Below, one piece after another: positions 1 through 64,000 of a DNA stretch of 64,000 nucleotides. The notes beneath the pieces were generated by a model. The model searched no databases and was not told where the DNA came from. It worked only from the letters and a program-made list of their open reading frames with translations. This stretch comes from a virus. Every line of letters starts with the position of its first letter. Positions within the stretch are counted from its first letter, which is position 1. The DNA lies in the IMG/VR virus record IMGVR_UViG_3300029305_001279. One strand, written 5' to 3'. The translations under genes and the position numbers were made by a program.

Positions 1-180
1 CCTCCCGAGCACAAGAAATCCCCCGCGCTGGATCTGATCTATAAAGGCCTGGAATCCATCGGCTATGAGATGTCCGATGAAGAACTGATGATGCAGCGCG
101 GTACCCATCCGCTGTACCAAAAGGCCAAGGAGCTGATCGCTGAGTACAAAAAGGCTCAGGAGGATGCAGGCCATGGCTAA
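1..180 (+). CDS. 3' end of a hypothetical protein (partial at window edge)
   Basis: Frame 1 is open from the window edge to TAA at 178-180 (...PLYQKAKELIAEYKKAQEDAGHG*). It abuts the next gene. Confidence 0.5.
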   Translation, partial: PPEHKKSPALDLIYKGLESIGYEMSDEELMMQRGTHPLYQKAKELIAEYKKAQEDAGHG

Positions 181-826
181 ACAGAAGAAGCAGAAGAAAC
201 AGAGGAAACCGAGCAAGGCCCGTGGTATCATGGGCCGCTCCGATATCCCCTATGCCCAGCGGCTGAACATGCAGCACGATAGCAACATCGTTGTCAACCG
301 TGACCATGCAGCAAAGATCGCCATGTTCTGCCTGAGTGCTGCCATGTACGAGGAGAAGGGCGTCGGCTACAAGCGGTTGATTCAATTCTCCTTCCACTTC
401 AAGGAGGTCGTGGACGAATTCTACGAGGATCCCGATCTGGGCATGGCCCACGCAAAGCACCGGATGGAGCAGATTGGTATGCCGATCTCCGGTGAGCTGT
501 TCACCATCGACGCGACAGGCAAGACTAAGCGGGAGCACGAAATTGACCTGAACCGTCTGCAGGCTGTTCAGATTGCGCTGATCTGCGGTTCCATCTCCAT
601 GAATGATATGTTCGGCTACGCCAAGGAAGTGCAGCAGCGTATCCTCAAAAAGTCGAACGAGTATTCCGCCCGGTATGCCAAGGAGGGCGAGAAGTTCCTG
701 CTTGAGAAGATGGAGAAAATCGGCTTCCAAGTCGTGAACGGCGAAGTCATCGGGTACATGGACGATGACGGAAAAATCCTCACACCGAAGCAATGGATGA
801 AGGAGGCTGGCCATGAGAGCACTTGA
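173..826 (+). CDS. hypothetical protein with a basic N-terminus
   Basis: ORF 164..826. ATG 173 lies 9 nt after AGGAGG (158-163); ATG 164 has no spacing. Confidence 0.6.
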   Translation: MAKQKKQKKQRKPSKARGIMGRSDIPYAQRLNMQHDSNIVVNRDHAAKIAMFCLSAAMYEEKGVGYKRLIQFSFHFKEVVDEFYEDPDLGMAHAKHRMEQIGMPISGELFTIDATGKTKREHEIDLNRLQAVQIALICGSISMNDMFGYAKEVQQRILKKSNEYSARYAKEGEKFLLEKMEKIGFQVVNGEVIGYMDDDGKILTPKQWMKEAGHEST

Positions 827-1232
827 TTCTTTGGAAATCTTGAAGGACCTCATTCGTCTGGAAAAGTGGCACGAGGACAACTGGAAAGACTTCACCGTCG
901 GCGGTGAGTGTTCCAACTGTGGCAACTGCTGCGGCAACTTCCTCCCTGTCTCCGAAAAGGAGATCCGCACCATCCATCGGTACTTGAAGAAGCATCCCAT
1001 CAAGGAGCAGATTCACCGGTACCCAACCGCAACCCCTATTGCTGACTTCACCTGCCCGTTCCGTTCCGACACCGAAAAGAAGTGCCTGATTTACGAAGTG
1101 CGCCCCATGATCTGCCGGGACTTCCGGTGCGATAAGCCGAAACAGAAGATTTTTGCAGACCGGGATCTGTATCAAGAAAAAAACGGTCTCTGCGATATGC
1201 GCGGAGAATTCTTTGGGAGGAAAATGCTGTGA
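813..1232 (+). CDS. YkgJ-family cysteine-cluster (CxxCxxCC) protein
   Basis: Contains CSNCGNCC...FTCPF...CLIYEVRPMICRDFRC, the layout typical of the YkgJ/UPF0153 zinc/iron-chelating domain. Confidence 0.6.
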   Translation: MRALDSLEILKDLIRLEKWHEDNWKDFTVGGECSNCGNCCGNFLPVSEKEIRTIHRYLKKHPIKEQIHRYPTATPIADFTCPFRSDTEKKCLIYEVRPMICRDFRCDKPKQKIFADRDLYQEKNGLCDMRGEFFGRKML

Positions 1233-1450
1233 TTAAATGCAATATCAACAGGAAGAAGAACAAAGTCTGGGTAAAGAGCGACGGAACCGCTGAAGAAATG
1301 ATGTCGGAAACCGCTGCTTTGATCCAGTTGACCTACCAGGGAATCAGGGAGAAGAATCCGGAGGCAGCCAATGGATACAAGCTCCACCTGCTGGGCCTGC
1401 TGCTGGATCCGGAAAGCCCCGTGTGGAAGGAGCCTGACCATGACAAATAA
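1229..1450 (+). CDS. hypothetical protein
   Basis: 73 aa ORF with start and stop overlapping its neighbours, as in translational coupling. Confidence 0.5.
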   Translation: MIKCNINRKKNKVWVKSDGTAEEMMSETAALIQLTYQGIREKNPEAANGYKLHLLGLLLDPESPVWKEPDHDK

Positions 1451-1973
1451 GGAACTCGCCAACGAACTGATTATCAGATACGCTGGCTTACCCCATCCTA
1501 TGCGCGGCATGATTCAGGAGGCAGCGCGGAGACTGCTTCAGATGGTGCCGGATGATCCGGCCAAGGCGGGAGCCATGGAGGCAGATAGCCTTCGTCAGCT
1601 GGCCGCTGAATGGCCGGTGACGAATAAACCCGGGATAATAACTTCTGACGAATGGCTCCGCTGTGTTTGCATCGCAGCTGCGGATCGGATAGATCAGATG
1701 TCAGAAACCATCGATTATGGCCGGACCATCAATGCCGAGAACGTCAGGCTGACGGCCGAGCGGGATGCCCTGAAAATCGACAAGCTGAACCTGATCGCCA
1801 TGGTGGAGCAGCTGGAGAAGATCCGGGCAGAACGGGATTCCATGGCTGCGTATTTGAAGAGGACCTCCGAGTGTGGCCTCTGCAAGCACTGTTATTGTGC
1901 CGAAGACGAGGGTCCCTGTAAATCGTGCTACACCGAGCAGAACTACCCCAAGTGGGAATGGAAAGGAGCATGA
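1440..1973 (+). CDS. hypothetical protein (coiled-coil, C-terminal Cys cluster)
   Basis: ATG 1440 lies 7 nt after AGGAG (MTNKELANELI...). C-terminus reads CGLCKHCYC...CKSCY. Confidence 0.55.
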   Translation: MTNKELANELIIRYAGLPHPMRGMIQEAARRLLQMVPDDPAKAGAMEADSLRQLAAEWPVTNKPGIITSDEWLRCVCIAAADRIDQMSETIDYGRTINAENVRLTAERDALKIDKLNLIAMVEQLEKIRAERDSMAAYLKRTSECGLCKHCYCAEDEGPCKSCYTEQNYPKWEWKGA

Positions 1974-1975
1974 CC

Positions 1976-2368
1976 ATGGATAGATTGACAACTGACAACC
2001 GGAGGACGAACCTTCAGACCTTGCTGAATTATGCCTATGCAAAAGACCGTGCCGTGCATCTGGTATTCGGCAACGATGAAGACAACATCCCCCTTGCCGA
2101 ATACATCGCACTTCAGGCCGGTGAGCACGGATGCCGCACAGATCCAAGAGAGGTCATGGAAGGTGGCTGCATGGAATGTGACTGCCCCATTGCCATCCTG
2201 AACGCGGTAGCCATTCAGGCAGCAGAGCTTCGGGCCCGGCTGATGATGATCGAGGACATCCTTGGCGATACCTACGACCTGGATCACCTCCGGGAGCTGA
2301 TGACCGCCGACCGGGAAGGCCGAACTGATAAAACCAAACAAGGAGATCTGAACCATGGAAAACATTGA
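1976..2368 (+). CDS. hypothetical protein
   Basis: ATG 1976 lies 7 nt after AGGAG (MDRLTTDN...), in the frame of ORF 1925..2368. Confidence 0.55.
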   Translation: MDRLTTDNRRTNLQTLLNYAYAKDRAVHLVFGNDEDNIPLAEYIALQAGEHGCRTDPREVMEGGCMECDCPIAILNAVAIQAAELRARLMMIEDILGDTYDLDHLRELMTADREGRTDKTKQGDLNHGKH

Positions 2369-2657
2369 ATTCATCCGATCCAAACTGACCAATGCCGAGC
2401 TTCTGGCAGGTCTGGCAGAGGAAGCCACCGAACTGGCCCATGCTGCGCTGAAGATACGCCGCGTCATGGATGGCAAGAACTACACGCCTGTCACCTTCGA
2501 CGAGGCATTTGCAAACCTCAAGGAAGAAATCGGCGATGTGCTGCTGTGTCTGGAAATGGTGGGCCTCACGGTGGAACTCGAATCCTACCGGAAGGACATG
2601 GATGCCAAGCTCGAACGCTGGGTGCGCCGGCTGAAAGGTGAAACCAAGGAGGGATGA
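2355..2657 (+). CDS. small MazG-like nucleotide pyrophosphohydrolase
   Basis: EEATELAHAALK and EEIGDVLLCLEMV resemble the paired EExxE / ExxGD(V/L)L helices of MazG-type NTP-PPases. Confidence 0.55.
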   Translation: MENIEFIRSKLTNAELLAGLAEEATELAHAALKIRRVMDGKNYTPVTFDEAFANLKEEIGDVLLCLEMVGLTVELESYRKDMDAKLERWVRRLKGETKEG

Positions 2658-2757
2658 CCATGGCCGGTACATACCGCCGTTACCCCCTGTGAGGCATTCG
2701 TGATAACTGCCTGCCGAAGCTGTATGGCTTCCTAAAGATTGGAGTCTAAAAATAGCC

Positions 2758-3963
2758 ATGGAAGAAATATCGAGGAGTAACAAGCAATGGACCAAGGAAG
2801 AAGAGAACTACCTCCAGGAGAAGTGGGGAATAGTGTCTATCCCTAGCATTGCAAAACATCTGGGGCGCTCGGTTCACGCAATCAAGATTAGAGCAGGACG
2901 AATGGGATTAGGACCAGTCTTGATGGGTGGCGACTATATCACTCTGAACCAACTGCTATACGCCGTAAAAGGCACCAATGCCGGAGGAAACTACACGCTG
3001 AAAAGCTGGGTTGAAAACCGAGGGCTGCCGGTCCACACCAAGAAAGTCGTCAACAACAGATTCCGCGTGGTCTACCTGCATGAATTCTGGGACTGGGCGG
3101 AGAAAAACCGCTCATTCCTGGACTTCTCAAAAATGGAACCGCTCGCCCTGGGAGAAGAACCGCCATGGGTAGCAGAGCAGCGGAAGAATGACTTCCACGC
3201 GTATTCCCTCCAACGGAAAGACCAATGGACCCCGGACGAGGATTCGCGGCTGAAGATGCTCCTCAATCAGCACAAATATGGATATGCCGAACTGTCAGAA
3301 ATGCTCCGCCGGTCAGCCGGAGCCATCCAGAGACGCATCTGCGACCTCGGCATAAAAGAGAGGCCGGTGAAGGCTGATAACCATGGTGAGAATGCCAAAT
3401 GGACTGATAGCGACTTCAAAATCCTGGCAGACGGCATCCGCCGAGGCGAAGGTTATACCACAATCAGCAGGAAGATAGGTAAATCCGAAAAAGCCATAAG
3501 AGGGAAAGTCTATTTCGTGTACCTGACCGAAAGTGCCGATAAAGTCCGGGGAATGATGGGAAATGGTCCCTGGGGAGCAGGGGCGCCGGCGCCGACTGTC
3601 AAGCAGGCAATCGTTCTTTCCAGAACCAGGACTGACACGAAACTACAGCTAGAGCGGCTCTGTGATGTCCTGCGGCATCGAGCAAAACAGCTGAAGGGAA
3701 AGGACTACGACCGGTACTTCCAGCGAGCCATGTGCGACAATTGGGACGACCTCCATGGTGAGTGCAAGGCCGGATGCGAGGACTGTGATAGCTGCACCGA
3801 GTTCATCCGGATCAGACCCCAATATTGTGTGCGTTGCGGCGCCACATTCTTTGAGCGATCAGAAAACCGTGTGTGCCAACCATGCAGGGTAGCTCGCCGA
3901 AAGATGGCATACAAGAAATACCGGCACCTCTACAAAGAAGTGGCCAAGAAAGAGGAGGACTGA
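2758..3963 (+). CDS. DNA-binding protein with three Myb/SANT-like repeats and a C-terminal Cys-rich domain
   Basis: Three W-x-acidic repeats (WTKEEENYL, WTPDEDSRLKML, WTDSDFKILADGI), each followed by a basic helix. C-terminus reads CxxxC..C..C...C..C...C..C. Confidence 0.55.
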   Translation: MEEISRSNKQWTKEEENYLQEKWGIVSIPSIAKHLGRSVHAIKIRAGRMGLGPVLMGGDYITLNQLLYAVKGTNAGGNYTLKSWVENRGLPVHTKKVVNNRFRVVYLHEFWDWAEKNRSFLDFSKMEPLALGEEPPWVAEQRKNDFHAYSLQRKDQWTPDEDSRLKMLLNQHKYGYAELSEMLRRSAGAIQRRICDLGIKERPVKADNHGENAKWTDSDFKILADGIRRGEGYTTISRKIGKSEKAIRGKVYFVYLTESADKVRGMMGNGPWGAGAPAPTVKQAIVLSRTRTDTKLQLERLCDVLRHRAKQLKGKDYDRYFQRAMCDNWDDLHGECKAGCEDCDSCTEFIRIRPQYCVRCGATFFERSENRVCQPCRVARRKMAYKKYRHLYKEVAKKEED

Positions 3964-3965
3964 CC

Positions 3966-4214
3966 ATGCCCAAGGGAGTATATGAGCGGACGCACCATCA
4001 CACCTATACGGTTTATGACAACCGCAAGGAATACCCGTGTCCGGTCACCATCGGCGGCACGGCGCGGGAGTGTGCAGCTGCCATGGGGATCTCCCTGGCC
4101 AGCTTCCACACCACCTACACGAAGCTGAAGAACGGAAACAAGAAGGCCACCCGGAAGTGGGATATCTTCCGGGATGGCCCCGGAGATACGGAGGAAGAAG
4201 AATGTACAAAGTGA
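3966..4214 (+). CDS. hypothetical protein
   Basis: ATG 3966 sits within the recurrent junction GGAGGACTGACCATG (MPKGVYERTHH...). Confidence 0.5.
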   Translation: MPKGVYERTHHHTYTVYDNRKEYPCPVTIGGTARECAAAMGISLASFHTTYTKLKNGNKKATRKWDIFRDGPGDTEEEECTK

Positions 4215-4447
4215 GAGCCTGTTTTGAGATCGCCGCAAGCGCCGGCATGGCCTATGATGAGCAGGGCAACCCCAGCTCCATTGGAATGCAAATCACCATC
4301 GGCGAATCCCTGGAGAAAATACCCTACGAAGAGCTGACGAAGAACATCAAAATCGATGCCGTCGCTTCCATGCTGAAAGTGGATCCGGAGGAGATCACCA
4401 TCATTACCCCGGAGGAATATGACGAAAGGTACGGTGACGATGAATGA
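4202..4447 (+). CDS. hypothetical protein
   Basis: Internal ATG of ORF 4037..4447 (MYKVRACFEI...), overlapping the upstream stop. Confidence 0.5.
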   Translation: MYKVRACFEIAASAGMAYDEQGNPSSIGMQITIGESLEKIPYEELTKNIKIDAVASMLKVDPEEITIITPEEYDERYGDDE

Positions 4448-4863
4448 TCCATGATTACGGCCAGCATTTCATTTTCCCCGGATGCAATGACGACACCACC
4501 GTGAAGAACATCATGGCCCAGGTTGAGGATCTGTCCGACCAGGCCATCTACAATGCCATCATCAAAGCGGCCCAGGAGGCAGGCGTCACGGATCTGTACC
4601 TGATGGACAAGACCTTCGTGCTCGATGCCCTCCGGGAGAAGCTGGAGCGTGAGAATCAGAAGCCGCTGACCATCGAGGAGCTGCGGCAAATGAACGGAAA
4701 GCCGGTGTGGATCGTGTGGTCGGACAACCGCATCAAGAGCCAGTGGTGGATCCCTGGGGACTACTCATGGTATGTGATGGAGTTCGATGACCCCATCATG
4801 GAGCGGAGATACGGGGAAAAGTGGATCGCCTACCGCCACAAGCCGAAGGAAGTGGTCGAATGA
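4444..4863 (+). CDS. hypothetical protein
   Basis: 139 aa ORF with ATGA overlaps at both ends. Confidence 0.5.
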   Translation: MIHDYGQHFIFPGCNDDTTVKNIMAQVEDLSDQAIYNAIIKAAQEAGVTDLYLMDKTFVLDALREKLERENQKPLTIEELRQMNGKPVWIVWSDNRIKSQWWIPGDYSWYVMEFDDPIMERRYGEKWIAYRHKPKEVVE

Positions 4864-5549
4864 TCGCCCCTGAAGTCAAAAGGACAGCCTACGAAATTGA
4901 ATTGGATAAAGCCCAATTACGGGCATGGCTCACAGTGGATCCCGACCAACCTGATTCAGAGTATGAGCAAATGAAGAGCACCATTGCCATGGCCATCCGC
5001 GAGGAACTGACTCAGGTACAGCAGAAATATCTCACCATGTACTATTTCGATAACATGGCAATTCAGGATATCGCCGATGAATGTGGCGTGAACAAATCCA
5101 CAGTCAGCCGGACGATCCGGCGGGCAGAAGACAGGCTGGCGAAGGTGCTGCGCTATGCCTTCAAGCGACTGCGGGCACCGTTTTTACCGAAACGCAACAG
5201 AAAAAGGAGAAAGCAAGGAGATAAAACCATGAGAAAACTATTTTGCTACGGCAAGCAGGATTACTGCGACAAGGCACTCTGCAATGGGTGTGAGGTTTAC
5301 GATGGATCCGGAGCCGAGTACCAGAAGATCGAAACCCGCGCCGACCGGATCCGCTCCATGAGTGACGAGGAGCTGGCGGATTTCATGAATAAAGAGCATG
5401 ACTTCTGCAAGAGCCTTCCCAAGTGCCTTGCGCAGCTGAAAACCGATGATCCGATCCCTGACCATTGGTGCGCGGCCTGCATCCTGGAATGGCTCCGGCA
5501 GCCCGTGGAAGGCACCAAGATCACCATCACCGGTGAGAAAAATGAATAA
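4860..5549 (+). CDS. sigma-70 region-4-like HTH protein fused in frame to a Cys-rich C-terminal domain
   Basis: QQKYLTMYYFDNMAIQDIADECGVNKSTVSRTIRRAEDRL is a region-4/LuxR-like HTH. An internal AAGGAG plus ATG at 5229 begins the Cys-rich half. Confidence 0.55.
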   Translation: MIAPEVKRTAYEIELDKAQLRAWLTVDPDQPDSEYEQMKSTIAMAIREELTQVQQKYLTMYYFDNMAIQDIADECGVNKSTVSRTIRRAEDRLAKVLRYAFKRLRAPFLPKRNRKRRKQGDKTMRKLFCYGKQDYCDKALCNGCEVYDGSGAEYQKIETRADRIRSMSDEELADFMNKEHDFCKSLPKCLAQLKTDDPIPDHWCAACILEWLRQPVEGTKITITGEKNE

Positions 5550-5784
5550 CAAGGAGACAAGCAAAATTCGCCTGCTTGCCGTAGAACGGATTATCCAGAG
5601 AGGCGAGCGTGTTACGATCAGTCAAATTCTGCGTGAGCTGGATCTGAAGTACGACATCCAAGCCGACAGAAAATCGATTGCTGCGGACATACGCGCTATT
5701 GATCGATTCATGCCAATAGAATCCATTAGAGGAAGGCATGGAGGTTACCAGGTCGTTGATGTCCTGGGTATGAGTAAAAATTGA
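5542..5784 (+). CDS. small HTH (DeoR/HTH_11-like) protein
   Basis: Contains RVTISQILRELDLKYDIQADRKSIAADIRAI. ATG 5542 overlaps the upstream stop. Confidence 0.5.
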   Translation: MNNKETSKIRLLAVERIIQRGERVTISQILRELDLKYDIQADRKSIAADIRAIDRFMPIESIRGRHGGYQVVDVLGMSKN

Positions 5785-5798
5785 GGACTGGTGAAATT

Positions 5799-5924
5799 AT
5801 GTTTGAATTCATGACGATGGAGGAAGTGTTCATCGTTACCTTTTTGATCGCAGTCATCACGGGCATTGCCCTGGGATTCGTGACCTACCGTATTTTTGAG
5901 AAAGATAGCAAAGAGGAGGAATAA
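5799..5924 (+). CDS. small single-pass membrane protein (41 aa)
   Basis: MFEFMTMEEVFIVTFLIAVITGIALGFVTYRIFEKDSKEEE has one hydrophobic helix. GAGGA lies upstream. It is too short for the ORF track. Confidence 0.35.
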   Translation: MFEFMTMEEVFIVTFLIAVITGIALGFVTYRIFEKDSKEEE

Positions 5925-5926
5925 CC

Positions 5927-6139
5927 ATGATGTCTCATAAAACCTTCCCGGAGGATCTGGAGAAGGACGAAACCGGCGTGCATTTCTCAGGCCCTTCCTG
6001 TAAGTTCACAGAGGGCGTCAGATGCTCCAAAACAGGCAGGCACTGTGAAAGATGCGGACATAACCCGGAAGTGTCCAAGGCGCGGCTCAGGGCGTTCTGT
6101 GAGGCCCATGAGATTACCATGCCTGATACCCACCGGTAA
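5927..6139 (+). CDS. hypothetical Cys-rich small protein
   Basis: 70 aa ORF starting 2 nt after the previous stop. Confidence 0.45.
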   Translation: MMSHKTFPEDLEKDETGVHFSGPSCKFTEGVRCSKTGRHCERCGHNPEVSKARLRAFCEAHEITMPDTHR

Positions 6140-6187
6140 AGATAATTGTTTTATCAAAATTTCCGTCAAAACATTCAGAAAAGGCAC

Positions 6188-6215
6188 TTCAAAAATCAAA
6201 TTCTTATGATATAAT
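6188..6215 (+). promoter_or_regulatory. sigma-A-type promoter candidate
   Basis: TTCAAA (6188-6193), 16 nt spacer, TGaTATAAT (-10 at 6210-6215), upstream of the gene at 6252. Confidence 0.4.
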
Positions 6216-6251
6216 CCCAATAGAATCATTACGTTTGTTGGGGGATCCGCC

Positions 6252-6596
6252 ATGAGCAAACTGGACGACGATATCCGAGCCGCAGATGCACTGGGCATCT
6301 CATATGGCTACTACATAGCCAGGTCCTATAATCCGTATGCTGCCATGGCGACCCCCACACCCAAAGTAAAAAGGCGCCGTACACGCAGATACACCGACGA
6401 GCAGCTTTTCCGCCTCTGGCAGGAAGGGTATACCGATGAACAGATCGGTCAGGCCGTCGGTGTATCGCGTCAGTTTATCCAGCGATGGAGAGACCAGCTG
6501 GAGCTTCCATCCACCTCGAAATTCCTCGTAAATACAAAAAAATACCGCCTCACCACAATGCGAGACGGTACCTATATCGTTATAATCTCTGACTAA
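6252..6596 (+). CDS. HTH-containing small protein
   Basis: YTDEQIGQAVGVSRQFIQRWRDQLELP is a helix-turn-helix segment. Confidence 0.5.
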   Translation: MSKLDDDIRAADALGISYGYYIARSYNPYAAMATPTPKVKRRRTRRYTDEQLFRLWQEGYTDEQIGQAVGVSRQFIQRWRDQLELPSTSKFLVNTKKYRLTTMRDGTYIVIISD

Positions 6597-6839
6597 TCTC
6601 TAATAATCTCAAACTTGTAAATTTTCCTGATAAGTTGATAGAAAATTTGATAGTTTTGTGATATGATTACATACAAGAAAAAACCCACCCCTTTGCTTGC
6701 CGGCTAGGGTGAGTTTTAGGTGAGATATGACAAAATCGGAATCCCGGTGAGAGATGCCTCTTTTGGCAAATCAGCAATATTTAGATACTCCGATTATATC
6801 ATATTCTGCGCCAAAATCAAGAGAAAATGGTGAGAAAAT

Positions 6840-8141
6840 ATGAAAAATTCGGGCAATCTCGCAGTACGAATTGATGCTGCTGAACAACAGCTTTTATTTC
6901 ATCACAACCCACAGAATACCAGCGGGTGGATCACACTCGCAAAGAAAGACCCCGATACAAAAAGATTCCGTCAATACCATTACCAACCGGAGGAGCTGGC
7001 AAGCGCTCTGTCTGATTGGATGGGAGAAGACGTTTATTATTCCCAAAATTCATTCTATAAGCCCCAGCGCCGTATTGATAACATCCGGCAGCTGAGGACC
7101 CTATATGTTGATCTCGATGTCTACACTATGGGCATGACCCCTGAATGGGTATTAGGCAAGCTGGAGTTTGAAGTCTTCGGACAGGCACTCCCTGAGCCGA
7201 ATATGGTCATCTTTAGCGGTCGCGGCCTCGTGCTGATCTGGCACATTGAACCGCTTCCCTATCAGGCTATGCCCCTTTGGAGAGCCGTTGAAACCTATTT
7301 CGTGAATCAGCTGAAAGAGGTTGGAGCGGATACCAAAGCCACGGATCCGGCGCGTATCTTCCGTCTGGCAGGCTCCATCAACAGCAAGAACAAAGCTGAG
7401 GTGAAAACGGAGTACCGGCACGACCACCGATATGACATCCACCAGCTCCAGTATGATTACCTTCCTGAGCTGTCACCAAAGAAACTGGCAGTCAAGAAGA
7501 AGGGCCGTCATACCAAGATCGTCCGGATGTTCAACACCTATACGCTCCACCTATCACGTGCAAGAGATCTTGCAAAACTGGTAGAATTGAGACAAGGTGA
7601 TGTGGAAGGATTCCGTGAGACCATTCTGTTCCTTTACCGCTACTGGACATGCTGCTTTACCGATGATCCCGACAGAGCCCTGGAAGACACCCTGAGCCTT
7701 AACAGTGAATTCCTTCGCCCCCTGCCGGAAAAAGAAGTGGCCAGAGCAACCAAGAGTGCCCAGAAAGCCTGGGAAGCCAAGTCTGATGTCAAAGCCAATG
7801 AAATAGCCAAGACTCTGGGTTATCCCGGAGCCGGTTATAACGTAAGCAACAGCAAGCTCATTGAATGGCTGGATATTTCTCCACAAGAACAGGAGCAGTT
7901 ATCCTCCATCATCGGTGCTGTTGAAAAACGGAGAAGGAACCGCATCCAGAAAAAGAAGTGGAGAAGATCCCAAGGTATGCGCCCTATGGAGGAGTACAAC
8001 CAGGAACGGAAACAGCAACTGTTCTCCAAATCCGAACAGTTGAAACAGCTCATTGAGGAGAATCCCTCCTGGACCAATAAACAGCTGGCAGATGCTATGA
8101 ATACCACTGTCCGGTCTGTGCAGAGATGGAAGAAACATTGA
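6840..8141 (+). CDS. replication initiator / primase-polymerase-like protein
   Basis: LYVDLDV (DxD), FSGRGLVLIWH (sGxGxH-like) and FRLAGSINSK follow the order seen in prim-pol/RepB-type replication proteins. C-terminus is basic with an HTH-like tail. Confidence 0.55.
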   Translation: MKNSGNLAVRIDAAEQQLLFHHNPQNTSGWITLAKKDPDTKRFRQYHYQPEELASALSDWMGEDVYYSQNSFYKPQRRIDNIRQLRTLYVDLDVYTMGMTPEWVLGKLEFEVFGQALPEPNMVIFSGRGLVLIWHIEPLPYQAMPLWRAVETYFVNQLKEVGADTKATDPARIFRLAGSINSKNKAEVKTEYRHDHRYDIHQLQYDYLPELSPKKLAVKKKGRHTKIVRMFNTYTLHLSRARDLAKLVELRQGDVEGFRETILFLYRYWTCCFTDDPDRALEDTLSLNSEFLRPLPEKEVARATKSAQKAWEAKSDVKANEIAKTLGYPGAGYNVSNSKLIEWLDISPQEQEQLSSIIGAVEKRRRNRIQKKKWRRSQGMRPMEEYNQERKQQLFSKSEQLKQLIEENPSWTNKQLADAMNTTVRSVQRWKKH

Positions 8142-8156
8142 GCAAGCAGGTTACAC

Positions 8157-8313
8157 CCTTCATCTAAGCGGACACATCATGTCACCCCCCAGAAATCCAA
8201 GTATAGCACTGTTTTTCAGGGAACCGGTGGAGGGTTTGTATGTATGGTTACAGACATACCTGAGCATACAGAGGTAAACCTCCTTCATCTAAGCGGACAC
8301 ATCATGTCACCCC
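8157..8313. repeat. pair of perfect 32-bp direct repeats (candidate origin iterons)
   Basis: CCTTCATCTAAGCGGACACATCATGTCACCCC occurs at 8157-8188 and 8282-8313, just downstream of the Rep-like gene. GACATACC(C)TGAGC is also repeated (8253, 8326). Confidence 0.8.
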
Positions 8314-8374
8314 TATTTGTAAAGGGACATACCCTGAGCCACCAGAGAGAAACGGAACATTGGAGTGAGAGACC

Positions 8375-8962
8375 ATGGCACGAAAACGGCCAGAGAGAGA
8401 TCAAGTTGAAAAGCTGTTATTAGAGAACCGCCGGCGCGATGCAAATGATATAGCGGAGGAAGTTGGGCTCGTAGAAACCATGGGCTATGATAAGGCCGTG
8501 GACTATGTGCGCAGCGTAAAAAAATCCATGAGAAAAGCAGGGACATTCCCTGACGAACCATATAGATTCGCTTCTGAAGAGGAGCGGCTGGAGGATATCA
8601 CCAAGCTGTTCGAGCTGAGAAAGGGAAAGACCATCAATGAACAGGTGGCCTACCTCATGCTCCTGCTGAACTGCTTCTATCGGCTCAGATCCCAGGATGA
8701 CGACATCCACTGGAGAGCCATGGATGATACCTACGAAAAGAACCTGGAGCTGGAGGAGCCGCTGCCATGGGACACTGCCATCCATATCTGTGAAGTTGCA
8801 CAGGCCAGATATATGCAGTCCATCAATGAGCAGGAGATCGCGCGGGCTAAGAGAAAAGGCCTTCCGTTTGCAGGCTTCTGTTATGCCAGTGATACGCTGA
8901 TCCGAGAGCTGGCCATCACCGATGAAGAACTCCAGCACATGAAAAGCATCAGGAAAGGATGA
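8375..8962 (+). CDS. hypothetical protein
   Basis: 195 aa ORF; I recognise no motif. Confidence 0.5.
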   Translation: MARKRPERDQVEKLLLENRRRDANDIAEEVGLVETMGYDKAVDYVRSVKKSMRKAGTFPDEPYRFASEEERLEDITKLFELRKGKTINEQVAYLMLLLNCFYRLRSQDDDIHWRAMDDTYEKNLELEEPLPWDTAIHICEVAQARYMQSINEQEIARAKRKGLPFAGFCYASDTLIRELAITDEELQHMKSIRKG

Positions 8963-9501
8963 CACCTTTGGAAAGAATGACAGCCGAAGCCTTCCGCGCG
9001 AGTTACCAGGGAAAACGGAACCGCGCACTGGGGCTGCAGTTTGAAGAGATCATCACCGAGGCCTGCGAGCACTACCGCGCCATGGGCCTCGCCTACATAG
9101 AAAAAACCCCCGAACCGATGCGAGTCATCGGAGTTATCAACCGCAAGCTGGGCCACTTCAAGGCTCATTACGAGAAAGCGGCACAGCCGGACTTCAAGGG
9201 CACCATGGCGGGCGGCCGCGCCGTTTGCTTTGAAGCCAAGCACACCGAGACAGACCGCATCAAACAGGATGCCGTCACCGAAGACCAGAAGAATGCCATG
9301 GACCTCCACGAAGCCATGGGAGCCTGGTGCTTCGTTATCGTGTGCCTGAATAACACCTACTACCGTGTCCCCTGGGAGCGGTGGAAGACCATGAAAGAGG
9401 ACTGCGGACACAAGTACATGAATGCCGCTGATCTTCACCCCTATAAGCTGGGCACCTGGCCCGGACACCTTCGATTCCTCGAAACCACCGAGAAAACATA
9501 A
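8959..9501 (+). CDS. recU: RecU-type Holliday junction resolvase
   Basis: GLQFEEIITEACEHYRAMGLAYIEKTPEP...PDFKGTMAGGRAVCFEAKHT...QKNAMDLHEAMGAWCFVIV matches the RecU catalytic core layout (D-F-x-G ... E-x-K). Confidence 0.7.
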   Translation: MTPLERMTAEAFRASYQGKRNRALGLQFEEIITEACEHYRAMGLAYIEKTPEPMRVIGVINRKLGHFKAHYEKAAQPDFKGTMAGGRAVCFEAKHTETDRIKQDAVTEDQKNAMDLHEAMGAWCFVIVCLNNTYYRVPWERWKTMKEDCGHKYMNAADLHPYKLGTWPGHLRFLETTEKT

Positions 9502-9562
9502 CCCACCGCAACCAATAAATCCGTAAACACCGTATATAATCGAGAAAGGAGGCGCTTGCACC

Positions 9563-10093
9563 ATGGAAGAGCAAGACATCTATATCCTGGAGCCGGAACC
9601 CTGGGAAAGGCAGCTGAATGAGTCTCCCCAGGCCTTTGAAGCGTTCGCCGCATACCGTGACATGGGAGCCGCGAGAAGTACAGCGAAAGTGTCCCGCCAA
9701 CTGTGTAAAAGTGTATCGCTGATGAACAGATGGTCTTCTGAGCACGACTGGGTGAAGCGTGTCGCTGCCTGGGATGCTGAAAAGGACCGTGTGGCCCGTC
9801 AGTCGCAGCTGAATGACATCAAAGCCATGCGTGAACGTCATGCTGCCATCGCAAAAAAAATGATGGACACAGCGGACAGCGCCCTCAACAACATCAATCC
9901 GAACGATGTCTCTACGAACGAGATCGCCCGCCTGGTCGAAATCGCAAGTAAGCTGGAGCGCATTTCCCGTGGCGACGTGGGCGATGTCATCGAGGAGCGC
10001 GATGGTGGCGAAGCGGTATCCCCTGTTCAGATCTACGTGCCGGATAACGGCCGGGGCAAGGACAAGGACACATTCAATGACCTGACGGTATAA
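9563..10093 (+). CDS. possible terminase small subunit / HTH protein
   Basis: The N-terminal ESPQAFEAFAAYRDMGAARSTAKVSRQL..SVSLMNRWSSEHDWVKR pattern recurs in phage packaging-module HTH proteins. The function is not proven. Confidence 0.35.
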   Translation: MEEQDIYILEPEPWERQLNESPQAFEAFAAYRDMGAARSTAKVSRQLCKSVSLMNRWSSEHDWVKRVAAWDAEKDRVARQSQLNDIKAMRERHAAIAKKMMDTADSALNNINPNDVSTNEIARLVEIASKLERISRGDVGDVIEERDGGEAVSPVQIYVPDNGRGKDKDTFNDLTV

Positions 10094-10174
10094 CAACTGA
10101 ATATCCTGGCTATTCTGCGATAACTCCAGAGAAGCCACAGCAAAAGAACAGATATAACCAGGAGGAACCACAGC

Positions 10175-12077
10175 ATGAAATTAGGAAGCCTTTTTGATGG
10201 GTCGGGAGGATTCCCGCTCGCAGGAGAGCTTTGCGGCATAGAGCCGCGCTGGGCGGCTGAGATAGAGCCGTACCCAATCGCCGTTACAAGGGGGCGTTTC
10301 CCCTAACTTGGTACACCTTGGAAGTGTGACCGAGATCAACGGCGCAGAAATAGAAGCAGTAGATGTAATCACCTTTGGATCGCCGTGCCAGGATCTTTCC
10401 GTGGCTGGAAAGCGGGCAGGGCTGAAGCACTCAGCCAACGGCGACGATGAAACCACACGCAGCGGCCTATTCATGGAAGCCGTGCGAATCATCAAGGAAA
10501 TGAGGAAAGCCACAAATGGAAAATATCCGAAGTATGCAATATGGGAAAATGTCATGGGCGCCTTCAGCTCAAATGCCGGCGACGACTTCCGTGTCGTCCT
10601 CGAAGAACTCGTCAAAATCTGCGAACCGGAAGCACCCCCGATACCTTCGCCTGGTAAAGCGGGATGGCCATACGCCGACTGCATCATGGGAAACGGATTC
10701 AGCCTTGCTTACCGTGTTTTCGATGCGCAATACTGGCCCGGCACCCCTCAACGCAGAAAACGTATCTACCTTGTCCTCGATCTTACAGGCGAATGTGCCG
10801 AAAAAATACTATTTGAGCGCGAAGGCTTGCGAGGGCATTCTGAGAAGAGCCGAGCGCCGTGGGAAGGAGCTGCCGGAGATCCTCAAGGCCGCTCTGGAAC
10901 AGACGATCCAGAGAGCAGCATAATAGCCATCGATCAACAAGGCGGCAAAGGCAACGCAAATTATGCCGTCGATGTGATGCCTACACTTTGCAGCGATAGC
11001 CATGGCACCCCTCATGCGGTAGCATACGGTGTAACGAGCAAAGGTAATGGAGATAGCTTCATCTCAGAGGAACGGCATACCGCTTTATCTACAGGCGGAG
11101 GCCAACCGGGGCAGGGATATCCATGTGTGATGCAGCCCATAGCCTTCACCCAGAACCAGAGGGACGAACTGAGAGATCTGGGAGACAAAGCCGGAACCAT
11201 ACAAGCGGCGCCAGGAACGCATCAGCAGACCTTCATCATCGATAACATCGGAGGTCAAGCGGAATATGGAGTAGAAAGCACCGTAAACGGCACCCTTCGA
11301 GCTGGTGGGCTGGGCGCTATTTGCTACGATGCCAGAGGAAATGGTGATGGTAAAACCGTCAATACGATCACCGGTGACCACAACAACCGCATAACAGATT
11401 ATAGCTCTGTGGTGGTGTATAACGGTGAGAACATCACAAATCCAACGAACAAAGCAAACCCACAACCCGGTGACCCATGCCACACACTTGGAACCGATAG
11501 CAGGAATCACCTCGTATACTGCCTCCAAGGAAACGTCATTGACAGAGCCAATTCTGCCAGATGCAATGGCGAAGGATGGAAAGAGGATGTGTGCTACACC
11601 CTGAATACCATCGACCGACCGGCTGTATCATACTCAACCGATGTCGGATTCTTTAATACCTGCGAGGATGTGTCCCCGACCATGCTTGCAAGGATGTACA
11701 AAGACCCTCACCTCGTATGCTACGAGGAAGAACCGCAATACATAGTCCGTCGCCTCACCCCTACCGAGTGCGCCAGACTGCAAGGCTTCCCAGACCGATG
11801 GGGAGACATACCACACAAAGAAAACCTCACGGACGAAGAGTACAGCTTCTGGCTGAACGTCCGAAACACCCACGCAGCCATCAACGGCAGAACTACGAAA
11901 GAATACACCAAGGATCAAATCCTCAAATGGTACAATAAACTTCACTCAGACAGTTCCGAATACAAAATGTGGGGCAATGGGATCGCCTTACCAAATGCCT
12001 TGTATGTCATGCAGGGCATAGCGGAGGCAATTAACCATGGTCGAGATCGATACGGAGAAGTGAAACAGAAAGGATAG
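10175..12077 (+). CDS. DNA (cytosine-5) methyltransferase with a very long multi-TRD-like variable region; reading frame broken at 10304
   Basis: The 43-codon N-terminal piece (ATG 10175, AGGAGG upstream) carries motif I LFDGSGGF and motif II AEIEP, then stops at TAA 10304-10306. The next frame continues with SPCQDLS (IV), ENV (VI), QRRKR (VIII), RRLTPTECARLQGFP (IX) and GNGIA (X). Confidence 0.8.
10298..10307 (+). other. candidate +1 programmed frameshift site UUC-CCC-UAA-C
   Basis: Slipping CCC to CCU and then reading AAC gives ...GRFP-NLVHLG..., a contiguous MTase. AGGGGG lies 6 nt upstream and a bulged hairpin (10310-10331) lies downstream. Confidence 0.5.
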
Positions 12078-12086
12078 CAGGACAGC

Positions 12087-13157
12087 ATGATTAAATTGCT
12101 TATTGGCGGTTCCCCATGCACATTCTGGAGCATCGCCCAGAAGAATGGACGGGAAACCGAAGCAGAGGGCATGGGTTGGGAGCTGTTTAAGAACTACCTC
12201 ATTGCCAAGGAAAAATTCCAGCCGGACTTTTTCCTTTACGAAAACAACAAATCGGCAGCACAAGCCATCAAGGATCAGATATCACATGAGCTGGGTGTGG
12301 ATCTCATGCACATCAATAGTGCGCTGGTATCCGCGCAGAACCGTCAGCGATTCTACGCATTCAACTGGACGGTGGATCAGCCGGAGGACCGCGGCATTTC
12401 GCTGAACGAAATTCTGGAAGATACACCCGATGAAATAGGCTGCAAAGTTTCCGGAGTCGGATATAGAAACCGCAGAGAGAGCGACGGAAAGCTGTATAGG
12501 CGTTTTGAAACAGACGGCAATCCCAAATCCAACGCTCTGACAACGGTGGACACCGATAGTATGGTTTGCATACCCGCTCACAGCGTCGCACTCCGCGGAC
12601 GGGACCACAGATCTGCTTACGAAGTGAGCACCGGCGAAAAAGCGAATGCTCTCACGGGAAGTACCCAGCAACGGCGCATTATAAGACCTGCTGGAAAATT
12701 GCAAGACGGTATCACTTACGAGGTACATAATGGCCTTATTGAAATAAAAGGGAAAGAGTACCCCATCAATTTACCGGACGGCAGCTATGTGATGCGGCAT
12801 CTGACCCCGATAGAGTGCGAACGCCTACAGACGCTCCCTGATGGCTACACCGCCTGTGTGAGCAAAACCCAGCGACGGAAGGCTTTGGGCAACGGTTGGA
12901 CGGCGGAGGTGATTATTCACATCCTGAACGGCGCTCTGGCAAACGTTCCTCGGGACGAGGAGATTGTGGTGCTGTCCATGTATGACGGTATCGCTACCGG
13001 TCGGTATTGCTTGGACAAGATGGGCTTCACCAACGTGCGCTATTACGCCTACGAGATCGATAAGTACGCAATGCAAGTCGCATTATCGAATTACCCGGAC
13101 ATCATCCATTGCGGTGATGCGTTCGATCTGAGAAACCCGGATTGGACAATTAACTAA
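12087..13157 (+). CDS. DNMT3-like C5 DNA methyltransferase with circularly permuted motif order (IV-X then I-III)
   Basis: The protein starts MIKLLIGGSPCTFWS (IV), then YENN (VI), QNRQRFY (VIII), RHLTPIECERLQTLP (IX), GNGWTAEV (X). It then ends with VVLSMYDGIATG (I), YAYEID (II) and GDAFDL (III). Confidence 0.75.
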   Translation: MIKLLIGGSPCTFWSIAQKNGRETEAEGMGWELFKNYLIAKEKFQPDFFLYENNKSAAQAIKDQISHELGVDLMHINSALVSAQNRQRFYAFNWTVDQPEDRGISLNEILEDTPDEIGCKVSGVGYRNRRESDGKLYRRFETDGNPKSNALTTVDTDSMVCIPAHSVALRGRDHRSAYEVSTGEKANALTGSTQQRRIIRPAGKLQDGITYEVHNGLIEIKGKEYPINLPDGSYVMRHLTPIECERLQTLPDGYTACVSKTQRRKALGNGWTAEVIIHILNGALANVPRDEEIVVLSMYDGIATGRYCLDKMGFTNVRYYAYEIDKYAMQVALSNYPDIIHCGDAFDLRNPDWTIN

Positions 13158-13247
13158 CAATCAGCAAACAGTCAACCAACCATTTTCGTGACCCCACGAA
13201 AATGATATCAAGATATCAAACCGCGCCCGGCGGGATCCGGGCACCAT

Positions 13248-13321
13248 GGATCAGCGGGGTGTGGCACCCATCTGCACAAAAGCTGCAGAAAGAGTCGGTT
13301 CGATTCCGGTCTGTTCCACCA
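13248..13321 (+). tRNA. non-canonical tRNA-like gene (anticodon loop CAAAAGC, nominal anticodon AAA, A at position 33)
   Basis: Acceptor GGATCAG/CTGTTCC (one T-T mismatch). D stem GGGT/ACCC with a 5-nt loop. Anticodon stem CTGCA/TGCAG, extendable to 6 bp. T arm GTCGG-TTCGATT-CCGGT. Discriminator A, with CCA encoded. Confidence 0.4.
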
Positions 13322-13696
13322 TGCGTGTGGCTCACGCACCCTTGAAACGATACATAGGGGAAAAGGGCTCTCTGTTTCTGTGGTGCAGCACGCAACAGAG
13401 GTGGCGACATAAATTATTAGATTGGCTGGCTCCGGCTTATAAAATCGAACGGATGCGACCGATGCACCGGCGCAGGGCTGAAAAGTTCCGTGATATTCCT
13501 TGGTATGGCTCTGGAATCGCAGAGCGAGGCGAAAAGGCCACCTGCAACGCGAGCGAAAGAGGCCGGCGGGTGGATAGAAGGATAATTGTGGAGTGGTACC
13601 GGCGGAGCTGAGGTTCCAGGCCGGTGTGTAGTTCACAGTGGTTACAGACCATACCGGGGATATGGTGAAAAGGAATACCCAGGAAAAGGAGAATAT
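13322..13696 (+). ncRNA. candidate structured non-coding RNA region (identity unknown)
   Basis: No credible ORF. Many local and long-range complementary segments, including 13322-13339, 13369-13400 and 13508-13525, plus CACCGGC 13465-13471 pairing with GCCGGTG 13620-13626. It lies between the tRNA-like element and tRNA-Thr. Confidence 0.25.
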
Positions 13697-13773
13697 GCCG
13701 CTGTAGCTGCAGCGGTTAGAGCAACTGACTTGTAATCAGTAGGTCGTGGGTTCAAATCCCACCAGCGGCTCCA
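13697..13773 (+). tRNA. tRNA-Thr (anticodon UGU), CCA encoded
   Basis: Clean cloverleaf: acceptor GCCGCTG/CAGCGGC, anticodon arm ACTGA-CTTGTAA-TCAGT, T arm GTGGG-TTCAAAT-CCCAC. Confidence 0.85.
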
Positions 13774-13875
13774 CCGGGCATAGCCCGGCATAATGTCCTC
13801 CTTTTTCTGTTTTCTGACGGCCCGGAAAGACGGGAAGACCTGGGGCGATGGTTATCTATCGCCCTGGGCACCTAC

Positions 13876-13949
13876 GTCGGCGTAGCTCAATGGTAGAGCA
13901 CCTGCCTTCCAAGCAGGCAACGCGGGTTCGATTCCCGTCACCGGCTCCA
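13876..13949 (+). tRNA. tRNA-Gly (anticodon UCC), CCA encoded
   Basis: D arm GCTC-AATGGTA-GAGC, anticodon arm CCTGC-CTTCCAA-GCAGG, T arm GCGGG-TTCGATT-CCCGT. One C-A mismatch in the acceptor stem. Confidence 0.75.
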
Positions 13950-14042
13950 CTTGCTTTCATTCTTTTTCTCCTCTCCTAATGGCGGCTCGGAAAGACGAGA
14001 AGTGCCGTGCAGGCCTGGTAAACCTGCACGGTGCGCCATTAC

Positions 14043-14118
14043 GCTCATGTAACTCAGCTGGTAGAGTAACGGATTTTTAATCCGTGAGTCGCGGGTTCGA
14101 TTCCCTCCATGGGCACCA
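14043..14118 (+). tRNA. tRNA-Lys (anticodon UUU), CCA encoded
   Basis: Acceptor GCTCATG/CATGGGC, anticodon arm ACGGA-TTTTTAA-TCCGT, T loop TTCGATT (one mismatch in the T stem). Confidence 0.75.
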
Positions 14119-14210
14119 AAATACGTAACTATACTTTGCATATTTTCCGGCAAAGATGAAAGTTTGAGCATCAAAACAGAAAAATACGCAAATTGAAAGG
14201 GGGCGATGCC

Positions 14211-15794
14211 ATGATTATTCGTCCGCAGCCGAAGCAGGAGGAATTCCTGAGCAATCCGGCAGACATCATCATTTATGGTGGAGCCGCGGGCGGTGGTTAG
14301 CAAGGTAAGACATACGCCCTCCTCTTGGAAGAGTGCCGCAACAGCGACAACCCACGATTCAACTCGGTAATCTTCCGTAGAAATAACACACAGATCTTCA
14401 CGAACGGCGGTCTCTGGGATTCCGGCATGGCTCTGCTCCCTCTGATCGGCGCACAGCCGAAGAAAACCCCGAAACCGTCCTTCATCTTCCCATCCGGCGC
14501 AAAGGTAACATTCGACCACCTGGAACGTTACAGCGACTGCCTCTCTTACCAGGGCTCGCAGATCGTCTTCATCGGCTTTGACGAGCTGACCCACTTCGAC
14601 GAGGATGTCTTCTGGTATATGCTGTCCCGTAACCGTTCGGACTCCGGTATTCCCGGCTATGTCCGAGCTACCACCAACCCTGACCCTGACTCATGGGTCC
14701 GCACATTCATTGACTGGTGGATTGGCCCTGATGGTCTGGCTATCCCGGAGCGCAGCGGCAAGATCCGCTGGATGATCCGAATCAACGGCGAGGTGGTCTG
14801 GGGCAATTCCCGGATGGAGCTGCTGCAGCGGCAGTTTGATGGTGACATCACCGCCGTGGACAAGAGCCACACATCGACGGATGAACTGTTCGTTCCGGAT
14901 CCAAAGGACAGCAAGATCCAGATCATCGTCAAGCCCGGTGTGGAGGGCACACTGTACATAGCTACTCAGACAAAGCAGTTCTTCCAATGGTCAGGCGGTG
15001 AGTACCGGGAGCTGATGCCCCCGAAGTCCGTGACCTTCATCTGCTCCACATTGCAGGACAATGCCATCCTGATGAAGAATGACCCGAGCTACCTGGCCAA
15101 CCTGAAGGCCCTGCCCCTCGTTGAACAGGAGCGGCTGCTGGGCGGCAACTGGAACATCCGTCCTGCTGCTGGCCTTTACTTCCCTCGTGACAAGGCGAAG
15201 CTCATTGACGAGATACCGGATGACCTGGTGCGTGTTGTCCGCGCATGGGACCTTGCAGGCACAGAGGACAAGAAGAACAACAACCCCGAGGACGGCCCCG
15301 CATACACGGCCGGTGTGCTGATCGGCAAGCGCAAGAGCGGAAAGCTGGTTGTCCTCGACGTTATCAATAAGCGGCTCAATGCCAGCGATGTGCGAAACCT
15401 GGTATTGACCACCGCACGAGCTGACAAGGCAGCATATAAATCCAAATACAGAATCCGCATGAACCAGGATCCCGGCCAGGCCGGTGTGGATCAGAAGGAA
15501 CAGTACATAAAGCTGCTGTCCGGCTTCAGCGTCAACATCGAGCGAGAGTCCGGCAGCAAGGAAGTCCGCGCGGAGCCGCTGTCTGCTCAGTGGATCAACG
15601 GCAATGTGGAAGTCCTGAACAGACCATGGACATCAGAGTACCTGGCCCAGCTGGACGGCTTCCCAGACCGGAAGTTCAAGGATATGGCCGATGCCAGCAA
15701 CACAGGCTTCCTGGAGCTGGAGAAGTTCAACACCGTATCCGTACCGAAGGACAACAGTGCCCTGGCCAAGCAGAGCTACTGGTTCAAGAATTAA
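14211..15794 (+). CDS. terL: terminase large subunit, interrupted by an in-frame TAG at 14298-14300
   Basis: ATG 14211 follows AAGGGGG. The sequence MIIRPQPKQEEFLSNPADIIIYGGAAGGG-TAG-QGKTYALLLEE... stays in one frame throughout, with the Walker A motif straddling the stop. The remaining 489 codons are TerL-like. Confidence 0.8.
14295..14306 (+). other. candidate recoding site GGU-UAG-CAA-GGU (hop or stop read-through)
   Basis: Identical Gly codons flank the stop. Re-pairing of peptidyl-tRNA-Gly from 14295 to 14304 would give YGGAAGGGKTYALL. Confidence 0.35.
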
Positions 15795-15815
15795 GAAAGC
15801 AGGTGACAACAAGGA

Positions 15816-17558
15816 ATGAGCGAGGAAATCGTGAAAGCCGAATCCGGCGAAGTGAAAACCGAAACCGGGCAAGCCGAGACCGCCAGAAGAATTAGCGGCA
15901 AGGAAATCGGCCGAATCGGTCAGCAGCGCTTTGGCATACACGGCAATGAATCCATCTTCATGGAGGAGTTCCTGCCTGAGCTGCAGGGCGACAAGGCTGT
16001 CCAGACCTATACCGAGATGATGGACAACGATGCGACCATCGGCGGTGTGTGGTTCGCCATTGAGATGCTGATGCGTAACACCGACTTCCAGATCGAGCCC
16101 GGCGGTGACTCCGAAATCGACAAGGAAGCGGCAGATTTCGTAGAATCCTGTATGTACGACATGGAGGAGACGTGGCCGGAGTTCCTGTCCGAGTGCCTGT
16201 CCTTCCTGCCCTACGGATGGAGCTACCATGAGATCGTGTACAAGCGCCGCATGGGCAGAAGCAACAATCCCAAAACCAACAGCAAGTACAGCGACGGCCT
16301 GGTCGGTTGGCGGAAGCTCCCCATCCGCGCCCAGGACACGCTGATCGGCTGGGAATACCAGCCGGACTCTGATGACCTGACCGGCATGACCCAGATGCCG
16401 GCTCCCGACTATGTCAAGGTCACCATCCCTCTCAATAAGGCGCTGCACTTCAAGACCCGATCCCGCAAGAACAACCCGGAAGGCCGCAGCATTTTCCGCA
16501 ATGCCTACCGTGCATGGTACATAAAGAAGCGCCTGGAGGAAATCGAATCCTACGGCATGGAGCGGGACCTGGCAGGCTTCCCTGTCCTGTATGCTCCCGC
16601 AGGCATCAACATCTTCGACCCTGACGATCCCGAAATGGTTCGGCTCCTGGCCTATGCTCAGAGCCTCGTGTCCGGCATCCGCCGCGATGCGATGGAGGGC
16701 ATCGTGCTGCAGAACGGAACCCCGGATTCCCCCGGTTGGAAGCTGGAGCTGCTGGCATCGTCCGGCAAGCGGCAGTTCGACACCAACGCCATCATCGAGC
16801 GCTGGGACAAGCGAATTGCTACCACGGTCCTGGCTGACTTCGTTATGCTCGGTCAGCAGCAGGTCGGATCCTTCGCCCTGGCTGACAGCAAGACGAAGAT
16901 CTTCGCTTTGGCAATCGGCGCCTACCTGGAAGTCATCTGCGAAGTGTTCAACAACCAGGCCATCCCCCGCCTGATCGATGCCAACGGCGACAAGTTCAAG
17001 GGCATCACCGACTATCCCGTCATGACCCATGGTGACATTGATGAAGTGGACATGGTACAGCTCTGCACCTACATCGAGAAGCTGGTGGGCGTCGGTCTGC
17101 TGACACCGGACGAGGAGCTGGAGAAGATGCTCCGCCGCGCGGGCAACCTGCCTGAGAAGCTGGAAACCGACACCCCCAAGGAGATGCAGCCCGGCGAGGA
17201 TCCCAACGCAGACCCCAACGCGGAAACCCCTGAAAGCAAAACAGTCTACAAGGTGAAGAACATCCTTCGTGATTACACAAAGGGTGAAAGCACCCGTGAT
17301 GCTGCAACTGAATTGCTTCGGGATATCGGCCTGGATGACAAGAAAATCAACTTCCACCTGAACGAAGCGGATAAGATTCGGGCAGAACAGGAGAAGCGGA
17401 AGCAGGAAGACGCGAAGCTGAAAGCGCAGAATGCCGCTCAGAAGCCCGGGAAGGCACCTCAGAACCGTCGGAAGAAGAAACAGGAAGAAACACCTGTGGA
17501 CGACGAAGAGGACGCGAGAAAGGCTCAGGAGGCCAAAAAGAGCCTGGGAAGGGAGTGA
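15816..17558 (+). CDS. portal protein
   Basis: 580 aa, immediately after TerL, with a portal-like core and an acidic/basic C-terminal tail. Confidence 0.7.
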   Translation: MSEEIVKAESGEVKTETGQAETARRISGKEIGRIGQQRFGIHGNESIFMEEFLPELQGDKAVQTYTEMMDNDATIGGVWFAIEMLMRNTDFQIEPGGDSEIDKEAADFVESCMYDMEETWPEFLSECLSFLPYGWSYHEIVYKRRMGRSNNPKTNSKYSDGLVGWRKLPIRAQDTLIGWEYQPDSDDLTGMTQMPAPDYVKVTIPLNKALHFKTRSRKNNPEGRSIFRNAYRAWYIKKRLEEIESYGMERDLAGFPVLYAPAGINIFDPDDPEMVRLLAYAQSLVSGIRRDAMEGIVLQNGTPDSPGWKLELLASSGKRQFDTNAIIERWDKRIATTVLADFVMLGQQQVGSFALADSKTKIFALAIGAYLEVICEVFNNQAIPRLIDANGDKFKGITDYPVMTHGDIDEVDMVQLCTYIEKLVGVGLLTPDEELEKMLRRAGNLPEKLETDTPKEMQPGEDPNADPNAETPESKTVYKVKNILRDYTKGESTRDAATELLRDIGLDDKKINFHLNEADKIRAEQEKRKQEDAKLKAQNAAQKPGKAPQNRRKKKQEETPVDDEEDARKAQEAKKSLGRE

Positions 17559-17563
17559 CCTGA

Positions 17564-17848
17564 ATGGCAGGATTCTATAAAACCGGAGAGACGAAGAAAC
17601 GTCCCGGTGTGTACATGCGGATCGTCAACCGTGGAGCGGATGCAGTCAGCGCGGAGATCACCATCCCTGCAGCACCGACCCCTCCGGAGCTGACGGAAGA
17701 GCTGATCGTGTCGTACAGAGCGGGAGTCGTGCGGCTCACACTTCCGCTCGGCTGCACTGTTACTCACGATGGATCTGGAAACGTAACACTGTCCGGTCTG
17801 GAATCGGTAGTGTATGACGATGAAGGAAATGTAACGATAGGAGGTTAA
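17564..17848 (+). CDS. hypothetical protein whose N-terminus resembles the tail-sheath N-terminus
   Basis: MAGFYKTGETKKRPGVYMRIVNRG compares with the sheath MAIFFKEGEIKKRPGVYQRHTNTG at 36211. Confidence 0.45.
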   Translation: MAGFYKTGETKKRPGVYMRIVNRGADAVSAEITIPAAPTPPELTEELIVSYRAGVVRLTLPLGCTVTHDGSGNVTLSGLESVVYDDEGNVTIGG

Positions 17849-17850
17849 AC

Positions 17851-20184
17851 ATGGCAACAGAACTGAAAAAGCTCACGGTCGATGCCAGCAACGGCTCATT
17901 CACATTTGAAGTCGTTGACGCAGAGGCCCGTGAGAAAGCAAACGCGGCGAAAGCCGCTGCCGAGGCCATCAAAGTGCCCACGGCTCTGCCCAACCCGAAC
18001 ACGCTGACCTTCACCGGCGGCGCAACGGGCACCTATGACGGATCCAAGCCCGTCACCATCAATATCCCGACCGGAGGTTCCGGTGAACCTGGCGGTGCGA
18101 ATGTGACCCTCGACACCACCCTGACCCAGAGCGGACAGGCGGCTGATGCTGCGGCTACCGGCGCGAGATTGACCGCACTGGAACAGCTGGGCGGCATCAC
18201 CGTCATGGAGCCTGCGGACGATGATATCCCCAAGGTCTTTTTCGGTGATGCACTTCAGCAGACCAAGGACGAAAAGGTGGTATCTTTCCGCTATATCTCC
18301 AAAACACAGGACATTTCCGGTTATGCTGAAATCAAGGCACAGGGCAACAGTTCCATGAACTATCCCAAGAAGAACCAGACCGTCAAAATGTTTGCGGATA
18401 AAGAATGCGCCGAAAAACTGAAGGTCGATTTCAAGGGATGGGGCAAGCAGAACAAGCACGTTTACAAGGCGAACTGGATTGACCTGAGCCATGCCCGAAA
18501 TGTGGTGTCTGCCCGTCTGTGGGGCGATATCGTGAAAACCCGTGCCAACTATGCGGAACTGCCTGAACTGCTGAGAACGTCCCCCAATCAGGGTGCAATC
18601 GATGGATTCCCGGTCACGGTCTATGCGGCTGGTGTGTATCAAGGCAGATATACCCTGAACATCCCGAAAGACAAGTGGATGTCTAACATGGATGATAAGC
18701 TGGATACCCATTGCATCCTGTGCGGTGAAGGCTATAAGTCTGGCTGTTTCCGTGAAGCATCTGTAATACAGTGGACGGATGAAATCCATGACGCAATGCC
18801 CGACTCTATCAAGAACCGCTGGATTGAGGTTATCAATTTTGTAATGAACAGTACCGATGATGAGTTCAAGGCGAATTTGGGGAATTACTTCGATGTGCCC
18901 AGCCTGATCGACTATCACCTTTTCGGTCTGGCATCCTGTGGCATTGATGCCTATGGCAAGAATCAGCTTTACATGACCTTTGACGGTCAGACGTGGATTG
19001 CATCCATGTATGACATGGATAGTACATGGGGTTTATATTGGAACGCAAGTATGTTCCTTGCAACGGATTATCCCCGTACAAGCTATGAGGATTACCTGAA
19101 CGATAGCAAGGAAGGAAATCTTCTTTATATCCGTCTGGAACAGCTTTTCAAGGATGAACTTCAGGCACGGTGGGCAGAACTGAAATCCGGTGCGCTGTCT
19201 ATCGAGAACGTAATCAATCGGTTTGAGCGATTCACCGACATTGCCCCGGCTGAACTGATCAAAGAGGACTACGCAAACACCACTGGTGGTGGAGCATATA
19301 CCGGAATCAAACAGCAGACCACCAACAATATTCAGCAGTTGCGTGGGTTTGCACTTGCAAGAATCGCATGGACGGATAAATATATTGCCGGACTTACTGG
19401 TGAAGTTGTTGAGCCTGACGAACCCGATATTCCCACTTCTGTACCGTGTACCGGAATTTCCCTGTCTGCATCCGAACTGACCTTTACGGCAGAGGGAACA
19501 CAGGCACTGACCGCAACCGTACAGCCGACAGACACCACGGATATTGTGGTTTGGAGCAGTGATGCACCCGATATTGCGAGCGTGGAAAATGGCGTTGTTA
19601 CTGCCAAGGCAAACGGCAGCGCAGTGATTACCGCAACCTGTGGCGAACAGACCGCAACCTGTGCTGTGTCTGTCAGCGGAATTGTTGACACTGCGGTATA
19701 TAGTTTGGCGGAAACTACCGTGGATTCTACCACCATGATAGATACCGGCATCATGCTGATGGATGAAGATAAAGATTATACTGTATTCATGGATTTCACG
19801 CCTCCTGCATGGGATGATATTACCGGAGAACGGTACTTTATGGACGCTGGTGGTCCTGCTCCTGATTATTTCGGCTGGTCATGGTGGAAAAACGGAAACT
19901 CTGGCGGAGCTGCATTTCATGGTGTTAGTGGTACCGTGCGCCTTTGGAGCGGCACGTATTGGGGTACTCGCCATAAGCTGGTTATTCGCTGCTCTGGTGG
20001 CTCCGTGAGTTATACCTGCGACGGTAAAACCGAAATGATTGCAGCTACGCTCACTAGACCCGGAAACCACACATCCACGCTGAAAATCGGTGGCTCCGCC
20101 GTGCTGAAGGGAACCATTCACAGTGCAAAGGTCTGGTTTGAAGCCAAGACGGACGAAGAATGTCTGGCTATGGTGAATGGCTAA
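17851..20184 (+). CDS. fibre-like protein with a CotH-kinase-like domain, a Big_2 Ig-like domain and a C-terminal lectin-like domain
   Basis: N-terminal fibre motif LPNPNTLTFTGGATGTYDGSKPV. CotH-like stretch GNSSMNYPKKNQ...IDGFPVTVYAAGVYQGRY...YDMDSTWG. Big_2-like GISLSASELTFTAEGTQALTATVQP... Confidence 0.6.
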   Translation: MATELKKLTVDASNGSFTFEVVDAEAREKANAAKAAAEAIKVPTALPNPNTLTFTGGATGTYDGSKPVTINIPTGGSGEPGGANVTLDTTLTQSGQAADAAATGARLTALEQLGGITVMEPADDDIPKVFFGDALQQTKDEKVVSFRYISKTQDISGYAEIKAQGNSSMNYPKKNQTVKMFADKECAEKLKVDFKGWGKQNKHVYKANWIDLSHARNVVSARLWGDIVKTRANYAELPELLRTSPNQGAIDGFPVTVYAAGVYQGRYTLNIPKDKWMSNMDDKLDTHCILCGEGYKSGCFREASVIQWTDEIHDAMPDSIKNRWIEVINFVMNSTDDEFKANLGNYFDVPSLIDYHLFGLASCGIDAYGKNQLYMTFDGQTWIASMYDMDSTWGLYWNASMFLATDYPRTSYEDYLNDSKEGNLLYIRLEQLFKDELQARWAELKSGALSIENVINRFERFTDIAPAELIKEDYANTTGGGAYTGIKQQTTNNIQQLRGFALARIAWTDKYIAGLTGEVVEPDEPDIPTSVPCTGISLSASELTFTAEGTQALTATVQPTDTTDIVVWSSDAPDIASVENGVVTAKANGSAVITATCGEQTATCAVSVSGIVDTAVYSLAETTVDSTTMIDTGIMLMDEDKDYTVFMDFTPPAWDDITGERYFMDAGGPAPDYFGWSWWKNGNSGGAAFHGVSGTVRLWSGTYWGTRHKLVIRCSGGSVSYTCDGKTEMIAATLTRPGNHTSTLKIGGSAVLKGTIHSAKVWFEAKTDEECLAMVNG

Positions 20185-20251
20185 CCATCCGAACGTCAAC
20201 CAAGGGGGTGGAAACACCCCCACCACAAGAAAGGAAAGGACGTGAAAGCAG

Positions 20252-21868
20252 ATGATTGAACTCGAAGGAGGAGCGCGGATCCTCAAACAGTGGTCTCTGA
20301 ACAAAAGAGTCATCATCGACAACTTCCTGCCCGGTACCCGCGTGGAGGTCATCAAGAAGTATGACAACAAGGACAGCGCACTGCCCGTGATGGCATACGA
20401 GGACGGAGGCCATGTGGTAGCTGACATCCCCAACATCCTCCTCCAGACTCCGGGATACATCCGTGTGTACGTCCTGCCGTCTGCGGAAGATGCTGAGCAT
20501 AATCCTGAGATCAAGGATTTCAAAGTCACCAGGGAAGAGAAGCCGGAAGACTACGTTTACACGGAAACCAAGACCGTTTCCTTGCAGGCTCTGGAGAAGC
20601 GCGTGAGGGAGCTGGAACTGAACGGCGGTCAGGGAACTGTCAAGAGTATCAACGGCATGGAGCCTGATAAAAATGGCAACCTGGATCTCGTGACCGGCAT
20701 CGGCAGAAAAGTGGATGGTAAAGTTCAAACGCCTTACGATCCAAACGAGGCCGGCGACTTTGAATACATCTACGAAGACCCGGTGGAAGCGCTGCCTGGC
20801 GCGGAAATCCTCAACGACTACGATAACAACATCGCTGTCGGCTACATGTCACAGGCGTCCGGCTACCAGACCCAGGCTATCGGCAACTACAGCAAGGCTG
20901 AAGGATGGTGGACGAGAGCCGACGGGCAGTGCTCCGTTGCTTCCGGTCTTCTGTCCAGAGCTTCCGGCCACTTTACCCACGCAGAAGGCACCAGAACCCT
21001 GGCGTCCATTAACAATGCCCACAGCGAAGGCGACATGACCAAAGCGACCGGCAGACAGAGCCACAGCGAAGGCCAATCCACGGTGAGCAGCGGTTTCTGC
21101 TCCCATTCAGAGGGCAGTGCCACGGTATCTTCCGGCTATTACAGCCATGCCGAAGGATTGGGAACTACTGCAAAAGGCAAAAACCAAACAGCAATGGGAA
21201 AATACAACATTGCTGATACCTCAAGTTTGCTGATTGTAGGCAAAGGCTCTGCAAGTAATCTCAGTAACGCATTCACCGTGTCCTCTTCAGGCACGGGATG
21301 GTTTGCAGGGTCGGTAACAAGCCTCGGCGCCGACTACGCTGAGTTCTTCGAGTGGGAGGACGGAAACCCCAACAAAGAGGATCGTGTCGGAATGGCGGTC
21401 ACTCTGGTCGGCGATAAGATCCGGATCGCAAACGCACAGGACGACATCCTGGGCTTTATCACCGGTACCGCGATGGTCCTTGGCGATAACGCAGAGTACG
21501 AATGGAAGTACAAATACCAAATGGACGACTACGGCCGCATCTTATACGAGGATCCCGTGGAGGAGTTCGTCGAGTATATGGACTACGAGCAGGGAGTTGT
21601 CGTAAGAGAATCCATCGGCTTCTGTGTACACCCAAAGCTGAGCCCGGAGTACAATCCCGACGAGGAATACGTCAGCCGCGAAAAACGCAAAGAGTGGGAT
21701 CCGGTCGGCCTTATCGGCAAGCTGCGAGTCAATGACGACGGCAGCTGCACACCGGGCATGTATGCCAAGGTCACAGATGGCGGAATCCTGACCCACAGTG
21801 AGGAAAAGACGAACATGAGAGTGATGCGTCGTATTTCCGACCATGTTGTTCTCATGATGATGAAATGA
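20252..21868 (+). CDS. tail spike/fibre with YadA-head-like repeats and a peptidase-G2-type autoproteolytic C-terminal domain
   Basis: Repeats SxAxGxxSHAEG. C-terminal GADYAEFFEWEDGNPNKEDRVGMAVTLVGDKIRIA...ILGFITG is typical of pre-neck-appendage/G2 intramolecular chaperone domains. Confidence 0.6.
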   Translation: MIELEGGARILKQWSLNKRVIIDNFLPGTRVEVIKKYDNKDSALPVMAYEDGGHVVADIPNILLQTPGYIRVYVLPSAEDAEHNPEIKDFKVTREEKPEDYVYTETKTVSLQALEKRVRELELNGGQGTVKSINGMEPDKNGNLDLVTGIGRKVDGKVQTPYDPNEAGDFEYIYEDPVEALPGAEILNDYDNNIAVGYMSQASGYQTQAIGNYSKAEGWWTRADGQCSVASGLLSRASGHFTHAEGTRTLASINNAHSEGDMTKATGRQSHSEGQSTVSSGFCSHSEGSATVSSGYYSHAEGLGTTAKGKNQTAMGKYNIADTSSLLIVGKGSASNLSNAFTVSSSGTGWFAGSVTSLGADYAEFFEWEDGNPNKEDRVGMAVTLVGDKIRIANAQDDILGFITGTAMVLGDNAEYEWKYKYQMDDYGRILYEDPVEEFVEYMDYEQGVVVRESIGFCVHPKLSPEYNPDEEYVSREKRKEWDPVGLIGKLRVNDDGSCTPGMYAKVTDGGILTHSEEKTNMRVMRRISDHVVLMMMK

Positions 21869-21893
21869 TGAACAATTATTCAAGGAGGAAACT

Positions 21894-22205
21894 ATGAAAA
21901 AGATTCTCGCACTCCTGCTGGCCGTGCTGCTGATCCTGGCCATGGTCATCCCCGTATTCGCTGTCACCCCCGATCTGGATGTCCCCGACATGCCTGAGAT
22001 CCCCGACATCTCCGATGACGTGGAAATCGAGCTGCCCGATGGCATCTTTGACGACTACATCCCCGACATCGACATCGACATTGAACTGCCCGAAGATCCT
22101 ACTGAACCTCCCGCAGAACCTCCCATCGAGCCGCCCTATTTTAATTATTGCGAATTCCTGAAAGGCTGGTTCGAGTGGTGGATGCACGTCATCCGGTGCC
22201 GCTGA
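21894..22205 (+). CDS. secreted acidic Pro/Asp-rich small protein
   Basis: Signal-peptide-like MKKILALLLAVLLILAMVIPVFA, then repeats of the form PDxPEIPDI... Confidence 0.5.
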   Translation: MKKILALLLAVLLILAMVIPVFAVTPDLDVPDMPEIPDISDDVEIELPDGIFDDYIPDIDIDIELPEDPTEPPAEPPIEPPYFNYCEFLKGWFEWWMHVIRCR

Positions 22206-22206
22206 T

Positions 22207-22320
22207 ATGGTTAAGGACTGCACCGAATGTGCAAAAAATGCACAATGCCTTGAACGCATCAAAGAGGGGACTGTGGTGTACTGCGGCAGCTCACTCTGCA
22301 AACCTACCCCGAAAGCATAA
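22207..22320 (+). CDS. possible 37-aa Cys-rich peptide
   Basis: MVKDCTECAKNAQCLERIKEGTVVYCGSSLCKPTPKA, followed by a strong hairpin. Short, so uncertain. Confidence 0.3.
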   Translation: MVKDCTECAKNAQCLERIKEGTVVYCGSSLCKPTPKA

Positions 22321-22323
22321 CCC

Positions 22324-22349
22324 CAAGCCCCTCCTGTCCGGAGGGGCTT
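22324..22349 (+). terminator. 10-bp GC-rich hairpin (weak terminator or attenuator candidate)
   Basis: AAGCCCCTCC-tgtcc-GGAGGGGCTT with no clear U-tract, directly upstream of the amidase RBS. Confidence 0.35.
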
Positions 22350-22369
22350 CACCAAAAGGAGGAAACATC

Positions 22370-23260
22370 ATGGCAACATTCAAAATCGCACTCTCCGCAG
22401 GCCACGGAAAAAACACCGCTGGCAAGCGTTGTATGAAGAAACTGGATCCCAACCAGACCCGCGAGTGGGTGCTGAATGCCCGCATCGCTGAGAAGATCGA
22501 GAAGCTGCTGTCCGGCTATACCGGCTGGGAGCTGCTGCGTCTGGATGACCGCACCGGGGAAAAGGATATCGCACTGAAGACCCGCACCAGCTCCGCCAAT
22601 GCCTGGGGCGCTGACTTCTATCTTTCCATCCACCACAATGCCGGTGTGCTGGGCGGCAAGGGCGGCGGCATCGTGGCCTATGTCTACACCAACCCCTCCA
22701 ATGCCTCCATCGTCTGGCAGAATGAACTGTACAGCGAGCTGATCGCCGAAACCGGCCTGCGCGGCAACCGCAGCAATCCTCTTTCCAAGGCAAACCTCCA
22801 CGAATGCCGTGTGCCGAAGATGCCCGCTGTTCTGCTGGAGCTGGGCTTCATGGACAGCAAGACCGACGTGCCGATCATCCTGAGCGAGAAGTATGCTGAC
22901 CAGTGTGCGGAAGCCATCGTCCGTGTCATCGCCGAGCAGGGCAAGCTGGTGAAGAAGTCCGGAAGCGCAGGCAGCACCGCTCCCCAGGACAAGGTAGAGG
23001 AGAAACCCAATGCCGAAATCAAGGTGGAAGGCGCTAAGGAAAAGGATGCGTCCCTGAAGGGCACCTATGTGGTCAAGTCCTCTGATGGCTGCCTGAACCT
23101 CCGCGCCGGTGCTGATTACAGCAAGGCCCTGATTGAAACAATGAAGAACGGCACAAAGGTCAGCTGCTACGGCTGGCATACCGGAGACTGGCTGCTGGTC
23201 ATTGCTGAATCCGGGAACGCAGGCTTCTGCCATCGCGGGTATCTGGAGAAGATGTCATGA
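22370..23260 (+). CDS. N-acetylmuramoyl-L-alanine amidase (Amidase_3) with a C-terminal SH3b-like domain (endolysin)
   Basis: ALSAGHGKNTAGKR...ADFYLSIHHNAG...LLELGFMDS amidase_3 signature. C-terminal GTYVVKSSDGCLNLRAGA...GDWLLV is SH3-like. AAAGGAGG lies before ATG 22370. Confidence 0.8.
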   Translation: MATFKIALSAGHGKNTAGKRCMKKLDPNQTREWVLNARIAEKIEKLLSGYTGWELLRLDDRTGEKDIALKTRTSSANAWGADFYLSIHHNAGVLGGKGGGIVAYVYTNPSNASIVWQNELYSELIAETGLRGNRSNPLSKANLHECRVPKMPAVLLELGFMDSKTDVPIILSEKYADQCAEAIVRVIAEQGKLVKKSGSAGSTAPQDKVEEKPNAEIKVEGAKEKDASLKGTYVVKSSDGCLNLRAGADYSKALIETMKNGTKVSCYGWHTGDWLLVIAESGNAGFCHRGYLEKMS

Positions 23261-23448
23261 GCAGATGGTTGGAACACGAACACGATACATACCGCGAAGA
23301 GATCGCTGACATGGAGGAGTGCAAGCATCTGATAAACGAGGTCTGCACCAACCCTGACAGCGATCAGTGCTGCGATTTCCCGCACTACGAATACTGCCTA
23401 TACAGCTGTCCTCACTTCACCAAAGAGGACGGATTGCTTGCAAAGTGA
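23257..23448 (+). CDS. hypothetical Cys-rich small protein
   Basis: 63 aa ORF overlapping the amidase stop. Confidence 0.45.
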   Translation: MSRWLEHEHDTYREEIADMEECKHLINEVCTNPDSDQCCDFPHYEYCLYSCPHFTKEDGLLAK

Positions 23449-23556
23449 GGTATTGCTTGCAAGTAACTTGCAAGTAATATCAAGTAATATCAAGTAACAA
23501 GCGATAAAACAAGCGACACAACAAGTAACAAGCGATAAAACAAGCGATACAACAAG
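23432..23556. repeat. nested direct-repeat array (CTTGCAAGTAA x2, TATCAAGTAA x2, 31-nt unit x2)
   Basis: 31-nt tandem CAAGTAACAAGCGATAAAACAAGCGA(C/T)ACAA at 23491-23521 and 23522-23552. It is preceded by shorter CAAGTAA-type repeats containing the palindrome CTTGCAAG. Confidence 0.8.
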
Positions 23557-23568
23557 AGGAGGAGCACC

Positions 23569-24498
23569 ATGGGCCTTGTATATCACAACGGAAGATTCAT
23601 TCCGGAGGAGCATATTGAGAAAGCAAATGCACAGGCCGAGGTGCTTCGCATTCTCCGTTCATTCCTGGATGCAAATGAGCCTGGCCTGGTCCGGTTCCTG
23701 GTCAACACCTTTCGATCCCAGGGCCAGGCCATCACCTACAAGGAGATCCGGGAAGCAATTCTGAGCGGGGACATTGATCCCCAGTGGCTGGATGACTGGA
23801 TGAAGGACTATGCCAAGCTGGTCGAGAAGGTCATGCGCCCTGCCTGGGAGAAAGCCATTGAGGCAGGCTTCACAGACAGAGCGCAGAAGTTCCCGGGTTT
23901 CTACTTCAACCCCATGGCTGACGGTGTCCGCGCCTGGGCATCCAACCACGCAGCGGAATTTGTCACCAACGTATCCACGTCCCAGATGGAAGGACTCCGG
24001 GCGGTCATCCGCCGGGCGGTCAGCCTGGAGGACATGAGCGTTGACGAGCTGGCCAGAGTGATTCGGCCCATGATCGGCCTGACCAAGCAGCAGAGCAGCG
24101 CGGTCATGAACTACTACCAGAAGCTCCGGGAGAAGGGTGTCACACCCAAACGGGCAAGGGAGATGGCCATCCGGGATGCTGCCCGCCGCCACAGATCCCG
24201 CGCTTATGACATCGCCCGGACGGAACTGGCAACCGCGTACAACACCGGTGCTCACGAAGCAATCATAGAAGCCCAGGCAAAGGGATATCTGGGACGCATG
24301 GTCAAGGTGTGGAGTACGGCCGATGATGAGCGAGTATGTCCGACATGCGGGGCATTGGAAGGCAAGAGAATTGCTATGGACGAAGAGGTTGAAGGCATCA
24401 GCAGTTCCTGGAGTACCCGTCGCCATCCGCCTGCACATCCGGGATGCCGCTGTGCGGTCATGTATGTCCCCGATGAAAAGCCTGAAAAAATTATGTAA
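23569..24498 (+). CDS. MuF / SPP1 gp7-family head morphogenesis protein
   Basis: C-terminal VWSTADDERVCPTCGALEGK...HPGCRCAVMYV is the Phage_Mu_F signature. Confidence 0.8.
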   Translation: MGLVYHNGRFIPEEHIEKANAQAEVLRILRSFLDANEPGLVRFLVNTFRSQGQAITYKEIREAILSGDIDPQWLDDWMKDYAKLVEKVMRPAWEKAIEAGFTDRAQKFPGFYFNPMADGVRAWASNHAAEFVTNVSTSQMEGLRAVIRRAVSLEDMSVDELARVIRPMIGLTKQQSSAVMNYYQKLREKGVTPKRAREMAIRDAARRHRSRAYDIARTELATAYNTGAHEAIIEAQAKGYLGRMVKVWSTADDERVCPTCGALEGKRIAMDEEVEGISSSWSTRRHPPAHPGCRCAVMYVPDEKPEKIM

Positions 24499-24504
24499 AG
24501 GCAA

Positions 24505-24532
24505 TTCAAAATTCAAAATATTGTAGTATAAT
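24505..24532 (+). promoter_or_regulatory. sigma-A-type promoter candidate followed by a leader hairpin (24570-24588)
   Basis: TTCAAA, 16 nt spacer, TATAAT (24527-24532). Hairpin ACAGCCG-gtaca-CGGCTGT lies in the leader. Confidence 0.4.
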
Positions 24533-24654
24533 GGCCATATCGGGTCATGAACCTAAATCAGAACCCAACACAGCCGGTACACGGCTGTCATACATAAACT
24601 CCACAGCAACACCCCATTATCAACACCGCTCTTTACCAGAAGGAGGCCAGAAAC

Positions 24655-33455: not shown

Positions 33456-33884
33456 ATGAAGCTGATCGCAAAAATGCCTTGCAGCTTCGGTGGCGAGCGT
33501 TTCTACATCGGTGACGAGATCCCTGTTGAGTTGGTCAAGGAACCGAAAACCCAGGAGAAGTACGGCAAGCTGGCAATCGTCAATGACGAAGCCATTACTG
33601 CTGTGATGGACCCTGCTGAACCCGGTGGCGATGCCACCGTGGTTCTCCTGGTCATCTCCGGCAGGGAAATGGAACTGTCTCCCGAAAGCATCCAGATTGC
33701 GATGGATGTCCTCACTGACAATGCTGAAGGTGCCGCACAGCGCATCAATCAGATTGACAGCGACGACATTCTGTTCCTGCTGAATGCTGCCGATTCCCGC
33801 AAGACTGTTAAGACAGCGGCAAAGGCCCGTGCTCAGGCACTCATGGAAGCACAGGAGGGCGTAGAGAGCGAAGGTGACCAGTAA
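33456..33884 (+). CDS. hypothetical head-associated protein
   Basis: 142 aa ORF in the head module. Confidence 0.5.
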   Translation: MKLIAKMPCSFGGERFYIGDEIPVELVKEPKTQEKYGKLAIVNDEAITAVMDPAEPGGDATVVLLVISGREMELSPESIQIAMDVLTDNAEGAAQRINQIDSDDILFLLNAADSRKTVKTAAKARAQALMEAQEGVESEGDQ

Positions 33885-34294
33885 TGGCCAACTACTCCTA
33901 TGACCCTTCAAAAATCACAGAGGGCGGCATGGATCAGATGCGATTCGAGCTGGGCGACACCGTCGTCTACATGGACGGCATCGTCAGTCCCCTCTGTGAC
34001 GAAGAATACAATGCGATTCTCGCCAAGCACGGCAAGAACTGGCGCAAAGCCAAGCTGCTGTGCCTGGAGGCAATCTGCATGAAGCTGTCCTACGAGGTCA
34101 ATACCAGTATCGATGGTCTGTCCTACTCTCTGAATGAACGGTACGACCGCTTCAAGAAGATGCGGGACGACCTGAAGAAGGAACTGGCCGCTATCGGGGG
34201 TGTGCCGGTAGCCGGAAACCCGGCAAGCCTCAGCCCCCATGGCGGTACCCCGTATTATTACAACGACATGCACACCAATCGCCGCAAATTCTGA
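33884..34294 (+). CDS. putative head-tail connector protein
   Basis: Called from position and size only. Confidence 0.4.
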   Translation: MANYSYDPSKITEGGMDQMRFELGDTVVYMDGIVSPLCDEEYNAILAKHGKNWRKAKLLCLEAICMKLSYEVNTSIDGLSYSLNERYDRFKKMRDDLKKELAAIGGVPVAGNPASLSPHGGTPYYYNDMHTNRRKF

Positions 34295-34312
34295 CAGAAG
34301 GAGCTGATCCCC

Positions 34313-34675
34313 ATGTTCTTCCGCTCAATGCTCCGCCCCGGTGAGGGATTCAAGCTGTTCAAGGTTCTCCGCAAGGAGGGCGGCAAGACCGAAAAAGGCC
34401 GGCCGACCACATCCGTGCTCAAACCGCAGGGTGAATTCTACGGGATCATCTCCAAGACGGATCCTACGGAAACCGACCAGCACAAGCAGGTCGGTTCTCC
34501 GAAGAAGTACACCATCGTGCAGCGTGGGACGAAGAACCAGGCGAGGGCGGGCGATATCCTGGAGCACGAGGATGGCAGGCAGTTCATGGTCAAGGGAGAT
34601 CCCAAGGACCCTGGCGGCCTGGGCCACTTTTCCGTCTACAAGGTCGAGGAAAGGGATGATGTGAATGGGCGTTAG
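34313..34675 (+). CDS. putative head closure protein
   Basis: Called from position and size, with weak similarity of layout to SPP1 gp16-like proteins. Confidence 0.4.
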   Translation: MFFRSMLRPGEGFKLFKVLRKEGGKTEKGRPTTSVLKPQGEFYGIISKTDPTETDQHKQVGSPKKYTIVQRGTKNQARAGDILEHEDGRQFMVKGDPKDPGGLGHFSVYKVEERDDVNGR

Positions 34676-35111
34676 AATCACCTATTCCGTCCCCCTGGAC
34701 GAGGCCATCGAGGATACTGTGAAGCGCATCCGGCAGCAAGTGGAGGCCCGCTCCTCCGAAGCCGCCAACGAGCTCCGCAATTCCTCCCTCGAAATCCTGC
34801 GTGGCCAGCGCAGCGGCAGACGGTACCGAGTGCCCGGGAAAAAGGTGTATTACACCGCATCCGCACCCGGCGAGCCGCCTGCAGCACGCTCCGGTCTGTT
34901 CCGCATTTCCTGGCAGCCCACGGCCCTCAAAGAGGGAGACACCTACATTTCCAGAATCGAGAGCGACCGCCGTATCAAAATCGGCTTACTCGGTCAGGTT
35001 TTGGAAGAGGGCACGCCCGGAGGCCAGATGGCACCGCGACCCCACCAGGAGCGGATCCTGAAAGACGCGGAACCGAAGATCGTCCGGATCTACTCCGAAC
35101 CTTACTACTAA
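34665..35111 (+). CDS. HK97 gp10-family tail-completion-type protein
   Basis: The segment APGEPPAARSGLFRISW is typical of the gp10 family. Confidence 0.55.
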   Translation: MGVRITYSVPLDEAIEDTVKRIRQQVEARSSEAANELRNSSLEILRGQRSGRRYRVPGKKVYYTASAPGEPPAARSGLFRISWQPTALKEGDTYISRIESDRRIKIGLLGQVLEEGTPGGQMAPRPHQERILKDAEPKIVRIYSEPYY

Positions 35112-35122
35112 GGAGCATCCCC

Positions 35123-36001
35123 ATGATCGAACAAGCGCTGCTTACACACCTCTCCGCACAGACGGAACTCACCGACTTCCTCACCACCTATGCTGATGAA
35201 CCGGCGGTCTTCAATCAGGAGGCCCCGGCAGATTCGGACGCTGGATGGGCGTCCGGCCCTCAGTACGGACGGATCGTGTTTTCCGTGGACATCCAGGGAG
35301 ATCCCGCTCGTACCCTGGGCGGCCTCCTGTCCGTGGACATCATGTGCAAAGAGGATGAACAGTACCCGGAGGACATCGAGCCCATCGTCCGCAAGCTGAT
35401 CCACGGGTACTTCTTCTCCAGCGGCACCTTCACGGTAGCCGCGCAATTCAAGAATTCCAACTACTTCACCCAGCCGACTGACCATGTCACCGGCTGCACC
35501 GTCTCCTTTGACCTGCTGGCATTCCCTGTCCTGACCACCAACGGCCTGAATGCAATCGCACGGCTGAACGAGTGGACCAGCGAGATCGGCGGCCTTTACG
35601 TCATCAACCATGACGAGCTGCCTGCTCCCGCCTGGAAGCCCGGACCCGGAGAAAGCGCGGTCTACTGGCGCTGCCTCCATGTCGGTCCTTCCGGAAGAAT
35701 CCGGGACAGATACGCTACCATCTGGCGTACCGCTACCATCAAGGGCCACATCTTCTCCGAGGATCTGGCAACCGCTAACGATGTGGCAGAAGAGATCATC
35801 TTCCGCCTGTATGCGGATAAACGGATCCTGAAGACCGGAGAATCCCCGATCATGGTGGATGACCGGAATACCCTGGACAACGGCGCAGACCCGCTCAAGA
35901 CTGGTCAGGTGACCGTAGAGGCTACATACGGTATCAACCGTTACCAAAAAACCGACCAAATGATCCAACACATCCATAAGGAAAGAAAGGAGACCTTGTA
36001 A
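35123..36001 (+). CDS. hypothetical structural protein (neck/tail terminator region)
   Basis: 292 aa ORF between the connector genes and the sheath. Confidence 0.45.
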   Translation: MIEQALLTHLSAQTELTDFLTTYADEPAVFNQEAPADSDAGWASGPQYGRIVFSVDIQGDPARTLGGLLSVDIMCKEDEQYPEDIEPIVRKLIHGYFFSSGTFTVAAQFKNSNYFTQPTDHVTGCTVSFDLLAFPVLTTNGLNAIARLNEWTSEIGGLYVINHDELPAPAWKPGPGESAVYWRCLHVGPSGRIRDRYATIWRTATIKGHIFSEDLATANDVAEEIIFRLYADKRILKTGESPIMVDDRNTLDNGADPLKTGQVTVEATYGINRYQKTDQMIQHIHKERKETL

Positions 36002-36207
36002 TGGCAAGCAATCCCAAGGCCACCGTGGCAAAGGCCGCTCCCGCTGAGAGCGTCTATACTGCTGCCGAGCTGGCCGCCAACTACAAGCTGTTCGGCGTCA
36101 ACCGCGACATTGTCGTCGTAGCCCTGCGTAAGGCTGGCAAGAAAGAAGCCACCTTCACCGAGGCAAAGGCCATCGTCGATAAGTTCAAAACCAAGGAGGT
36201 CAAGTAA
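36001..36207 (+). CDS. hypothetical small protein
   Basis: 68 aa, start overlapping the upstream stop (TAATG). Confidence 0.45.
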   Translation: MASNPKATVAKAAPAESVYTAAELAANYKLFGVNRDIVVVALRKAGKKEATFTEAKAIVDKFKTKEVK

Positions 36208-36210
36208 CCC

Positions 36211-37644
36211 ATGGCTATTTTCTTCAAAGAGGGCGAAATCAAGAAGCGCCCTGGCGTATACCAGCGCCACACCAACACCGGCTTCTCCAAGCCTGCCTCT
36301 GCCAATGACGGCATCTGCGCCATCCCCATCCAGGCCGCATGGGGTCCTCTCGGCAAGGTTCTGAAGAACGTTTCTGAGGCAGATCTGCGCAACAACTACG
36401 GCACCGGAACCTATGGTGCCGGCTTCACCGTGCCTGCTGCTTCCGCCATGTTTGACGGCGGCGCATCCACCGTCTACACCTACCGTCTGGGTGACGGCGG
36501 CACTGCTGCCAGCCTGGAACTCGTAGAAGGTGCAGAAGGTGCGACAGGCCTGACCGTTACTGCCAAGTATGTCGGCACCATGCCCATCAGCGTTGCTGTC
36601 CAGAAAAAGCTCGGCGCCGCTGACAAGAAGCAGTTCCTGGTGTATGTCGGCTCCACTCAGGTCGAGATCTGGGAGTTCGCAGCTGATACCAAGGCTGAGG
36701 GTGCAAACCTGATCGCCGCAACCGCCAAGTCCAAGTACATCACCGTGACCGGCGCGGCCGCTGTCGTTGCGGAACTGGCTGTGGCTTCCGGTGCGCTGAC
36801 CGGCGGTGTCAATCCTACCGTTACCAACGAGGACTATTCCAAGGCCTTTGCCGCTCTGGAACCCTTCTACTACAACTGCATCGCCCTGGACGTGGCTGAT
36901 GATAAAGACATGACCCTGAGCCTGCTGCTGCAGGAATACCTGGACGCAGCCTATCTGCTGGGTAAGCTGGGCATGGCCGTCGTCGGCGAACCCACTACCC
37001 AGGATTTCGAGATCCGTCTGGCACATGCACAGGCATTCAACGATGCCAAGGTCGTCTACCTGGGCAGCGGCTACATGACCGGCAACAATGCCAAGGACGG
37101 CGTGATGGCTATCTGCTACACTGCCGGTGTCATCGCTTCCACTCCTTCCAACCAGGGCATCACCCACAAGATCATCGACGGTGCTACCGACCTGTGCGAG
37201 TCCCGCACCTTCGCTGAGTACGAAGCTGCCATCGCTTCCGGTATGCTGATGATCTCCATGTCCACCGACGGCAACGTCTGGTATGACTCCGGTGTCAACA
37301 CCCTGACCACTCCCGAAACCGGTACCCAGGATGAAGGCTGGAAGAAGATCCGCCGCACCAAGACCCGTTTCGAGATGATCGACCGCATCGACCGCGTGCT
37401 GAACCCCAAGGTCGGCCGCGTGTCTGCTGATACCGACGGCATCGCCGATATCATCCAGACTGCACAGAGCGTGCTGAATGCCATGGTCACTGAGGGCAAG
37501 CTGCTCGCCGGCGCTACCTTCATGGAAGATCCCGCCAACCCCCACGAGGGCGACAGCGCCTGGTTCGTCATCCAGTCTGACGACATCGACAGCCTGGAGA
37601 TGATCTACCTGCAGTACCAGTTCCGCTACAGCCAGAATTCCTAA
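36211..37644 (+). CDS. contractile tail sheath protein (XkdK-like)
   Basis: 477 aa preceding the tube gene. The N-terminal KKRPGVY and overall layout match PBSX-type sheaths. Confidence 0.75.
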   Translation: MAIFFKEGEIKKRPGVYQRHTNTGFSKPASANDGICAIPIQAAWGPLGKVLKNVSEADLRNNYGTGTYGAGFTVPAASAMFDGGASTVYTYRLGDGGTAASLELVEGAEGATGLTVTAKYVGTMPISVAVQKKLGAADKKQFLVYVGSTQVEIWEFAADTKAEGANLIAATAKSKYITVTGAAAVVAELAVASGALTGGVNPTVTNEDYSKAFAALEPFYYNCIALDVADDKDMTLSLLLQEYLDAAYLLGKLGMAVVGEPTTQDFEIRLAHAQAFNDAKVVYLGSGYMTGNNAKDGVMAICYTAGVIASTPSNQGITHKIIDGATDLCESRTFAEYEAAIASGMLMISMSTDGNVWYDSGVNTLTTPETGTQDEGWKKIRRTKTRFEMIDRIDRVLNPKVGRVSADTDGIADIIQTAQSVLNAMVTEGKLLAGATFMEDPANPHEGDSAWFVIQSDDIDSLEMIYLQYQFRYSQNS

Positions 37645-37661
37645 GAGAGGAGATGTAACGT

Positions 37662-38123
37662 ATGAAAACACTGAATACCCAGGAGCTGATGAAGGGCACT
37701 GACGGCCTGCTGTTCGTCGAGTACGAAGGCGTCAACGTTCCTCTGCTCGAAATCGAGAACTTCTCCGTCAGCATGAACTTCAACGCTGTGGATAAGCAGT
37801 ACGTCGGCAACCCCGTCGTCCAGTCCGTCCCCACCGGCGTTGCCTTCAATCTGACATTCACCGAGTCCGTTGTCCGCGACGAGCCCATCATCAATGTCAT
37901 CCTGGATCACCTGAAGAGAGGCAAGTTCCCCGTCTTCAAGTTCCAGGGCAAGCTGGAGAAGCCCGACGGCCAGGAGCAGCGTTATGCCTTCAATAACGCC
38001 GTGCCCAATGGCAACTTCGGCCTGATGAACGTCACTCCCGGCGAAATCGTTTCCCGTGAGCAGAACTACACCCTGAACGAGATCCCCGACATCATCTCTT
38101 CCATCGCATCCACTTACCTGTAA
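37662..38123 (+). CDS. tail tube protein (XkdM-like)
   Basis: 153 aa immediately after the sheath, with high expression-type codon usage. Confidence 0.65.
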   Translation: MKTLNTQELMKGTDGLLFVEYEGVNVPLLEIENFSVSMNFNAVDKQYVGNPVVQSVPTGVAFNLTFTESVVRDEPIINVILDHLKRGKFPVFKFQGKLEKPDGQEQRYAFNNAVPNGNFGLMNVTPGEIVSREQNYTLNEIPDIISSIASTYL

Positions 38124-38193
38124 TCTGAATGCAACACCATAAAGAGGCCCCTGCGTTAGGGGCCTCTTCCAAAACATTAAGGAGGACAACATT

Positions 38194-38703
38194 ATGGCAA
38201 CCCAGAAAAAGGAAAACGTAACCGGCCTGGAACAGGCCAACAACCCCATCGAAGCAGAGAAGGACCTGCTGCAGACCCTGTTCGACGCAGCTGACTTCAA
38301 GAACGAGGATGTCTACGAGCTCGACATTACCCGCAAGGGCAAGGTCATGTTTACGCTGCACGTCCATCCCATCAGCGACAGCGATGCGGCACAGGCTCGT
38401 AAGCAGGCAACCAAGTTCAAGGACCATCCCCAGGGCAAGAAGTACGGCAAGGTCGAAATCGGCTTTGACAACTCCAAGTTCAAGAGCTGGCTGATCTACC
38501 TGGCTACCACTGAGGATGACCAGCAGAAGATCTGGGGCAACAAAGAATTCATGAGAAAGTTCGGACTGATGGAACCCTGGGAGAGCATCGACAAGATCCT
38601 GACCCTGGGCGACAAGAGCAAGCTGCTCGACAAGATCACTGACATCAGCGGCCTCGACGATGAAGACGAGGAAGCAATGGATGATGTGACGTTTCAGTCT
38701 TAA
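38194..38703 (+). CDS. tail assembly chaperone (XkdN-like, G-type product)
   Basis: 169 aa with an acidic C-terminus, directly upstream of the tape measure gene. Confidence 0.6.
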   Translation: MATQKKENVTGLEQANNPIEAEKDLLQTLFDAADFKNEDVYELDITRKGKVMFTLHVHPISDSDAAQARKQATKFKDHPQGKKYGKVEIGFDNSKFKSWLIYLATTEDDQQKIWGNKEFMRKFGLMEPWESIDKILTLGDKSKLLDKITDISGLDDEDEEAMDDVTFQS

Positions 38704-38926
38704 ACTGATAGAGGAAGGCGGCCTGTCGTTCTACGCACACTACGCCTTCCAAAACCTACACATCGAACCCGGTGTCTTTTTGGGACTCCGGACACGGAAT
38801 GACAGAGTCACGGATGGAGAGCGGTCCTTCATGATCGCCTCCATCCGCAAGGCTCTGGAAGAGGGGGACACCCCAATAAAATGCAGACATTTCAGCAACA
38901 AGAATAATCAGGGAGGTGCGTCATAA
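38690..38926 (+). CDS. frameshift extension of the tail chaperone (T-type segment), +1 frame
   Basis: The frame is open from 38690 to TAA 38924-38926 with no start codon: (F)SLKLIEEGGLSFYAHYAFQNLHIEPGVF...MIASIRKALEEG.... It fills the otherwise empty gap before the tape measure gene. Confidence 0.5.
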   Translation, partial: RFSLKLIEEGGLSFYAHYAFQNLHIEPGVFLGLRTRNDRVTDGERSFMIASIRKALEEGDTPIKCRHFSNKNNQGGAS

Positions 38927-41900
38927 TGGCCAATAAAATCACGATGGATCTGGAGCTTCGCTTCATTGACAACGCGACCGGAGGAGCCAAGGCCACCTCC
39001 CGTGCTTTAGATAAGGTTGAGAAAGAGGCCAAGGAAGCCGGCCGTGAAATCGACAACCTGGCGAAGAAGAAGGCCAAGCCTTCCATCGATGCCGAAACAA
39101 GCAAAGTCGATAGGAAGCTGAGCAAGCTCGACTCCACCCTCCGGAAGTTCGGACTCCGGAAGACGAAGACCACCGTCGATGTGGACGACAAGGCAACCGC
39201 GAAGATCTCCAGGGCACTGAATAAGCTCAAGAGCTGGTCCGGGAAGAAGTTCAATGCCTTCCTGGAACTCAAGGACTCCAATGCCCTTCGCACACTGAAT
39301 AAAGTGAGTGACGGCCTGCGGAACCTGACCAGAAAGGTCTTCCGTGTGCCGGTCAAGATCCTGGACTACGCAACGGCGCCGCTACGAGCGTTGAAAAATA
39401 CGCTGTTCAGCATCAAGGGCCTCGTGGCAGCCATCACTGCCGGACTGGCGGCGCAGAATCTAGTCGTCAAACCGATTAGCCTGGCGGACCAATACTCGTC
39501 TGCGCAGATCGGCTTCTCCACATTGCTGGGTGAGAGCCGAGGGCAGCAGATGATGGATGACCTGGACGCATTCGCCAAGGCCACACCGTTCAAGTCCGCT
39601 GAGGTCATTTCCCAGACGCAGCGAATGCTGGCCATGGGCTGGGATGCGGAGCGCATCATTAACGATATGAGGACCATCGGCGATGCCGCAGCTGCTACCG
39701 GCAAGGGTGAGCAGGGTCTTCAGCAGATCGTTACCGCGCTGGCTCAGATCAAGACCAAGGGCCGTCTGTCCACTGAAGAATTGAATCAGCTGGCAGAGGC
39801 GGGCATCTCTGCTAAGAGATACCTGGCTGAAGGTCTCGGCTACGGTACCGGCGATGAAGGTATCGCGGCAATGACCAAAGACCTCGAAGACGGTGCCATC
39901 GCATCCAACGTCGCGCTGGATGCCCTTCTGTCCGGAATGATGGAATACAAGGGCATGATGGACAAGACCGCCAACGAGACCGTGACTGGTCTGTGGAGCC
40001 AGATTGAGGATACCTTCGAGATCAACATTTTCCGTCGCTGGGGCCAGGGCCTTCAGGACGGAGCAAAGCGCGGATTCGGATCCGTTGTGGAGCTTCTGAA
40101 CGAGGCTGACGGTGCGCTGACTGAGTTCGGCGACACCATCTATGATATCGGCCGGAACATCTCTGACTGGCTCGCTGACAAGTTCGAGAATGCCATTGGG
40201 CGTATCACGGAAATCACGGATTCCTATGAATTCAAAAACGCAAGCCTGAAGGATAAGGTCTCCATGCTGTGGAATGGTGTCATCGCTGACCCGCTGAGTG
40301 AGTGGTGGGAAGGCGGCGGCCGGGAGAAGACAGCAGAAACAGCCGGAAAGATCGGCTCCTGGATGGGCGAAATGCTCACCAAGGGTCTGCTGGCTCTGTT
40401 CGGTGCCACGGATGTGCTGGATGAAGGCATCGGAAGCGAAGCCGGAAGCAGCATTGCAGGCTCCTTCGTCCAAGGCTTTATGGATAACTTCGACGGCTCT
40501 GCCATCACCGACGCATTTGTAAATGCAATCGGCAACGTATGGGGCGCACTGCCTGGATGGGCAAAGGTCCTGATCGGCGGATACGGCCTCGGCAAAGCTG
40601 CCGGAGGACTGGCCGGCTTTGCCGGCGGTGTCGGTTCCTTTATCGGCGGCGCAAAGAACATCTTCGGTTCGGCCAGTGCGATGACCGGTCTCTTCGGCCT
40701 CGGCACCAAGGCGGCCATTGGCATGGGTGCCGGCAACCTCGCAGGCGGCGCATCGTTAGGTGCTGGCCTGCTGTCTGCACTGGGCCTCGGTGGAATAGCC
40801 GGTGGACTGGCAGGCGGTGCATCCCTCATTAAGGGCGGCTTTGACCTGTACAAGGGCTACACGACAAATGATGCGATTGAGGCACAGGCAAGCAGGAATA
40901 GCGGCTGGTCAAAAATCGGCGGTGTAGCAGGCGGCGCAGCTATCGGTGCAACCCTCGGCAGCGTCATTCCCGGCCTCGGTACATTGCTCGGTGGTCTGCT
41001 CGGAGCAGGCATCGGCGGCATCGGTGGCTGGCTTCTGGGTGACTATGAAGCCGACAAGATCCGTGCAACTGATGATGCCATCAACGATGTCACGGCAGCT
41101 GTGCAGGACCTGGAGACCGAGGAAGAAAAGCTCGCTGCCAAGAACAAAATGGTCTGGCAGAACATGAAGGACCACTTCGGTGACATCAAGCTCTCCATGA
41201 CCGAAATCAAGCGCCTTGCAGACCAGGTCGTCTGGGGCAAGGATCTGGCGGTCTATGAGAAGTTCGTCTCCGCTACCAAGCAGGCGCAGGCAAGTATGCA
41301 GTCGCTGAACGCAGCGGGAGGAAATACCGACCGCTGGCTGTGGAAGGCTGGCCTCGGTGTCACATTCAACGATGACGAAATCGAAGCCATCACGGAATCG
41401 TTCGACGAGTATATCTCCTCTGCCCAGGCATACCTGGAAAACAAGCACTATGAATTCACTGCCGCTGTGGGACTCCTGGTTGACCTGGAATCCGCGGGCG
41501 GAAAGTCCATCATAGAGTCCGGCAATGCGTTCTACGGCATGTACAAGGAAAAACTGGACGCAGCAGGCAAGGAATTGGGCGAACTCCTGACGGAATCCAT
41601 TGCGGACGGCTTCCTCAATGCAGAGGAACAGACGGCCATTGCTGCTGCCCAGCAGAAGATTGCAGAAATCACTCAGAAGATCTCCGACGCGGAGAGTGCC
41701 GCAGAGCTTCAGCTGATCGACCTGAAGTTCGGCAATGGCAAGCTGGACCTGGACTCCTTCGACAGCTTCATGGCTCAGATCCAGACAGCTCTGGACGAGC
41801 GGATGAATGCAAACGACGAGGCTTTCAAGGTTGGCGTATCTGCCCTGCAGCTTCAGCTGAAGGACGGCGCCATCAGCGAAGCAGAGTACAACAGCCAGCT

Positions 41901-42933
41901 CCAGACCCTGGTGGACGGCTACACGGCCAAGGTTGAATCCGTCAAGGCGGAGATCCTGAATGTGGAGCTGGACATCATCGGTGATGCCTACGGCATTTCC
42001 AAGGATAAACTGTCCAAGGCTCTGCAGGACTCCCTTGCACAGGGCATCGACCCCATCTCCTGGACAACCGAACAGGCACGGCAATTCATCGGCATCGATA
42101 GCCTGTCGGAAAGCACTGCCGGCGCTCTTGCTCAGATGCTCGGCGGCATTGCCCAGCAGCTGCAGCTGGTCGAAGTTGATGGTCAGCTCATGCTGAAACT
42201 GGGTGTTGCAGTTCCGCAAGATACCGCGGCAAGGGTCAAGAAGGCGGTAGATGACAGCGTGCCGGATGCACTGACTGAGGAGGTCATCATCGGCATCGAT
42301 GGTAAGAAGAGCATCATCCGCAGACTCGCCCTGAACGGCGGTGACTTCGGCATCATGAGCAGTTACACCTTCACACCGACCGTCAATGTCAGTCCCGTCA
42401 AGGGAAGTGTCTCCCCGATTCGTGTAGGCCCCGTTGCTCTGCAGGAATTCCGAGGCGGCATCGTCGGCGGTTCCAGTGCCCTGGAATCCTTCGCTCGTGG
42501 CGGTGTTACCGGCTTCAATGGTGGCATCGTCCGTGGAGGCTCCAAGCTGATTGAGGTCGCAGAGGAAGGCAGCCCCGAAATGATTATCCCGCTCAGCAGC
42601 CAGCGGCGTGACCGCGCCCTGCAGCTGTGGAAGAAGGCCGGTTCCATGCTCGGTGTTGACCGATTCTTCCGTGGCGGTGTTACCGATAACAGTGCAGACG
42701 CACGAGCCCGGTCCCAGTATTACGGATTCGCAGGCAACGCTGGCGGCGGTCAGTCCGTCCGGGTAGACGTCGGCGGTGTGCAGATCGATGTCCATGTGGA
42801 TGCCGCAGATGGCCAGACGGTTGCGGCTGTCATCAAGGAGAAGCTGGCAGAGGCAGCGGATGACATTGCTGGTATCTTTGCGGATGCGTTCGGCGCACAG
42901 TTTGAAAATACGCCTGTGAGAGGTGGCAACTGA
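38926..42933 (+). CDS. tail tape measure protein
   Basis: 1335 aa with helical and Gly-rich transmembrane-like segments, in the canonical position. Confidence 0.85.
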   Translation: MANKITMDLELRFIDNATGGAKATSRALDKVEKEAKEAGREIDNLAKKKAKPSIDAETSKVDRKLSKLDSTLRKFGLRKTKTTVDVDDKATAKISRALNKLKSWSGKKFNAFLELKDSNALRTLNKVSDGLRNLTRKVFRVPVKILDYATAPLRALKNTLFSIKGLVAAITAGLAAQNLVVKPISLADQYSSAQIGFSTLLGESRGQQMMDDLDAFAKATPFKSAEVISQTQRMLAMGWDAERIINDMRTIGDAAAATGKGEQGLQQIVTALAQIKTKGRLSTEELNQLAEAGISAKRYLAEGLGYGTGDEGIAAMTKDLEDGAIASNVALDALLSGMMEYKGMMDKTANETVTGLWSQIEDTFEINIFRRWGQGLQDGAKRGFGSVVELLNEADGALTEFGDTIYDIGRNISDWLADKFENAIGRITEITDSYEFKNASLKDKVSMLWNGVIADPLSEWWEGGGREKTAETAGKIGSWMGEMLTKGLLALFGATDVLDEGIGSEAGSSIAGSFVQGFMDNFDGSAITDAFVNAIGNVWGALPGWAKVLIGGYGLGKAAGGLAGFAGGVGSFIGGAKNIFGSASAMTGLFGLGTKAAIGMGAGNLAGGASLGAGLLSALGLGGIAGGLAGGASLIKGGFDLYKGYTTNDAIEAQASRNSGWSKIGGVAGGAAIGATLGSVIPGLGTLLGGLLGAGIGGIGGWLLGDYEADKIRATDDAINDVTAAVQDLETEEEKLAAKNKMVWQNMKDHFGDIKLSMTEIKRLADQVVWGKDLAVYEKFVSATKQAQASMQSLNAAGGNTDRWLWKAGLGVTFNDDEIEAITESFDEYISSAQAYLENKHYEFTAAVGLLVDLESAGGKSIIESGNAFYGMYKEKLDAAGKELGELLTESIADGFLNAEEQTAIAAAQQKIAEITQKISDAESAAELQLIDLKFGNGKLDLDSFDSFMAQIQTALDERMNANDEAFKVGVSALQLQLKDGAISEAEYNSQLQTLVDGYTAKVESVKAEILNVELDIIGDAYGISKDKLSKALQDSLAQGIDPISWTTEQARQFIGIDSLSESTAGALAQMLGGIAQQLQLVEVDGQLMLKLGVAVPQDTAARVKKAVDDSVPDALTEEVIIGIDGKKSIIRRLALNGGDFGIMSSYTFTPTVNVSPVKGSVSPIRVGPVALQEFRGGIVGGSSALESFARGGVTGFNGGIVRGGSKLIEVAEEGSPEMIIPLSSQRRDRALQLWKKAGSMLGVDRFFRGGVTDNSADARARSQYYGFAGNAGGGQSVRVDVGGVQIDVHVDAADGQTVAAVIKEKLAEAADDIAGIFADAFGAQFENTPVRGGN

Positions 42934-43613
42934 TGACCGTTGATATCTATGCACGAGAGAAAGGTGGGAGCCGGGAGATCCGGTTCCCCATTCTCCCCGA
43001 AAAAATCAAATACACGAGCGGCGACACGGAGTTTGTGATCTATGACATCATGAACCGCGGTGAAGTCGCCATCCCCACCGGTACCAAGCTGGCCCGCATC
43101 GGCTGGGAAGCTGAATTCCCGGGAGAAGGCCGTTCGGAGGATCCGTCCATCCACGGTACCTGGCAAGAGCCGAAACATTACCACGACATCCTGGAAGACT
43201 GGAAGGCCAAGGGAACTACCATCAACATCCTGGTGGTCGGCTACCCGTGGAACTTCGATGTGCATGTGAGCAACTACCGGGATGAAGGATACGGCCCCTA
43301 TGGAGATCTGGCCTATGAGCTGGAGTTCCAGGAGGCGCGTGATATCACCATCAAAACCACGAAGGTCGAATCCACGAGCAGCAGCAGCGACTCGCAGCGA
43401 CCCTCCAAAGAAGTGACCACCTATACCATCAAGTCCGGCGATACCCTGTGGAAGATCGCTCAGAAATTACTCGGCGCCGGATCCAAATGGAAAACCATCT
43501 ACAATGCCAACAAGGACATCATCGAGTCCACGGCAAAGAAGCGCGGCTACAAGTCCAGCGATAACGGACACTGGATTTTCCCCGGTGTCAAACTTTCCAT
43601 TCCCAAAAGTTAA
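42933..43613 (+). CDS. LysM-domain tail protein (XkdP-like)
   Basis: C-terminal YTIKSGDTLWKIAQKLLGAGSKWKTIYNANKDII is a LysM motif. Confidence 0.7.
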   Translation: MTVDIYAREKGGSREIRFPILPEKIKYTSGDTEFVIYDIMNRGEVAIPTGTKLARIGWEAEFPGEGRSEDPSIHGTWQEPKHYHDILEDWKAKGTTINILVVGYPWNFDVHVSNYRDEGYGPYGDLAYELEFQEARDITIKTTKVESTSSSSDSQRPSKEVTTYTIKSGDTLWKIAQKLLGAGSKWKTIYNANKDIIESTAKKRGYKSSDNGHWIFPGVKLSIPKS

Positions 43614-43624
43614 GAGGTGACGAT

Positions 43625-44632
43625 ATGGCGGCAGCATCCACCGCAAAACCTGAATACACGGCCTACGTCATTTCCGGCGGCACGAAGTATGAAATCACCC
43701 CCGCCATCGAGAGCATCGACATCTCCGACCAGAAGAAGCAGATCGCAAAGTGTGTGACCATCCAGTTGCTTAATACCAAAGTCGGCGACAAGTGGCTCAC
43801 AGACATTCTGGATGTCTGTGACCGGGTATTCCTGCACGCAAACGATGGCAGCAAGGAGGGTGAAACCTTCCGAGGCTTCATATGGGATCGCGGATACAAG
43901 AGTTCCCTCACCGACAGGACATTCCAGCTGAAGTGCTACGACAACCTGATCTACTTCCAGAAGTCGGACCATTTCGCCTTTTTCTCCTCCGGTAAAAGCA
44001 CAAAGGACGTGGCCGCTTCCCTGTGCAAGGAATGGGGTGTCAATCTCGACTACACCTACGAGAGCGTCACCCATGCCAAGCTGGTCCTTCGGGGCAAGCT
44101 GGCGGACATTTTCACAGAAGACCTCCTCGACCTGGTCAAGGACCGCACCGGCAAGAAGTACGTCATCCTGAGTGAACAGGATGTCATGCAGATCAAGGCG
44201 GTCGGCTCAAACAGCACCATCTACAACTTCGTCGCCGCTCAGAATGCCATCCAGACGTCCGCCGTGCGCACGATGGACGGGGTGAAGACCAAGGTCAACA
44301 TCCTTGGCAAGGCCGACAAAGAGGACCGTCAGCCCGTCGAGGCGACCGTGAGCGGTGATACCGCAAAGTACGGTACCATTCAGACAACAATCAGCCGGAG
44401 CGAGAATACCAGCCTGGAGGACGCCAAGAAGGAAGCCAACAGCATCATCGCCGCAGACGGTAAGCCGAAGGATGAATTCGAGCTGACCGCACCGGACGTT
44501 CCCTGGATCCGAAAGGGCGACAAGGTCTACGTCAACGCTGGCAATATGAACGGTTACTACATCGTGAACGGCATCGAGCGCACCATCGGCGGCAAGAAGC
44601 GGGAAATGGTTCTGGACTTGGAAGCAGCGTAA
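43625..44632 (+). CDS. XkdQ/YqbQ-like (late control D-like) baseplate hub protein
   Basis: Size and order within the Xkd P-Q-R-S-T-U series. Confidence 0.55.
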   Translation: MAAASTAKPEYTAYVISGGTKYEITPAIESIDISDQKKQIAKCVTIQLLNTKVGDKWLTDILDVCDRVFLHANDGSKEGETFRGFIWDRGYKSSLTDRTFQLKCYDNLIYFQKSDHFAFFSSGKSTKDVAASLCKEWGVNLDYTYESVTHAKLVLRGKLADIFTEDLLDLVKDRTGKKYVILSEQDVMQIKAVGSNSTIYNFVAAQNAIQTSAVRTMDGVKTKVNILGKADKEDRQPVEATVSGDTAKYGTIQTTISRSENTSLEDAKKEANSIIAADGKPKDEFELTAPDVPWIRKGDKVYVNAGNMNGYYIVNGIERTIGGKKREMVLDLEAA

Positions 44633-44648
44633 GGGAAAGGAGTCCGGA

Positions 44649-45050
44649 ATGAATAATATGCAGCGGCTCGGCAATGTCCTTGCCAGCCGAATGAAGACTA
44701 CATCTGCCGCAGCGGTACCGATGACCATCGAGCTCGGTACCATCAACAGCAACCTGTCCCTCACAACGGACAGCCTGCCCACCCCCATCCCCAAGGGGGA
44801 CTACATGATAAATATCATGCTGGCCAGCGATACATACCGTACCAGCTCCGAATCGCACTCCCACAGCGGAGGAAGCCACAGCCACAGCGGCGGCGATCAC
44901 TCCCACAGCGGCGGCTCACACAGCCACAGCGGCGGGGATCACGACCATGCGCTGCCTGATGTCTTCCGCGCCCTGAAGGCCGGTGACCGGGTTCTGGTGG
45001 CGTGGTGCGGCAACGAGCCGGTGGTCATCGCCATTGTGGTCAGCAGCTAA
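44649..45050 (+). CDS. XkdR-like small baseplate/spike protein with a (HSHSGGx)4 His-rich repeat
   Basis: Repeat SHSHSGGSHSHSGGDHSHSGGSHSHSGGDHDH. C-terminal GDRVLVAW...VVIAIV. Confidence 0.5.
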   Translation: MNNMQRLGNVLASRMKTTSAAAVPMTIELGTINSNLSLTTDSLPTPIPKGDYMINIMLASDTYRTSSESHSHSGGSHSHSGGDHSHSGGSHSHSGGDHDHALPDVFRALKAGDRVLVAWCGNEPVVIAIVVSS

Positions 45051-45062
45051 GGAGGAGAAAAC

Positions 45063-45533
45063 ATGGCGAATCTGTTCCCGGAAGGCTACGCTGACGCGGT
45101 CATCACAGAGGAGGACCGTACAAGCGGCGCTCCAGTCGGATACCGAAACGGCGTGGCCTTCGATTATGAAACCGGAGACTTCAAACGGGATGGCAAGAAC
45201 ATGCTCCTGGACAGCTACGGCATCGAAAGCTGGAAGTCCTGGTGCATCATCTGCATCCAGACGGAGCGCTATGCCCATCTGGCCTGTCCCTCCGACTTCG
45301 GCATTGAAACCGCAGCAGCCATGCGGGCCACTTCCCGGGCAGAGGCAGAAAGCATCCTGTCCCGCGAAATCACGGAAGCGCTTCTGGCGGATCCGTATGG
45401 CAGAACCAAATACGTAGAGGACATCTCCTATGACTGGACAGAGCCGGACATGGTCATTGTCAGCGCCACCGTCCATGGCATAGAAGATGTTTCCATTGAC
45501 CTGACAGCATACCTGACAAAGGGGGGATCGTAA
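45063..45533 (+). CDS. XkdS-like (DUF2634) baseplate protein
   Basis: Order and size, plus GYRNGVAFDYETGDF... Confidence 0.5.
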   Translation: MANLFPEGYADAVITEEDRTSGAPVGYRNGVAFDYETGDFKRDGKNMLLDSYGIESWKSWCIICIQTERYAHLACPSDFGIETAAAMRATSRAEAESILSREITEALLADPYGRTKYVEDISYDWTEPDMVIVSATVHGIEDVSIDLTAYLTKGGS

Positions 45534-46691
45534 ATGGCTGAATTCGTCATTCCTGATTTTTTGCAGCACTGCAGTGTGGATGAAATCCACAAGAAGATAG
45601 CAAAGGAAATGCCCGCTGACATCGACCTCAGCGCCGGCAACCACGCCTGGAACATGACCAGACCGACGGCTATCGCCATGGCGGAAATGTGTGAATACTA
45701 CCTGGTGCGGACTATCGAGCTGATTCTGCCGGAGTGGTCCTACGGTACCGTCCTGGTGGGCCATGCCAAGAGCCGAAACCTGACACCCCGATCTGCGACC
45801 GCTGCATCCGGATCCATCACCGTTACCGGAAAAGCGGGAACTCCTGTTCCTACCGGCAGCCTGTTTGCCACAGCGGCAGTCAATGACGAGCCCTCTGTGG
45901 AATACGCAACCACAGAGCCGGCAACAATCCCCGAAAGCGGAAGCCTGACCATTGCAGTCGAGTGTACGCAGACCGGAATCATCGGCAACACCGCCGCCAA
46001 CACCATCATTATGGTAGCCGGTAAGAACACCGGCATCACCGCCGTAACGAACGAGGAAGCCATCACCGGCGGTACCGAAGCGGAAAGCGATGAATCCCTG
46101 AAAGAGCGAATCGATGAAGTCGATAAGAGCCAGGGCGAATCCTATGCCGGTACTCCTGCGGACTATAAGCGCTGGGCCAAGAGTGTGCCCGGTGTCGGTG
46201 AAGCTACCATCATTCCTGCCCAGGACGACTCCGGACTGGTGCAGATCATTTTGACCGACGCAAACGGCGACCCCGCAACCACAAATCTCTGTGAAGAGGT
46301 GTATAACTATATCATGAGACCCGATGCACCTGATAAGCGCCGTGCGCCGATTGGTGCATTCCTGTCCGTGAATCCTCCTGCGACGATGACCATTGCTATC
46401 CGAGCTACCGTGAAGCTGAAGAGCGGTGCGACAATCGAGGCTGTCAAGACCGCCTACGCGGCCGCCCTGTCCACGTATCTTCCCGAGGCATTCGGCGACG
46501 GAGAAATCAAATACTCCCGCGTGTGGGCCGCGCTGGCTTCCACAGCAGGTGTAGACGACTTCACCGACCTGCAGCTCGGCGTCAAGAACGGCGGCAGCGT
46601 CAACTACGGCACGTCCAACATCCAGATTTCGGAGAGCCAGCTCCCGACCATATCCGTGGATAACCTGATTCTGACTGCCGGAACGGTCTGA
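45534..46691 (+). CDS. baseplate J-like protein (XkdT-like)
   Basis: 385 aa, with a ...TGGTEAESDESLKERI... segment typical of baseplate J. Confidence 0.7.
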   Translation: MAEFVIPDFLQHCSVDEIHKKIAKEMPADIDLSAGNHAWNMTRPTAIAMAEMCEYYLVRTIELILPEWSYGTVLVGHAKSRNLTPRSATAASGSITVTGKAGTPVPTGSLFATAAVNDEPSVEYATTEPATIPESGSLTIAVECTQTGIIGNTAANTIIMVAGKNTGITAVTNEEAITGGTEAESDESLKERIDEVDKSQGESYAGTPADYKRWAKSVPGVGEATIIPAQDDSGLVQIILTDANGDPATTNLCEEVYNYIMRPDAPDKRRAPIGAFLSVNPPATMTIAIRATVKLKSGATIEAVKTAYAAALSTYLPEAFGDGEIKYSRVWAALASTAGVDDFTDLQLGVKNGGSVNYGTSNIQISESQLPTISVDNLILTAGTV

Positions 46692-46702
46692 GAGGTGAGC
46701 GT

Positions 46703-47275
46703 ATGAGAAATCCAACGGAACTGATGCGCTCCATCCTGACTGACCCGACCGCGCAGGAGATCATTGACTACATCCCGCCTGTTTATGGCGATAGCTATGT
46801 GGCCCTTCACATCGTCCAGGCCATCGGCAAGGTGCTGGGAGAGGTGCGGAAGATCTGCGACGATCTGATGTACGAAACAACCCCGGCCACGTCCGCCCTG
46901 CTGCTGGACTACTGGGAGGACCAGTACGCAATCCCCCGTGACAGCAGTCTGACCATCGAGCAGAGGCGGGCACGGATCGTCCAGAAGCGTCTGGCCCGTG
47001 GCCCCTGCAACCCTGCCGTCCTGGCAGCTGCTGTCTCCAGCACCCTGGGCGGCATCCGTGTGGACATCAACGAGCGAGTGGCAAAGAACACCTTCGAGGT
47101 GCTTCTCTACGAGCAGGTGAATGACCTGAGTCCTGCAATCGCAGTGCTGGACCGGCTGAAGCCTGCCCACCTGATCTACGAGATCCGCATCATGGCTCCG
47201 ACAGTCATCACAGCGGAAATCAACGTAGGCGCGGCTGTAACCTACAGCGAAAAATTCAATGTGGAGGTAAGTTAA
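46703..47275 (+). CDS. XkdU-like (DUF2313) tail protein
   Basis: YWEDQYAIPRDSSLTIEQRRARI is a DUF2313-type motif. Confidence 0.55.
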   Translation: MRNPTELMRSILTDPTAQEIIDYIPPVYGDSYVALHIVQAIGKVLGEVRKICDDLMYETTPATSALLLDYWEDQYAIPRDSSLTIEQRRARIVQKRLARGPCNPAVLAAAVSSTLGGIRVDINERVAKNTFEVLLYEQVNDLSPAIAVLDRLKPAHLIYEIRIMAPTVITAEINVGAAVTYSEKFNVEVS

Positions 47276-47276
47276 T

Positions 47277-48572
47277 TTGGCTACAGTTATCACCAATAAG
47301 GGACTCGCACTCCTGGCGAAGCTGACCCAGGGAAACACCCTGGAGATCACAAGTGCGAAAACCGGTGCCGGAACGGTCGATGCCTCCCTCCTTCAGCAGC
47401 AGACCGCCGTCACCAACCTGAAACAGACCATGACGATCAAGAGCATCAACTACCCGGAGGACGGGAAGTGCGTTCTCGTTCTGTCTGTCACCAATGACGG
47501 CGTGGCATCCGGTTACACCATCATGCAGGTCGGTATCTATGCACAGGATCCTGACGAGGGCGAGCTGCTGTTCTCCATCTGGCAGATCGACAGCGGATCC
47601 GGCATCAATATTCCGTCCGAAGCGGTTCTCCCCGGCTACAATGCTGAGATGAACTACTACATCAAGTACGACCAGGCCGACAGCGTCAATGTGAATGTGG
47701 ATCCGTCCAATACGGTATCCCAGGCAGCCATGGAAGCCTATGTCAACAAAGAAGCGAAGAGTGTCGTCGATGCTCACACCGCCAACAAGAACAATCCCCA
47801 CAACGTAAGTGCCTCGCAGCTGGGCCTTGCAAAGGTTGCCACATCCGGCAGCTACAATGACCTGAGCAATAAGCCTACCATCCCCAGCACCCTGCCTGCC
47901 AACGGTGGCAACGCAGATACCGTGGATGGCAAGCACGCTTCTGACTTTGCGACCTCTGGTCATACTCACGATGTATCTAAAATCGCCGGTGCGGTTTCTC
48001 TGGTAGATCTTCCGAATATGCACGTGTGGCGCAAATATAGTGAAGACCCCGACCAATATGAACTGGGCGGTGCTAAGAGTACCCTTATTGCAATCAAAAA
48101 CTCTAATGGTGTTTATAATGACATCTATTATTCCTCTACAGTCGATGTTTCCGATGGTGTGGTCTCCTTAATTGATCCCAGTGTTCTGACCGGGTTTGAA
48201 AATAATAGCTCCGACGAAACCGAAATCAGGGTCCTTGCTGGTAAGTATGTAAAAGGATATGACGGAAATATATACCTTGTACCTGATACGTTAGCCACTA
48301 GTACCGCAACCAATTATGTTGTAGGTGGCACATACTACCTGCAAGTGATTGGAGTAAAATCTGTAACGGTCGCAAATATTGAATTCGTTTACGTCGCAGA
48401 TAAGAACAAAGGAACCTACCCGACCGACGGCAAGCACACAGATGGTTGCTGGTACGAGTACCACAAACAGTTGGCAGAAGACCCTGAACCTGCTATTACC
48501 TACGGGACCGCGGACCTCGAAGCAGGAGTCAGCGCCCTTGCAACAGGAAAGCTGTATATCGTGTATGAGTGA
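47277..48572 (+). CDS. tail fibre protein
   Basis: TTG start. N-terminal ATVITNKGLALLAKL... and NPHNVSASQLGLAKVATSGSYNDLSNKPTIP...ADTVDGKHASDF are fibre repeats. Confidence 0.6.
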   Translation: MATVITNKGLALLAKLTQGNTLEITSAKTGAGTVDASLLQQQTAVTNLKQTMTIKSINYPEDGKCVLVLSVTNDGVASGYTIMQVGIYAQDPDEGELLFSIWQIDSGSGINIPSEAVLPGYNAEMNYYIKYDQADSVNVNVDPSNTVSQAAMEAYVNKEAKSVVDAHTANKNNPHNVSASQLGLAKVATSGSYNDLSNKPTIPSTLPANGGNADTVDGKHASDFATSGHTHDVSKIAGAVSLVDLPNMHVWRKYSEDPDQYELGGAKSTLIAIKNSNGVYNDIYYSSTVDVSDGVVSLIDPSVLTGFENNSSDETEIRVLAGKYVKGYDGNIYLVPDTLATSTATNYVVGGTYYLQVIGVKSVTVANIEFVYVADKNKGTYPTDGKHTDGCWYEYHKQLAEDPEPAITYGTADLEAGVSALATGKLYIVYE

Positions 48573-48583
48573 GGTGCGCTGAT

Positions 48584-49384
48584 ATGTCAACTGGTTTTTA
48601 TATCGGTTCTGATGGCAAGGCGCGGAAGGCGAAAGGCGTATTCATCGGCATCGATGGCAAAGCACGGAAAGGCAAGAAGGGCTACATCGGGGACGAAAAC
48701 GGTGTGGCTCGGCTGTGCTGGACTGCATTTGAAGCTGACCCGGTTTTTGCAAATAACTCCTGGGAAAACATTGCGCTGGCGTGCCAGCTGGGCGCAGTCC
48801 CCGAAACCTGGGCTGTCGGCGATGAGAAGGAGATAACCATCGACGGGTGGGAATATACCGTCAACATCATCGGCAAGGATCATGACGATTATGCCGATGG
48901 TTCCGGAAAGGCACCGTTGACATTCCAGTTATATCACCTATGCAACGTACTTGCCATGAACTCAACGGATACGAATTCCGGCGGCTGGGCTAATTGTAAT
49001 ATGAGAAAAGCTCAGCTTCCTGCAATTTTGCTGACGATGCCGACAGAGGTGCAGGCAGGCATCAGGGAAGTCACAAAGGTCACGAACAAAGGTGGAACCA
49101 GCGGCGGCTCTACCCTTGAAACCTCAACGGACAAACTGTTCCTGCTTTCCGAGACGGAAGTTTTCAACACAACCAACGTCACGAAAGTCGCTGAAGGCAC
49201 ACAGTACGAATACTATGCGAACGGCGCAAGCACGAGAAAGGATGATGGTTTCATCGAGCAAGCGTGGTGGATGCGAACCCCGGATTCCGCCTCTACTAGC
49301 AAGTTCGGCTATGCCATCAACGATCATGCGGCCGCCAGCTACGCTTCGTATGCTCATGGCGTATCCTTCGCATTCTGCTTCTAA
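48584..49384 (+). CDS. fibre-associated protein (DUF6273-like)
   Basis: GGWANCNMRK...LFLLSETEVF...WWMRTP pattern. Located downstream of the fibre gene. Confidence 0.45.
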   Translation: MSTGFYIGSDGKARKAKGVFIGIDGKARKGKKGYIGDENGVARLCWTAFEADPVFANNSWENIALACQLGAVPETWAVGDEKEITIDGWEYTVNIIGKDHDDYADGSGKAPLTFQLYHLCNVLAMNSTDTNSGGWANCNMRKAQLPAILLTMPTEVQAGIREVTKVTNKGGTSGGSTLETSTDKLFLLSETEVFNTTNVTKVAEGTQYEYYANGASTRKDDGFIEQAWWMRTPDSASTSKFGYAINDHAAASYASYAHGVSFAFCF

Positions 49385-49449
49385 GTCGGTAAGGAAATCA
49401 CCGGCGAATCCTTCACATAACCCATCATAAAGCCCACAACGAATGGAGC

Positions 49450-49908
49450 GTGAAATCATTGCAATTACTTGAAGCAATATCTGAACTATCGATAGGAGAG
49501 CTCGTGCGCTACATCGCGCTCATCGTTGCGGGAGCTGCTGCCTTCGTAGAGAAGACATCCAAAACCATGAAGCCGCTGACAAAGCTGGCCAAAGCTATCG
49601 GCAGAGCCATCAACGGTGAACTCATGGAAAAGGTGGACAGCCTGGAACAGAAAGTCGAAAAGATGGCCCAGGAGGAGCAGCTGCAACGAGCGAAAGACGC
49701 TCGCACCCGCGTCCTCCGGTTCGGCGACGAGCTGATCCACGATGTCCGCCATACAAAAGAGCATTTCGATGATGTCCTCCGGGACATCACCGAATATGAG
49801 AAATACTGTGACGAGCACCCGAAGTTCGAGAACGATCAGATGCACATCACAGCAGAACACATCAAGGAAACGTATCATAAGTGCTTGAAGGAGCACAGTT
49901 TTTTGTAA
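49450..49908 (+). CDS. hypothetical protein with an N-terminal TM helix (lysis-cassette neighbour)
   Basis: GTG start in the track. Contains LVRYIALIVAGAAAFV. Confidence 0.45.
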   Translation: MKSLQLLEAISELSIGELVRYIALIVAGAAAFVEKTSKTMKPLTKLAKAIGRAINGELMEKVDSLEQKVEKMAQEEQLQRAKDARTRVLRFGDELIHDVRHTKEHFDDVLRDITEYEKYCDEHPKFENDQMHITAEHIKETYHKCLKEHSFL

Positions 49909-49921
49909 GGAGGTATCCCAT

Positions 49922-50194
49922 ATGAAAATCAACTGGAAAGTCCGCAAAGAAAACATCCTCTTCGTCGCACAGATCATCGTATCCATCTTCGGCCCCATCC
50001 TGGCATACTTCGGTATGAACTGGGAAGACATGACCACCTGGGCAGCCATCGGCGACCTGTTCGTTCAGGCCGTCCAGAATCCCGTGGTCTGCCTGGCCGT
50101 GGCCGTCAGCGTGTTCAATGCCATCACCGATCCCACTACCAAAGGCATCGGCGACAGCCAGCGTGCGCTGACCTATGAGAAGCCTGCTGAATAA
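49922..50194 (+). CDS. holin (phage_holin_1 / LL-H-like)
   Basis: Two TM segments and a C-terminal ITDPTTKGIGDSQRALTYEKP signature. Confidence 0.6.
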   Translation: MKINWKVRKENILFVAQIIVSIFGPILAYFGMNWEDMTTWAAIGDLFVQAVQNPVVCLAVAVSVFNAITDPTTKGIGDSQRALTYEKPAE

Positions 50195-50210
50195 TTGAAA
50201 ATACCGAAAA

Positions 50211-50239
50211 CCGGCTCCCAGAACGGGGGCCGGTTTTTT
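50211..50239 (+). terminator. rho-independent terminator at the end of the late operon
   Basis: CCGGCTCCC-agaac-GGGGGCCGG followed by TTTTTT. Confidence 0.8.
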
Positions 50240-50254
50240 GTTTATTTTGCTGTG

Positions 50255-50282
50255 TTGACTTATTCCTGATTTCTGGTATAAT
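50255..50282 (+). promoter_or_regulatory. promoter of cassette copy 1 (TTGACT-16-TGGTATAAT)
   Basis: Seen directly. This is copy 1 of 4 of a conserved promoter plus CA-rich leader cassette. Confidence 0.6.
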
Positions 50283-50332
50283 GACAGTAGAAACACAGAA
50301 AGAACACAGCAAAACAACAGGGGGAAAACAGA

Positions 50333-50623
50333 ATGTTCATTTCACAAACTTTACCGCAAAAATTCGAGCTAGGCCAGGTCCTTATCACACCGGGAGCTCG
50401 TGACGATCTGGAACTCAAGGACGTGGCTTCCTGCCTGGTCCGTCACGCAGGCGGCGACTTCGGCGATGTGTGCGAGGAAGACAAGATGCTGAATGATGAA
50501 TCAATCGTACTTGGAGACGGACGCATCATGTCGGCCTACCACGACCGCAACGGCATCAAGTTCTGGATCATCACAGAATGGGACCGCTCCGCAACGACTA
50601 TCCTGCTACCGAGCGAGTATTAA
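50333..50623 (+). CDS. hypothetical conserved small protein
   Basis: 96 aa. The ...GDFGDVCEEDK...WIITEWDRSATTILLPSEY ending recalls a plasmid/phage family whose name I cannot give with confidence. Confidence 0.5.
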   Translation: MFISQTLPQKFELGQVLITPGARDDLELKDVASCLVRHAGGDFGDVCEEDKMLNDESIVLGDGRIMSAYHDRNGIKFWIITEWDRSATTILLPSEY

Positions 50624-50637
50624 GGGAGGAAAACAAA

Positions 50638-50931
50638 ATGAGTGATCTTCACAATTACGGGCTGATTCGATTCAGCAAGAAGACCGGAAAGGTCGATACC
50701 ACAATGACCGCTATTGGGCGCGGCCTGATCCAGCTCTGGGCCCTGCAGAACACGACGAAAACCAAAGCGTCTGTCATCGTAGACATTGACGAACGCAAAG
50801 TCTTCTCCGAATACGTCGGCACAGCAGACGGATTCCCGGAGGTCAGAAAGGATCCGGAAGCATTCGAGTATGACCTGCCGGATGAACTTTTCGACATCCT
50901 CGCAGAAGAAGCAGCAAAGCGGGCCGGATAA
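50638..50931 (+). CDS. hypothetical protein
   Basis: ATG 50638 follows AGGGAGG. Confidence 0.5.
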   Translation: MSDLHNYGLIRFSKKTGKVDTTMTAIGRGLIQLWALQNTTKTKASVIVDIDERKVFSEYVGTADGFPEVRKDPEAFEYDLPDELFDILAEEAAKRAG

Positions 50932-50958
50932 CCGGCCCCCACCTGAAAGGAGAACTCT

Positions 50959-51204
50959 ATGACCAGAGAAGAAGTTGCAAAGAGCGCCCGCAGCCTGCTC
51001 CGGAGCGGCTACCGTTTCATTACCGAGCACGACTTAGGCGAGAAGAAGGCCCGGATCCTGAAGGGCAACGGCATCTACGCCATGTACGTCGTCGAGTACA
51101 CCAGGAATGAGCAGGGCGTCTTCACAGCCAGCGCGATCCGCGTCTACGACATGGTCACCGAGATCCACCTGGGTGTCACCACCGGCGCCTACAAGGAAAT
51201 CTAA
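50959..51204 (+). CDS. hypothetical protein
   Basis: 81 aa ORF with AAGGAG upstream. Confidence 0.5.
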   Translation: MTREEVAKSARSLLRSGYRFITEHDLGEKKARILKGNGIYAMYVVEYTRNEQGVFTASAIRVYDMVTEIHLGVTTGAYKEI

Positions 51205-51248
51205 ACCACCAGGGCCGGGCAACCGGCCCCACATGAAAGGAGAACACT

Positions 51249-51479
51249 ATGGAAGATATAGTTCAGATCTGGAAGCCGCAACCCACAGACAACCTGGCAT
51301 TGAAGCCCTGTCCCTTCTGCGGTAACGAGGAGATCATGTATATGCAATACAAGCACACGGCGGGCCTTCGCTGGATGGTGATGTGTACCAAGTGTGTGGC
51401 CAGCATCGATCCCGGCTATGCACAGGAACGCCACCAGGTAGCCAAAATGTGGAACCGCAGAGCAGGCGAAAACGAATAA
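51249..51479 (+). CDS. Lar-family restriction alleviation protein
   Basis: CPFCGNEEI...VMCTKCVAS...AKMWNRRA is the zinc-ribbon pattern of the Lar family. Confidence 0.6.
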   Translation: MEDIVQIWKPQPTDNLALKPCPFCGNEEIMYMQYKHTAGLRWMVMCTKCVASIDPGYAQERHQVAKMWNRRAGENE

Positions 51480-51489
51480 AGGGAACAAC

Positions 51490-51520
51490 GGACCGGAGCT
51501 AAATGCTTCGGTCCTTTTTT
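51490..51520 (+). terminator. rho-independent terminator
   Basis: GGACCGGAGC-taaat-GCTTCGGTCC followed by TTTTTT. Confidence 0.75.
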
Positions 51521-51535
51521 GTGCAGTATGCCAGA

Positions 51536-51563
51536 TTGATTTCTTCCATTTTTCTGGTATAAT
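51536..51563 (+). promoter_or_regulatory. promoter of cassette copy 2 (TTGATT-16-TGGTATAAT)
   Basis: Seen directly; aligns with copies at 50255, 60874 and 63439. Confidence 0.6.
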
Positions 51564-51613
51564 TGCAGTATAACCACAGCAAAAACACAGAAACAAAACA
51601 GGAGGAAAACAGT

Positions 51614-51970
51614 ATGGAAGACAAGTTCGTTTATATGACCGTCGATCAGGTCGAGGTGCGAAAGGCGAAGGTCGCCGCTATCGAGGGGCTGGCTGAGATC
51701 CGGGCCGCCATCGATGCCACCAAATATGTCGTGGGTGATCTCGACAAGACCAGAGACCATCTCAGGGATCTCGATGAAATGCGGGCCGCGTTCCCCAGAG
51801 CTGCCGCCTATCTGGAAGCTGAGCGGTGGATCGCCACCGAGAACCCCATCAAGGTCCGGCTGGGCTCCCGCGCTATGGAGAAGATCCTGAACGGCGAGGA
51901 TCCCGAAGCTGTCATTCAGGAAATGAGCAAGGGCCTGGATGCCTTCTACCTGGCACAGCAGGGGGATTGA
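51614..51970 (+). CDS. hypothetical protein
   Basis: ATG 51614 follows AGGAGG (MEDKFVYMTVDQ...). Confidence 0.5.
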   Translation: MEDKFVYMTVDQVEVRKAKVAAIEGLAEIRAAIDATKYVVGDLDKTRDHLRDLDEMRAAFPRAAAYLEAERWIATENPIKVRLGSRAMEKILNGEDPEAVIQEMSKGLDAFYLAQQGD

Positions 51971-51972
51971 TT

Positions 51973-52176
51973 ATGAAGTTGATTGAGCTGCACTTTCGCG
52001 GGAGTCCCAGAGCCTTTAATGTGGCTAACATCAATGTCGTAGCTCCCATCGTCATACCGGAAGGAGAAAGGACACCGGGTACAGGTAGATCCAAAGTATG
52101 GATGGTCGGCGACCAAGAGGAATGGACGGTAGATGAAAGCTACGATGATATTTTACGAATGATTCCGGAGGACTGA
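51973..52176 (+). CDS. hypothetical small protein
   Basis: MKLIELHFRG.... It ends in the junction GGAGGACTGACCATG. Confidence 0.45.
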   Translation: MKLIELHFRGSPRAFNVANINVVAPIVIPEGERTPGTGRSKVWMVGDQEEWTVDESYDDILRMIPED

Positions 52177-52178
52177 CC

Positions 52179-52517
52179 ATGGATATCAGAGCAAAGCTGA
52201 TTGAGCTGTATTGCGAGGTTGAACAACTGCGTTATCTGCGAAAGGGCGTAGCAGAATGTGTTGACATCCTGATTGCCAACGGTGTGACGGTGCAGCGGTG
52301 GATCCCGGTAACGGAGCGGCTGCCGGACAAGGAGCTCTTGGAGTACCAGAAGAAATATGACCAGGACAACATGGAAGTTCTGGTCATGATTAAAGGAGCC
52401 AAGGAGGCAACCACGCTGTACTACGACAATGAAGGCGACTTTATTGACGAAAACGACGATGCGTGGCTGGTCACCCACTGGCAGCCTATGCCGAAGCCGC
52501 CGAAGGAGGATGAATGA
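52179..52517 (+). CDS. DUF551-like protein
   Basis: RWIPVTERLPD...VTHWQPMPKPP pattern. Confidence 0.5.
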   Translation: MDIRAKLIELYCEVEQLRYLRKGVAECVDILIANGVTVQRWIPVTERLPDKELLEYQKKYDQDNMEVLVMIKGAKEATTLYYDNEGDFIDENDDAWLVTHWQPMPKPPKEDE

Positions 52518-52750
52518 TGGAGGCAACGTGTAAGCTCGGCTCAAAGGGCTGTTTCACCGACGGCAAGTGCCGATACGATAAGGACTGCGAGAACAAGGTC
52601 TTCACCATCGCCGACCGGATCCGCGCCATGAACGACGACGAGCTGCGGAATTTCCTGTGCGGCCTGATGAATTGTTCCGGCTGCACCTTTGGAAGTTCCA
52701 GCGGCTGCACACTGAAAGAATGGCTCCAGATGCCATCGAAGGAGGACTGA
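52514..52750 (+). CDS. Cys-rich small protein, paralogous to the C-terminal half of 4860..5549
   Basis: IADRIRAMNDDELRNFL...CTLKEWLQMP compares with RADRIRSMSDEELADFM...CILEWLRQP. Confidence 0.5.
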   Translation: MMEATCKLGSKGCFTDGKCRYDKDCENKVFTIADRIRAMNDDELRNFLCGLMNCSGCTFGSSSGCTLKEWLQMPSKED

Positions 52751-52752
52751 CC

Positions 52753-53454
52753 ATGTACTACGAAGATGATTTTTACTACGAACCCAGCGAATTTGACCAG
52801 CAGGTCGAGGAGTTCAAGGCAAGCCTGATAAAGTCCGTCAAAGAGGAATTCTTGCAGCGGATGGATGCTCTTGAAAAGGAGAACGCCGCCCTGCGGGAGT
52901 TCCGGGATCAGAAGGCCGCCGTCATCCGAGATTGCGAAGCCAAGGTTGCAGCAGCGCAGAGAGAGGCCCGGATGGCTGAGGAGAAGTGGAAGAAAGCAAG
53001 GCTCCATCAGCTCCTGGGCGACTTCCTGACGGTGGGCTGGAAGGTCGGCTATGAGAACGAGATGGAGCCAAAATGCGACAAATGTGACGAGCACAGATAT
53101 CTTCACTTTTTGTCTCCGCAGGGCAATAAGTGCAAGGAAATGTGTAATTGCGCAAGGTACAAAACCCGGTACTTCCCGAAAGAAGCCATTCTTTCAAAAA
53201 TCTATGTCCGAAAGAGGGACTTTCGATCTGATGTTGATTTCGACCGTCTTAATAGGTACTATACCGTCGAAAGAAGTGACCGGGACGAATACGACAGATA
53301 TGAGGCGACTTCGGATGTTTACGAATCCGGCTTCGCATGTGAGAAAGTCGGAAATCAATACCGAGCGGTCTTTCTTACTGAGGAGGATTGCCAGCGGTAC
53401 TGCGACTGGCTGAATGAGCAGGAAGCCAAAAAGCGGGCGAAGGAGGAAGTATGA
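52753..53454 (+). CDS. hypothetical coiled-coil / Cys-containing protein
   Basis: ATG 52753 lies in the junction GGAGGACTGACCATG. Confidence 0.5.
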   Translation: MYYEDDFYYEPSEFDQQVEEFKASLIKSVKEEFLQRMDALEKENAALREFRDQKAAVIRDCEAKVAAAQREARMAEEKWKKARLHQLLGDFLTVGWKVGYENEMEPKCDKCDEHRYLHFLSPQGNKCKEMCNCARYKTRYFPKEAILSKIYVRKRDFRSDVDFDRLNRYYTVERSDRDEYDRYEATSDVYESGFACEKVGNQYRAVFLTEEDCQRYCDWLNEQEAKKRAKEEV

Positions 53455-54071
53455 GTTATTCAAGTTTATGGGGCATCGACAAAAATTGGAGCGGAAAGCG
53501 GCTTACTGAATATCACAACAGTTGGCTGTTCTGCCCAATTACATGGAATGTTCTTCTGTGCAAGTATATCAAGCCGGAAGAACGAACTGGCTATGGCCGT
53601 GTATGGACGAACTATATGTCCTGGGTCGGGATTTGTGACAGTGCGACCGCAGATAAAAAATGGCGGATGCTGAACGAGCGGATCAATAACAGCGGCATCC
53701 AACCTGACCGAGTTTTGTGGGATCTGTCGCAGCTCGGCGTGTTCGATGCAAAAGACAAGGACTTCGTTGCCGAGTGCATCGACAAGTTTGTTGAAAACAA
53801 CATTGTCGGTAACCCGGAATATCAAGAAAGCGACCATATCATTGAGCGGTTCCACAAGGTTGCGGAGGACATCAGAAACCTTCCCCGGCGGTTCAAATAC
53901 TTTGTCATCAAAGGAACGAGCGTTGACGACGAAGTGGAACGGTGGTTCTACCGAAAGCGGTTGTGCTCATGGAAAGAGTTCGTTTGCTACTTTACTGTGA
54001 TTGAAAATCAGAAGGTGGTAGGATATGCGACGAACCTTCAAATGTGCAAAGGAGAGTCTAACAATGGGTGA
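53451..54071 (+). CDS. hypothetical protein
   Basis: 206 aa ORF in an AT-richer stretch. Confidence 0.5.
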   Translation: MSYSSLWGIDKNWSGKRLTEYHNSWLFCPITWNVLLCKYIKPEERTGYGRVWTNYMSWVGICDSATADKKWRMLNERINNSGIQPDRVLWDLSQLGVFDAKDKDFVAECIDKFVENNIVGNPEYQESDHIIERFHKVAEDIRNLPRRFKYFVIKGTSVDDEVERWFYRKRLCSWKEFVCYFTVIENQKVVGYATNLQMCKGESNNG

Positions 54072-54225
54072 ACGTGTAGAAATGCGCTTCATGGACGATC
54101 CCGCGACTTTATGCCGGGTATATATGTTTAGAGTCCATGTATCCAAGACGAGGCTGCTCAACAAATACGTGGCCCTCTGGTACATCGTGAAGTATTTGTG
54201 GAAGGTGGTGCGCCATGGACGATAA
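54064..54225 (+). CDS. possible small protein
   Basis: Internal ATG of ORF 54025..54225. Weak. Confidence 0.3.
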   Translation: MGERVEMRFMDDPATLCRVYMFRVHVSKTRLLNKYVALWYIVKYLWKVVRHGR

Positions 54226-54382
54226 GTACCCCTACCGAGTCTACGACAGCACCGGAGCGCAGGTGCTGTATGCCCCGGCGGATTGCCGGCACGATAAGAA
54301 AACCGAACAGAGCCTCCTGGAGAGCGGGCACACCATCAAGCTCCACGGGAAGCGGATCACGAAGAAGGAGATTAAATCATGA
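54215..54382 (+). CDS. possible 55-aa protein
   Basis: MDDKYPYRVYDSTGAQVLYAPADC... Its stop overlaps the next start (ATGA). Confidence 0.4.
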   Translation: MDDKYPYRVYDSTGAQVLYAPADCRHDKKTEQSLLESGHTIKLHGKRITKKEIKS

Positions 54383-54681
54383 ATAAGCCCAGAGAAAGAA
54401 GCCCCTATGCCGGTTGCGATGTGAAAACCCGCCCTGATGTCGGCAAGGATCCCATGAGCGGCAGAGACCTCGGAAACCAGGTATTCCGGGTCGAGGACTG
54501 GTGGGAAAATGTGTACGGCCGCTCCTGGATGGTTGCAAACGGCAACCCCGCTGCCATGTTCTATGGCATCCGCACCGGACTGCGAGGTTGCGTTCCTACC
54601 GATAACGAAGTCCTTTACGGTAAGATCGATGGCCTGGGCTACCTGTTCCATGTGTCTGAGCTGTGTCTTGAGGAGGACTGA
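54379..54681 (+). CDS. hypothetical protein
   Basis: 100 aa ORF ending in the GGAGGACTGACCATG junction. Confidence 0.5.
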   Translation: MNKPRERSPYAGCDVKTRPDVGKDPMSGRDLGNQVFRVEDWWENVYGRSWMVANGNPAAMFYGIRTGLRGCVPTDNEVLYGKIDGLGYLFHVSELCLEED

Positions 54682-54683
54682 CC

Positions 54684-54842
54684 ATGGAAGAACTTAAAAG
54701 CCAGCTCGCGGCAATGTGTGAGAGCAAGCTGGCCTATTGCGACATCGTGGACGAATGCCGTGAAACCGTCGATTTCGGTCTGATAATCGGTGTTCTCTTT
54801 GACTGTCTGGCCGATATGATGCGAAGCAAGGAGGTGAACTAA
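54684..54842 (+). CDS. possible 52-aa protein
   Basis: MEELKSQLAAMCESKLAYCDIVDECRETVDF... fills the gap between neighbours. Confidence 0.4.
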   Translation: MEELKSQLAAMCESKLAYCDIVDECRETVDFGLIIGVLFDCLADMMRSKEVN

Positions 54843-54845
54843 CCA

Positions 54846-55202
54846 TTGAGTTATGATATTTCGTTCCGAGTAAAGGTCGAGGGCGTGGACAAATACGTTG
54901 ATGTCGGTACCTGTGATGCAAATATCACATGGAATGTCAGAAAGATTATTGAACTGTCTACTGGTTTGCCGTGGGTCAACGAAGCAAACAACGGCCGTTG
55001 CGTTGATGTGATTCCCAAAATCGAACAGGGCTTACGGGAGTTGAGAAGAAATCCGCAGAAGTACAAACCATACGAAGCAAGCAATGGCTGGGGCACTGTA
55101 CAAGGAACTATCCGTTTCTATGAAACAATCCTTGCAGCGTGGGATGAATTTATCAGATGGCATGAAGAACTTGTGCCAGTAGCAACCTTTTGGATTATAT
55201 AG
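54846..55202 (+). CDS. hypothetical protein
   Basis: TTG start in the track; 118 aa. Confidence 0.45.
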   Translation: MSYDISFRVKVEGVDKYVDVGTCDANITWNVRKIIELSTGLPWVNEANNGRCVDVIPKIEQGLRELRRNPQKYKPYEASNGWGTVQGTIRFYETILAAWDEFIRWHEELVPVATFWII

Positions 55203-55219
55203 AAACGGGAGGACTGACC

Positions 55220-55699
55220 ATGCGTGAGATTTTATTCCGTGGCAAGGCAACAAACAGAATCGAAGGGCGTCCGTACAGAACAAACTACAAGAACGGTGAC
55301 TGGGTCTTTGGTCTGCTGACCGATGTATTAAACTATGCTGGTTTTTCTGAAATGACCAACACAAACGGTGTCAGCGGCATCGAGGTAGATCCTGAAACAG
55401 TAGGCCAGTTTACCGGAAAGACTGCCAGGAATGGTGTGAAGATCTTCGAGGGCGATATTGTCAAAGCGAAGGTTATACAGAACACCGGCAGTGAGGTCCG
55501 CAAATATACGGAAGTATATGTTGTTGCATATCACCCGAAGTTTTGTTACTTCTACCTTAAAAGGGAGGGAAACAATCTATTGTTCGATGGCAACTGGGCC
55601 TATGGGGTATTTATCGAGGAGGTCATCGGCAACATCCACGACAACCCGGAGCTTCTGACGAAAAATTCTGCCATTGACTCGCCACTTGCCAAGCCATAG
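55220..55699 (+). CDS. YopX-family protein
   Basis: MREILFRGK...DPETVGQFTGKTARNGVKIFEGDIV...VIGNIHDNPELL is the YopX pattern. Confidence 0.65.
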   Translation: MREILFRGKATNRIEGRPYRTNYKNGDWVFGLLTDVLNYAGFSEMTNTNGVSGIEVDPETVGQFTGKTARNGVKIFEGDIVKAKVIQNTGSEVRKYTEVYVVAYHPKFCYFYLKREGNNLLFDGNWAYGVFIEEVIGNIHDNPELLTKNSAIDSPLAKP

Positions 55700-55743
55700 A
55701 ATGTTCTTATAATAACCAATTCCACAGAATATTCTGAACATTA

Positions 55744-55772
55744 TTGACTTTTTCATTCTATTCTGATATAAT
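55744..55772 (+). promoter_or_regulatory. promoter candidate (TTGACT-17-TGaTATAAT) preceded by the perfect palindrome CAGAATATTCTG (55725-55736)
   Basis: Seen directly in an AT-rich intergenic region. Confidence 0.5.
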
Positions 55773-55887
55773 AATCACGTTAAGTGTGTGCGAGACATTT
55801 GACGAATTTTATATTTGTTAAAATCCGCAGGGGGAAAGTATGCTCGCACCATACAAGTACCTTTGCGGTTTTTTTATTGAGGTTTGT

Positions 55888-56547
55888 ATGTCAAAGCCCA
55901 TGATCGATTTAACAGGACAACGATTTGGTCGTCTCTCTGTAATTAGGCGTGACGATTCACGTAAAAATGCTGCTTACTGGCTGTGCAGGTGTGACTGCGG
56001 AAATGAGAAGGTAGTACAAGGGTGCCATCTAAGAAGCGGAGCTACCGTCAGTTGCGGATGCCTTCACATGGAGAACGCATACAAGAGCAACTGGTCTACG
56101 CACGGATGCTACAAAACAAGGCTCTATACGGAATGGATCAGTATGAAAGGTCGCTGCACCAATAAGAAAAACCATCGATATCCTGACTACGGCGGCCGGG
56201 GCATTAAGGTATGCCCTGAGTGGCTGGACAGCTTCGAGGCTTTCCGGGATTGGGCTCTTGCTAATGGATACCGGGACGACTTAACCATTGAGAGGAAAGA
56301 CGTCAACGGAGATTACTGCCCTTCAAATTGCTGTTGGGTAACTCAAAAAGTACAACAAAACAATAGAAGAAACAACCACTACCTTACCCACCAAGGAAGG
56401 ACACAAACCATCAAACAATGGGCCGAAGAAACTGGAATAAATGAAGTGGCTATTTATTCCAGAATAAATAAACTCGGATGGTCTCCGGAAAGAGCCCTTA
56501 CAGAACCCATAAACAACCCAAAACAACCAAATCGAAAACCCCACTAG
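55888..56547 (+). CDS. phage DNA-binding / homing-endonuclease-like protein (family name uncertain)
   Basis: LTGQRFGRLSVI...WLCRCDCGNE...SCGC, then YTEWISMKGRC...YGGRGIKVCPEW...NCCWVTQKVQQNNRRN. Confidence 0.5.
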   Translation: MSKPMIDLTGQRFGRLSVIRRDDSRKNAAYWLCRCDCGNEKVVQGCHLRSGATVSCGCLHMENAYKSNWSTHGCYKTRLYTEWISMKGRCTNKKNHRYPDYGGRGIKVCPEWLDSFEAFRDWALANGYRDDLTIERKDVNGDYCPSNCCWVTQKVQQNNRRNNHYLTHQGRTQTIKQWAEETGINEVAIYSRINKLGWSPERALTEPINNPKQPNRKPH

Positions 56548-56649
56548 GAAGGGGTATGTGAATATCCTGTTGATAACTGTGGAGAACCGGGCCACCAAGG
56601 ACAGTTCTCCACATTCCTAACAGATTTTTCCACACCGAAAGGAGAACCT

Positions 56650-57306
56650 ATGCACCATGACTGTTTTGCCTGGGTGCGTCTGCTCCTGCTTGTCATCCTG
56701 ATTATGGTGTTTGCACTCTGGTGCAACGTCATGGAGGCACGCATCCAAATGGAGCAGCATGAGCCGGAGGAGCCGGTTCAGAAGCAACCCATCTACATTG
56801 CCCAGGCGCAAACCCCTGCAATTATCCCCCTGAAAGCTGAGCCGGCACCAGAGCCGACGATCAGCAATCCCATGGAAGAAATCACGCCACCCACAGAAGA
56901 GGCTACAGAGCCGCCCACAGAGCCTGAAACTACATACACCGCCGAGGAACTGGAGATGCTGGCCCTGGTCATTTACCAGGAAGCCGGAGCCGACTGGTGC
57001 TCCGATGATACCCGCCTGATGGTCGGTACCGTCGTGATGAACCGCATCGCAGATCCCCGATTCCCTGACACCATGTACGACGTGGTCACGGAGGAGCGCG
57101 CATACGGAGAGCTGCACTGGACCGGCATTGTCTGGCCTGCCCGGGCAAGCCATCAGACCGAGGCCCATGCCGTCGAGCGGGCATATGCCATCGCCGAGCG
57201 GATCCTGCTGGGCGAGCGCAGCTTGCCGGAGGATGTCATCTTCCAGAGCGAGTACATCATGGGCGAGATCGTGGCCTATTCTGACGGTATGTACTTCTGC
57301 CGCTGA
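56650..57306 (+). CDS. membrane-anchored SleB-type cell wall hydrolase
   Basis: N-terminal TM helix, Pro/Glu linker, then LALVIYQEAGADW...VGTVVMNRIADPRFPDTMYDVV (Hydrolase_2 pattern). Confidence 0.6.
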   Translation: MHHDCFAWVRLLLLVILIMVFALWCNVMEARIQMEQHEPEEPVQKQPIYIAQAQTPAIIPLKAEPAPEPTISNPMEEITPPTEEATEPPTEPETTYTAEELEMLALVIYQEAGADWCSDDTRLMVGTVVMNRIADPRFPDTMYDVVTEERAYGELHWTGIVWPARASHQTEAHAVERAYAIAERILLGERSLPEDVIFQSEYIMGEIVAYSDGMYFCR

Positions 57307-57405
57307 GACGCATCGAGTGACCGACTACCCATCAAAAGTGCTTTTCGATTCGTCTGAGAGCGAATCTGCAACACCCATAATATTACATACAGGAGGAAAA
57401 CCCCT

Positions 57406-57924
57406 ATGCTCAATCACATTACCATCATGGGTCGCCTGACAAGGGACCCGGAGCTGCGCCGCACTGGATCCGGAGTCGCCGTGGCCAGCTTCACCGTGGC
57501 CGTTGACCGGGACTTCGGCGGACAGGACGGCCAGAAGGAAACCGACTTCATCGACTGCGTGGCATGGCGTAATACCGGCGAGTTTGTGTCCAAGTATTTC
57601 ACCAAGGGCCGCATGATCGTCGTCGATGGCCGCCTTCAGATCCGCAGCTGGAATGATAAGGACGGCAACAAGCGCCGCACCGCTGAGGTCGTCGCAGAAC
57701 ACTGCTACTTCGGTGACAGTAAGCACGACGACAACCAAGGCAACCAGGGCGGCTACTCTGCACCTGCTGGTGGCTACTCTGCACCGTCTACCGGTTATAG
57801 CGCACCTGCCGGAAACTACGGCACCGGCGGACAGTACGGCGGCTATGGTGGCGGCTACGCATCTCCCGCAGCACCGGCTGGTGACTATGCCATGCTGGAG
57901 GATGAAGGAGAACTGCCCTTCTGA
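57406..57924 (+). CDS. ssb: single-stranded DNA-binding protein
   Basis: MLNHITIMGRLTRDPELRRT...FTVAVDR...DFIDCVAWR...RSWNDKDG, a Gly/Tyr-rich tail, and a C-terminal DEGELPF. Confidence 0.85.
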   Translation: MLNHITIMGRLTRDPELRRTGSGVAVASFTVAVDRDFGGQDGQKETDFIDCVAWRNTGEFVSKYFTKGRMIVVDGRLQIRSWNDKDGNKRRTAEVVAEHCYFGDSKHDDNQGNQGGYSAPAGGYSAPSTGYSAPAGNYGTGGQYGGYGGGYASPAAPAGDYAMLEDEGELPF

Positions 57925-57959
57925 TACTGTTCTATGTTATAGAACACATAACACCGAAA

Positions 57960-57988
57960 GGGAGACGAAAAATCGTCTCCCTTTTTTT
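57960..57988 (+). terminator. rho-independent terminator
   Basis: GGGAGACG-aaaaat-CGTCTCCC followed by TTTTTTT. Confidence 0.8.
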
Positions 57989-57991
57989 GCG

Positions 57992-58020
57992 TTGACAAAC
58001 ACAGAATTTAACAGTAAAAT
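57992..58020 (+). promoter_or_regulatory. promoter candidate for the par operon (TTGACA-17-TAAAAT)
   Basis: Seen directly. The leader contains repeated ACAGAAT motifs. Confidence 0.5.
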
Positions 58021-58067
58021 TACAGCATGAAAACAGAATAACCACGGAATGGAAGGGGATGGGGAAA

Positions 58068-58850
58068 ATGCCGCAACGCATTATATTTGCGCTTCAAAAA
58101 GGCGGTGTCGGTAAGACATCGAGCACGGTAGCAGTGGCGGAGATCATGGCTGCTGCCGGATACAAGGTGCTGGTCGTAGACTTCGACTCGCAGGGCAATG
58201 CGACGAAGATGCTGACAAAGGAGAGTATTTACAAATACTCAGGCCGCACGATCATGGAGGCCATCAAAGAAAGAGCCGTCACGCCATATATCGTGAATGT
58301 CAAGGAAGGTCTGGATCTGATTCCGGCGGAGGACAAGCTGGCGTTATTTTCCCAGCACATCTATACGAACGATGTCAAGCACCCGTATGCGGTGCTGCAG
58401 CGTCTGCTGGCTCCTGTGGAGTCCGGCTATGATTTTGTTTTCGTGGACGTGGGACCATCACTGGGCGACCACATGATAAATGCCATCGTGTATGCCGATC
58501 ATATCTTTATACCTCTGGACACCGGGGACTTTGCTATGGATGCCATGGTGCGGTTCATCAAGTTCGTGAACGATGCCAGGGAGAAGCGGTTCACAAGAGC
58601 CGAAGTCGGCGGGATCTTCCTGACCATGCGAGACGGCCGGCCGACAAAATATGAGCGGGAGATATCCGAGGGGATCCGTGAAGCATACGGCGACCTGATC
58701 TTCAAGACGGAGATCCATCGCCGTGTGAAAATCAAAGAAATGTCGTCAGAAGGGGTAGACATCGTGGCACCGGCCATGGAAGACTATCTGGATCTGACTG
58801 AGGAAATACTGCAACGAGTAAGAAAGGAGAAACACCATGAGCAAACATAA
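58068..58850 (+). CDS. parA: ParA/Soj-family partition ATPase
   Basis: Deviant Walker A QKGGVGKTSS and the DFDSQGN pattern. ATG 58068 is better spaced from GGAAGGGG than ATG 58059. Confidence 0.8.
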   Translation: MPQRIIFALQKGGVGKTSSTVAVAEIMAAAGYKVLVVDFDSQGNATKMLTKESIYKYSGRTIMEAIKERAVTPYIVNVKEGLDLIPAEDKLALFSQHIYTNDVKHPYAVLQRLLAPVESGYDFVFVDVGPSLGDHMINAIVYADHIFIPLDTGDFAMDAMVRFIKFVNDAREKRFTRAEVGGIFLTMRDGRPTKYEREISEGIREAYGDLIFKTEIHRRVKIKEMSSEGVDIVAPAMEDYLDLTEEILQRVRKEKHHEQT

Positions 58851-59193
58851 TTCCGCACGGGATCGCATTGAGCGACTGAAGCGAGAGCAGGAGGAAGCTG
58901 CTGCAAAGGGCAACACCATCGCGGATGCCAATGCCAACCTGGTAGAGCAGTTGACCCACGAGGAGGCCGGAGATCCGGACTTCGCTGCAATCGCCGATAA
59001 GCTGAAGGCGAACCTGGACATGGAGAAGGAGCCGTCCTTCCTGGAAGGCACTACAAAGTTCACCATCTACGTTGACAACGAGGTGGCGGAAGCCTTCAAG
59101 GCCCTGTGCGTCAAGCGCGGCGATCAGCGCCGGTACGCTACGCAGGCTTTCAGCGATTTTATCGTAAAGAAGATGAAGGAACTCGGTCTGTAA
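58837..59193 (+). CDS. small partition/centromere-binding-type protein (RHH-like C-terminus)
   Basis: It overlaps the parA stop. C-terminal FTIYVDNEVAEAFKALCVKRGDQRRYATQAFSDFI resembles a ribbon-helix-helix fold. Confidence 0.45.
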   Translation: MSKHNSARDRIERLKREQEEAAAKGNTIADANANLVEQLTHEEAGDPDFAAIADKLKANLDMEKEPSFLEGTTKFTIYVDNEVAEAFKALCVKRGDQRRYATQAFSDFIVKKMKELGL

Positions 59194-59195
59194 CC

Positions 59196-59250
59196 TGTCA
59201 AAATTCTGACACAGAATAGTCACAAAAATGTCAATAGAATAAAATGTCAA
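59196..59250. repeat. TGTCA-motif cluster (candidate parS/operator)
   Basis: Inverted TGTCAaaattcTGACA (59196-59211), plus AAATGTCAA direct repeats at 59226 and 59242. Confidence 0.4.
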
Positions 59251-59292
59251 ACAGCCACAGGATGCCGTCCCGTGGCTGTTTTTTCGTTTTTT
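59251..59292. terminator. rho-independent terminator between convergent par and recombinase genes
   Basis: ACAGCCACaGG-atgccgt-CCcGTGGCTGT followed by TTTTTTcgTTTTTT. Confidence 0.75.
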
Positions 59293-59375
59293 CGCTCCAA
59301 GATATACCATGGAACAGGTGTACGCTTTGTTGTATTATTGTCATATATGATAATTTTCAGTAATATAATCCCCCG

Positions 59376-60773
59376 CTACAGCGACCACTCAATGCGCAGC
59401 TCTCCCTCAGCGTTGATATACACTCCGTCGATTAGCTGGAAAAGAAAAGATCTCCTACCGCGCAGATTGGCTGCCTCCCAAGAAAATGCCGCATCCCGAA
59501 GTACCGTTTTGAATCCGCTAACATCAAAATACCTCGGTGCATCCGCCTGAGACTTCGGCATGATGCGCATACGTTCAGCGTGCGCTTTATCGATTCTTTC
59601 TGCTATCTCCCCCACGGACGTCAGCTGGTCGTACTGCAGCAGATCCATGAGCTTATTTATTTCCGCATCCAATCGCTCGACCTCAACAGACCTGCTGCTG
59701 TCAGAGCTGCCATCGCTGGCGGCTCTTTTTTTTATAACGTCTTCCACCAACTCCGGTTCCCGGATCAGACGCAGGACTTCCTCCTCCACCATGGTGTCCA
59801 GTGTGGACATGGGAATATGAGGTGCCTTGCAATTAGGGTCCTTCACCATGTTTTTGGCCTTCTTTGCGCGGCTGTGGCAGGAATACACCACCTTTTTGTT
59901 CGGGCGCTTATTAGGGAAGTACCTGGCATTGCAGCAATCACAGTAAACGATCCCAGTCAGGAGATAATCGCTGTCCCCGGATGCCTCTGCATGGCGCAGT
60001 CGCTTCCGGCGGGACTTGACCTTCCGGTTCAGCTCCTCCGGCACGATGGCTTCATGCTGCCCCCGCTCCAGGACACCATCGAAGTGGATGTATCCGGCAT
60101 ACAGCGGATTATCCAGGACATTGCCGACGGTGCCGGTGTGGGACCAGTCACCATGCTTTGTCGTGCGGCCTTCCATCCGCCGGGAGATCTCCGTGACAGA
60201 ATAGCCATCAGCATACATAGAATACACATCCCGAACCTGCTGAGCCTCCACCGGATCTACCACCAGCTCACCATCGATGTACTTGTATGCGATGGGCTCT
60301 GTTCCACCCCCGTGCCACAGACCATCCTCTGCGCGGCCGGATCGCCCGAGCAGGGTGCGTTCCACGATGGTAGAGCGCTCCATCTGCCCGAAAACGCTCA
60401 GGATGCCCACCATGGCAAGCCCGAACACTGTGGACGTATCGAAGCTCTCCTGCATCGACACAAAGGCAACGTCGTTTTTCATGAAGATATCCTCGATCAG
60501 ATACAGCGTGTCCTTCTGGGATCGGCTGAGCCGGTCGAGCTTATACACCAGCACCACATCGTATTTCCCGGCCTTCACACCCTGGATCAGCGACTCCATG
60601 CCCGGCCGCTCCAGTGTGGCACCGGAATGCCCGGGGTCAATGTACATACCGGAAACCACCCATCCCTGGGCCCGACAGTAGGAAATGAGCCGCTCCTTCT
60701 GCATCGGTATGGAATACCCTTCCTGATCTTGACGCGCTGTGCTCACTCTTATGTAGATAACCACTTTTTTCAT
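59376..60773 (-). CDS. large serine recombinase (integrase)
   Basis: MKKVVIYIRVSTARQDQEGYSI...YKLDRLSRS... is a resolvase catalytic domain, followed by recombinase and zinc-ribbon regions. It is the only convincing minus-strand gene. Confidence 0.85.
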   Translation of the reverse strand: MKKVVIYIRVSTARQDQEGYSIPMQKERLISYCRAQGWVVSGMYIDPGHSGATLERPGMESLIQGVKAGKYDVVLVYKLDRLSRSQKDTLYLIEDIFMKNDVAFVSMQESFDTSTVFGLAMVGILSVFGQMERSTIVERTLLGRSGRAEDGLWHGGGTEPIAYKYIDGELVVDPVEAQQVRDVYSMYADGYSVTEISRRMEGRTTKHGDWSHTGTVGNVLDNPLYAGYIHFDGVLERGQHEAIVPEELNRKVKSRRKRLRHAEASGDSDYLLTGIVYCDCCNARYFPNKRPNKKVVYSCHSRAKKAKNMVKDPNCKAPHIPMSTLDTMVEEEVLRLIREPELVEDVIKKRAASDGSSDSSRSVEVERLDAEINKLMDLLQYDQLTSVGEIAERIDKAHAERMRIMPKSQADAPRYFDVSGFKTVLRDAAFSWEAANLRGRRSFLFQLIDGVYINAEGELRIEWSL

Positions 60774-60873
60774 AATCTTTGCAAACCTCCATCAATACTT
60801 ACTATTCCCTATTATCCCATAAGAATTAAGATTCAGACAAACATAAACGAGATAATTTGTGCATTATGCCGTG

Positions 60874-60901
60874 TTGCTTTCTTCCTTGTTTCTGGTATAA
60901 T
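60874..60901 (+). promoter_or_regulatory. promoter of cassette copy 3 (TTGCTT-16-TGGTATAAT), divergent from the recombinase
   Basis: Seen directly; aligns with the other three copies. Confidence 0.55.
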
Positions 60902-60976
60902 AACATCAAGAACACAGCAAAACCACAGCAAACAAAACAGCAAAACCACATCCCAAATACAGAAGGAGGAAAGAAA

Positions 60977-61261
60977 GTGGGAAAGAAAGTTGGAACCAAA
61001 ACCGACCGAATCGTTGACCCGCAGGGCCGCGTCAGCATTCCCGGCTACATCCGGGAGCTTGCCGGTATCAATTTTGGCGATACCGTTACCGTGGAAGTCT
61101 GCGAAGATAATTCGATCCGCATCTATGCCAGCGGTGACCGCTGCTGCATCTGCGGAGAGATCCACGCACCTGATAAGCTGCTGACGACCGCCATCGGTCC
61201 GTATGAGCATAAGTTCTGTATCAACTGTGCCCGTACCATCTGCAATACGTTGAAGAAGTAA
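60977..61261 (+). CDS. AbrB/SpoVT-type DNA-binding protein with a C-terminal zinc ribbon
   Basis: GTG 60977 follows AGGAGG. DPQGRVSIPGYIRELAGINFGDTVTVEV is a swapped-hairpin AbrB motif. CCICG...CINC follows. Confidence 0.6.
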   Translation: MGKKVGTKTDRIVDPQGRVSIPGYIRELAGINFGDTVTVEVCEDNSIRIYASGDRCCICGEIHAPDKLLTTAIGPYEHKFCINCARTICNTLKK

Positions 61262-61274
61262 GGAGGAAATATCA

Positions 61275-61730
61275 ATGATTACCCATAAGAAAGGCAATCT
61301 CCTGACCGCAAAGGAGAAAGTCATTGCCCATCAGGTCAACTGCTTCGGAGCTGCCGCCGGTCTGGCCGGTGCCATCTTCCGAAAGTGGCCTACCGCTGAG
61401 CGCGACTATCAGCAGCTCATTAAACGGTGCCCGCCCAAATCGCTCCTGGGAATGGCCCAGCTCACCGGCGAACAGAAGGACCGTGACCGCCATGTCATCT
61501 GCAACCTGTTCGGCCAGTACGAACCCGGCCCGGCCTACAATCCCAAGAAGCTGGAGCAGGCGCTGGAAATGCTCGGCAACACCGCCCGGATCATGAACTG
61601 GAGTGTGGCCCTTCCGTACCGGCTCTCCTGCGGCATTGCCGGCGGCGACTGGGACGAAGTTCTGGAGATCATCGAGCGAACCATGAACGGTGTTGACTGC
61701 GTGATTTACCAGAAGGAGGAGAACAGCTAA
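61275..61730 (+). CDS. macro-domain protein (ADP-ribose binding/hydrolase)
   Basis: GNLL...VIAHQVNCFGAAAGLAGAIFRKWP...ICNLFGQ...SCGIAGGDW has the macro-domain layout. Confidence 0.6.
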   Translation: MITHKKGNLLTAKEKVIAHQVNCFGAAAGLAGAIFRKWPTAERDYQQLIKRCPPKSLLGMAQLTGEQKDRDRHVICNLFGQYEPGPAYNPKKLEQALEMLGNTARIMNWSVALPYRLSCGIAGGDWDEVLEIIERTMNGVDCVIYQKEENS

Positions 61731-61948
61731 TGATGAAATGCACCTGCGATGTCTGCGGTAAAGTGATTTGCAGAGCGCCCTTCGGGGAGTTCGTAAAAAC
61801 CATACAGGAGGAAGCCCGTAGCCGCACCACATTGATTATCAAGGCCAGGAGCGAAGACGGTTCTTATACCAATTACGAGGATGTTTGCTGTGAATGCACG
61901 GACGGGATCCTCGCATTCATCGAAAGCCGAAAGGATGAACATAAATGA
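61730..61948 (+). CDS. small zinc-ribbon protein
   Basis: CTCDVCG...CCEC. Confidence 0.45.
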   Translation: MMKCTCDVCGKVICRAPFGEFVKTIQEEARSRTTLIIKARSEDGSYTNYEDVCCECTDGILAFIESRKDEHK

Positions 61949-62430
61949 ATTTATACGAGATTGACCAGTCGATCCTGGCTCTGGTGGATCCGGAGACAGG
62001 CGAGATCCTGGACTACGATGCCTTTTCTGAACTGCAAATGGCCAAGGAGGAGAAGATCGAGGGTATGGCCCTCTGGCACAAGAATCTGACCGCTGAGGCC
62101 GCTGCCATCCGTGCCGAGGAAATCAACCTTGCTGAGCGCCGGAAGGCCCTGGAGAAGAAGGCTGCAAGCCTGAAAGAATACCTGACCGAGCTGCTGTCCG
62201 GTACCAAGTTCAGCACCGCCCGCGTGGCCTGCTCCTTCCGAAAGTCCAAGTCCGTGGAGATCACGGACGAAGCTGAGTTCATCCGCCAAATGGAGGAAAG
62301 CCAGCACTACGAGTTCCTGAAATACAGCCCGCCGACGGTCAACCGGACGGAGATCACCAACGCCATCAAGGCAGGAAAGCCTGTACCCGGTGCCCAGCTG
62401 ATCGAGAAGAACAACCTGTCTATCAAATAA
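61945..62430 (+). CDS. Siphovirus Gp157-family protein
   Basis: MNLYEI...ILDYDAFSELQMAKEEKIEGMALWHKNL...AERRKALEKKAASLKEYL pattern, upstream of the recombinase gene as usual. Confidence 0.55.
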   Translation: MNLYEIDQSILALVDPETGEILDYDAFSELQMAKEEKIEGMALWHKNLTAEAAAIRAEEINLAERRKALEKKAASLKEYLTELLSGTKFSTARVACSFRKSKSVEITDEAEFIRQMEESQHYEFLKYSPPTVNRTEITNAIKAGKPVPGAQLIEKNNLSIK

Positions 62431-62443
62431 GGGGGATACAACC

Positions 62444-63178
62444 ATGACTGAAGCAACTAAGACCGAAGCAATCGATATCAAGTCCATGAACATCTTCCAG
62501 CGTGTGGCGGCCATCACCGCCGAGCTGGGTACCGTTGCAAAGAACCTGAGCGTCAAGGCGGGCGGCGGCTCCTACAAGGCCGTGTCCGAGCGCGATATCA
62601 TCGATGCCGTCAAGCCTCTGGAGGAAAAGTACCGGGTGTACTCTTACCCCAGCATCCGCGAGATCATCGATGACGAAATTCTGGAGGGTGAGAAGACCTA
62701 CAACGGCAACACCACGAAGACGACTACCTTCTTCACCCGGATCAAGACCGTGTATACCTTCGTGAACATCGACAAACCCGAGGAAACCTTCTCCACCATC
62801 GTGTTTTCTGAGGGCATCGATCCCGGCGACAAGGGCTCCGGTAAGGCCATGACCTACGCTGACAAGTATGCCATGATGAAGGCCTACAAGATCAGCACCG
62901 GCGACGATCCCGACCAGAACGCAAGCGAGGAGAACCGCTACACCCGCTCCGGCAACGGCAACAGAGGGAACCAGTATCAGGGCCAGTACCAGAACCAGCC
63001 CCGTCCCGGTCCCGTGTACGCCTGCCAGAAGTGCGGCAGCCAGCTTCAGGACACGAGACGCACGGACGGATCCATCATGACGGCATCCGAGCTGGCACTC
63101 TATTCCTCTCAGCGCTTCGGTGCAGTCCTTTGCCCTGACTGCCAGAGAGCAGCAACGACCAATCGCGGCCAGAAGTAA
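62444..63178 (+). CDS. ERF-family single-strand annealing protein
   Basis: GSYKAVSERDIIDAVKPLEEKY...GKAMTYADKYAMMKAYKISTGDDPD. Confidence 0.6.
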   Translation: MTEATKTEAIDIKSMNIFQRVAAITAELGTVAKNLSVKAGGGSYKAVSERDIIDAVKPLEEKYRVYSYPSIREIIDDEILEGEKTYNGNTTKTTTFFTRIKTVYTFVNIDKPEETFSTIVFSEGIDPGDKGSGKAMTYADKYAMMKAYKISTGDDPDQNASEENRYTRSGNGNRGNQYQGQYQNQPRPGPVYACQKCGSQLQDTRRTDGSIMTASELALYSSQRFGAVLCPDCQRAATTNRGQK

Positions 63179-63196
63179 ACAGAAGGAGAGAAGACC

Positions 63197-63379
63197 ATGA
63201 AAATGATCTGCGTGGAAGGCTACAAGGCCTACAGAGGGAAAATGATTATCACACCGAAGCATCCAGGAATCGAGCCCTTCGTTATGGAGGGCGACTGGAT
63301 CTACAGACCCGATACCGACTGCTGGTACGGATGCGGACGCAGCTTCTGCTCCGAGATCTGTACAACTGTAACTGAATGA
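63197..63379 (+). CDS. hypothetical small protein
   Basis: 60 aa ORF followed by a terminator. Confidence 0.45.
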   Translation: MKMICVEGYKAYRGKMIITPKHPGIEPFVMEGDWIYRPDTDCWYGCGRSFCSEICTTVTE

Positions 63380-63388
63380 TTCGTCAGA

Positions 63389-63423
63389 ACAGGCTGGAAC
63401 TACAAATTCCGGCCTGTTTTTTT
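63389..63423 (+). terminator. rho-independent terminator
   Basis: ACAGGCTGGAA-ctacaaa-TTCCGGCCTGT followed by TTTTTTT. Confidence 0.75.
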
Positions 63424-63438
63424 GTGCATTATTCCAGA

Positions 63439-63466
63439 TTGATTTATTCCAGATTTTTGGTACAAT
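63439..63466 (+). promoter_or_regulatory. promoter of cassette copy 4 (TTGATT-16-TGGTACAAT)
   Basis: Seen directly; aligns with the other three copies. Confidence 0.55.
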
Positions 63467-63527
63467 AATACCACAACACAGCAATACCACAGAAAAAGAA
63501 CCGCAAGAAAACAGGAGGAAAACAGAA

Positions 63528-63890
63528 ATGGCAAGAAACGATGATTTCAGAACTTTGGAGAAGGACGTGTACGATAAATGGGATGTCATCGAACAGATGC
63601 TCGACAGGTTCGACTGGGACTTCTTCAGTGACAGCGGAGCGGTCACGGCTCAGGGCTACGAGCTGCTGGATGATGCTTTTCAGGATTCTAGCACGAAGGA
63701 AGAAGTCGCCGCCTATGTGGCCAACGAGGTCTACGTCATGAAGAAGCGGATCAAGAACACTCAGAATACTGAGAGAGCCGCCGAGCTCCTGGCAGTTGCC
63801 AACTGGCTGATCGATTACATCCGTGAAAACTTCGAGGAAGAAATCGTGCAGGATCACGAAGAATTCTCCCGAAATTACCTCCGGGGCTGA
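63528..63890 (+). CDS. hypothetical acidic protein
   Basis: 120 aa ORF following AGGAGG. Confidence 0.5.
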   Translation: MARNDDFRTLEKDVYDKWDVIEQMLDRFDWDFFSDSGAVTAQGYELLDDAFQDSSTKEEVAAYVANEVYVMKKRIKNTQNTERAAELLAVANWLIDYIRENFEEEIVQDHEEFSRNYLRG

Positions 63891-63925
63891 TTAACAGCCC
63901 CTCCCACCTGAAAGGAGATAATACC

Positions 63926-64000
63926 ATGTGCATGAAGCATCACTATGACCGCAACCGCAAGGCCGTCCAGCAGGCTCTGGACCGCCGGAAGGAAGACGCC
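63926..64000 (+). CDS. 5' end of a hypothetical protein (partial at window edge)
   Basis: ATG 63926 lies 8 nt after AAAGGAG, and the frame is open to the window end. Confidence 0.4.
   Translation, partial: MCMKHHYDRNRKAVQQALDRRKEDA

What the first reader, a model, noticed from the sequence alone, without database searches (positions are those of the whole stretch)
10289..10335. C5 DNA methyltransferase split between motif II and motif IV by UUC-CCC-UAA-C; a +1 shift restores a canonical enzyme
- ATG 10175 has a good AGGAGG and encodes MKLGSLFDGSGGFPLAGELCGIEPRWAAEIEPYPIAVTRGRFP, which carries motifs I-II. It then hits TAA.
- The +1 frame continues NLVHLGSVTEINGAEIEAVDVITFGSPCQDLS..., which carries motif IV onward.
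- RFP-N-(L/M)-x-HLG is what I expect at this position in phage Dcm enzymes.
- The break uses the same TTCCCCT(A/G)ACT motif as the two cargo-gene junctions 17 kb away. That argues against random decay.
- AGGGGG (10289-10294) sits 6 nt before the UUC codon, reminiscent of the prfB stimulatory SD-like element.
- A bulged hairpin GGTACAC-cttggaa-GTGTGACC follows at 10310-10331.
- Frameshift-limited methylase expression would be an unusual control point for an anti-restriction enzyme.
Basis: partly seen in the sequence, partly recalled or inferred. Interest (0 to 1): 0.8.

Follow-up and report, generated by a model that had tools for sequence, protein, structure and literature searches.

The report
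Frameshift-dependent phage DNA methyltransferase gene
A gut-phage cytosine DNA methyltransferase gene is interrupted after codon 43 by Phe-Pro-stop (UUC CCC UAA), and nine diverged relatives keep this break under purifying selection on both sides, so the enzyme is almost certainly made by a programmed +1 ribosomal frameshift, a known mechanism that I did not find reported for a phage DNA methyltransferase.

Summary
ORF1 (10175-10306, 43 codons, motifs I-II) ends CGU UUC CCC UAA C. The +1 frame continues from 10305 to 12077 with motifs III-X.

- **It is not an error or decay.** Nine distinct relatives from independent assemblies keep the same break, as ACA AGG GGG CRU UUY CCC UAR C.
- **Both sides are under purifying selection.** pN/pS is 0.06 for ORF1 and 0.21 for the first nine +1 codons, against 0.97 and 3.8 in the other frames there.
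- **The stop varies (UAA/UAG) but never disappears.**
- **Independent initiation is unlikely.** TTG 10308 is not conserved. Three relatives have no start codon before motif IV.
- **Intact relatives differ by one base.** About 20 intact relatives read RFPNMKHLG in one frame, are one nucleotide shorter, and lack AGGGGG.
- **The shift site has experimental precedent.** UUC_CCC_UGA gives 15% +1 shifting in E. coli pheL. CCC_UGA is used in Listeria phage tail genes.
- **The device recurs in this lineage.** It appears at two capsid-cargo junctions and, in relatives, in a ParB/N6 methyltransferase.
- **Stimulators.** The SD-like AGGGGG is supported indirectly. The hairpin is not supported.

Verdict: a real programmed +1 frameshift, a new member of a known kind. 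Efficiency and purpose are untested.

Separately, the same gene family carries a conserved nested +1 ORF.

The parts
10160..10165 (+). Shine-Dalgarno AGGAGG of ORF1, 9 nt before ATG 10175
   Evidence: Read directly. It is conserved as CAGGAGGAA in most relatives.
10175..10306 (+). ORF1: 43 codons plus UAA, carrying C5-methyltransferase motif I (FDGSGG) and motif II (AAEIEPY)
   Evidence: pN/pS = 0.06 at pS = 0.40 across nine relatives. It is called as a separate 43-aa gene in L003, L004, L049 and L050.
10289..10294 (+). SD-like AGGGGG (codons AGG GGG), 6 nt upstream of the shift codon; a candidate stimulator
   Evidence: Invariant in 9 of 9 shifted genes and absent from about 20 intact relatives. 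AGG is 8% of Arg codons and GGG 6% of Gly codons in this phage. The hexamer is depleted in the window, 15 copies against 38 expected. Its role is inferred, not shown.
10298..10307 (+). Shift site UUC CCC UAA C: Phe codon (E site), CCC (P site, re-pairs to CCU), stop (A site), and a following C
   Evidence: CCC is invariant, the Phe codon is UUC or UUU, the stop is UAA or UAG, and the next base is C in 9 of 9. In 8 of 9 relatives the +1 frame is closed 6 codons upstream, so the shift must occur within ACA AGG GGG CGU UUC CCC. UUC_CCC_UGA is shown experimentally to give 15% +1 shifting in E. coli (PMC3082878).
10305..12077 (+). ORF2 in the +1 frame: 590 codons from AAC 10305, with motifs III-X and a long target-recognition region. 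Together with ORF1 it gives a 633-aa enzyme.
   Evidence: The first nine +1 codons have pN/pS 0.21, against 0.97 and 3.8 in the other frames. L051 and L052 differ by UUA AAA versus CUA AAG, which is synonymous only in the +1 frame.
10310..10331 (+). Bulged hairpin GGUACAC-cuuggaa-GUGUGACC, probably not functional
   Evidence: It is present, but z is about -1 against shuffles, and it is replaced by unrelated sequence in L003, L051 and L052. In pheL the 3' context is unimportant (PMC3082878).
27460..27470 (+). Second UUC CCC UGA C site. It ends the 937-aa 2H-phosphoesterase/XkdF protein (24655-27468). The +1 frame continues DSVEKFNPYHD... to 28330.
   Evidence: Single-frame XkdF-cargo fusions exist in other phages (P0121, P0123, P0124, P0126). 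Relatives keep UUC CCC UAA at this junction.
28656..28666 (+). Third UUC CCC UGA C site. It ends the short ORF 28464-28664. The +1 frame continues DSVEKFNPFHD... to 29718.
   Evidence: It is conserved in L053 (6363) and L054 (6405) with UAA in place of UGA.
10516..10923 (+). Nested ORF in the +1 frame relative to ORF2, ending ...VPKKYYLSAKACEGILRRAERRGKELPEILKAALEQTIQRAA**. It is a separate anomaly in the same gene.
   Evidence: see Noticed in passing.

Best explanation
The gene encodes a normal C5 cytosine DNA methyltransferase whose synthesis requires a programmed +1 ribosomal frameshift at codon 43.

**Proposed sequence of events**
1. Ribosomes start at ATG 10175 and translate motifs I-II.
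2. They reach UUC CCC UAA C with peptidyl-tRNA(Pro) on CCC in the P site and a stop codon in the A site.
3. Termination there is slow. The reasons are the C-terminal Pro, the penultimate Phe and a weak stop context with C following.
4. A fraction of ribosomes therefore let tRNA(Pro) re-pair one base forward on CCU.
5. The next codon read is AAC (Asn), or AGC (Ser) in some relatives.
6. Translation continues in the +1 frame through motifs III-X and gives a 633-aa enzyme.
7. The remaining ribosomes release a 43-aa peptide.

**Candidate stimulator and net effect**
- The SD-like AGGGGG 6 nt upstream probably adds stimulation by pairing with 16S rRNA.
- The net effect is to set methyltransferase output to a fraction of the initiation rate. 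The gene sits in the packaging module, between small terminase and the tRNA/large terminase region.

**What is shown and what is inferred**
- Shown: the gene architecture, its conservation, the selection in both frames, and the lack of an alternative start.
- Inferred from established knowledge: P-site slippage of tRNA(Pro) and the role of Phe-Pro.
- Inferred only: the role of AGGGGG, the efficiency and the biological purpose.
For: 1. **The fusion restores a canonical enzyme.** A single Pfam PF00145 stretch spans the junction. There is an unbroken alignment to M.HhaI 16-138.
2. **The break is conserved.** Nine distinct genes share it: window, L001, L003, L004, L015, L049, L050, L051 and L052. 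They come from ENA, NCBI, Logan and JGI assemblies, and all read ACA AGG GGG CRT TTY CCC TAR C.
3. **The break is a one-base insertion.** The FDGSGG-to-GSPCQ distance is 187 nt in shifted genes and 186 nt in about 20 intact relatives, which read RFPNMKHLG in one frame.
4. **Both ORFs are under purifying selection.**
   - ORF1 has pN/pS 0.06 at pS 0.40, and 2.2-5.3 when the same DNA is read in the wrong frames.
   - The nine codons right after the stop have pN/pS 0.21 in the +1 frame, 0.97 in the 0 frame and 3.8 in the +2 frame.
5. **The stop is kept but varies.** It is UAA or UAG. L051 and L052 differ by changes that are synonymous only in the +1 frame.
6. **The shift window is tightly bounded.** In 8 of 9 genes the +1 frame is closed six codons upstream of the stop.
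7. **Synonymous variation is suppressed at the site.** Four of the last six codons are invariant, against four of 34 degenerate codons in the rest of ORF1. AGG and GGG are the rarest Arg and Gly codons in this phage.
8. **There is no conserved start for ORF2.**
   - TTG 10308 is TCG in five relatives.
   - GTG (VTEING) is GTA or GTC in three relatives.
   - In those three, the first start codon lies after the catalytic PC motif.
9. **Experimental precedent.**
   - UUC_CCC_UGA gives 15% +1 shifting in E. coli pheL.
   - That shifting depends on the penultimate Phe and not on 3' sequence (PMC3082878).
   - CCC_UGA is used in the tsh genes of Listeria phages PSA, A118 and A500 (PMC5009743).
10. 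**The device recurs in the lineage.**
    - The two cargo junctions in the window are one case. They are conserved in L053 and L054, with the stop switching between UGA and UAA and the +1 codon between Asp and Asn.
    - A ParB/N6 methyltransferase is split at UGU CCC UAR in L004, L049 and L050 but intact in L003, L051 and L052.
Against: - No protein, ribosome-profiling or methylome data exist, so neither the trans-frame product nor its amount has been observed.
- CCC is the commonest Pro codon here (39%). The 'rare codon' argument used for Listeria phages therefore does not apply.
- The SD-like element lies 6 nt from the shift codon, whereas prfB has 3 nt. The N6-methyltransferase site in relatives has no SD-like element at all, so that element may not be needed.
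- The nine shifted genes form one clade. The association of AGGGGG with the shift is therefore a single evolutionary event.
- The host, its tRNA(Pro) set and its release factors are unknown.
- No conserved downstream structure was found.
Confidence: 0.85

Rival explanations
1. Split enzyme. ORF1 (43 aa) and ORF2 are made as separate polypeptides that assemble, as in the naturally heterodimeric C5 methyltransferases. ORF2 would start at its own start codon (TTG 10308 or GTG 10326) or by termination-reinitiation.
For: - Naturally two-chain C5 methyltransferases exist. M.EcoHK31I is documented in PMC2836561. M.AquI is from my own knowledge.
- This gene family also shows other two-ORF arrangements (L006, L023).
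- Gene callers start ORF2 at GTG (VTEING) in several relatives.
Against: - TTG is present only in the window.
- GTG is GTA or GTC in L003, L051 and L052, whose first possible start lies after the catalytic Pro-Cys.
- No SD lies at a suitable distance from either candidate start.
- The nine codons between the stop and that GTG are under purifying selection in the +1 frame. That is unexpected if they are untranslated.
- A 43-residue fragment carrying only β1 and the SAM loop is an unlikely stable subunit.
Confidence: 0.06
2. Pseudogene or sequencing or assembly error. A stray extra base in the CCCC run has broken the gene, and the enzyme is not made.
For: - Removing one C from CCCC (10300-10303) gives exactly the canonical RFPNLVHLG.
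- Homopolymer indels are a common sequencing error.
Against: - The same break occurs in nine diverged sequences from independent projects.
- L003 has TTTTCCCTAG, a different homopolymer context.
- pS is 0.40 with pN/pS 0.06 and 0.17 on the two sides, which is incompatible with decay.
- A 0-frame stop immediately after CCC is kept in every relative.
Confidence: 0.02
3. Quadruplet decoding. A host- or phage-encoded tRNA(Pro) with an expanded or altered anticodon loop (sufA6/sufB2-like) reads CCCU as proline. The recoding would then be tRNA-driven and not spontaneous P-site slippage.
For: - All sites are CCC followed by U.
- Frameshift-suppressor tRNA(Pro) variants act at CCC_N and raise pheL shifting (PMC3082878).
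- The phages carry variable tRNA clusters next to the gene.
- An odd tRNA-like element lies at 13248-13321.
Against: - No tRNA(Pro) is found in the window or in seven relatives' loci.
- The odd tRNA-like element has an AAA anticodon, scores below the Rfam threshold, and ARAGORN finds no counterpart in the seven relatives' loci.
- An efficient CCCU reader would also shift at the 19 in-frame CCC_U positions in long ORFs.
Confidence: 0.04
4. The break is corrected at the nucleic-acid level, by transcriptional slippage or phase variation at the C/T run. In that case some mRNAs or genomes would carry an in-frame gene.
For: - Phase-variable DNA methyltransferases with homopolymer tracts are well known (mentioned in PMC3711429).
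- The site contains TTTCCCC.
Against: - The runs are only 3-4 bases long (CCCC, or TTTT plus CCC in L003). That is far below the roughly 7-9 needed for slippage by either polymerase.
- No in-frame allele was found among close relatives.
- The conserved stop directly after CCC is not explained by this model.
Confidence: 0.02

Closest known systems
E. coli pheL leader peptide, UUC_CCC_UGA (Gurvich et al. 2011, PMC3082878)
   Same: - The E-, P- and A-site triplets are identical: Phe codon, CCC, stop.
- The shift is +1, by peptidyl-tRNA(Pro).
- The penultimate Phe is the key stimulator, and UUC and UUU are equivalent. Relatives here vary UUC/UUU in the same way.
- The 3' sequence is unimportant, which matches the non-conserved hairpin here.
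   Different: - In pheL the shifting is incidental and has no known use. Here it is the only route to a functional enzyme and has been kept by selection.
- The stop here is UAA or UAG, not UGA.
- An SD-like element lies upstream here.
- The host is a gut Firmicute-type bacterium, not E. coli.
Listeria phage PSA, A118 and A500 tail-shaft gene tsh, +1 at (AAA) CCC_UGA (Zimmer et al. 2003, as summarised in PMC5009743)
   Same: - A phage gene uses CCC-stop +1 frameshifting.
- The window's two cargo junctions resemble it closely, since a structural protein gains a C-terminal extension in a fixed ratio.
   Different: - tsh frameshifting adds an optional extension to an already complete protein, giving two useful products.
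- In the methyltransferase the 0-frame product is a 43-aa stub and only the shifted product can work.
- The gene class (DNA modification enzyme), the penultimate residue and the stop codons all differ.
Bacterial prfB (RF2), AGGGGG UAU CUU UGA C
   Same: - The shift site lies early in the gene.
- The shift is obligatory for the functional product.
- The same SD-like hexamer AGGGGG lies upstream.
- A stop codon followed by C sits in the A site.
   Different: - The shift codon is CCC, not CUU.
- The SD spacing is 6 nt, not 3 nt.
- The stop is UAA or UAG (UGA at the cargo sites), so there is no RF2-specific autoregulatory loop.
Yeast ABP140/TRM140, CUU_AGG_C +1 frameshift (PMC5009743)
   Same: A methyltransferase domain is reached only by +1 frameshifting from a short upstream ORF.
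   Different: It is eukaryotic, it is a tRNA methyltransferase, the shift site is Ty1-type at a rare sense codon, and the upstream ORF has its own actin-binding function.
Phase-variable type III mod methyltransferases (phasevarions)
   Same: A DNA methyltransferase gene is interrupted by a frame change near its 5' end.
   Different: Those switch by DNA slippage in long repeats, and in-frame and out-of-frame alleles coexist. Here there is no repeat tract and no in-frame allele.

Membership tests
Programmed +1 ribosomal frameshift at a Pro-codon/stop site (pheL or PSA tsh type) | Two ORFs with the downstream one in the +1 frame and a very short overlap | tested here: met
   ORF1 is 10175-10306 and ORF2 runs from 10305. 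In 8 of 9 relatives the +1 frame is open for only 6 codons before the stop.
Programmed +1 ribosomal frameshift at a Pro-codon/stop site (pheL or PSA tsh type) | The P-site codon allows tRNA re-pairing one base forward (CCC_U), with a stop or slow codon in the A site | tested here: met
   CCC UAA in the window, and CCC UAR in all nine genes. CCC is invariant while the other four Pro codons of ORF1 vary.
Programmed +1 ribosomal frameshift at a Pro-codon/stop site (pheL or PSA tsh type) | The frameshift arrangement is conserved among diverged homologues, with purifying selection on both ORFs | tested here: met
   Nine genes at pS 0.40. pN/pS is 0.06 upstream, 0.17 over the first 60 downstream codons, and 0.21 over the first nine codons after the site.
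Programmed +1 ribosomal frameshift at a Pro-codon/stop site (pheL or PSA tsh type) | The trans-frame protein is demonstrated and its efficiency measured | not testable with these tools
   This needs mass spectrometry, western blots, a reporter or ribosome profiling.
prfB-type frameshift | An SD-like element 3 nt upstream of the shift codon | tested here: inconclusive
   AGGGGG is present and invariant but lies 6 nt from CCC. Several cargo sites in relatives do have GAGGAG, AAGGAG or GAGGUG exactly 3 nt before CCC.
prfB-type frameshift | A CUU_UGA shift site with autoregulation by RF2 | tested here: not met
   The shift codon is CCC. The stop is UAA or UAG at this gene, and the product is not a release factor.
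C5 cytosine DNA methyltransferase (Pfam PF00145) | Conserved motifs I (FxGxG), IV (PCQ), VI (ENV), VIII (QxRxR), IX and X in order | tested here: met
   - The fused 633-aa protein matches PF00145 with E = 7e-35.
- The motifs seen are FDGSGG, GSPCQ, ENV, QRRKR, RRLTPTECARLQGFPD and GNGIALP.
- It aligns to M.HhaI.
Phase-variable methyltransferase | A long homopolymer or short tandem repeat at the frame break, with on and off alleles in populations | tested here: not met
   The runs are 3-4 bases long. All nine close relatives carry the same out-of-frame state.
Naturally split (two-chain) C5 methyltransferase | An independent start codon and ribosome-binding site for the second chain | tested here: not met
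   No conserved start codon lies before motif IV in L003, L051 and L052, and there is no suitably placed SD.

The most novel reading that the evidence does not exclude
This lineage of about 65-70 kb gut phages is linked to Oscillospiraceae; one relative's contig is binned in a Faecousia MAG. The reading is that it uses (Phe/Cys)-Pro-stop +1 frameshifting as a general, reusable expression device.

- The device operates at two or more different DNA methyltransferases (C5 and ParB/N6) and at two or more capsid-cargo fusion junctions.
- It works with any of the three stop codons.
- At the methyltransferases it acts as a translational gate. The gate would tie DNA modification to the state of the host's termination and tRNA(Pro) machinery late in infection, and would not simply lower expression.
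Probability: 0.3. Interest if true: 0.75.

Novelty: new member of a known kind. Interest (0 to 1): 0.6.

Why it matters
**Annotation**
- Gene callers currently split this enzyme into a 43-aa 'hypothetical protein' and an N-terminally truncated methylase.
- Many database entries start at VTEING or even after the catalytic cysteine.
- Methylation capacity, anti-restriction potential and host-range inference for these gut phages are therefore mis-annotated.

**Recoding biology**
- The site provides a natural, selected use of the exact UUC_CCC_stop signal that was characterised in E. coli pheL as merely incidental.
- It adds DNA methyltransferases to the short list of bacterial and phage genes whose only functional product needs a +1 shift.
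- Several sites exist in one genome, with natural variants: UAA/UAG/UGA, UUC/UUU, Phe or Cys, and with or without an SD-like element at 3, 6 or 9 nt. This gives a ready-made comparative series for testing what sets +1 efficiency in Firmicute-type hosts.

Tried and rejected
- **Close DNA relatives in annotated phages:** none found (megablast).
- **IMG/VR viral contigs:**
  - They hold only intact, more distant relatives of the gene.
  - They hold no copy of the cargo-junction motif.
- **Downstream hairpin as stimulator:** folding z-scores are about -1, and the hairpin is not conserved. Rejected.
- **Rfam scan of 9000-15500:** only tRNAs were found, and no known frameshift element.
- **Phage-encoded tRNA(Pro) or suppressor tRNA:** none in the window or in seven relatives' loci.
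- **Wider spread of the break:**
  - P0477 (43 aa, ending IP) turned out to be cut by contig ends.
  - P0485/L061 has an in-frame TGA at the Asn position, not a frameshift.
  - L016 has an unrelated frame break upstream of this site and was set aside.
- **Mechanical scan for other CCC-stop +1 junctions in the window:**
  - Only the three TTCCCC sites look real.
  - The other two hits, 30055 and 16622, are alternate-frame coincidences.
- **Avoidance of CCC-stop at ordinary gene ends:** too few genes to test. One of 35 long ORFs ends in CCC, and that one is itself a shift site.
- **Literature search for a frameshift-dependent phage DNA methyltransferase:** nothing specific was found.
Full report
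**1. What is in the sequence**

- AGGAGG (10160-10165) precedes ATG 10175.
- ORF1 reads MKLGSLFDGSGGFPLAGELCGIEPRWAAEIEPYPIAVTRGRFP and stops at TAA 10304-10306.
- The local sequence is ACA AGG GGG CGT TTC CCC TAA C.
- One base forward, from 10305, the frame reads NLVHLGSVTEINGAEIEAVDVITFGSPCQ and stays open to 12077.

The fusion behaves like a normal enzyme.
- Joining the two gives a 633-aa protein that matches Pfam PF00145 at E = 7e-35. One aligned stretch (residues 1-146) runs straight across the junction.
- The N-terminal 206 residues align without a break to M.HhaI 16-138.
- The 11-mer TTCCCCTRACT occurs three times in the window, against 0.04 expected.

Two details need correction.
- AGGGGG is 3 nt from UUC and 6 nt from CCC.
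- The break lies between motifs II and III.

**2. Is it real, or an error or decay?**

*The protein search pointed to a conserved split.*
- A search with the fused protein found an identical C-terminal product called from GTG (P0001).
- About 17 close relatives (63-77% identity) were all N-terminally truncated. They start at 'MTEING' or at 'MAGKRAG', which lies beyond the catalytic Cys.
- Relatives at 57-60% identity were intact, reading RFPKMKHLGD or RFPNMKHLGD.

*The DNA of relatives confirmed it.*
- I fetched the DNA of these relatives.
- Nine distinct genes from independent ENA, NCBI, Logan and JGI assemblies carry the same interruption: ACA AGG GGG CRT TTY CCC TAR C.
- About 20 intact relatives have exactly one nucleotide less between FDGSGG and GSPCQ, 186 against 187 nt.

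*The shifted genes fall into two downstream variants.*
- Variant (a) is CCC TAA CTY GGY ACA CC..., which gives N(L/S)(V/A)H(L/H)GSVT in the +1 frame.
- Variant (b) is CCC TAG CYT AAA RCA TCT AGG GAG CGT, which gives SLKHLGSVT.
- L003 has TTT CCC TAG, so the homopolymer context differs.
- L051 and L052 differ by TTA AAA versus CTA AAG. This is synonymous in the +1 frame and non-synonymous in the 0 frame.

*Selection is clear on both sides of the break.*

| Region | Frame | pN/pS |
|---|---|---|
| ORF1 (pS = 0.40) | 0 | 0.06 |
| ORF1 DNA read out of frame | +1 / +2 | 2.2 / 5.3 |
| First nine codons after the stop | +1 | 0.21 |
| First nine codons after the stop | 0 | 0.97 |
| First nine codons after the stop | +2 | 3.8 |
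| First 60 codons after the stop | +1 | 0.17 |

A sequencing error or a pseudogene is therefore excluded.

**3. Where and how the frame changes**

- In eight of nine genes the +1 frame is closed by TGA (within GTGACA) six codons before the 0-frame stop. The change must therefore happen within ACA AGG GGG CGT TTC CCC.
- Independent initiation of ORF2 is not credible.
  - TTG 10308 is TCG in five relatives.
  - The GTG used by gene callers is GTA or GTC in L003, L051 and L052, whose next start codon lies after motif IV.
  - The codons before that GTG are under selection in the +1 frame.
- The runs of 3-4 identical bases are too short for polymerase slippage, and no in-frame allele exists among close relatives.

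What remains is ribosomal +1 frameshifting with peptidyl-tRNA(Pro) moving from CCC to CCU while a stop codon waits in the A site. This step rests on established knowledge.
- That shifting depends on the penultimate Phe. UUC and UUU are equivalent, while Leu or Arg abolish it.
- It does not depend on 3' sequence (PMC3082878).
- CCC_UGA is a utilised +1 site in the tail genes of Listeria phages PSA, A118 and A500 (PMC5009743).
- The natural variation seen here (UUC/UUU, UAA/UAG, always followed by C, variable 3' sequence) fits that behaviour.

**4. Candidate stimulators**

*The SD-like AGGGGG has indirect support.*
- Synonymous variation is suppressed just before the stop. ACA, AGG, GGG and CCC are invariant, which is four of six codons. 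Only four of the 34 other degenerate codons of ORF1 are invariant, so the excess has roughly p = 0.003.
- AGG and GGG are the rarest Arg and Gly codons in this phage, at 8% and 6%.
- AGGGGG is depleted in the window, with 15 copies against 38 expected. Three plus-strand copies sit 5-8 nt before likely start codons, which is consistent with use as a ribosome-binding site.
- None of the intact relatives has it. They encode TR(S/A/N)R with other codons.
- Cargo-junction sites carry GAGGAG, AAGGAG, GAGGUG or GAGGCR just upstream, often exactly 3 nt before CCC as in prfB.

*There are caveats.*
- The spacing at the methyltransferase is 6 nt.
- The nine shifted genes are one clade.
- The N6-methyltransferase site in relatives has no such element.

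*The hairpin has no support.*
- The hairpin at 10310-10331 has an unremarkable folding energy and is replaced by unrelated sequence in variant (b). I do not consider it part of the signal.

**5. The same device elsewhere in the lineage**

*Cargo junctions in the window.*
- At 27466 the 937-aa protein ends ...FDHIEEFDFP-UGA. This protein has a 2H-phosphoesterase domain plus an XkdF protease-like domain.
- At 28662 a short ORF ends ...FDYITEAFP-UGA.
- Both continue in the +1 frame with DSVEKFNP(Y/F)HD..GRF.

*Cargo junctions in other phages.*
- Homologues elsewhere have the XkdF domain and this cargo fused in one frame (P0121, P0123, P0124, P0126, P0142, P0153).
- All eight sampled close relatives whose XkdF proteins end at this junction end in Phe-Pro.
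- In L053 and L054 both junctions are UUC CCC UAA. The first +1 codon is then Asn instead of Asp.

*A second methyltransferase in relatives.*
- In L004, L049 and L050, a ParB-like/N6_N4 methyltransferase is split at UGU CCC UAG C or UGU CCC UAA A.
- Its +1 frame continues (S/K)VPVEYQ..., while L003, L051 and L052 read ...LGCKQVPVEYQ in one frame.
- CCC-stop +1 recoding is therefore a recurrent feature of these phages. This strengthens the case for the finding.

**6. What it is for (inference)**

- The site is early, at codon 43 of 633, so the non-shifted product is a cheap stub. That resembles prfB and differs from the two-product structural cases.
- The stop is not RF-specific, so an RF2-type feedback loop is not expected.
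- The gene lies between the small terminase (9563-10093, PHROG 6299) and the tRNA cluster and large terminase.
- The most economical reading is attenuation: only a few percent of initiating ribosomes complete an enzyme that is needed in catalytic amounts from a strongly expressed late/packaging operon.
- A sensing role, in which shifting rises when termination or tRNA(Pro) function is strained late in infection, is possible but untested.

**7. Comparison with known systems and novelty**

- The mechanism belongs to the known class of P-site +1 frameshifts at Pro-stop sites. The closest signal is pheL and the closest phage usage is PSA tsh.
- It resembles prfB in being obligatory, early in the gene, and preceded by AGGGGG. 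It fails prfB's defining CUU_UGA/RF2 logic.
- I found no report of a phage DNA methyltransferase that depends on ribosomal frameshifting.
- The yeast tRNA methyltransferase TRM140 is a distant functional analogue.
- I rate it a new member of a known kind, of solid interest to recoding and phage-annotation specialists.

**8. A separate anomaly in the same gene (partly followed up)**

*The anomaly.*
- After motif VIII (Q at 10749) the annotated frame reads an unconstrained linker.
- The +1 frame (ORF 10516-10923) reads ...VPKKYYLSAKACEGILRRAERRGKELPEILKAALEQTIQRAA**.

*Selection and openness.*
- Over codons 12-54, pN/pS is 0.23-0.29 in the +1 frame and 0.85-1.4 in the annotated frame. This holds in both shifted and intact relatives.
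- The +1 frame is free of stops from about codon -81 to about +57 in all 18 genes checked, including Streptococcus phage Javan191. Elsewhere, +1-frame stops come every 20-30 codons.
- A +1-frame ATG preceded by GAGG(A) or AAGGAG is conserved.

*How the peptide is arranged in other genes.*

| Arrangement | Examples | Source |
|---|---|---|
| In frame with the methyltransferase | P0323 | |
| At the head of a second ORF carrying the recognition domain and motifs IX-X | L006, L023, P0252, P0255 | |
| Other frame arrangements | L034, P0330 | |

*Precedent and status.*
- M.EcoHK31I, whose β chain is encoded in another frame inside the α gene, is a precedent for nested coding in a C5 methyltransferase (PMC2836561).
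- I could not resolve whether the nested ORF is a separate subunit or a frameshift isoform.

Noticed in passing
window 10516-10923 (+), inside the methyltransferase gene; also L001-L057 at the same place: A conserved nested ORF lies in the +1 frame relative to the methyltransferase.
- Its last 45 or so residues (VPxKYYLSAKACEGILRRAERRGKELPxxLKxALEQ) are under purifying selection. pN/pS is 0.23-0.29 there, while the annotated frame has 0.85-1.4.
- The +1 frame is stop-free for about 138 codons in all 18 genes checked, from Clostridia phages to Streptococcus phage Javan191.
- It has a conserved ATG with GAGG or AAGGAG upstream.
- In some genes (L006, L023) this frame carries the whole C-terminal half of the enzyme. 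In P0323 the peptide is in frame.
- It resembles the nested β chain of M.EcoHK31I.
   Followed up: partly
L004 about 1785-1790; L049 about 7512-7517; L050 about 7433-7438: In three relatives a second methyltransferase (ParB-like N-terminus plus PF01555 N6_N4_Mtase) is split at UGU CCC UAG C or UGU CCC UAA A. The +1 frame continues (S/K)VPVEYQ... Orthologues in L003, L051 and L052 are in one frame. No SD-like element lies upstream. The window itself lacks this gene.
   Followed up: partly
window 27460-27470 and 28656-28666; L053 5141 and 6363; L054 5171 and 6405; L055 about 5237: Capsid-cargo junctions end in UUC CCC UGA (window) or UUC/UUU CCC UAA (relatives).
- They close an XkdF-domain protein and a short ORF, and the +1 frame continues with (D/N)SVEKFNP(Y/F)HD..GRF cargo proteins.
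- Single-frame fusions exist in other phages.
- In L055 only 32 +1 codons follow, which looks like a decayed cargo.
- Most sites have GAGGAG, AAGGAG or GAGGUG 3 nt before CCC.
   Followed up: partly
window 24655-31297: The motif KFNPYHDxxGRF recurs in several proteins.
- It occurs at the N-terminus and internally in the 937-aa protein.
- It occurs at the start of both cargo ORFs.
- It occurs after a helical N-domain in ORF 30047-31297.
- It may be a shared packaging or cleavage module.
- The 937-aa protein combines a 2H phosphoesterase (LigT/AKAP7, with a weak Acb1 match) with an XkdF domain.
   Followed up: no
window 12087-13157 (+): The second C5 methyltransferase has an apparently circularly permuted motif order. 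It starts at motif IV (LIGGSPC), runs through X, and ends with motifs I-III (LSMYDGIATG...YEID...GDAF). Homologues of the same length are annotated as single C5 methyltransferases in other phages, for example Roseobacter phage CRP-9.
   Followed up: partly
window 13248-13321 (+): A tRNA-like element that ARAGORN calls 'tRNA-Phe (AAA)'.
- It scores 24 bits in Rfam tRNA, below the threshold of 29.
- By my reading of the sequence, it has A at position 33 (normally U) and encodes CCA.
- It lies next to normal tRNA-Thr, tRNA-Gly and tRNA-Lys genes.
- ARAGORN calls nothing similar in relatives, whose tRNA sets vary. Only tRNA-Gly (UCC) is present in all of them.
   Followed up: partly
proteins P0406, P0410, P0418, P0425, P0440, P0443 (other contigs, 46-72 kb): Many related methyltransferase N-terminal fragments of 70-71 aa end exactly at ...ITFGSP or ...ITFGSPC, which is motif IV. 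This suggests another recurrent interruption at the catalytic motif, such as an intron, an intein, a homing endonuclease or another recoding site.
   Followed up: no
L061 454-647: A more distant relative has an in-frame TGA exactly at the Asn position (CGG TTT CCG TGA ATG AAG CAA CTG GGC, that is RFP-stop-MKQLG). This could be a nonsense mutation, readthrough or a TGA-recoding organism. The contig is only 647 nt long.
   Followed up: no
window, whole: AGGGGG is under-represented, with 15 copies on both strands against 38 ± 5 expected. Three plus-strand copies lie 5-8 nt upstream of ATGs at 45534, 55840 and 62444, which is consistent with use as a ribosome-binding site.
   Followed up: partly

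What the first reader, a model, noticed from the sequence alone, without database searches (positions are those of the whole stretch)
12087..13157. Naturally circularly permuted DNMT3-like C5-methyltransferase (motifs IV-X followed by I-III)
- The ORF begins MIKLLIGGSPCTFWS (catalytic PC motif IV) and runs through ENN (VI), QNRQRFY (VIII), motif IX and GNGW (X).
- After a ~12-aa linker it ends with VVLSMYDGIATGRYCL (motif I, the FDGIATG variant typical of Dnmt3-type enzymes), YAYEID (II) and HCGDAFDL (III).
- Joining the C-terminus to the N-terminus gives ...GDAFDLRNPDWTIN|MIKLLIGGSPC, which recreates the canonical III-to-IV connection.
- So the permutation point lies exactly in that loop, as the duplication-then-truncation model predicts.
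- The only permuted C5-MTase arrangement I know of differs from this one: M.BssHII has IX-X first.
Basis: partly seen in the sequence, partly recalled or inferred. Interest (0 to 1): 0.65.

Follow-up and report, generated by a model that had tools for sequence, protein, structure and literature searches.

The report
Circularly permuted phage cytosine-5 DNA methyltransferase
This phage gene encodes a complete, conserved cytosine-5 DNA methyltransferase whose chain starts at the catalytic motif and ends with the cofactor-binding motifs, a natural motif order that I did not find described for this enzyme class.

Summary
ORF 12087..13157 (+, 356 aa) carries all C5-methyltransferase motifs in the order IV-VI-VIII-TRD-IX-X-linker-I-II-III.

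- **Not an artefact.** The identical gene sits on 18 independent contigs. More than 270 homologues, down to about 40% identity, share the same start (about 6 residues before GGSPC) and the same end (about 10 residues after motif III).
- **Under selection.** dN/dS is 0.06-0.08 in every module, including the relocated I-III block.
- **A true permutation.** Moving residues 286-356 to the front gives one end-to-end match to Pfam PF00145. It also gives single colinear BLASTP alignments to canonical-order phage relatives.
- **It folds.** AlphaFold gives pLDDT 85 and pTM 0.85. The nearest solved folds are DNMT3A/B/C, then plant DRM and M.HhaI.
- **Origin.** The permuted clade groups (97/100 bootstraps) with one copy of a tandem-fused [I-X][I-X] enzyme. 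This fits permutation by duplication.
- **Likely role.** An orphan, TRD-variable anti-restriction methylase carried by phages of gut Clostridia. No activity has been tested.
- **Novelty.** The breakpoint differs from M.BssHII-type enzymes and from plant DRM. It matches engineered "type C" permutants and the class-beta motif order. The searchable literature lists no natural example.

In passing: terL carries short stop-containing inserts that look like translational hops.

The parts
12079..12082 (+). Shine-Dalgarno-like AGGA, 4 nt upstream of the ATG
   Evidence: Read directly from the sequence.
12087..13157 (+). Complete gene for the circularly permuted C5-MTase (356 aa plus TAA stop)
   Evidence: ORF listed. 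The identical nucleotide sequence occurs in 8 independently assembled loci. PF00145 match.
12096..12131 (+). Strand beta4 and motif IV (LLIGGSPCTFWS; catalytic Cys11)
   Evidence: Aligns to DNMT3A motif IV. G8, P10 and C11 are invariant in 87 diverse family members. The model has a strand at residues 2-8.
12228..12254 (+). Motif VI (FFLYENNKS; Glu52)
   Evidence: E52 and N53 are invariant. Aligned to DNMT3A.
12330..12356 (+). Motif VIII (SAQNRQRFY)
   Evidence: Q84, R86 and R88 are invariant.
12369..12794 (+). Variable region / target-recognition region (residues 95-236). It holds two K[AS]NALT-type modules followed by a conserved YEV..G.I.IKG..YPI.L.DG hairpin block.
   Evidence: The region between motif VIII and motif IX is 41-379 aa long across 273 family members. 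pLDDT is low only at residues 166-206.
12795..12851 (+). Motif IX (RHLTPIECERLQTLPDGYT)
   Evidence: Aligned to DNMT3A, DRM and HhaI. R237, E243, L247 and Q248 are invariant.
12873..12926 (+). Motif X (RRKALGNGWTAEVIIHIL) with its helix
   Evidence: N269 and W271 are invariant. The model has a helix at residues 273-284.
12927..12962 (+). X-to-I linker (NGALANVPRDEE). It joins what are the C- and N-termini of canonical enzymes.
   Evidence: The spacing from the start of GNGW to the start of the motif-I pattern is 26-28 residues in 271 of 273 family members.
12963..13013 (+). Strand beta1 and motif I (IVVLSMYDGIATGRYCL; AdoMet-binding loop)
   Evidence: Aligns to DNMT3A VLSLFDGIATG. S297, Y299, D300 and G301 are invariant. 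Strand at residues 293-298.
13041..13070 (+). Motif II (YYAYEIDKYA; Glu323)
   Evidence: Y319, E323 and D325 are invariant. Strand at residues 317-322.
13098..13124 (+). Motif III (DIIHCGDAF)
   Evidence: G343 and A345 are invariant and D344 is nearly invariant.
13125..13154 (+). C-terminal tail (DLRNPDWTIN). It is the remnant of the III-to-IV connection; the chain ends where canonical enzymes continue into beta4.
   Evidence: R349 and W353 are invariant. Colinear with GDVF.ADF.QY..D of canonical relatives.

Best explanation
The ORF encodes a genuine, selectively maintained DNA cytosine-5 methyltransferase of the Dnmt3-like prokaryotic/phage lineage. Its single Rossmann-type catalytic domain is circularly permuted.

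The chain begins one turn before strand beta4 and the catalytic Pro-Cys loop. It then runs through motifs VI and VIII, a modular target-recognition region, and motifs IX and X. A linker of about 12 residues leads into beta1-beta3 (motifs I-III, the AdoMet pocket).

Inferred: the C-terminal I-III module packs in cis next to beta4 and the motif-X helix, so the ordinary active site is rebuilt. Chemistry would then be standard: Cys11 attacks C6, Glu52 protonates N3, and the methyl group comes from AdoMet held by motifs I-III and X.

The arrangement most likely arose once, from a canonical-order phage enzyme. The probable route is head-to-tail duplication or fusion, followed by loss of the first I-III block and the last IV-X block. 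The gene has since spread as a cargo gene among phages and prophages of gut Clostridia.

In the phage it most likely acts as an orphan, late-expressed methylase that protects phage DNA from host restriction. Specificity would be set by exchangeable TRD modules.

Shown here: motif order, conservation, purifying selection, a confident monomer fold, and relatedness to canonical and tandem forms. Inferred: enzymatic activity, cis assembly, biological role, and the duplication route.
For: Motif order and homology:
- Order established.
- The un-permuted sequence matches PF00145 end to end.
- It gives single BLASTP alignments spanning residues 10-355 to about 18 canonical-order phage enzymes, E 1e-65 to 1e-80, crossing the seam at residues 71|72.

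Family:
- 119 of 119 full-length close homologues have the same order.
- 87 of 118 hits to a divergent member have it too.
- About 130 of the top 150 representatives of 50%-identity clusters match the X-to-I junction in a single stretch.
- 124 of 152 genomic loci show the order by a simple motif pattern.
- Termini and linker length are fixed across 273 proteins.

Not an artefact: the identical protein is on 18 contigs from independent JGI and ENA samples, and the nucleotide sequence is identical in the 8 loci examined.

Selection: median dN/dS is 0.06 for IV-VIII, 0.08 for IX-X and 0.07 for I-III. Catalytic and AdoMet-binding residues are invariant.

Fold:
- AF2 gives pLDDT 85.3 and pTM 0.85, with the expected strand and helix order.
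- Best Foldseek PDB hits are DNMT3A/3B/3C (E 8e-11), then ntDRM, M.HhaI and DRM2.

Origin:
- The permuted clade plus copy B of the tandem-fused P0195 is monophyletic in 97 of 100 bootstraps.
- Canonical sister genes are common in IMG/VR.
- Tandem [I-X][I-X] proteins and [TRD-IX-X][I-X] proteins exist. Of these, P0195 and P0202 are seen on more than one contig; P0167 and P0197 on one each.
- The linker length is about that of a canonical C-tail plus N-leader.

Context:
- The gene lies between terS and terL, next to a second MTase, with no nuclease nearby.
- Its neighbours are not conserved in other loci, which marks it as a mobile cargo gene.

Precedent: engineered permutants of M.HaeIII with the new start in or near the III/IV interval were active. 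"Type C" is one of the ten classes of M.MpeI/M.SssI permutants with detectable activity (PMC5944983).
Against: - There is no biochemical evidence for any member. Activity, the product (5mC) and the recognition sequence are all unknown.
Cis packing of the I-III module rests on the high pTM and pLDDT, not on measured contacts.
- The tree is a simple NJ tree on 313 columns. The permuted clade on its own is recovered in only 40 of 100 bootstraps, because P0195 copy B sometimes nests inside it.
- The tandem and partial forms may be independent events rather than true intermediates. P0167, P0197 and P0202 fall in a different canonical clade.
- The neighbouring MTase and terL both carry reading-frame interruptions. 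If these are decay rather than recoding, the element could be a degenerating prophage.
Confidence: 0.85

Rival explanations
1. Assembly or annotation artefact. A chimeric join or misassembly of two methyltransferase genes, or of a tandem pair, created an apparent permuted ORF.
For: Two MTase genes are adjacent in the window. Metagenome assemblies can collapse tandem repeats.
Against: - The identical protein is on 18 contigs from independent samples and assemblers. The nucleotide sequence and flanks are identical in the 8 loci examined.
- The same order occurs in more than 270 diverged proteins, including isolate genomes such as Butyricicoccus pullicaecorum DSM 23266 and Flavonifractor sp. An82.
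- The upstream MTase belongs to a different subfamily (FGSPCQ, ENV).
Confidence: 0.01
2. Decaying remnant. The ORF is a pseudogene-like leftover of a tandem MTase pair. Either the C-terminal I-III block is vestigial or the whole protein is inactive.
For: The same phage carries a frameshifted MTase and a terL with an in-frame stop. No activity data exist.
Against: - dN/dS is 0.07 for the I-III block, the same as for the catalytic blocks.
- Motif I, II and III residues are invariant across 87 diverse members.
- Start and end positions are fixed.
- The fold of both parts is predicted with confidence.
Confidence: 0.04
3. Functional but assembled in trans. The I-III module of one chain completes the IV-X half of another in a domain-swapped dimer. 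The enzyme would then be an obligate dimer, as proposed for class-beta amino-methyltransferases.
For: - The motif order is that of class beta, whose members are argued to be active only as dimers (PMC7544214).
- The nearest homologues, DNMT3A/B, work as dimers or tetramers (entry titles).
- The tail residues R349 and W353 are invariant without a known catalytic role.
Against: - The monomer model reaches pTM 0.85 with both modules above 90 pLDDT.
- The 12-residue linker is like the fused tail plus leader of tandem proteins.
- The permutants engineered in PMC5944983 were single-chain constructs and many kept MTase activity.
- No oligomer prediction was run.
Confidence: 0.08
4. A permuted enzyme with a different substrate or role, for example an RNA m5C methyltransferase (as Dnmt2 is) or a non-catalytic DNA binder.
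For: Sequence alone cannot fix the substrate. Dnmt2 shows that the fold can change substrate (PMC3227630).
Against: - All DNA C5-MTase motifs are present, including IX and a TRD related to those of canonical phage DNA MTases.
- Best matches are DNA enzymes.
- The gene sits in a phage packaging-region context beside another DNA MTase.
Confidence: 0.02

Closest known systems
Canonical-order Dnmt3-like phage C5-MTases (e.g. Roseobacter phage CRP-9 gp12, Flavobacterium phage FPSV-S27 'Dcm', Pseudoalteromonas phage H40/1 gp22, Vibrio phage 1.242.O gp47; the ENN/CTYWS-type genes in IMG/VR loci L157-L183)
   Same: Clear homologues. They are 35-40% identical over the full length once the query is un-permuted. 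They share the signatures LSLFDG.., YxxEID, LIGGSPC, INSALVSAQNRxR and RKLTPxECERLQTxPDxYT...GNGWTVDVIxHI. All are phage-borne orphan enzymes.
   Different: Their order is I-X. The window protein starts at IV and ends after III.
Mammalian DNMT3A/3B/3C catalytic domain
   Same: Best solved-structure relatives by sequence (E 6e-10) and by fold (E 8e-11). They share the xDGIATG motif I.
   Different: They have canonical order, eukaryotic regulatory domains (PWWP, ADD; from general knowledge) and a short TRD. Identity is only about 20%.
Plant DRM1/2 (domains-rearranged methyltransferases)
   Same: Also Dnmt3-related and circularly permuted, with the same covalent X-to-I junction. DRM aligns colinearly with query 237-329.
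   Different: In DRM, motifs VI-X precede I-IV/V, so the PC motif is C-terminal (PMC3934875). DRM is eukaryotic with UBA domains. There is no evidence of a specific relationship beyond shared Dnmt3-likeness.
M.BssHII-type (zeta / 'type H') permuted bacterial C5-MTases (M.BssHII, M.Alw26I, M2.Eco31I, M.Esp3I, M2.BsaI)
   Same: Natural circular permutation of a prokaryotic C5-MTase, in which motif X precedes motif I.
   Different: Their new N-terminus lies in the variable region, so IX-X precede I-VIII and the two structural domains stay intact (PMC5944983). Here the break lies inside the large domain, between beta3 and beta4.
Engineered permutants with the new N-terminus in or near the III/IV interval: 'type C' of M.MpeI/M.SssI, and the first group of M.HaeIII permutants from directed evolution
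   Same: The same or nearly the same breakpoint class. These laboratory enzymes kept methyltransferase activity (PMC5944983).
   Different: They are artificial. That paper found no natural counterpart in REBASE in 2018.
Class-beta amino (N6A/N4C) DNA methyltransferases (M.PvuII, M.RsrI, CcrM, M.EcoGII)
   Same: Identical linear order: motif IV, then TRD, then motif I (PMC7544214).
   Different: Their chemistry and motif IV differ ((D/S)PPY against PC), and they are not close homologues.
Multispecific C5-MTases of Bacillus phages (SPR, phi3T, rho11s) - recalled from memory, not tested
   Same: Phage-borne orphan C5-MTases with several TRD modules in tandem in the variable region. Here, family members range from 322 to 604 aa and carry repeated Q..R.Y..GK..T...GGG.G.KTGLY modules.
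   Different: They have canonical motif order and belong to a different subfamily. Multispecificity of the present family is only inferred.

Membership tests
DNA (cytosine-5) methyltransferase, PF00145 / TIGR00675 | Significant match to the family profile | tested here: met
   PF00145 scores 67 bits natively and 82 bits over profile positions 3-319 of 324 after un-permutation (cut-off 22). TIGR00675 scores 60 bits, below its 100.65 cut-off, because only positions 63-326 can align.
DNA (cytosine-5) methyltransferase, PF00145 / TIGR00675 | Catalytic Pro-Cys (IV), ENV-type Glu (VI) and QxRxR (VIII) | tested here: met
   P10-C11, E52-N53 (ENN) and Q84/R86/R88 are present and invariant in 87 members.
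DNA (cytosine-5) methyltransferase, PF00145 / TIGR00675 | AdoMet-binding motifs I (FxGxG-type), II (acidic), III, and X (GN) | tested here: met
   YDGIATG at 299-305, E323, G343-D344 and G268-N269 are conserved.
DNA (cytosine-5) methyltransferase, PF00145 / TIGR00675 | Canonical linear order I to X | tested here: not met
   The order is IV-VI-VIII-TRD-IX-X-I-II-III.
DNA (cytosine-5) methyltransferase, PF00145 / TIGR00675 | Transfers methyl to C5 of cytosine in DNA | not testable with these tools
   Requires expression and methylation mapping.
Dnmt3 family (eukaryotic de novo MTases) | Catalytic domain most similar to Dnmt3 | tested here: met
   The top PDB sequence and fold hits are DNMT3A/B/C. 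JGI labels relatives 'DNMT3A'.
Dnmt3 family (eukaryotic de novo MTases) | Eukaryotic origin with N-terminal PWWP/ADD regulatory domains | tested here: not met
   The 356-aa phage protein has no Pfam domain other than PF00145. It is Dnmt3-like, not a Dnmt3.
Plant DRM | Motifs VI-X precede I-V, so the PC motif lies in the C-terminal half | tested here: not met
   The PC motif is at residues 10-11. Only the X-to-I junction is shared.
M.BssHII-type (zeta, type H) permuted C5-MTases | N-terminus in the variable region; IX-X precede I-VIII | tested here: not met
   The N-terminus is 6 residues before GGSPC, and the TRD is internal (definition from PMC5944983).
Class-beta motif order (IV - TRD - I) | Catalytic motif IV is N-terminal, the TRD is central, and AdoMet motif I is C-terminal | tested here: met
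   Definition from PMC7544214. This is topology only; the protein is not an amino-MTase because motif IV is PC.
True circular permutant of a canonical ancestor | Full-length colinear homology to canonical relatives only after cyclic rearrangement, with no loss of segments | tested here: met
   Single alignments span residues 10-355 of the un-permuted query. The III-IV connection is 18 residues against 16-18 in canonical relatives.
Restriction-modification system | Cognate restriction endonuclease encoded alongside | tested here: not met
   The neighbours are terS, a second MTase, tRNAs and terL. Neighbours are not conserved in 152 other loci. No dedicated nuclease search of every neighbour was done.

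The most novel reading that the evidence does not exclude
This is the founding example of a large natural class of C5-DNA methyltransferases not described in the literature I could search. Its members have the class-beta motif order (IV-TRD-X-I-III). The class arose once by tandem duplication or fusion and truncation of a Dnmt3-like phage enzyme, and tandem-fused and partly duplicated relatives still exist in the same gene pool. Together these would give a natural record of the permutation-by-duplication pathway, which had been shown for this fold only by directed evolution. The class may also share the dimer dependence proposed for class-beta enzymes.
Probability: 0.5. Interest if true: 0.65.

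Novelty: new variant of a known kind. Interest (0 to 1): 0.55.

Why it matters
C5-MTases are treated as the uniform class of DNA methyltransferases.
- A 2020 review records only "one alternative permutation" of their motif order (PMC7544214).
- A 2018 REBASE survey looked specifically for other natural topologies and found none. Its authors concluded that nature favours breakpoints that keep the two domains intact (PMC5944983).
- A preprint (version of December 2025) that classifies prokaryotic MTases by topology has only two m5C classes (10.1101/2023.12.13.571470).

The family found here breaks the large domain between beta3 and beta4, yet it is abundant and under strong purifying selection. 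That changes this picture in four ways:
- It gives a natural counterpart to engineered permutants.
- It offers a test of whether motif order affects AdoMet affinity or oligomeric state.
- It shows why profile-based annotation, such as TIGR00675 and motif-order classifiers, under-scores these genes.
- It identifies a widespread set of phage anti-restriction methylases in gut Clostridia with exchangeable TRDs. This matters for phage host range and for reading 5mC signals in gut metagenomes.

Tried and rejected
- **First AlphaFold run.** A 51-sequence, low-diversity alignment gave pLDDT 61 and only weak DRM matches. A more diverse 87-sequence alignment replaced it.
- **Foldseek against BFVD.** No full-length colinear match was found (best TM 0.48). 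This neither supports nor contradicts novelty.
- **DNA-level search of the region against GenBank phages.** Only tRNA matches came back, so there is no close cultured relative.
- **Synteny.** Neighbours of the window gene are not conserved around homologues elsewhere. Context therefore gives no functional partner.
- **Global TAG, TGA or TAA reassignment in this phage.** Treating TAG as sense barely lengthens + strand ORFs. This is not supported.
- **First bootstrap with Biopython distances.** It timed out and was redone with a faster distance routine.
- **Iyer, Abhiman and Aravind 2011 (PMID 21507349).** The paper is not held. I cannot exclude that they or REBASE curators have noted this arrangement.
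- **A specific phage-to-DRM evolutionary link.** I considered it, but the only evidence is the shared X-to-I junction and common Dnmt3-likeness, so I do not claim it.
- **Read-through fusion with the upstream MTase.** The two genes share a frame, with a TAG plus 9 nt between them. I rejected fusion as the basis of the gene because homologues start at the same Met in unrelated contexts.
Full report
**1. Observation**

Only three codons separate the ATG from the upstream in-frame stop. The protein therefore cannot have a hidden N-terminal extension.

The motifs run in this order:
- beta4 and IV: LLIGGSPCTFWS, residues 4-15
- VI: FFLYENNKS, residues 48-56
- VIII: SAQNRQRFY, residues 82-90
- Variable region, residues 95-236
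- IX: residues 237-255
- X: residues 263-280
- Linker NGALANVPRDEE, residues 281-292
- I: IVVLSMYDGIATGRYCL, residues 293-309
- II: YYAYEIDKYA, residues 319-328
- III: DIIHCGDAF, residues 338-346
- A 10-residue tail

**2. The motif assignments hold under profile and pairwise alignment**

phmmer against PDB sequences splits the protein into three pieces, and these hit the DNMT3A catalytic domain out of order:
- Query 291-345 aligns to DNMT3A 7-62 (motifs I-III).
- Query 3-94 aligns to DNMT3A 77-173 (motifs IV-VIII).
- Query 240-280 aligns to DNMT3A 235-277 (motifs IX-X).

Pfam PF00145 covers only profile positions 62-319 in the native protein (67 bits). TIGR00675 stays below its cut-off for the same reason.

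When residues 286-356 are moved to the front, PF00145 aligns in one stretch over positions 3-319 of 324 with a higher score (82 bits). BLASTP then gives single alignments spanning residues 10-355 to about 18 canonical-order phage methyltransferases. Their E-values run from 1e-65 to 1e-80 and identity is 35-40%. They cross the artificial seam at residues 71|72. This is the operational definition of a circular permutation.

**3. It is a real, conserved gene family**

The exact protein occurs on 18 contigs from independent JGI and ENA samples. In the 8 loci examined, the nucleotide sequence and the flanks are identical to the window.

Homologue searches gave these results:
All 119 full-length proteins among the best 120 start MIK[LI]LIGGSPC and carry motif I about 30 residues after GNGW.
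It returned 87 further full-length proteins with the same order, down to about 40% identity to the window protein.
- A search of 1.84 billion cluster representatives used only the junction region, residues 225-356. About 130 of the best 150 representatives matched across the X-to-I junction in one stretch.

Across 273 permuted proteins the geometry is fixed:
- The chain starts 6 residues before GG.PC in 221 of them (range 2-13).
- The spacing from GNGW to motif I is 26-28 residues in 271.
- Most end 60-73 residues after motif I begins.

Median dN/dS between moderately diverged pairs is 0.06 for IV-VIII, 0.08 for IX-X and 0.07 for the relocated I-III block. P10, C11, E52, N53, Q84, R86, R88, N269, D300, G301 and E323 are invariant in 87 diverse members. 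G305 and D344 are nearly invariant (at least 90%).

**4. Distribution**

Genomic relatives lie in isolates and MAGs of gut Clostridia. These include Butyricicoccus pullicaecorum DSM 23266, Flavonifractor sp. An82, Criibacterium bergeronii, Acutalibacter intestini, Oscillospiraceae, Lachnospiraceae and Christensenellaceae. They also lie in many IMG/VR viral contigs.

None of the window's neighbouring genes is conserved next to these homologues. The gene therefore travels as an independent cargo gene.

In the window the gene order is: terS (9563..10093), a Dcm-like MTase (10175..12077), this gene, three confirmed tRNAs, terL, then portal. No nuclease partner is evident. This is the usual setting of an orphan phage methylase used against host restriction (inference).

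**5. Relationship to canonical enzymes and likely origin**

More distant relatives in cultured phages have the normal I-X order and share the family's signatures. They come from Roseobacter phage CRP-9, Flavobacterium phage FPSV, Vibrio phages and Pseudoalteromonas phage H40/1.

A canonical ENN/CTYWS-type sister lineage is common in IMG/VR.

I built an NJ tree on 313 conserved columns of un-permuted cores:
- The permuted proteins plus copy B of P0195 form a clade in 97 of 100 bootstraps.
- The permuted proteins alone form a clade in 40 of 100, so the position of P0195-B (sister or nested) is unresolved.

P0195 is a 962-aa tandem fusion [I-X][I-X]. Its cluster is seen on five contigs, the longest 212 kb. 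Other relatives in the broader family are:
- P0167, another tandem fusion
- P0197 and P0202, with the form [TRD-IX-X][I-X]
- P0257, with a duplicated TRD-IX-X

The seam geometry fits a head-to-tail fusion followed by trimming:
- The rejoined ends GDAFDLRNPDWTIN|MIKLLIGG have 18 residues between GD and GG. Canonical relatives have 16-18.
- The X-to-I linker has 14 residues between HIL and VLS. That is about the length of a canonical C-terminal tail plus N-terminal leader, for example HILNKIKETDIEK plus MK, which gives 12.

The duplication route is an inference. The observed tandem forms may be parallel events rather than ancestors.

**6. Structure**

With a shallow alignment AlphaFold was unconvincing (pLDDT 61).

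With 87 diverse family members it gave mean pLDDT 85.3 and pTM 0.85. Confidence was low only in residues 166-206 of the variable region. The secondary-structure order is that expected for a class-I methyltransferase read from beta4:
- beta4, residues 2-8
- helix, residues 28-44
- beta5, residues 48-54
- helix, residues 59-69
- beta6 and beta7
- the TRD sheet
- the IX helix
- the X helix, residues 273-284
- beta1, residues 293-298
- helix
- beta2, residues 317-322
- helix
- beta3

Foldseek against the PDB ranks DNMT3A/3B/3C first (E 8e-11), followed by tobacco DRM, M.HhaI and Arabidopsis DRM2. TM-scores stay near 0.45, probably because the alignments depend on sequence order.

I could not access coordinates. 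Cis packing of the C-terminal module is therefore inferred from the high pTM. A domain-swapped dimer is not excluded.

**7. Mechanism proposed**

The active site is the ordinary one:
- Motifs I-III and X hold AdoMet.
- Cys11 in the loop after beta4 is the nucleophile.
- Glu52 (ENN) and Arg86/Arg88 hold the flipped cytosine.
- The variable region reads the target sequence.

These roles are assigned from established knowledge of M.HhaI and DNMT3A. They were not tested here.

The variable region looks modular. All members share a first module that is also found in canonical relatives ((I/V)xGR...G(K/R)...K(A/S)NxLTTVxxDS). They also share a terminal YEV.xG.I.IKG..YPI.L.DG.Y block. Between these two blocks lie zero to several Q..R.Y..GK..T...GGG.G.KTGLY-type modules, and total protein length runs from 322 to 604 aa. 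This resembles the tandem TRDs of the multispecific Bacillus phage methylases, which I recall from memory.

**8. Comparison with what is known**

Two natural permutations of C5-MTases are described:
- The M.BssHII group starts in the variable region, so IX-X precede I-VIII (PMC5944983).
- Plant DRM has VI-X before I-IV/V (PMC3934875; PMC3227630).

The window protein shares the X-to-I junction with both but has a different breakpoint, between III and IV. Its linear order (IV, TRD, I) is that of class-beta amino-methyltransferases (PMC7544214).

Laboratory permutants with this or a nearby breakpoint were active. They are the first group of M.HaeIII permutants and 'type C' of M.MpeI/M.SssI. The same 2018 study searched REBASE for natural permutants and found only the variable-region type. 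[quoted passage not shown] A preprint on topology classification (version of December 2025) has two m5C classes.

Six further full-text searches found no description of this family. Subscription-only literature and REBASE itself could not be checked.

**9. Verdict**

The feature is a new variant of a known kind. The enzyme class, and circular permutation in methyltransferases in general, are well known. What is new is a topology apparently unreported in nature for C5 enzymes. It is represented by a very large family under purifying selection, and canonical, tandem-fused and partly duplicated relatives are available for comparison. No biochemical evidence exists yet.

**10. Seen in passing**

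*terL.* The terL gene (14193..15794) has an in-frame TAG inside its Walker A motif: tat ggt gga gcc gcg ggc ggt GGT TAG CAA GGT aag aca. Homologous TerLs read YGGAAGG---GKT. The window therefore has a 9-nt insert flanked by identical GGT codons. A hop from GGT to GGT would restore exactly GGAAGGGKT.

The same sequence is present in six independent assemblies. Related terL genes carry analogous inserts, while other relatives have none:
- L248 has CTT TAG CTA at a second site.
- L255 has CTT TAG CTT at that same site.
- L254 has GGC TAA CT GGT at the P-loop, an 8-nt insert that changes frame.

In each case, skipping from the take-off codon to the synonymous landing codon restores the consensus protein. 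Codon reassignment cannot explain L254.

This resembles the candidate translational bypassing proposed for the terminase of Streptomyces phage Hau3 (PMC10732093).

*Upstream MTase.* The neighbouring Dcm-like MTase needs a +1 shift at AGGGGG CGT TTC CCC TAA C. This site resembles the prfB frameshift cassette as I recall it. It is identical in four independent assemblies.

Noticed in passing
window 14193-15794 (+); stop at 14298-14300: terL has an in-frame TAG inside the Walker A P-loop (YGGAAGGG*QGKT). Compared with homologues (YGGAAGGGKT) there is a 9-nt insert flanked by identical GGT codons (GGT TAG CAA GGT). A ribosomal hop from GGT to GGT would restore the consensus exactly. The sequence is identical in 6 independent assemblies. 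No suppressor tRNA lies in the window, and there is no sign of global TAG recoding.
   Followed up: partly
L248 (about 930-945), L255 and L254, just upstream of the terL match starts given: Related terL genes carry the same kind of insert. L248 has TTT CTT TAG CTA TCC and L255 has TTT CTT TAG CTT TCG, where other relatives read EEFLS. L254 has GGC GGC TAA CT GGT GGG AAG ACG, an 8-nt frame-changing insert in the P-loop. Skipping from the take-off codon to the synonymous landing codon restores the consensus in every case. Seven other relatives have no insert. This looks like programmed short translational bypassing over a stop codon, analogous to the proposal for Streptomyces phage Hau3 terminase (PMC10732093).
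   Followed up: partly
window 10175-12077 (+); shift site about 10290-10310: The Dcm-like C5-MTase immediately upstream is split into a 43-aa ORF (motif I) and a 589-aa ORF. They join through a +1 shift at AGGGGG CGT TTC CCC TAA C TTG, giving ...RFPNLVHLG.... The elements are an SD-like AGGGGG, a slippery CCC, a stop codon and a C, which resembles the prfB +1 frameshift cassette (from memory). The site is identical in 4 independent assemblies. Relatives in other phages showed no such shift (46 of the 50 in which the PC motif was found; the other 4 were pattern misses, a contig edge or an unclear upstream region).
   Followed up: partly
P0137 (761 aa), P0206 (853 aa) and their cluster members: Some permuted family members carry a roughly 400-residue intein-like insertion exactly at the catalytic Pro-Cys motif (GGSP|CFVAGT...VVHN|CT[HY]WS). 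The clusters have 7 and 3 members on separate contigs. No Hint or endonuclease domain scan was run.
   Followed up: no
P0195 (962 aa), P0167 (618 aa), P0197, P0202, P0257: These are single polypeptides with two complete C5-MTase domains in tandem ([I-X][I-X]), or with an extra TRD-IX-X unit before or after a complete domain. They are possible natural intermediates of permutation by duplication. P0195's cluster is on 5 contigs and P0202 is on 4.
   Followed up: partly
P0002-P0004, P0024 and others (about 50 of 273 family members): A subgroup of the permuted family has an extra C-terminal extension of about 100 residues. It is acidic and low in complexity, then helical, ending ...LRYNCDIIALEYAIGALRR. 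Its function is unknown, and the window protein lacks it.
   Followed up: no
window 13248-13321 and 13322-13696: ARAGORN calls a tRNA-Phe with an odd AAA anticodon at 13248-13321. Rfam does not support it at E <= 0.01. About 375 nt between it and tRNA-Thr have no assigned feature. Three tRNAs are confirmed: Thr-TGT, Gly-TCC and Lys-TTT.
   Followed up: partly
window 12075-12089: The upstream MTase ends with TAG, and the permuted MTase ATG lies 9 nt later in the same frame (GGA TAG CAG GAC AGC ATG). TAG is the rarest stop in the window, used 7 times in about 70 ORFs. This is probably coincidental.
   Followed up: partly

What the first reader, a model, noticed from the sequence alone, without database searches (positions are those of the whole stretch)
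14289..14309. In-frame TAG inside the Walker A motif of the terminase large subunit, flanked by matching GGU codons
- TerL reads ...IIIYGGAAGGG-TAG-QGKTYALLLEE... with no frame change.
- The gene is essential and the rest of its 489 codons are intact.
- The sequence is GGU-GGU-UAG-CAA-GGU-AAG.
- If peptidyl-tRNA-Gly took off from GGU (14295) and landed on GGU (14304), the product would be YGGAAGGGKTYALL, a compact GxxxxGKT P-loop.
- Take-off and landing on matched Gly codons, with a UAG right after the take-off codon, is the core arrangement of the T4 gene 60 bypass, although that gap is 50 nt.
- Alternatives are UAG read-through or suppression (GGGxQGKT still fits GxxxxGKT), an amber mutation in a defective prophage, or an error.
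- A phage tRNA-Gly(UCC) gene lies 350 nt upstream.
Basis: partly seen in the sequence, partly recalled or inferred. Interest (0 to 1): 0.75.

Follow-up and report, generated by a model that had tools for sequence, protein, structure and literature searches.

The report
Ribosomal hop site in phage terminase
A 9-base insert that starts with a stop codon interrupts the ATP-binding loop of this phage's essential DNA-packaging enzyme, and about 200 related genes indicate that the ribosome skips it by hopping between two matching glycine codons, a trick so far shown mainly in synthetic constructs.

Summary
TerL (14211-15794, +) reads GGC GGT GGT TAG CAA GGT AAG, with an in-frame TAG at 14298-14300 inside the Walker A loop.

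- **It is an insertion.** All 155 distinct uninterrupted relatives read [YF]GGxxGGGK[ST] with no length variation. The window carries 9 extra bases, and a GGT-to-GGT hop restores YGGAAGGGKT exactly.
- **It is not unique.** 15 TerL alleles of this family carry 16 mini-inserts (+4 to +9 nt) at four N-terminal positions.
  - The landing triplet matches the take-off codon at positions 1-2 in 16 of 16 sites.
  - The next codon is TAG, TGA or TAA, and once the rare AGG.
  - Five sites change the reading frame, so suppression cannot explain them.
- **The gene is functional.** A relative with the same insert (TAG CAC GGC) differs by dS 0.79 with dN/dS 0.09.
- **It is wider than this family.** The same GGT-TA-GGY-AAR hop occurs at the Walker A G|K junction of other TerL families.
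- **Ruled out or unsupported.** There is no general TAG recoding and no tRNA(CUA), and I found no link to the upstream tRNA-Gly.

The best reading is a programmed short-range bypass, a natural "stop-hop". It has not been tested experimentally. Its purpose is inferred: an expression throttle, or immunity to a homing endonuclease.

The parts
14195..14203 (+). Ribosome-binding site (GAAAGGGGG) of TerL, 7 nt before the ATG
   Evidence: Read from the sequence. The homologous stretch, an A-run followed by a G-rich run (AAAGGGGG in most; AAAGACGG, AAAGAGGG or AAGGGGGG in others), precedes the ATG in the relatives aligned.
14211..14297 (+). TerL coding segment 1, codons 1-29 (MIIRPQPKQEEFLSNPADIIIYGGAAGGG)
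   Evidence: Translation. It aligns to the N-termini of relatives.
14295..14297 (+). Proposed take-off codon GGU (Gly29), in the P site when UAG enters the A site
   Evidence: The take-off codon is GGT in 6 of 8 Gly-site alleles, against about 20% GGT at these positions in uninterrupted alleles.
14298..14303 (+). Coding gap UAG CAA, not represented in the protein. UAG is followed by C, a weak termination context.
   Evidence: Absent from 155 of 155 uninterrupted relatives. The gap reads TAG CAC in L173.
14304..14306 (+). Proposed landing codon GGU. It re-pairs with peptidyl-tRNA-Gly and adds no amino acid.
   Evidence: The landing triplet matches the take-off codon at positions 1-2 in 16 of 16 sites. 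It is GGC in L173.
14307..15794 (+). TerL coding segment 2. It resumes at AAG (the Walker A lysine, K30) and runs 495 codons to the TAA stop.
   Evidence: dN/dS is 0.089 against L173 and 0.104 against L001.

Best explanation
The TAG sits inside a 9-nt insertion (TAG CAA GGT) in the Walker A loop of a functional terminase large-subunit gene. The most likely decoding runs as follows.

1. The ribosome translates codons 1-29.
2. It pauses with peptidyl-tRNA-Gly on GGU (14295-14297) in the P site and UAG-C, a weak terminator, in the A site.
3. In a fraction of ribosomes the anticodon lets go. The mRNA slips forward 9 nt, and the same tRNA re-pairs with the GGU at 14304-14306.
4. Decoding resumes at AAG (14307).

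The product is ...IIIYGGAAGGGKTYALL..., identical in length and sequence to the family's P-loop. Ribosomes that do not hop terminate and release a 29-residue peptide.

Shown here by sequence comparison:
- the insert is absent from homologues;
- the interrupted gene is under strong purifying selection;
- the matched-codon plus stop architecture recurs.

Inferred, not shown:
- that the hop occurs, and how efficient it is;
- why it is kept. The two leading ideas are (a) a throttle or sensor that ties TerL output to the competition between termination and re-pairing, as proposed for Streptomyces phage phiHau3, and (b) an insert that destroys a homing-endonuclease or intein target in the P-loop DNA while preserving the protein, as proposed for T4 gene 60.
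For: 1. Homologues read YGGAAGGGK[TS] with no extra codons. There is no length variation in 155 of 155 distinct uninterrupted N-termini.

2. A tblastn survey of 206 loci plus the window found 15 interrupted alleles carrying 16 sites at four positions: L13|S14, G24|A25, G28/29|K30 and L65|W66.
   - Examples: CTT TAG CTT/CTA/CTC; CTT TGA CTT; GGT TA GGT; GGC TA GGC; GGT A GGT; GGT TAA GGT; GGC TAACT GGT; GGT TAGCAA GGT; GGT TAGCAC GGC.
   - In every case, removing gap plus landing codon restores the consensus protein exactly.
   - Codon positions 1-2 match in 16 of 16 sites. The four mismatches are all at the wobble position, which fits tRNA re-pairing and does not fit a mechanism that relies on nucleic-acid repeats.

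3. All three stop codons and one rare AGG are used, and 5 of the 16 sites change frame. A suppressor tRNA or readthrough cannot be the common mechanism.

4. Take-off codons are biased. CTT is used in 8 of 8 Leu sites, against 15-23% in uninterrupted alleles (p about 5e-6). GGT is used in 6 of 8 Gly sites, and GGA/GGG never. The E-site codon is TTT in 7 of 7 site-a alleles, against 45%. The base after the stop is C in 11 of 15.

5. The interrupted genes are functional.
   - Window against L173, which has the same insert: dS 0.79, dN/dS 0.089.
   - L178 against L179, which have +5 and +6 inserts at the same junction: dS 0.38, dN/dS 0.048.
   - No other stop or frameshift occurs in about 500 codons.

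6. The inserts are specific to the TerL N-terminus. The portal gene in 65 of the same loci has none.

7. IMG/VR pattern scans find the same G|K-junction hop (GGT TA GGY AAR, or GGT TAG GGC AAA) in other TerL subfamilies, including Terminase_3. Identical interrupted alleles were recovered from different metagenomes.

8. The window is otherwise an intact myovirus-like phage.

9. There is precedent in the literature.
   - Synthetic 'stop-hops' have matched codons flanking a stop (Weiss 1987, cited in PMC5009743).
   - E. coli ribosomes stalled at stop codons hop to codons that match the P-site anticodon (PMC6815119).
   - The phiHau3 terminase has 10-nt inserts at GWG|K, with mass-spectrometry evidence for bypassing (PMC10732093).
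Against: - There is no experimental evidence for this phage or for any relative, and no cultured close relative exists.
- Unstimulated stop-hops are described as low-level. L173 would need two hops in one gene, so either the efficiency is much higher in the native host or very little TerL is enough.
- I found no stimulatory mRNA structure. Fold z-scores ran from -0.7 to +0.7. I could not assess a nascent-peptide signal.
- The window's own insert is in frame, and a readthrough product GGGxQGKT would still match GxxxxGKT formally.
- Two TerL alleles from the pattern scan (L398, and L404 = L420) have a 4-nt insert TAGC or TAGT before AAA. Their landing triplet is AGY and matches at only 2 of 3 positions.
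- The reason the inserts are kept is unknown.
Confidence: 0.7

Rival explanations
1. The UAG is read as an amino acid, by near-cognate readthrough or by a host or phage suppressor tRNA. TerL then carries three extra residues in the P-loop (GGGxQGKT).
For: The window's insert is in frame, and GGGxQGKT still fits GxxxxGKT. TAG is the rarest stop in the window, ending 7 of 73 ORFs. ARAGORN calls a tRNA(UUA) in relative L008.
Against: - No tRNA(CUA) is present in the window.
- TAG ends seven ordinary ORFs, and no other gene has an in-frame TAG that needs decoding.
- None of 155 relatives tolerates any length change in this loop.
- Sister alleles at the same junction are +5 and +8 (frame-changing) or use TAA.
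- Readthrough gives no reason for the flanking codons to match in 16 of 16 sites.
- The anticodon stem of the L008 'tRNA-Stop' does not pair, as read from the sequence.
Confidence: 0.1
2. The gene is dead. The insert is an inactivating mutation in a defective prophage, or in a phage that depends on a helper's terminase.
For: An in-frame stop in an essential gene is the classic mark of a pseudogene. A second gene in the window, MTase1, also has a frame disruption. There is no cultured relative to prove viability.
Against: - dN/dS is 0.04-0.10 between pairs of interrupted alleles, at dS up to 0.8, including pairs that share the same insert. No further stops or indels occur in about 500 codons.
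- All other large structural genes are intact.
- 16 of 16 inserts keep matched codons, and all can be removed without trace.
- The portal genes of the same loci show only rare, ordinary lesions.
Confidence: 0.07
3. The 9 nt are removed at the nucleic-acid level. Candidates are deletion between the GGT repeats in part of the DNA population, transcriptional realignment, or RNA editing or splicing. Under this reading the translated mRNA is uninterrupted.
For: The insert is flanked by a 3-nt direct repeat. I had no reads or transcripts to examine.
Against: - The repeats are only 3 nt and are imperfect exactly at the wobble position in 4 of 16 sites (GGT/GGC, CTT/CTA, CTT/CTC). That fits decoding rules and does not fit template switching.
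- A stop or rare codon always lies directly 3' of the first repeat. A nucleic-acid mechanism does not need this.
- The take-off codon bias (CTT, GGT) and the C after the stop are translational features.
- The same interrupted alleles assemble independently from different samples.
Confidence: 0.06
4. The insert is a sequencing or assembly artefact.
For: None specific to this site.
Against: A 9-nt non-homopolymer insertion is not a typical sequencing error. L173, from an independent metagenome, carries the same insert with two substitutions. Dozens of analogous inserts come from independent assemblies.
Confidence: 0.02

Closest known systems
Synthetic 'stop-hops' in E. coli (Weiss, Dunn, Atkins and Gesteland 1987; tRNA hopping, O'Connor 1989), as summarised in PMC5009743 and bioRxiv 10.1101/2024.12.09.627546
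   Same: Matched codons flank a stop codon, and the P-site peptidyl-tRNA re-pairs a few nucleotides downstream, so 9 nt encode one amino acid. No elaborate signals are required. The relatives' CTT TAG CTT and GGT TAA GGT sites have exactly this arrangement. The window's GGT TAG CAA GGT is the same with one extra gap codon.
   Different: The synthetic cases were engineered or adventitious low-level events. The 2016 review states that no natural occurrences of in-frame stop hopping were known. Here the sites are natural, lie in an essential gene, recur, and persist under purifying selection.
Streptomyces phage phiHau3 / StrepC.1 terminase bypass (Smith et al. 2013; Antonov et al. 2023, PMC10732093)
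   Same: Both are short non-coding inserts (7-10 nt) in a phage terminase large-subunit gene. Homologues lack the insert. One insert lies at GWG|K, which appears to correspond to the Walker A Gly|Lys junction used here; this reading of the phiHau3 motif is mine, not the paper's. A slow-to-decode codon sits at the start of the gap. A regulatory role has been proposed. In phiHau3, mass spectrometry in E. coli supports bypassing.
   Different: The trigger there is the rare sense codon UUA, which depends on the tRNA state of Streptomyces hosts. Here it is a stop codon (UAG, UAA or UGA), or AGG in one case. The TerL family and the hosts differ: related TerL genes here, including two hop-bearing ones, lie mostly in gut Clostridia genome bins. 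Only 3 of 100 genes are affected there, whereas here many independent alleles are affected at four positions. The gaps here are shorter (1-6 nt).
Phage T4 gene 60 bypass cassette (PMC7026636; bioRxiv 10.1101/2022.08.31.505936)
   Same: A Gly take-off codon is followed directly by UAG, and there is a matched Gly landing codon. The insert lies in an essential phage gene. The gap is thought to protect against a homing endonuclease.
   Different: Gene 60 has a 50-nt gap, GGA codons, a take-off stem-loop, 5' and 3' stem-loops and a nascent-peptide signal. It is about 50% efficient, sits in a topoisomerase gene, and is linked to mobA. None of these features is present or detectable here.
prfB (RF2) programmed +1 frameshift, CUU UGA C
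   Same: A shift-prone CUU in the P site is followed by a stop plus C. Termination competes with tRNA re-pairing, which makes the site a sensor of release-factor activity. The site-a alleles read UUU CUU UGA/UAG C.
   Different: The prfB shift moves +1 onto an overlapping codon. Here a +1 shift would be unproductive, and only the +6 hop restores TerL.
Magnusiomyces mitochondrial bypass elements (byps)
   Same: [quoted passage not shown]
   Different: Those elements are 27-55 nt long, lie in mitochondrial genes, number 81 per genome, and appear to be mobile.
Stop-codon reassignment in gut phages (TAG to Gln with a suppressor tRNA)
   Same: Both involve an in-frame TAG in a late gene of an uncultured phage that carries a tRNA array; several TerL relatives come from human-gut samples.
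   Different: There is only one in-frame TAG and no tRNA(CUA). TAG is used as a terminator. Relatives use TAA or TGA, or change frame.

Membership tests
Translational bypassing by P-site peptidyl-tRNA re-pairing (mechanistic class) | [quoted passage not shown] | tested here: met
   The window has GGT and GGT. Across 16 family sites, positions 1-2 match in 16 of 16, and the wobble position differs in 4.
Translational bypassing by P-site peptidyl-tRNA re-pairing (mechanistic class) | A slow-to-decode A-site codon (stop or 'hungry' codon) lies directly 3' of the take-off codon | tested here: met
   The window has TAG followed by C. In relatives the A-site codon is TAG, TGA or TAA, and AGG in one allele.
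Translational bypassing by P-site peptidyl-tRNA re-pairing (mechanistic class) | The gap is not represented in the protein | tested here: met
   Comparative evidence only. 155 of 155 uninterrupted relatives lack the insert and show no length variation in the loop.
Translational bypassing by P-site peptidyl-tRNA re-pairing (mechanistic class) | The junction peptide is shown experimentally | not testable with these tools
   This needs mass spectrometry or reporter assays.
T4 gene 60 / MobA bypass cassette | A gap of about 50 nt with a take-off stem-loop and flanking stem-loops | tested here: not met
   The gap is 6 nt. Folding showed no structure beyond the shuffled controls.
T4 gene 60 / MobA bypass cassette | Located in a topoisomerase subunit gene next to the mobA homing endonuclease | tested here: not met
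   The gene is TerL. Its neighbours are tRNAs, methyltransferases and the portal gene. No endonuclease was found among the ORFs scanned. Not every ORF was scanned.
phiHau3-type UUA-triggered terminase bypass | The gap begins with the rare Leu codon UUA in a Streptomyces phage or prophage | tested here: not met
   The gap begins with UAG. The relatives lie in Clostridia-type genome bins.
phiHau3-type UUA-triggered terminase bypass | A short insert in the terminase large-subunit gene at a conserved junction that homologues lack | tested here: met
   The phiHau3 junction is GWG|KDPLL and the junction here is GGG|KTYALL.
Synthetic stop-hop arrangement (Weiss 1987) | Identical or synonymous codons directly flank one stop codon, so 9 nt encode 1 amino acid | tested here: inconclusive
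   This is met exactly by relatives (CTT TAG CTT, GGT TAA GGT). The window has one extra gap codon, so 12 nt encode 1 amino acid.
Stop-codon reassignment (TAG recoded) phages | Many in-frame TAGs in late genes, a suppressor tRNA(CUA), and TAG not used as a terminator | tested here: not met
   Only one TAG needs decoding. No tRNA(CUA) is present. TAG ends 7 of 73 ORFs.
Terminase large subunit (Pfam Terminase_6N/6C) | N-terminal ATPase with Walker A and B motifs, plus a C-terminal RNaseH-like nuclease | tested here: met
   Pfam gives 1.1e-19 and 1e-10. Walker A is GAAGGGKT after the hop. Walker B is IVFIGFDE.

The most novel reading that the evidence does not exclude
Natural stop-hops exist and are a recurrent, selected device. 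In phages of gut Clostridia and beyond, the first ~70 codons of the terminase large-subunit gene repeatedly acquire 1-6-nt gaps that begin with a stop codon. The Walker A Gly|Lys junction is the main hotspot. The ribosome skips these gaps by re-pairing peptidyl-tRNA-Gly or peptidyl-tRNA-Leu.

The inserts turn over quickly. Alleles with no insert, and with +5, +6 and site-d inserts, coexist within a clade that is 95-98% identical. They serve one of two purposes:
- a gate that couples packaging-enzyme synthesis to the host's termination capacity;
- protein-neutral scars that make the P-loop DNA immune to intein or homing-endonuclease attack.
Probability: 0.55. Interest if true: 0.85.

Novelty: new variant of a known kind. 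Interest (0 to 1): 0.8.

Why it matters
- **It fills a stated gap.** Translational bypassing has very few natural examples: T4 gene 60 and its homologues, Magnusiomyces mitochondria, and the phiHau3 candidates. The field's own 2016 review says no natural in-frame stop-hop was known. If the inference holds, this window and its relatives supply about two dozen natural, sequence-diverse hop sites, with gaps of 1-6 nt, two tRNA species, all three stop codons, and both in-frame and frame-changing versions.
- **It gives a ready experimental series.** These sites allow tests of what a ribosome needs in order to take off and land.
- **It affects annotation.** Gene callers split or truncate these TerL genes. 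'Interrupted terminase' is commonly read as a sign of a defective prophage or of an alternative genetic code, and here both readings would be wrong.
- **It raises a question about the site.** The phiHau3 junction GWG|K appears to be the same Walker A G|K junction, so unrelated TerL families may use one site. That points to a common selective cause, either endonuclease immunity or expression control, and this can be tested.

Tried and rejected
- **General TAG recoding.** I examined same-frame ORF pairs separated by a stop and stop-codon usage. Only TerL needs its TAG decoded. Rejected.
- **Suppressor tRNA.** ARAGORN at normal and relaxed settings and Rfam found Thr(UGU), Gly(UCC), Lys(UUU) and one odd tRNA-like gene, with no CUA anticodon. 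Rejected.
- **Link between the hop and the upstream tRNA-Gly(UCC).** The tRNA sets upstream of TerL differ in every relative and do not follow the hop type. Not supported.
- **Stimulatory mRNA structure.** Folds of the window, L173, L178 and L179 did not differ from shuffled sequences.
- **Naive scan for 'codon-stop-gap-same codon' with long ORFs.** It gave more than 180 hits on both strands. It is uninformative without homology, so I abandoned it as a detector.
- **Other genes.** I checked the portal, TerS and methyltransferases in the fetched loci. None had hop-like inserts. The lesions found were one nonsense codon, one frameshift (L107) and frame breaks in one short contig (L192).
- **Cultured relatives that would prove viability.** None is closer than 48% identity.
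- **A phage-encoded translation factor or homing endonuclease next to TerL.** None was found among 40 ORFs scanned. The scan was not exhaustive.
- **Origin by simple tandem duplication plus a nonsense mutation.** This fits L008 and L010 but not L001, L061, L095, or the 4-nt and 5-nt inserts (sequence inspection).
Full report
**1. The observation**

The window encodes a terminase large subunit (TerL) on the + strand.
- Its ATG is at 14211, preceded by a good ribosome-binding site.
- Codons 1-29 read MIIRPQPKQEEFLSNPADIIIYGGAAGGG.
- The next codon is TAG (14298-14300).
- The same frame then continues QGKTYALLLEE... to a TAA that ends at 15794.
- Pfam finds Terminase_6N and Terminase_6C.
- A tRNA-Gly(UCC) gene lies at 13876-13949, within a small tRNA array of Thr(UGU), Gly(UCC) and Lys(UUU) plus one odd tRNA-like gene.

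**2. Not a recoded genome and not a decayed one**

- Genes lie almost entirely on the + strand and the large ones are intact. They include TerS, two C5-methyltransferases, portal, head-morphogenesis protein, major head protein, sheath, a 1335-residue tape measure, tail fibre, replication protein, SSB and ERF.
- Of 73 ORF-sized + strand frames, 35 end in TAA, 31 in TGA and 7 in TAG.
- Among same-frame ORF pairs separated by one stop, only TerL requires its TAG to be decoded.
- No tRNA with a CUA anticodon was found, even at relaxed thresholds.

**3. What homologues show**

Close relatives from IMG/VR read YGGAAGGGKT with nothing between GGG and K, so the window has a 9-nt insertion.

The same small alignment turned up three more interruptions of the same style:
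- L007 has GGC GGC TAA CT GGT GGG AAG at the same loop, an 8-nt insert that changes frame.
- L001 and L008 have TTT CTT TAG CTA/CTT 16 codons upstream.
- L010 has CTT TAG CTT at codon 65.

I then collected 160 more relatives from viral and genome collections and 34 from metagenomes. I aligned hop-corrected proteins back to the DNA.

Result: 155 distinct uninterrupted N-termini and 15 distinct interrupted alleles carrying 16 sites.

| Site | Position | Alleles |
|---|---|---|
| a | L13\|S14 | CTT TAG CTA (L001); CTT TAG CTT (L173, L008, L061); CTT TAG CTC (L181-184); CTT TGA CTT (L174, L095) |
| b | G24\|A25 | GGT TA GGT (L100); GGC TA GGC (L069); GGT A GGT, with AGG as the A-site codon (L190) |
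| c | Walker A, G\|K | GGT TAGCAA GGT (window); GGT TAGCAC GGC (L173); GGT TAA GGT (L179); GGT TA GGT (L178); GGC TAACT GGT (L007) |
| d | L65\|W66 | CTT TAG CTT (L010) |

In all 16 sites, deleting the gap plus the landing triplet restores the family consensus exactly.

The only other interruptions found were two inteins (L009 at Walker B, L074 after GGGK) and one scaffold gap.

**4. Why this points to tRNA re-pairing**

- The triplet just before the point where homology resumes equals the take-off codon at positions 1 and 2 in 16 of 16 sites. It differs only at the wobble position in four: GGT/GGC, GGC/GGT, CTT/CTA and CTT/CTC. That is the signature of anticodon pairing. A DNA or RNA repeat mechanism would not produce it, and a random insert would match at about 1/16 per site.
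- The codon after take-off is always a stop, or once the rare AGG. All three stops occur. Five sites shift the frame by +4, +5 or +8. So neither a specific suppressor nor readthrough can be the general solution.
- Take-off codons are chosen non-randomly.
  - CTT is used in 8 of 8 Leu sites, against 23% (L13) and 15% (L65) in uninterrupted alleles.
  - GGT is used in 6 of 8 Gly sites and GGC in 2 of 8. GGA and GGG are never used, although they make up about 40% elsewhere.
  - The preceding codon at site a is TTT in 7 of 7, against 45%.
  - By standard wobble rules (my knowledge, not tested here), both CUU and GGU are read through a G34-U wobble pair. CUU followed by a stop plus C is also the shift-prone core of the prfB frameshift site.
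- The base after the stop is C in 11 of 15 sites. From my own knowledge, this is the weakest termination context in E. coli.

**5. The interrupted genes are alive**

Nei-Gojobori estimates:

| Pair | Relation | dS | dN/dS |
|---|---|---|---|
| window vs L173 | both carry the P-loop insert | 0.79 | 0.089 |
| window vs L001 | | 0.63 | 0.104 |
| L178 vs L179 | +5 and +6 at the same junction | 0.38 | 0.048 |
| L006 vs L010 | | 0.35 | 0.038 |

- The 80 nt around the window and L173 inserts differ at about nine mostly synonymous positions, as read. The insert is therefore old, not a recent transfer.
- L178 and L179 differ by a 1-nt indel inside the gap. That would be lethal if the gap were translated and is harmless if it is skipped.
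- Interrupted alleles are scattered over at least eight lineages. Within one clade that is 95-98% identical there are alleles with no insert, with site d, and with +5 and +6 at site c. The inserts therefore turn over quickly.

**6. Specificity and breadth**

- The portal gene, present in 65 of the same loci, has no such inserts. It shows one plain nonsense codon, one frameshift (L107) and frame breaks in one short contig (L192).
- Pattern scans of IMG/VR found further site-a alleles (L380, L385, L388).
- They also found the Walker A hop in other TerL subfamilies.
  - GGT TA GGT/GGC AAR occurs in L393, L397, L405, L407, L410, L413 = L418, L417 and L419.
  - GGT TAG GGC AAA occurs in L396 = L412.
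  - Pfam confirms Terminase_6N for four tested proteins and Terminase_3 for L419.
- Identical interrupted alleles come from different metagenomes, which excludes assembly artefacts.
- Two alleles do not fit cleanly. L398 and L404 = L420 have TAGC or TAGT before AAA, so the landing triplet is AGY. They may use two-of-three pairing or a different event.

**7. What I could not find**

- No significant local RNA structure.
- No cultured relative.
- No translation factor or homing endonuclease among the 40 ORFs scanned.
- No correlation between hop type and the tRNA genes upstream of TerL. These are a variable cargo: Ile/Ala in L173, none in L178 and L179, Gly(UCC) in the Leu-site allele L095.

**8. 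Comparison with what is known**

- The arrangement is the 'stop-hop' that Weiss et al. (1987) created in synthetic constructs. The 2016 Atkins review says that no natural occurrences of in-frame stop hopping were known. A 2024 preprint from the same group still cites only gene 60, the terminase candidates and the yeast mitochondria.
- The nearest natural case is Streptomyces phage phiHau3. It has 10-nt inserts beginning with the rare UUA in its terminase gene. One is at GWG|KDPLL, which I read as the equivalent Walker A G|K junction (an inference, not stated in the paper). Mass spectrometry in E. coli supports bypassing there.
- T4 gene 60 shares the Gly take-off, the UAG and the Gly landing. 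It differs in gap length, signals, host gene and its link to mobA. The window is not a member of that family.
- E. coli ribosomes stalled at stops are known to hop to codons that match the P-site anticodon.
- My literature searches found no description of stop-hops in terminases of gut phages.

**9. Verdict**

I file it as a new variant of a known kind: short-range translational bypassing triggered by a stop codon, natural and recurrent in TerL.

The mechanism is inferred, and both efficiency and purpose are unknown. The two purposes I consider most likely are:
- a throttle or sensor based on competition between termination and re-pairing;
- a protein-neutral disruption of a homing-endonuclease or intein target. 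TerL relatives here carry inteins at GGGK|S and at Walker B.

Noticed in passing
window 13322-13665 (+); also L001 2494-2852, MT835520 (L259 603-961), MT835513 (L260 611-969): A conserved non-coding element of about 340 nt lies between the odd tRNA-like gene and tRNA-Thr.
- An alignment of 34 diverse copies shows invariant blocks (AACGGATGCGACC, GGCGCAGGGCTGAAAAGTTCCGTG) and a covarying helix GGTGGCGGC/GCCGCTGT, with pair types GC, AU and CG.
- In the copies examined it lies in or beside phage tRNA genes, and several start right after a CCA end.
- No Rfam 15 family matches at E <= 10.
- Its identity is unknown. I considered a permuted tmRNA and an RNase-P-like P4 helix and could show neither.
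   Followed up: partly
window 13816-13875 and 13980-14042 (+); L001 ~2160-2235; L095 ~2095-2165: A repeated structured motif lies in the spacers before tRNA-Gly and tRNA-Lys. It consists of a pyrimidine-rich tract, then GRCGGCYCGGAAAGACGRGAAG (a small hairpin with a compensatory C-G/T-A change), a long hairpin whose sequence covaries, and a closing stem. The core occurs twice exactly in the window (plus one 2-mismatch match elsewhere), against 0.39 matches expected at that tolerance. It is not in Rfam. It could be a processing or regulatory element of the tRNA array.
   Followed up: partly
window 10175-12077 (+), site 10301-10306: The first C5-methyltransferase gene is split by one extra T: TTC CCC T AAC TTG. 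This creates CCC TAA C. Relatives L208-L211 read TTC CCC/CCA AAT/AAC in one frame, and all of L207-L226 read through this junction in one frame. It is either a plain frameshift mutation or a second 'shifty stop', in which tRNA-Pro on CCC shifts +1 onto CCU with UAA-C in the A site. The style is the same as the TerL site, but this is the only instance seen.
   Followed up: partly
window 12087-13157 (+); L228, L257, L258: The second C5-methyltransferase is circularly permuted. It starts at motif IV (GGSPC) and ends with motif I (LSMYDGIATG...). Several relatives have the same order.
   Followed up: partly
window 13248-13321 (+): A tRNA-like gene with a CCA end, a good T-arm and an aberrant anticodon loop (C-A-AAA-G-C, with A at position 33). 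ARAGORN calls it tRNA-Phe(AAA). Rfam scores it at only 24 bits, below threshold. Other oddly looped tRNA-like genes occur in relatives L003-L005 and L008.
   Followed up: no
L009 ~2050-3000; L074 2606-2962: Inteins occur in TerL relatives. One is at Walker B (PLIC|CEES...VNKN|CFDELTHF). The other is a mini-intein directly after the Walker A lysine (GGGK|AQPL...VTHN|SYGLL). This shows that the P-loop DNA of this family is a target for mobile elements.
   Followed up: partly
L398, L404 = L420 (IMG/VR): These TerL alleles have a 4-nt insert, TAGC or TAGT, between GGT and AAA at the Walker A junction. The landing triplet AGY matches Gly at only 2 of 3 positions. They do not fit the simple hop rule and may be decoded differently.
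   Followed up: no
window 57406-57924, 58059-58850, 62444-63178 (+): SSB, a ParA/MinD-type ATPase and an ERF recombinase lie near the right end of the window. A ParA-type partition ATPase hints at a plasmid-like prophage lifestyle.
   Followed up: no
L017 portal gene (~4267 in the locus): A plain in-frame TAG replaces the conserved Trp codon in a relative's portal gene (TAT GGC TAG AGT). There is no insertion, so this is an ordinary nonsense codon or a readthrough site, unlike the TerL inserts.
   Followed up: no
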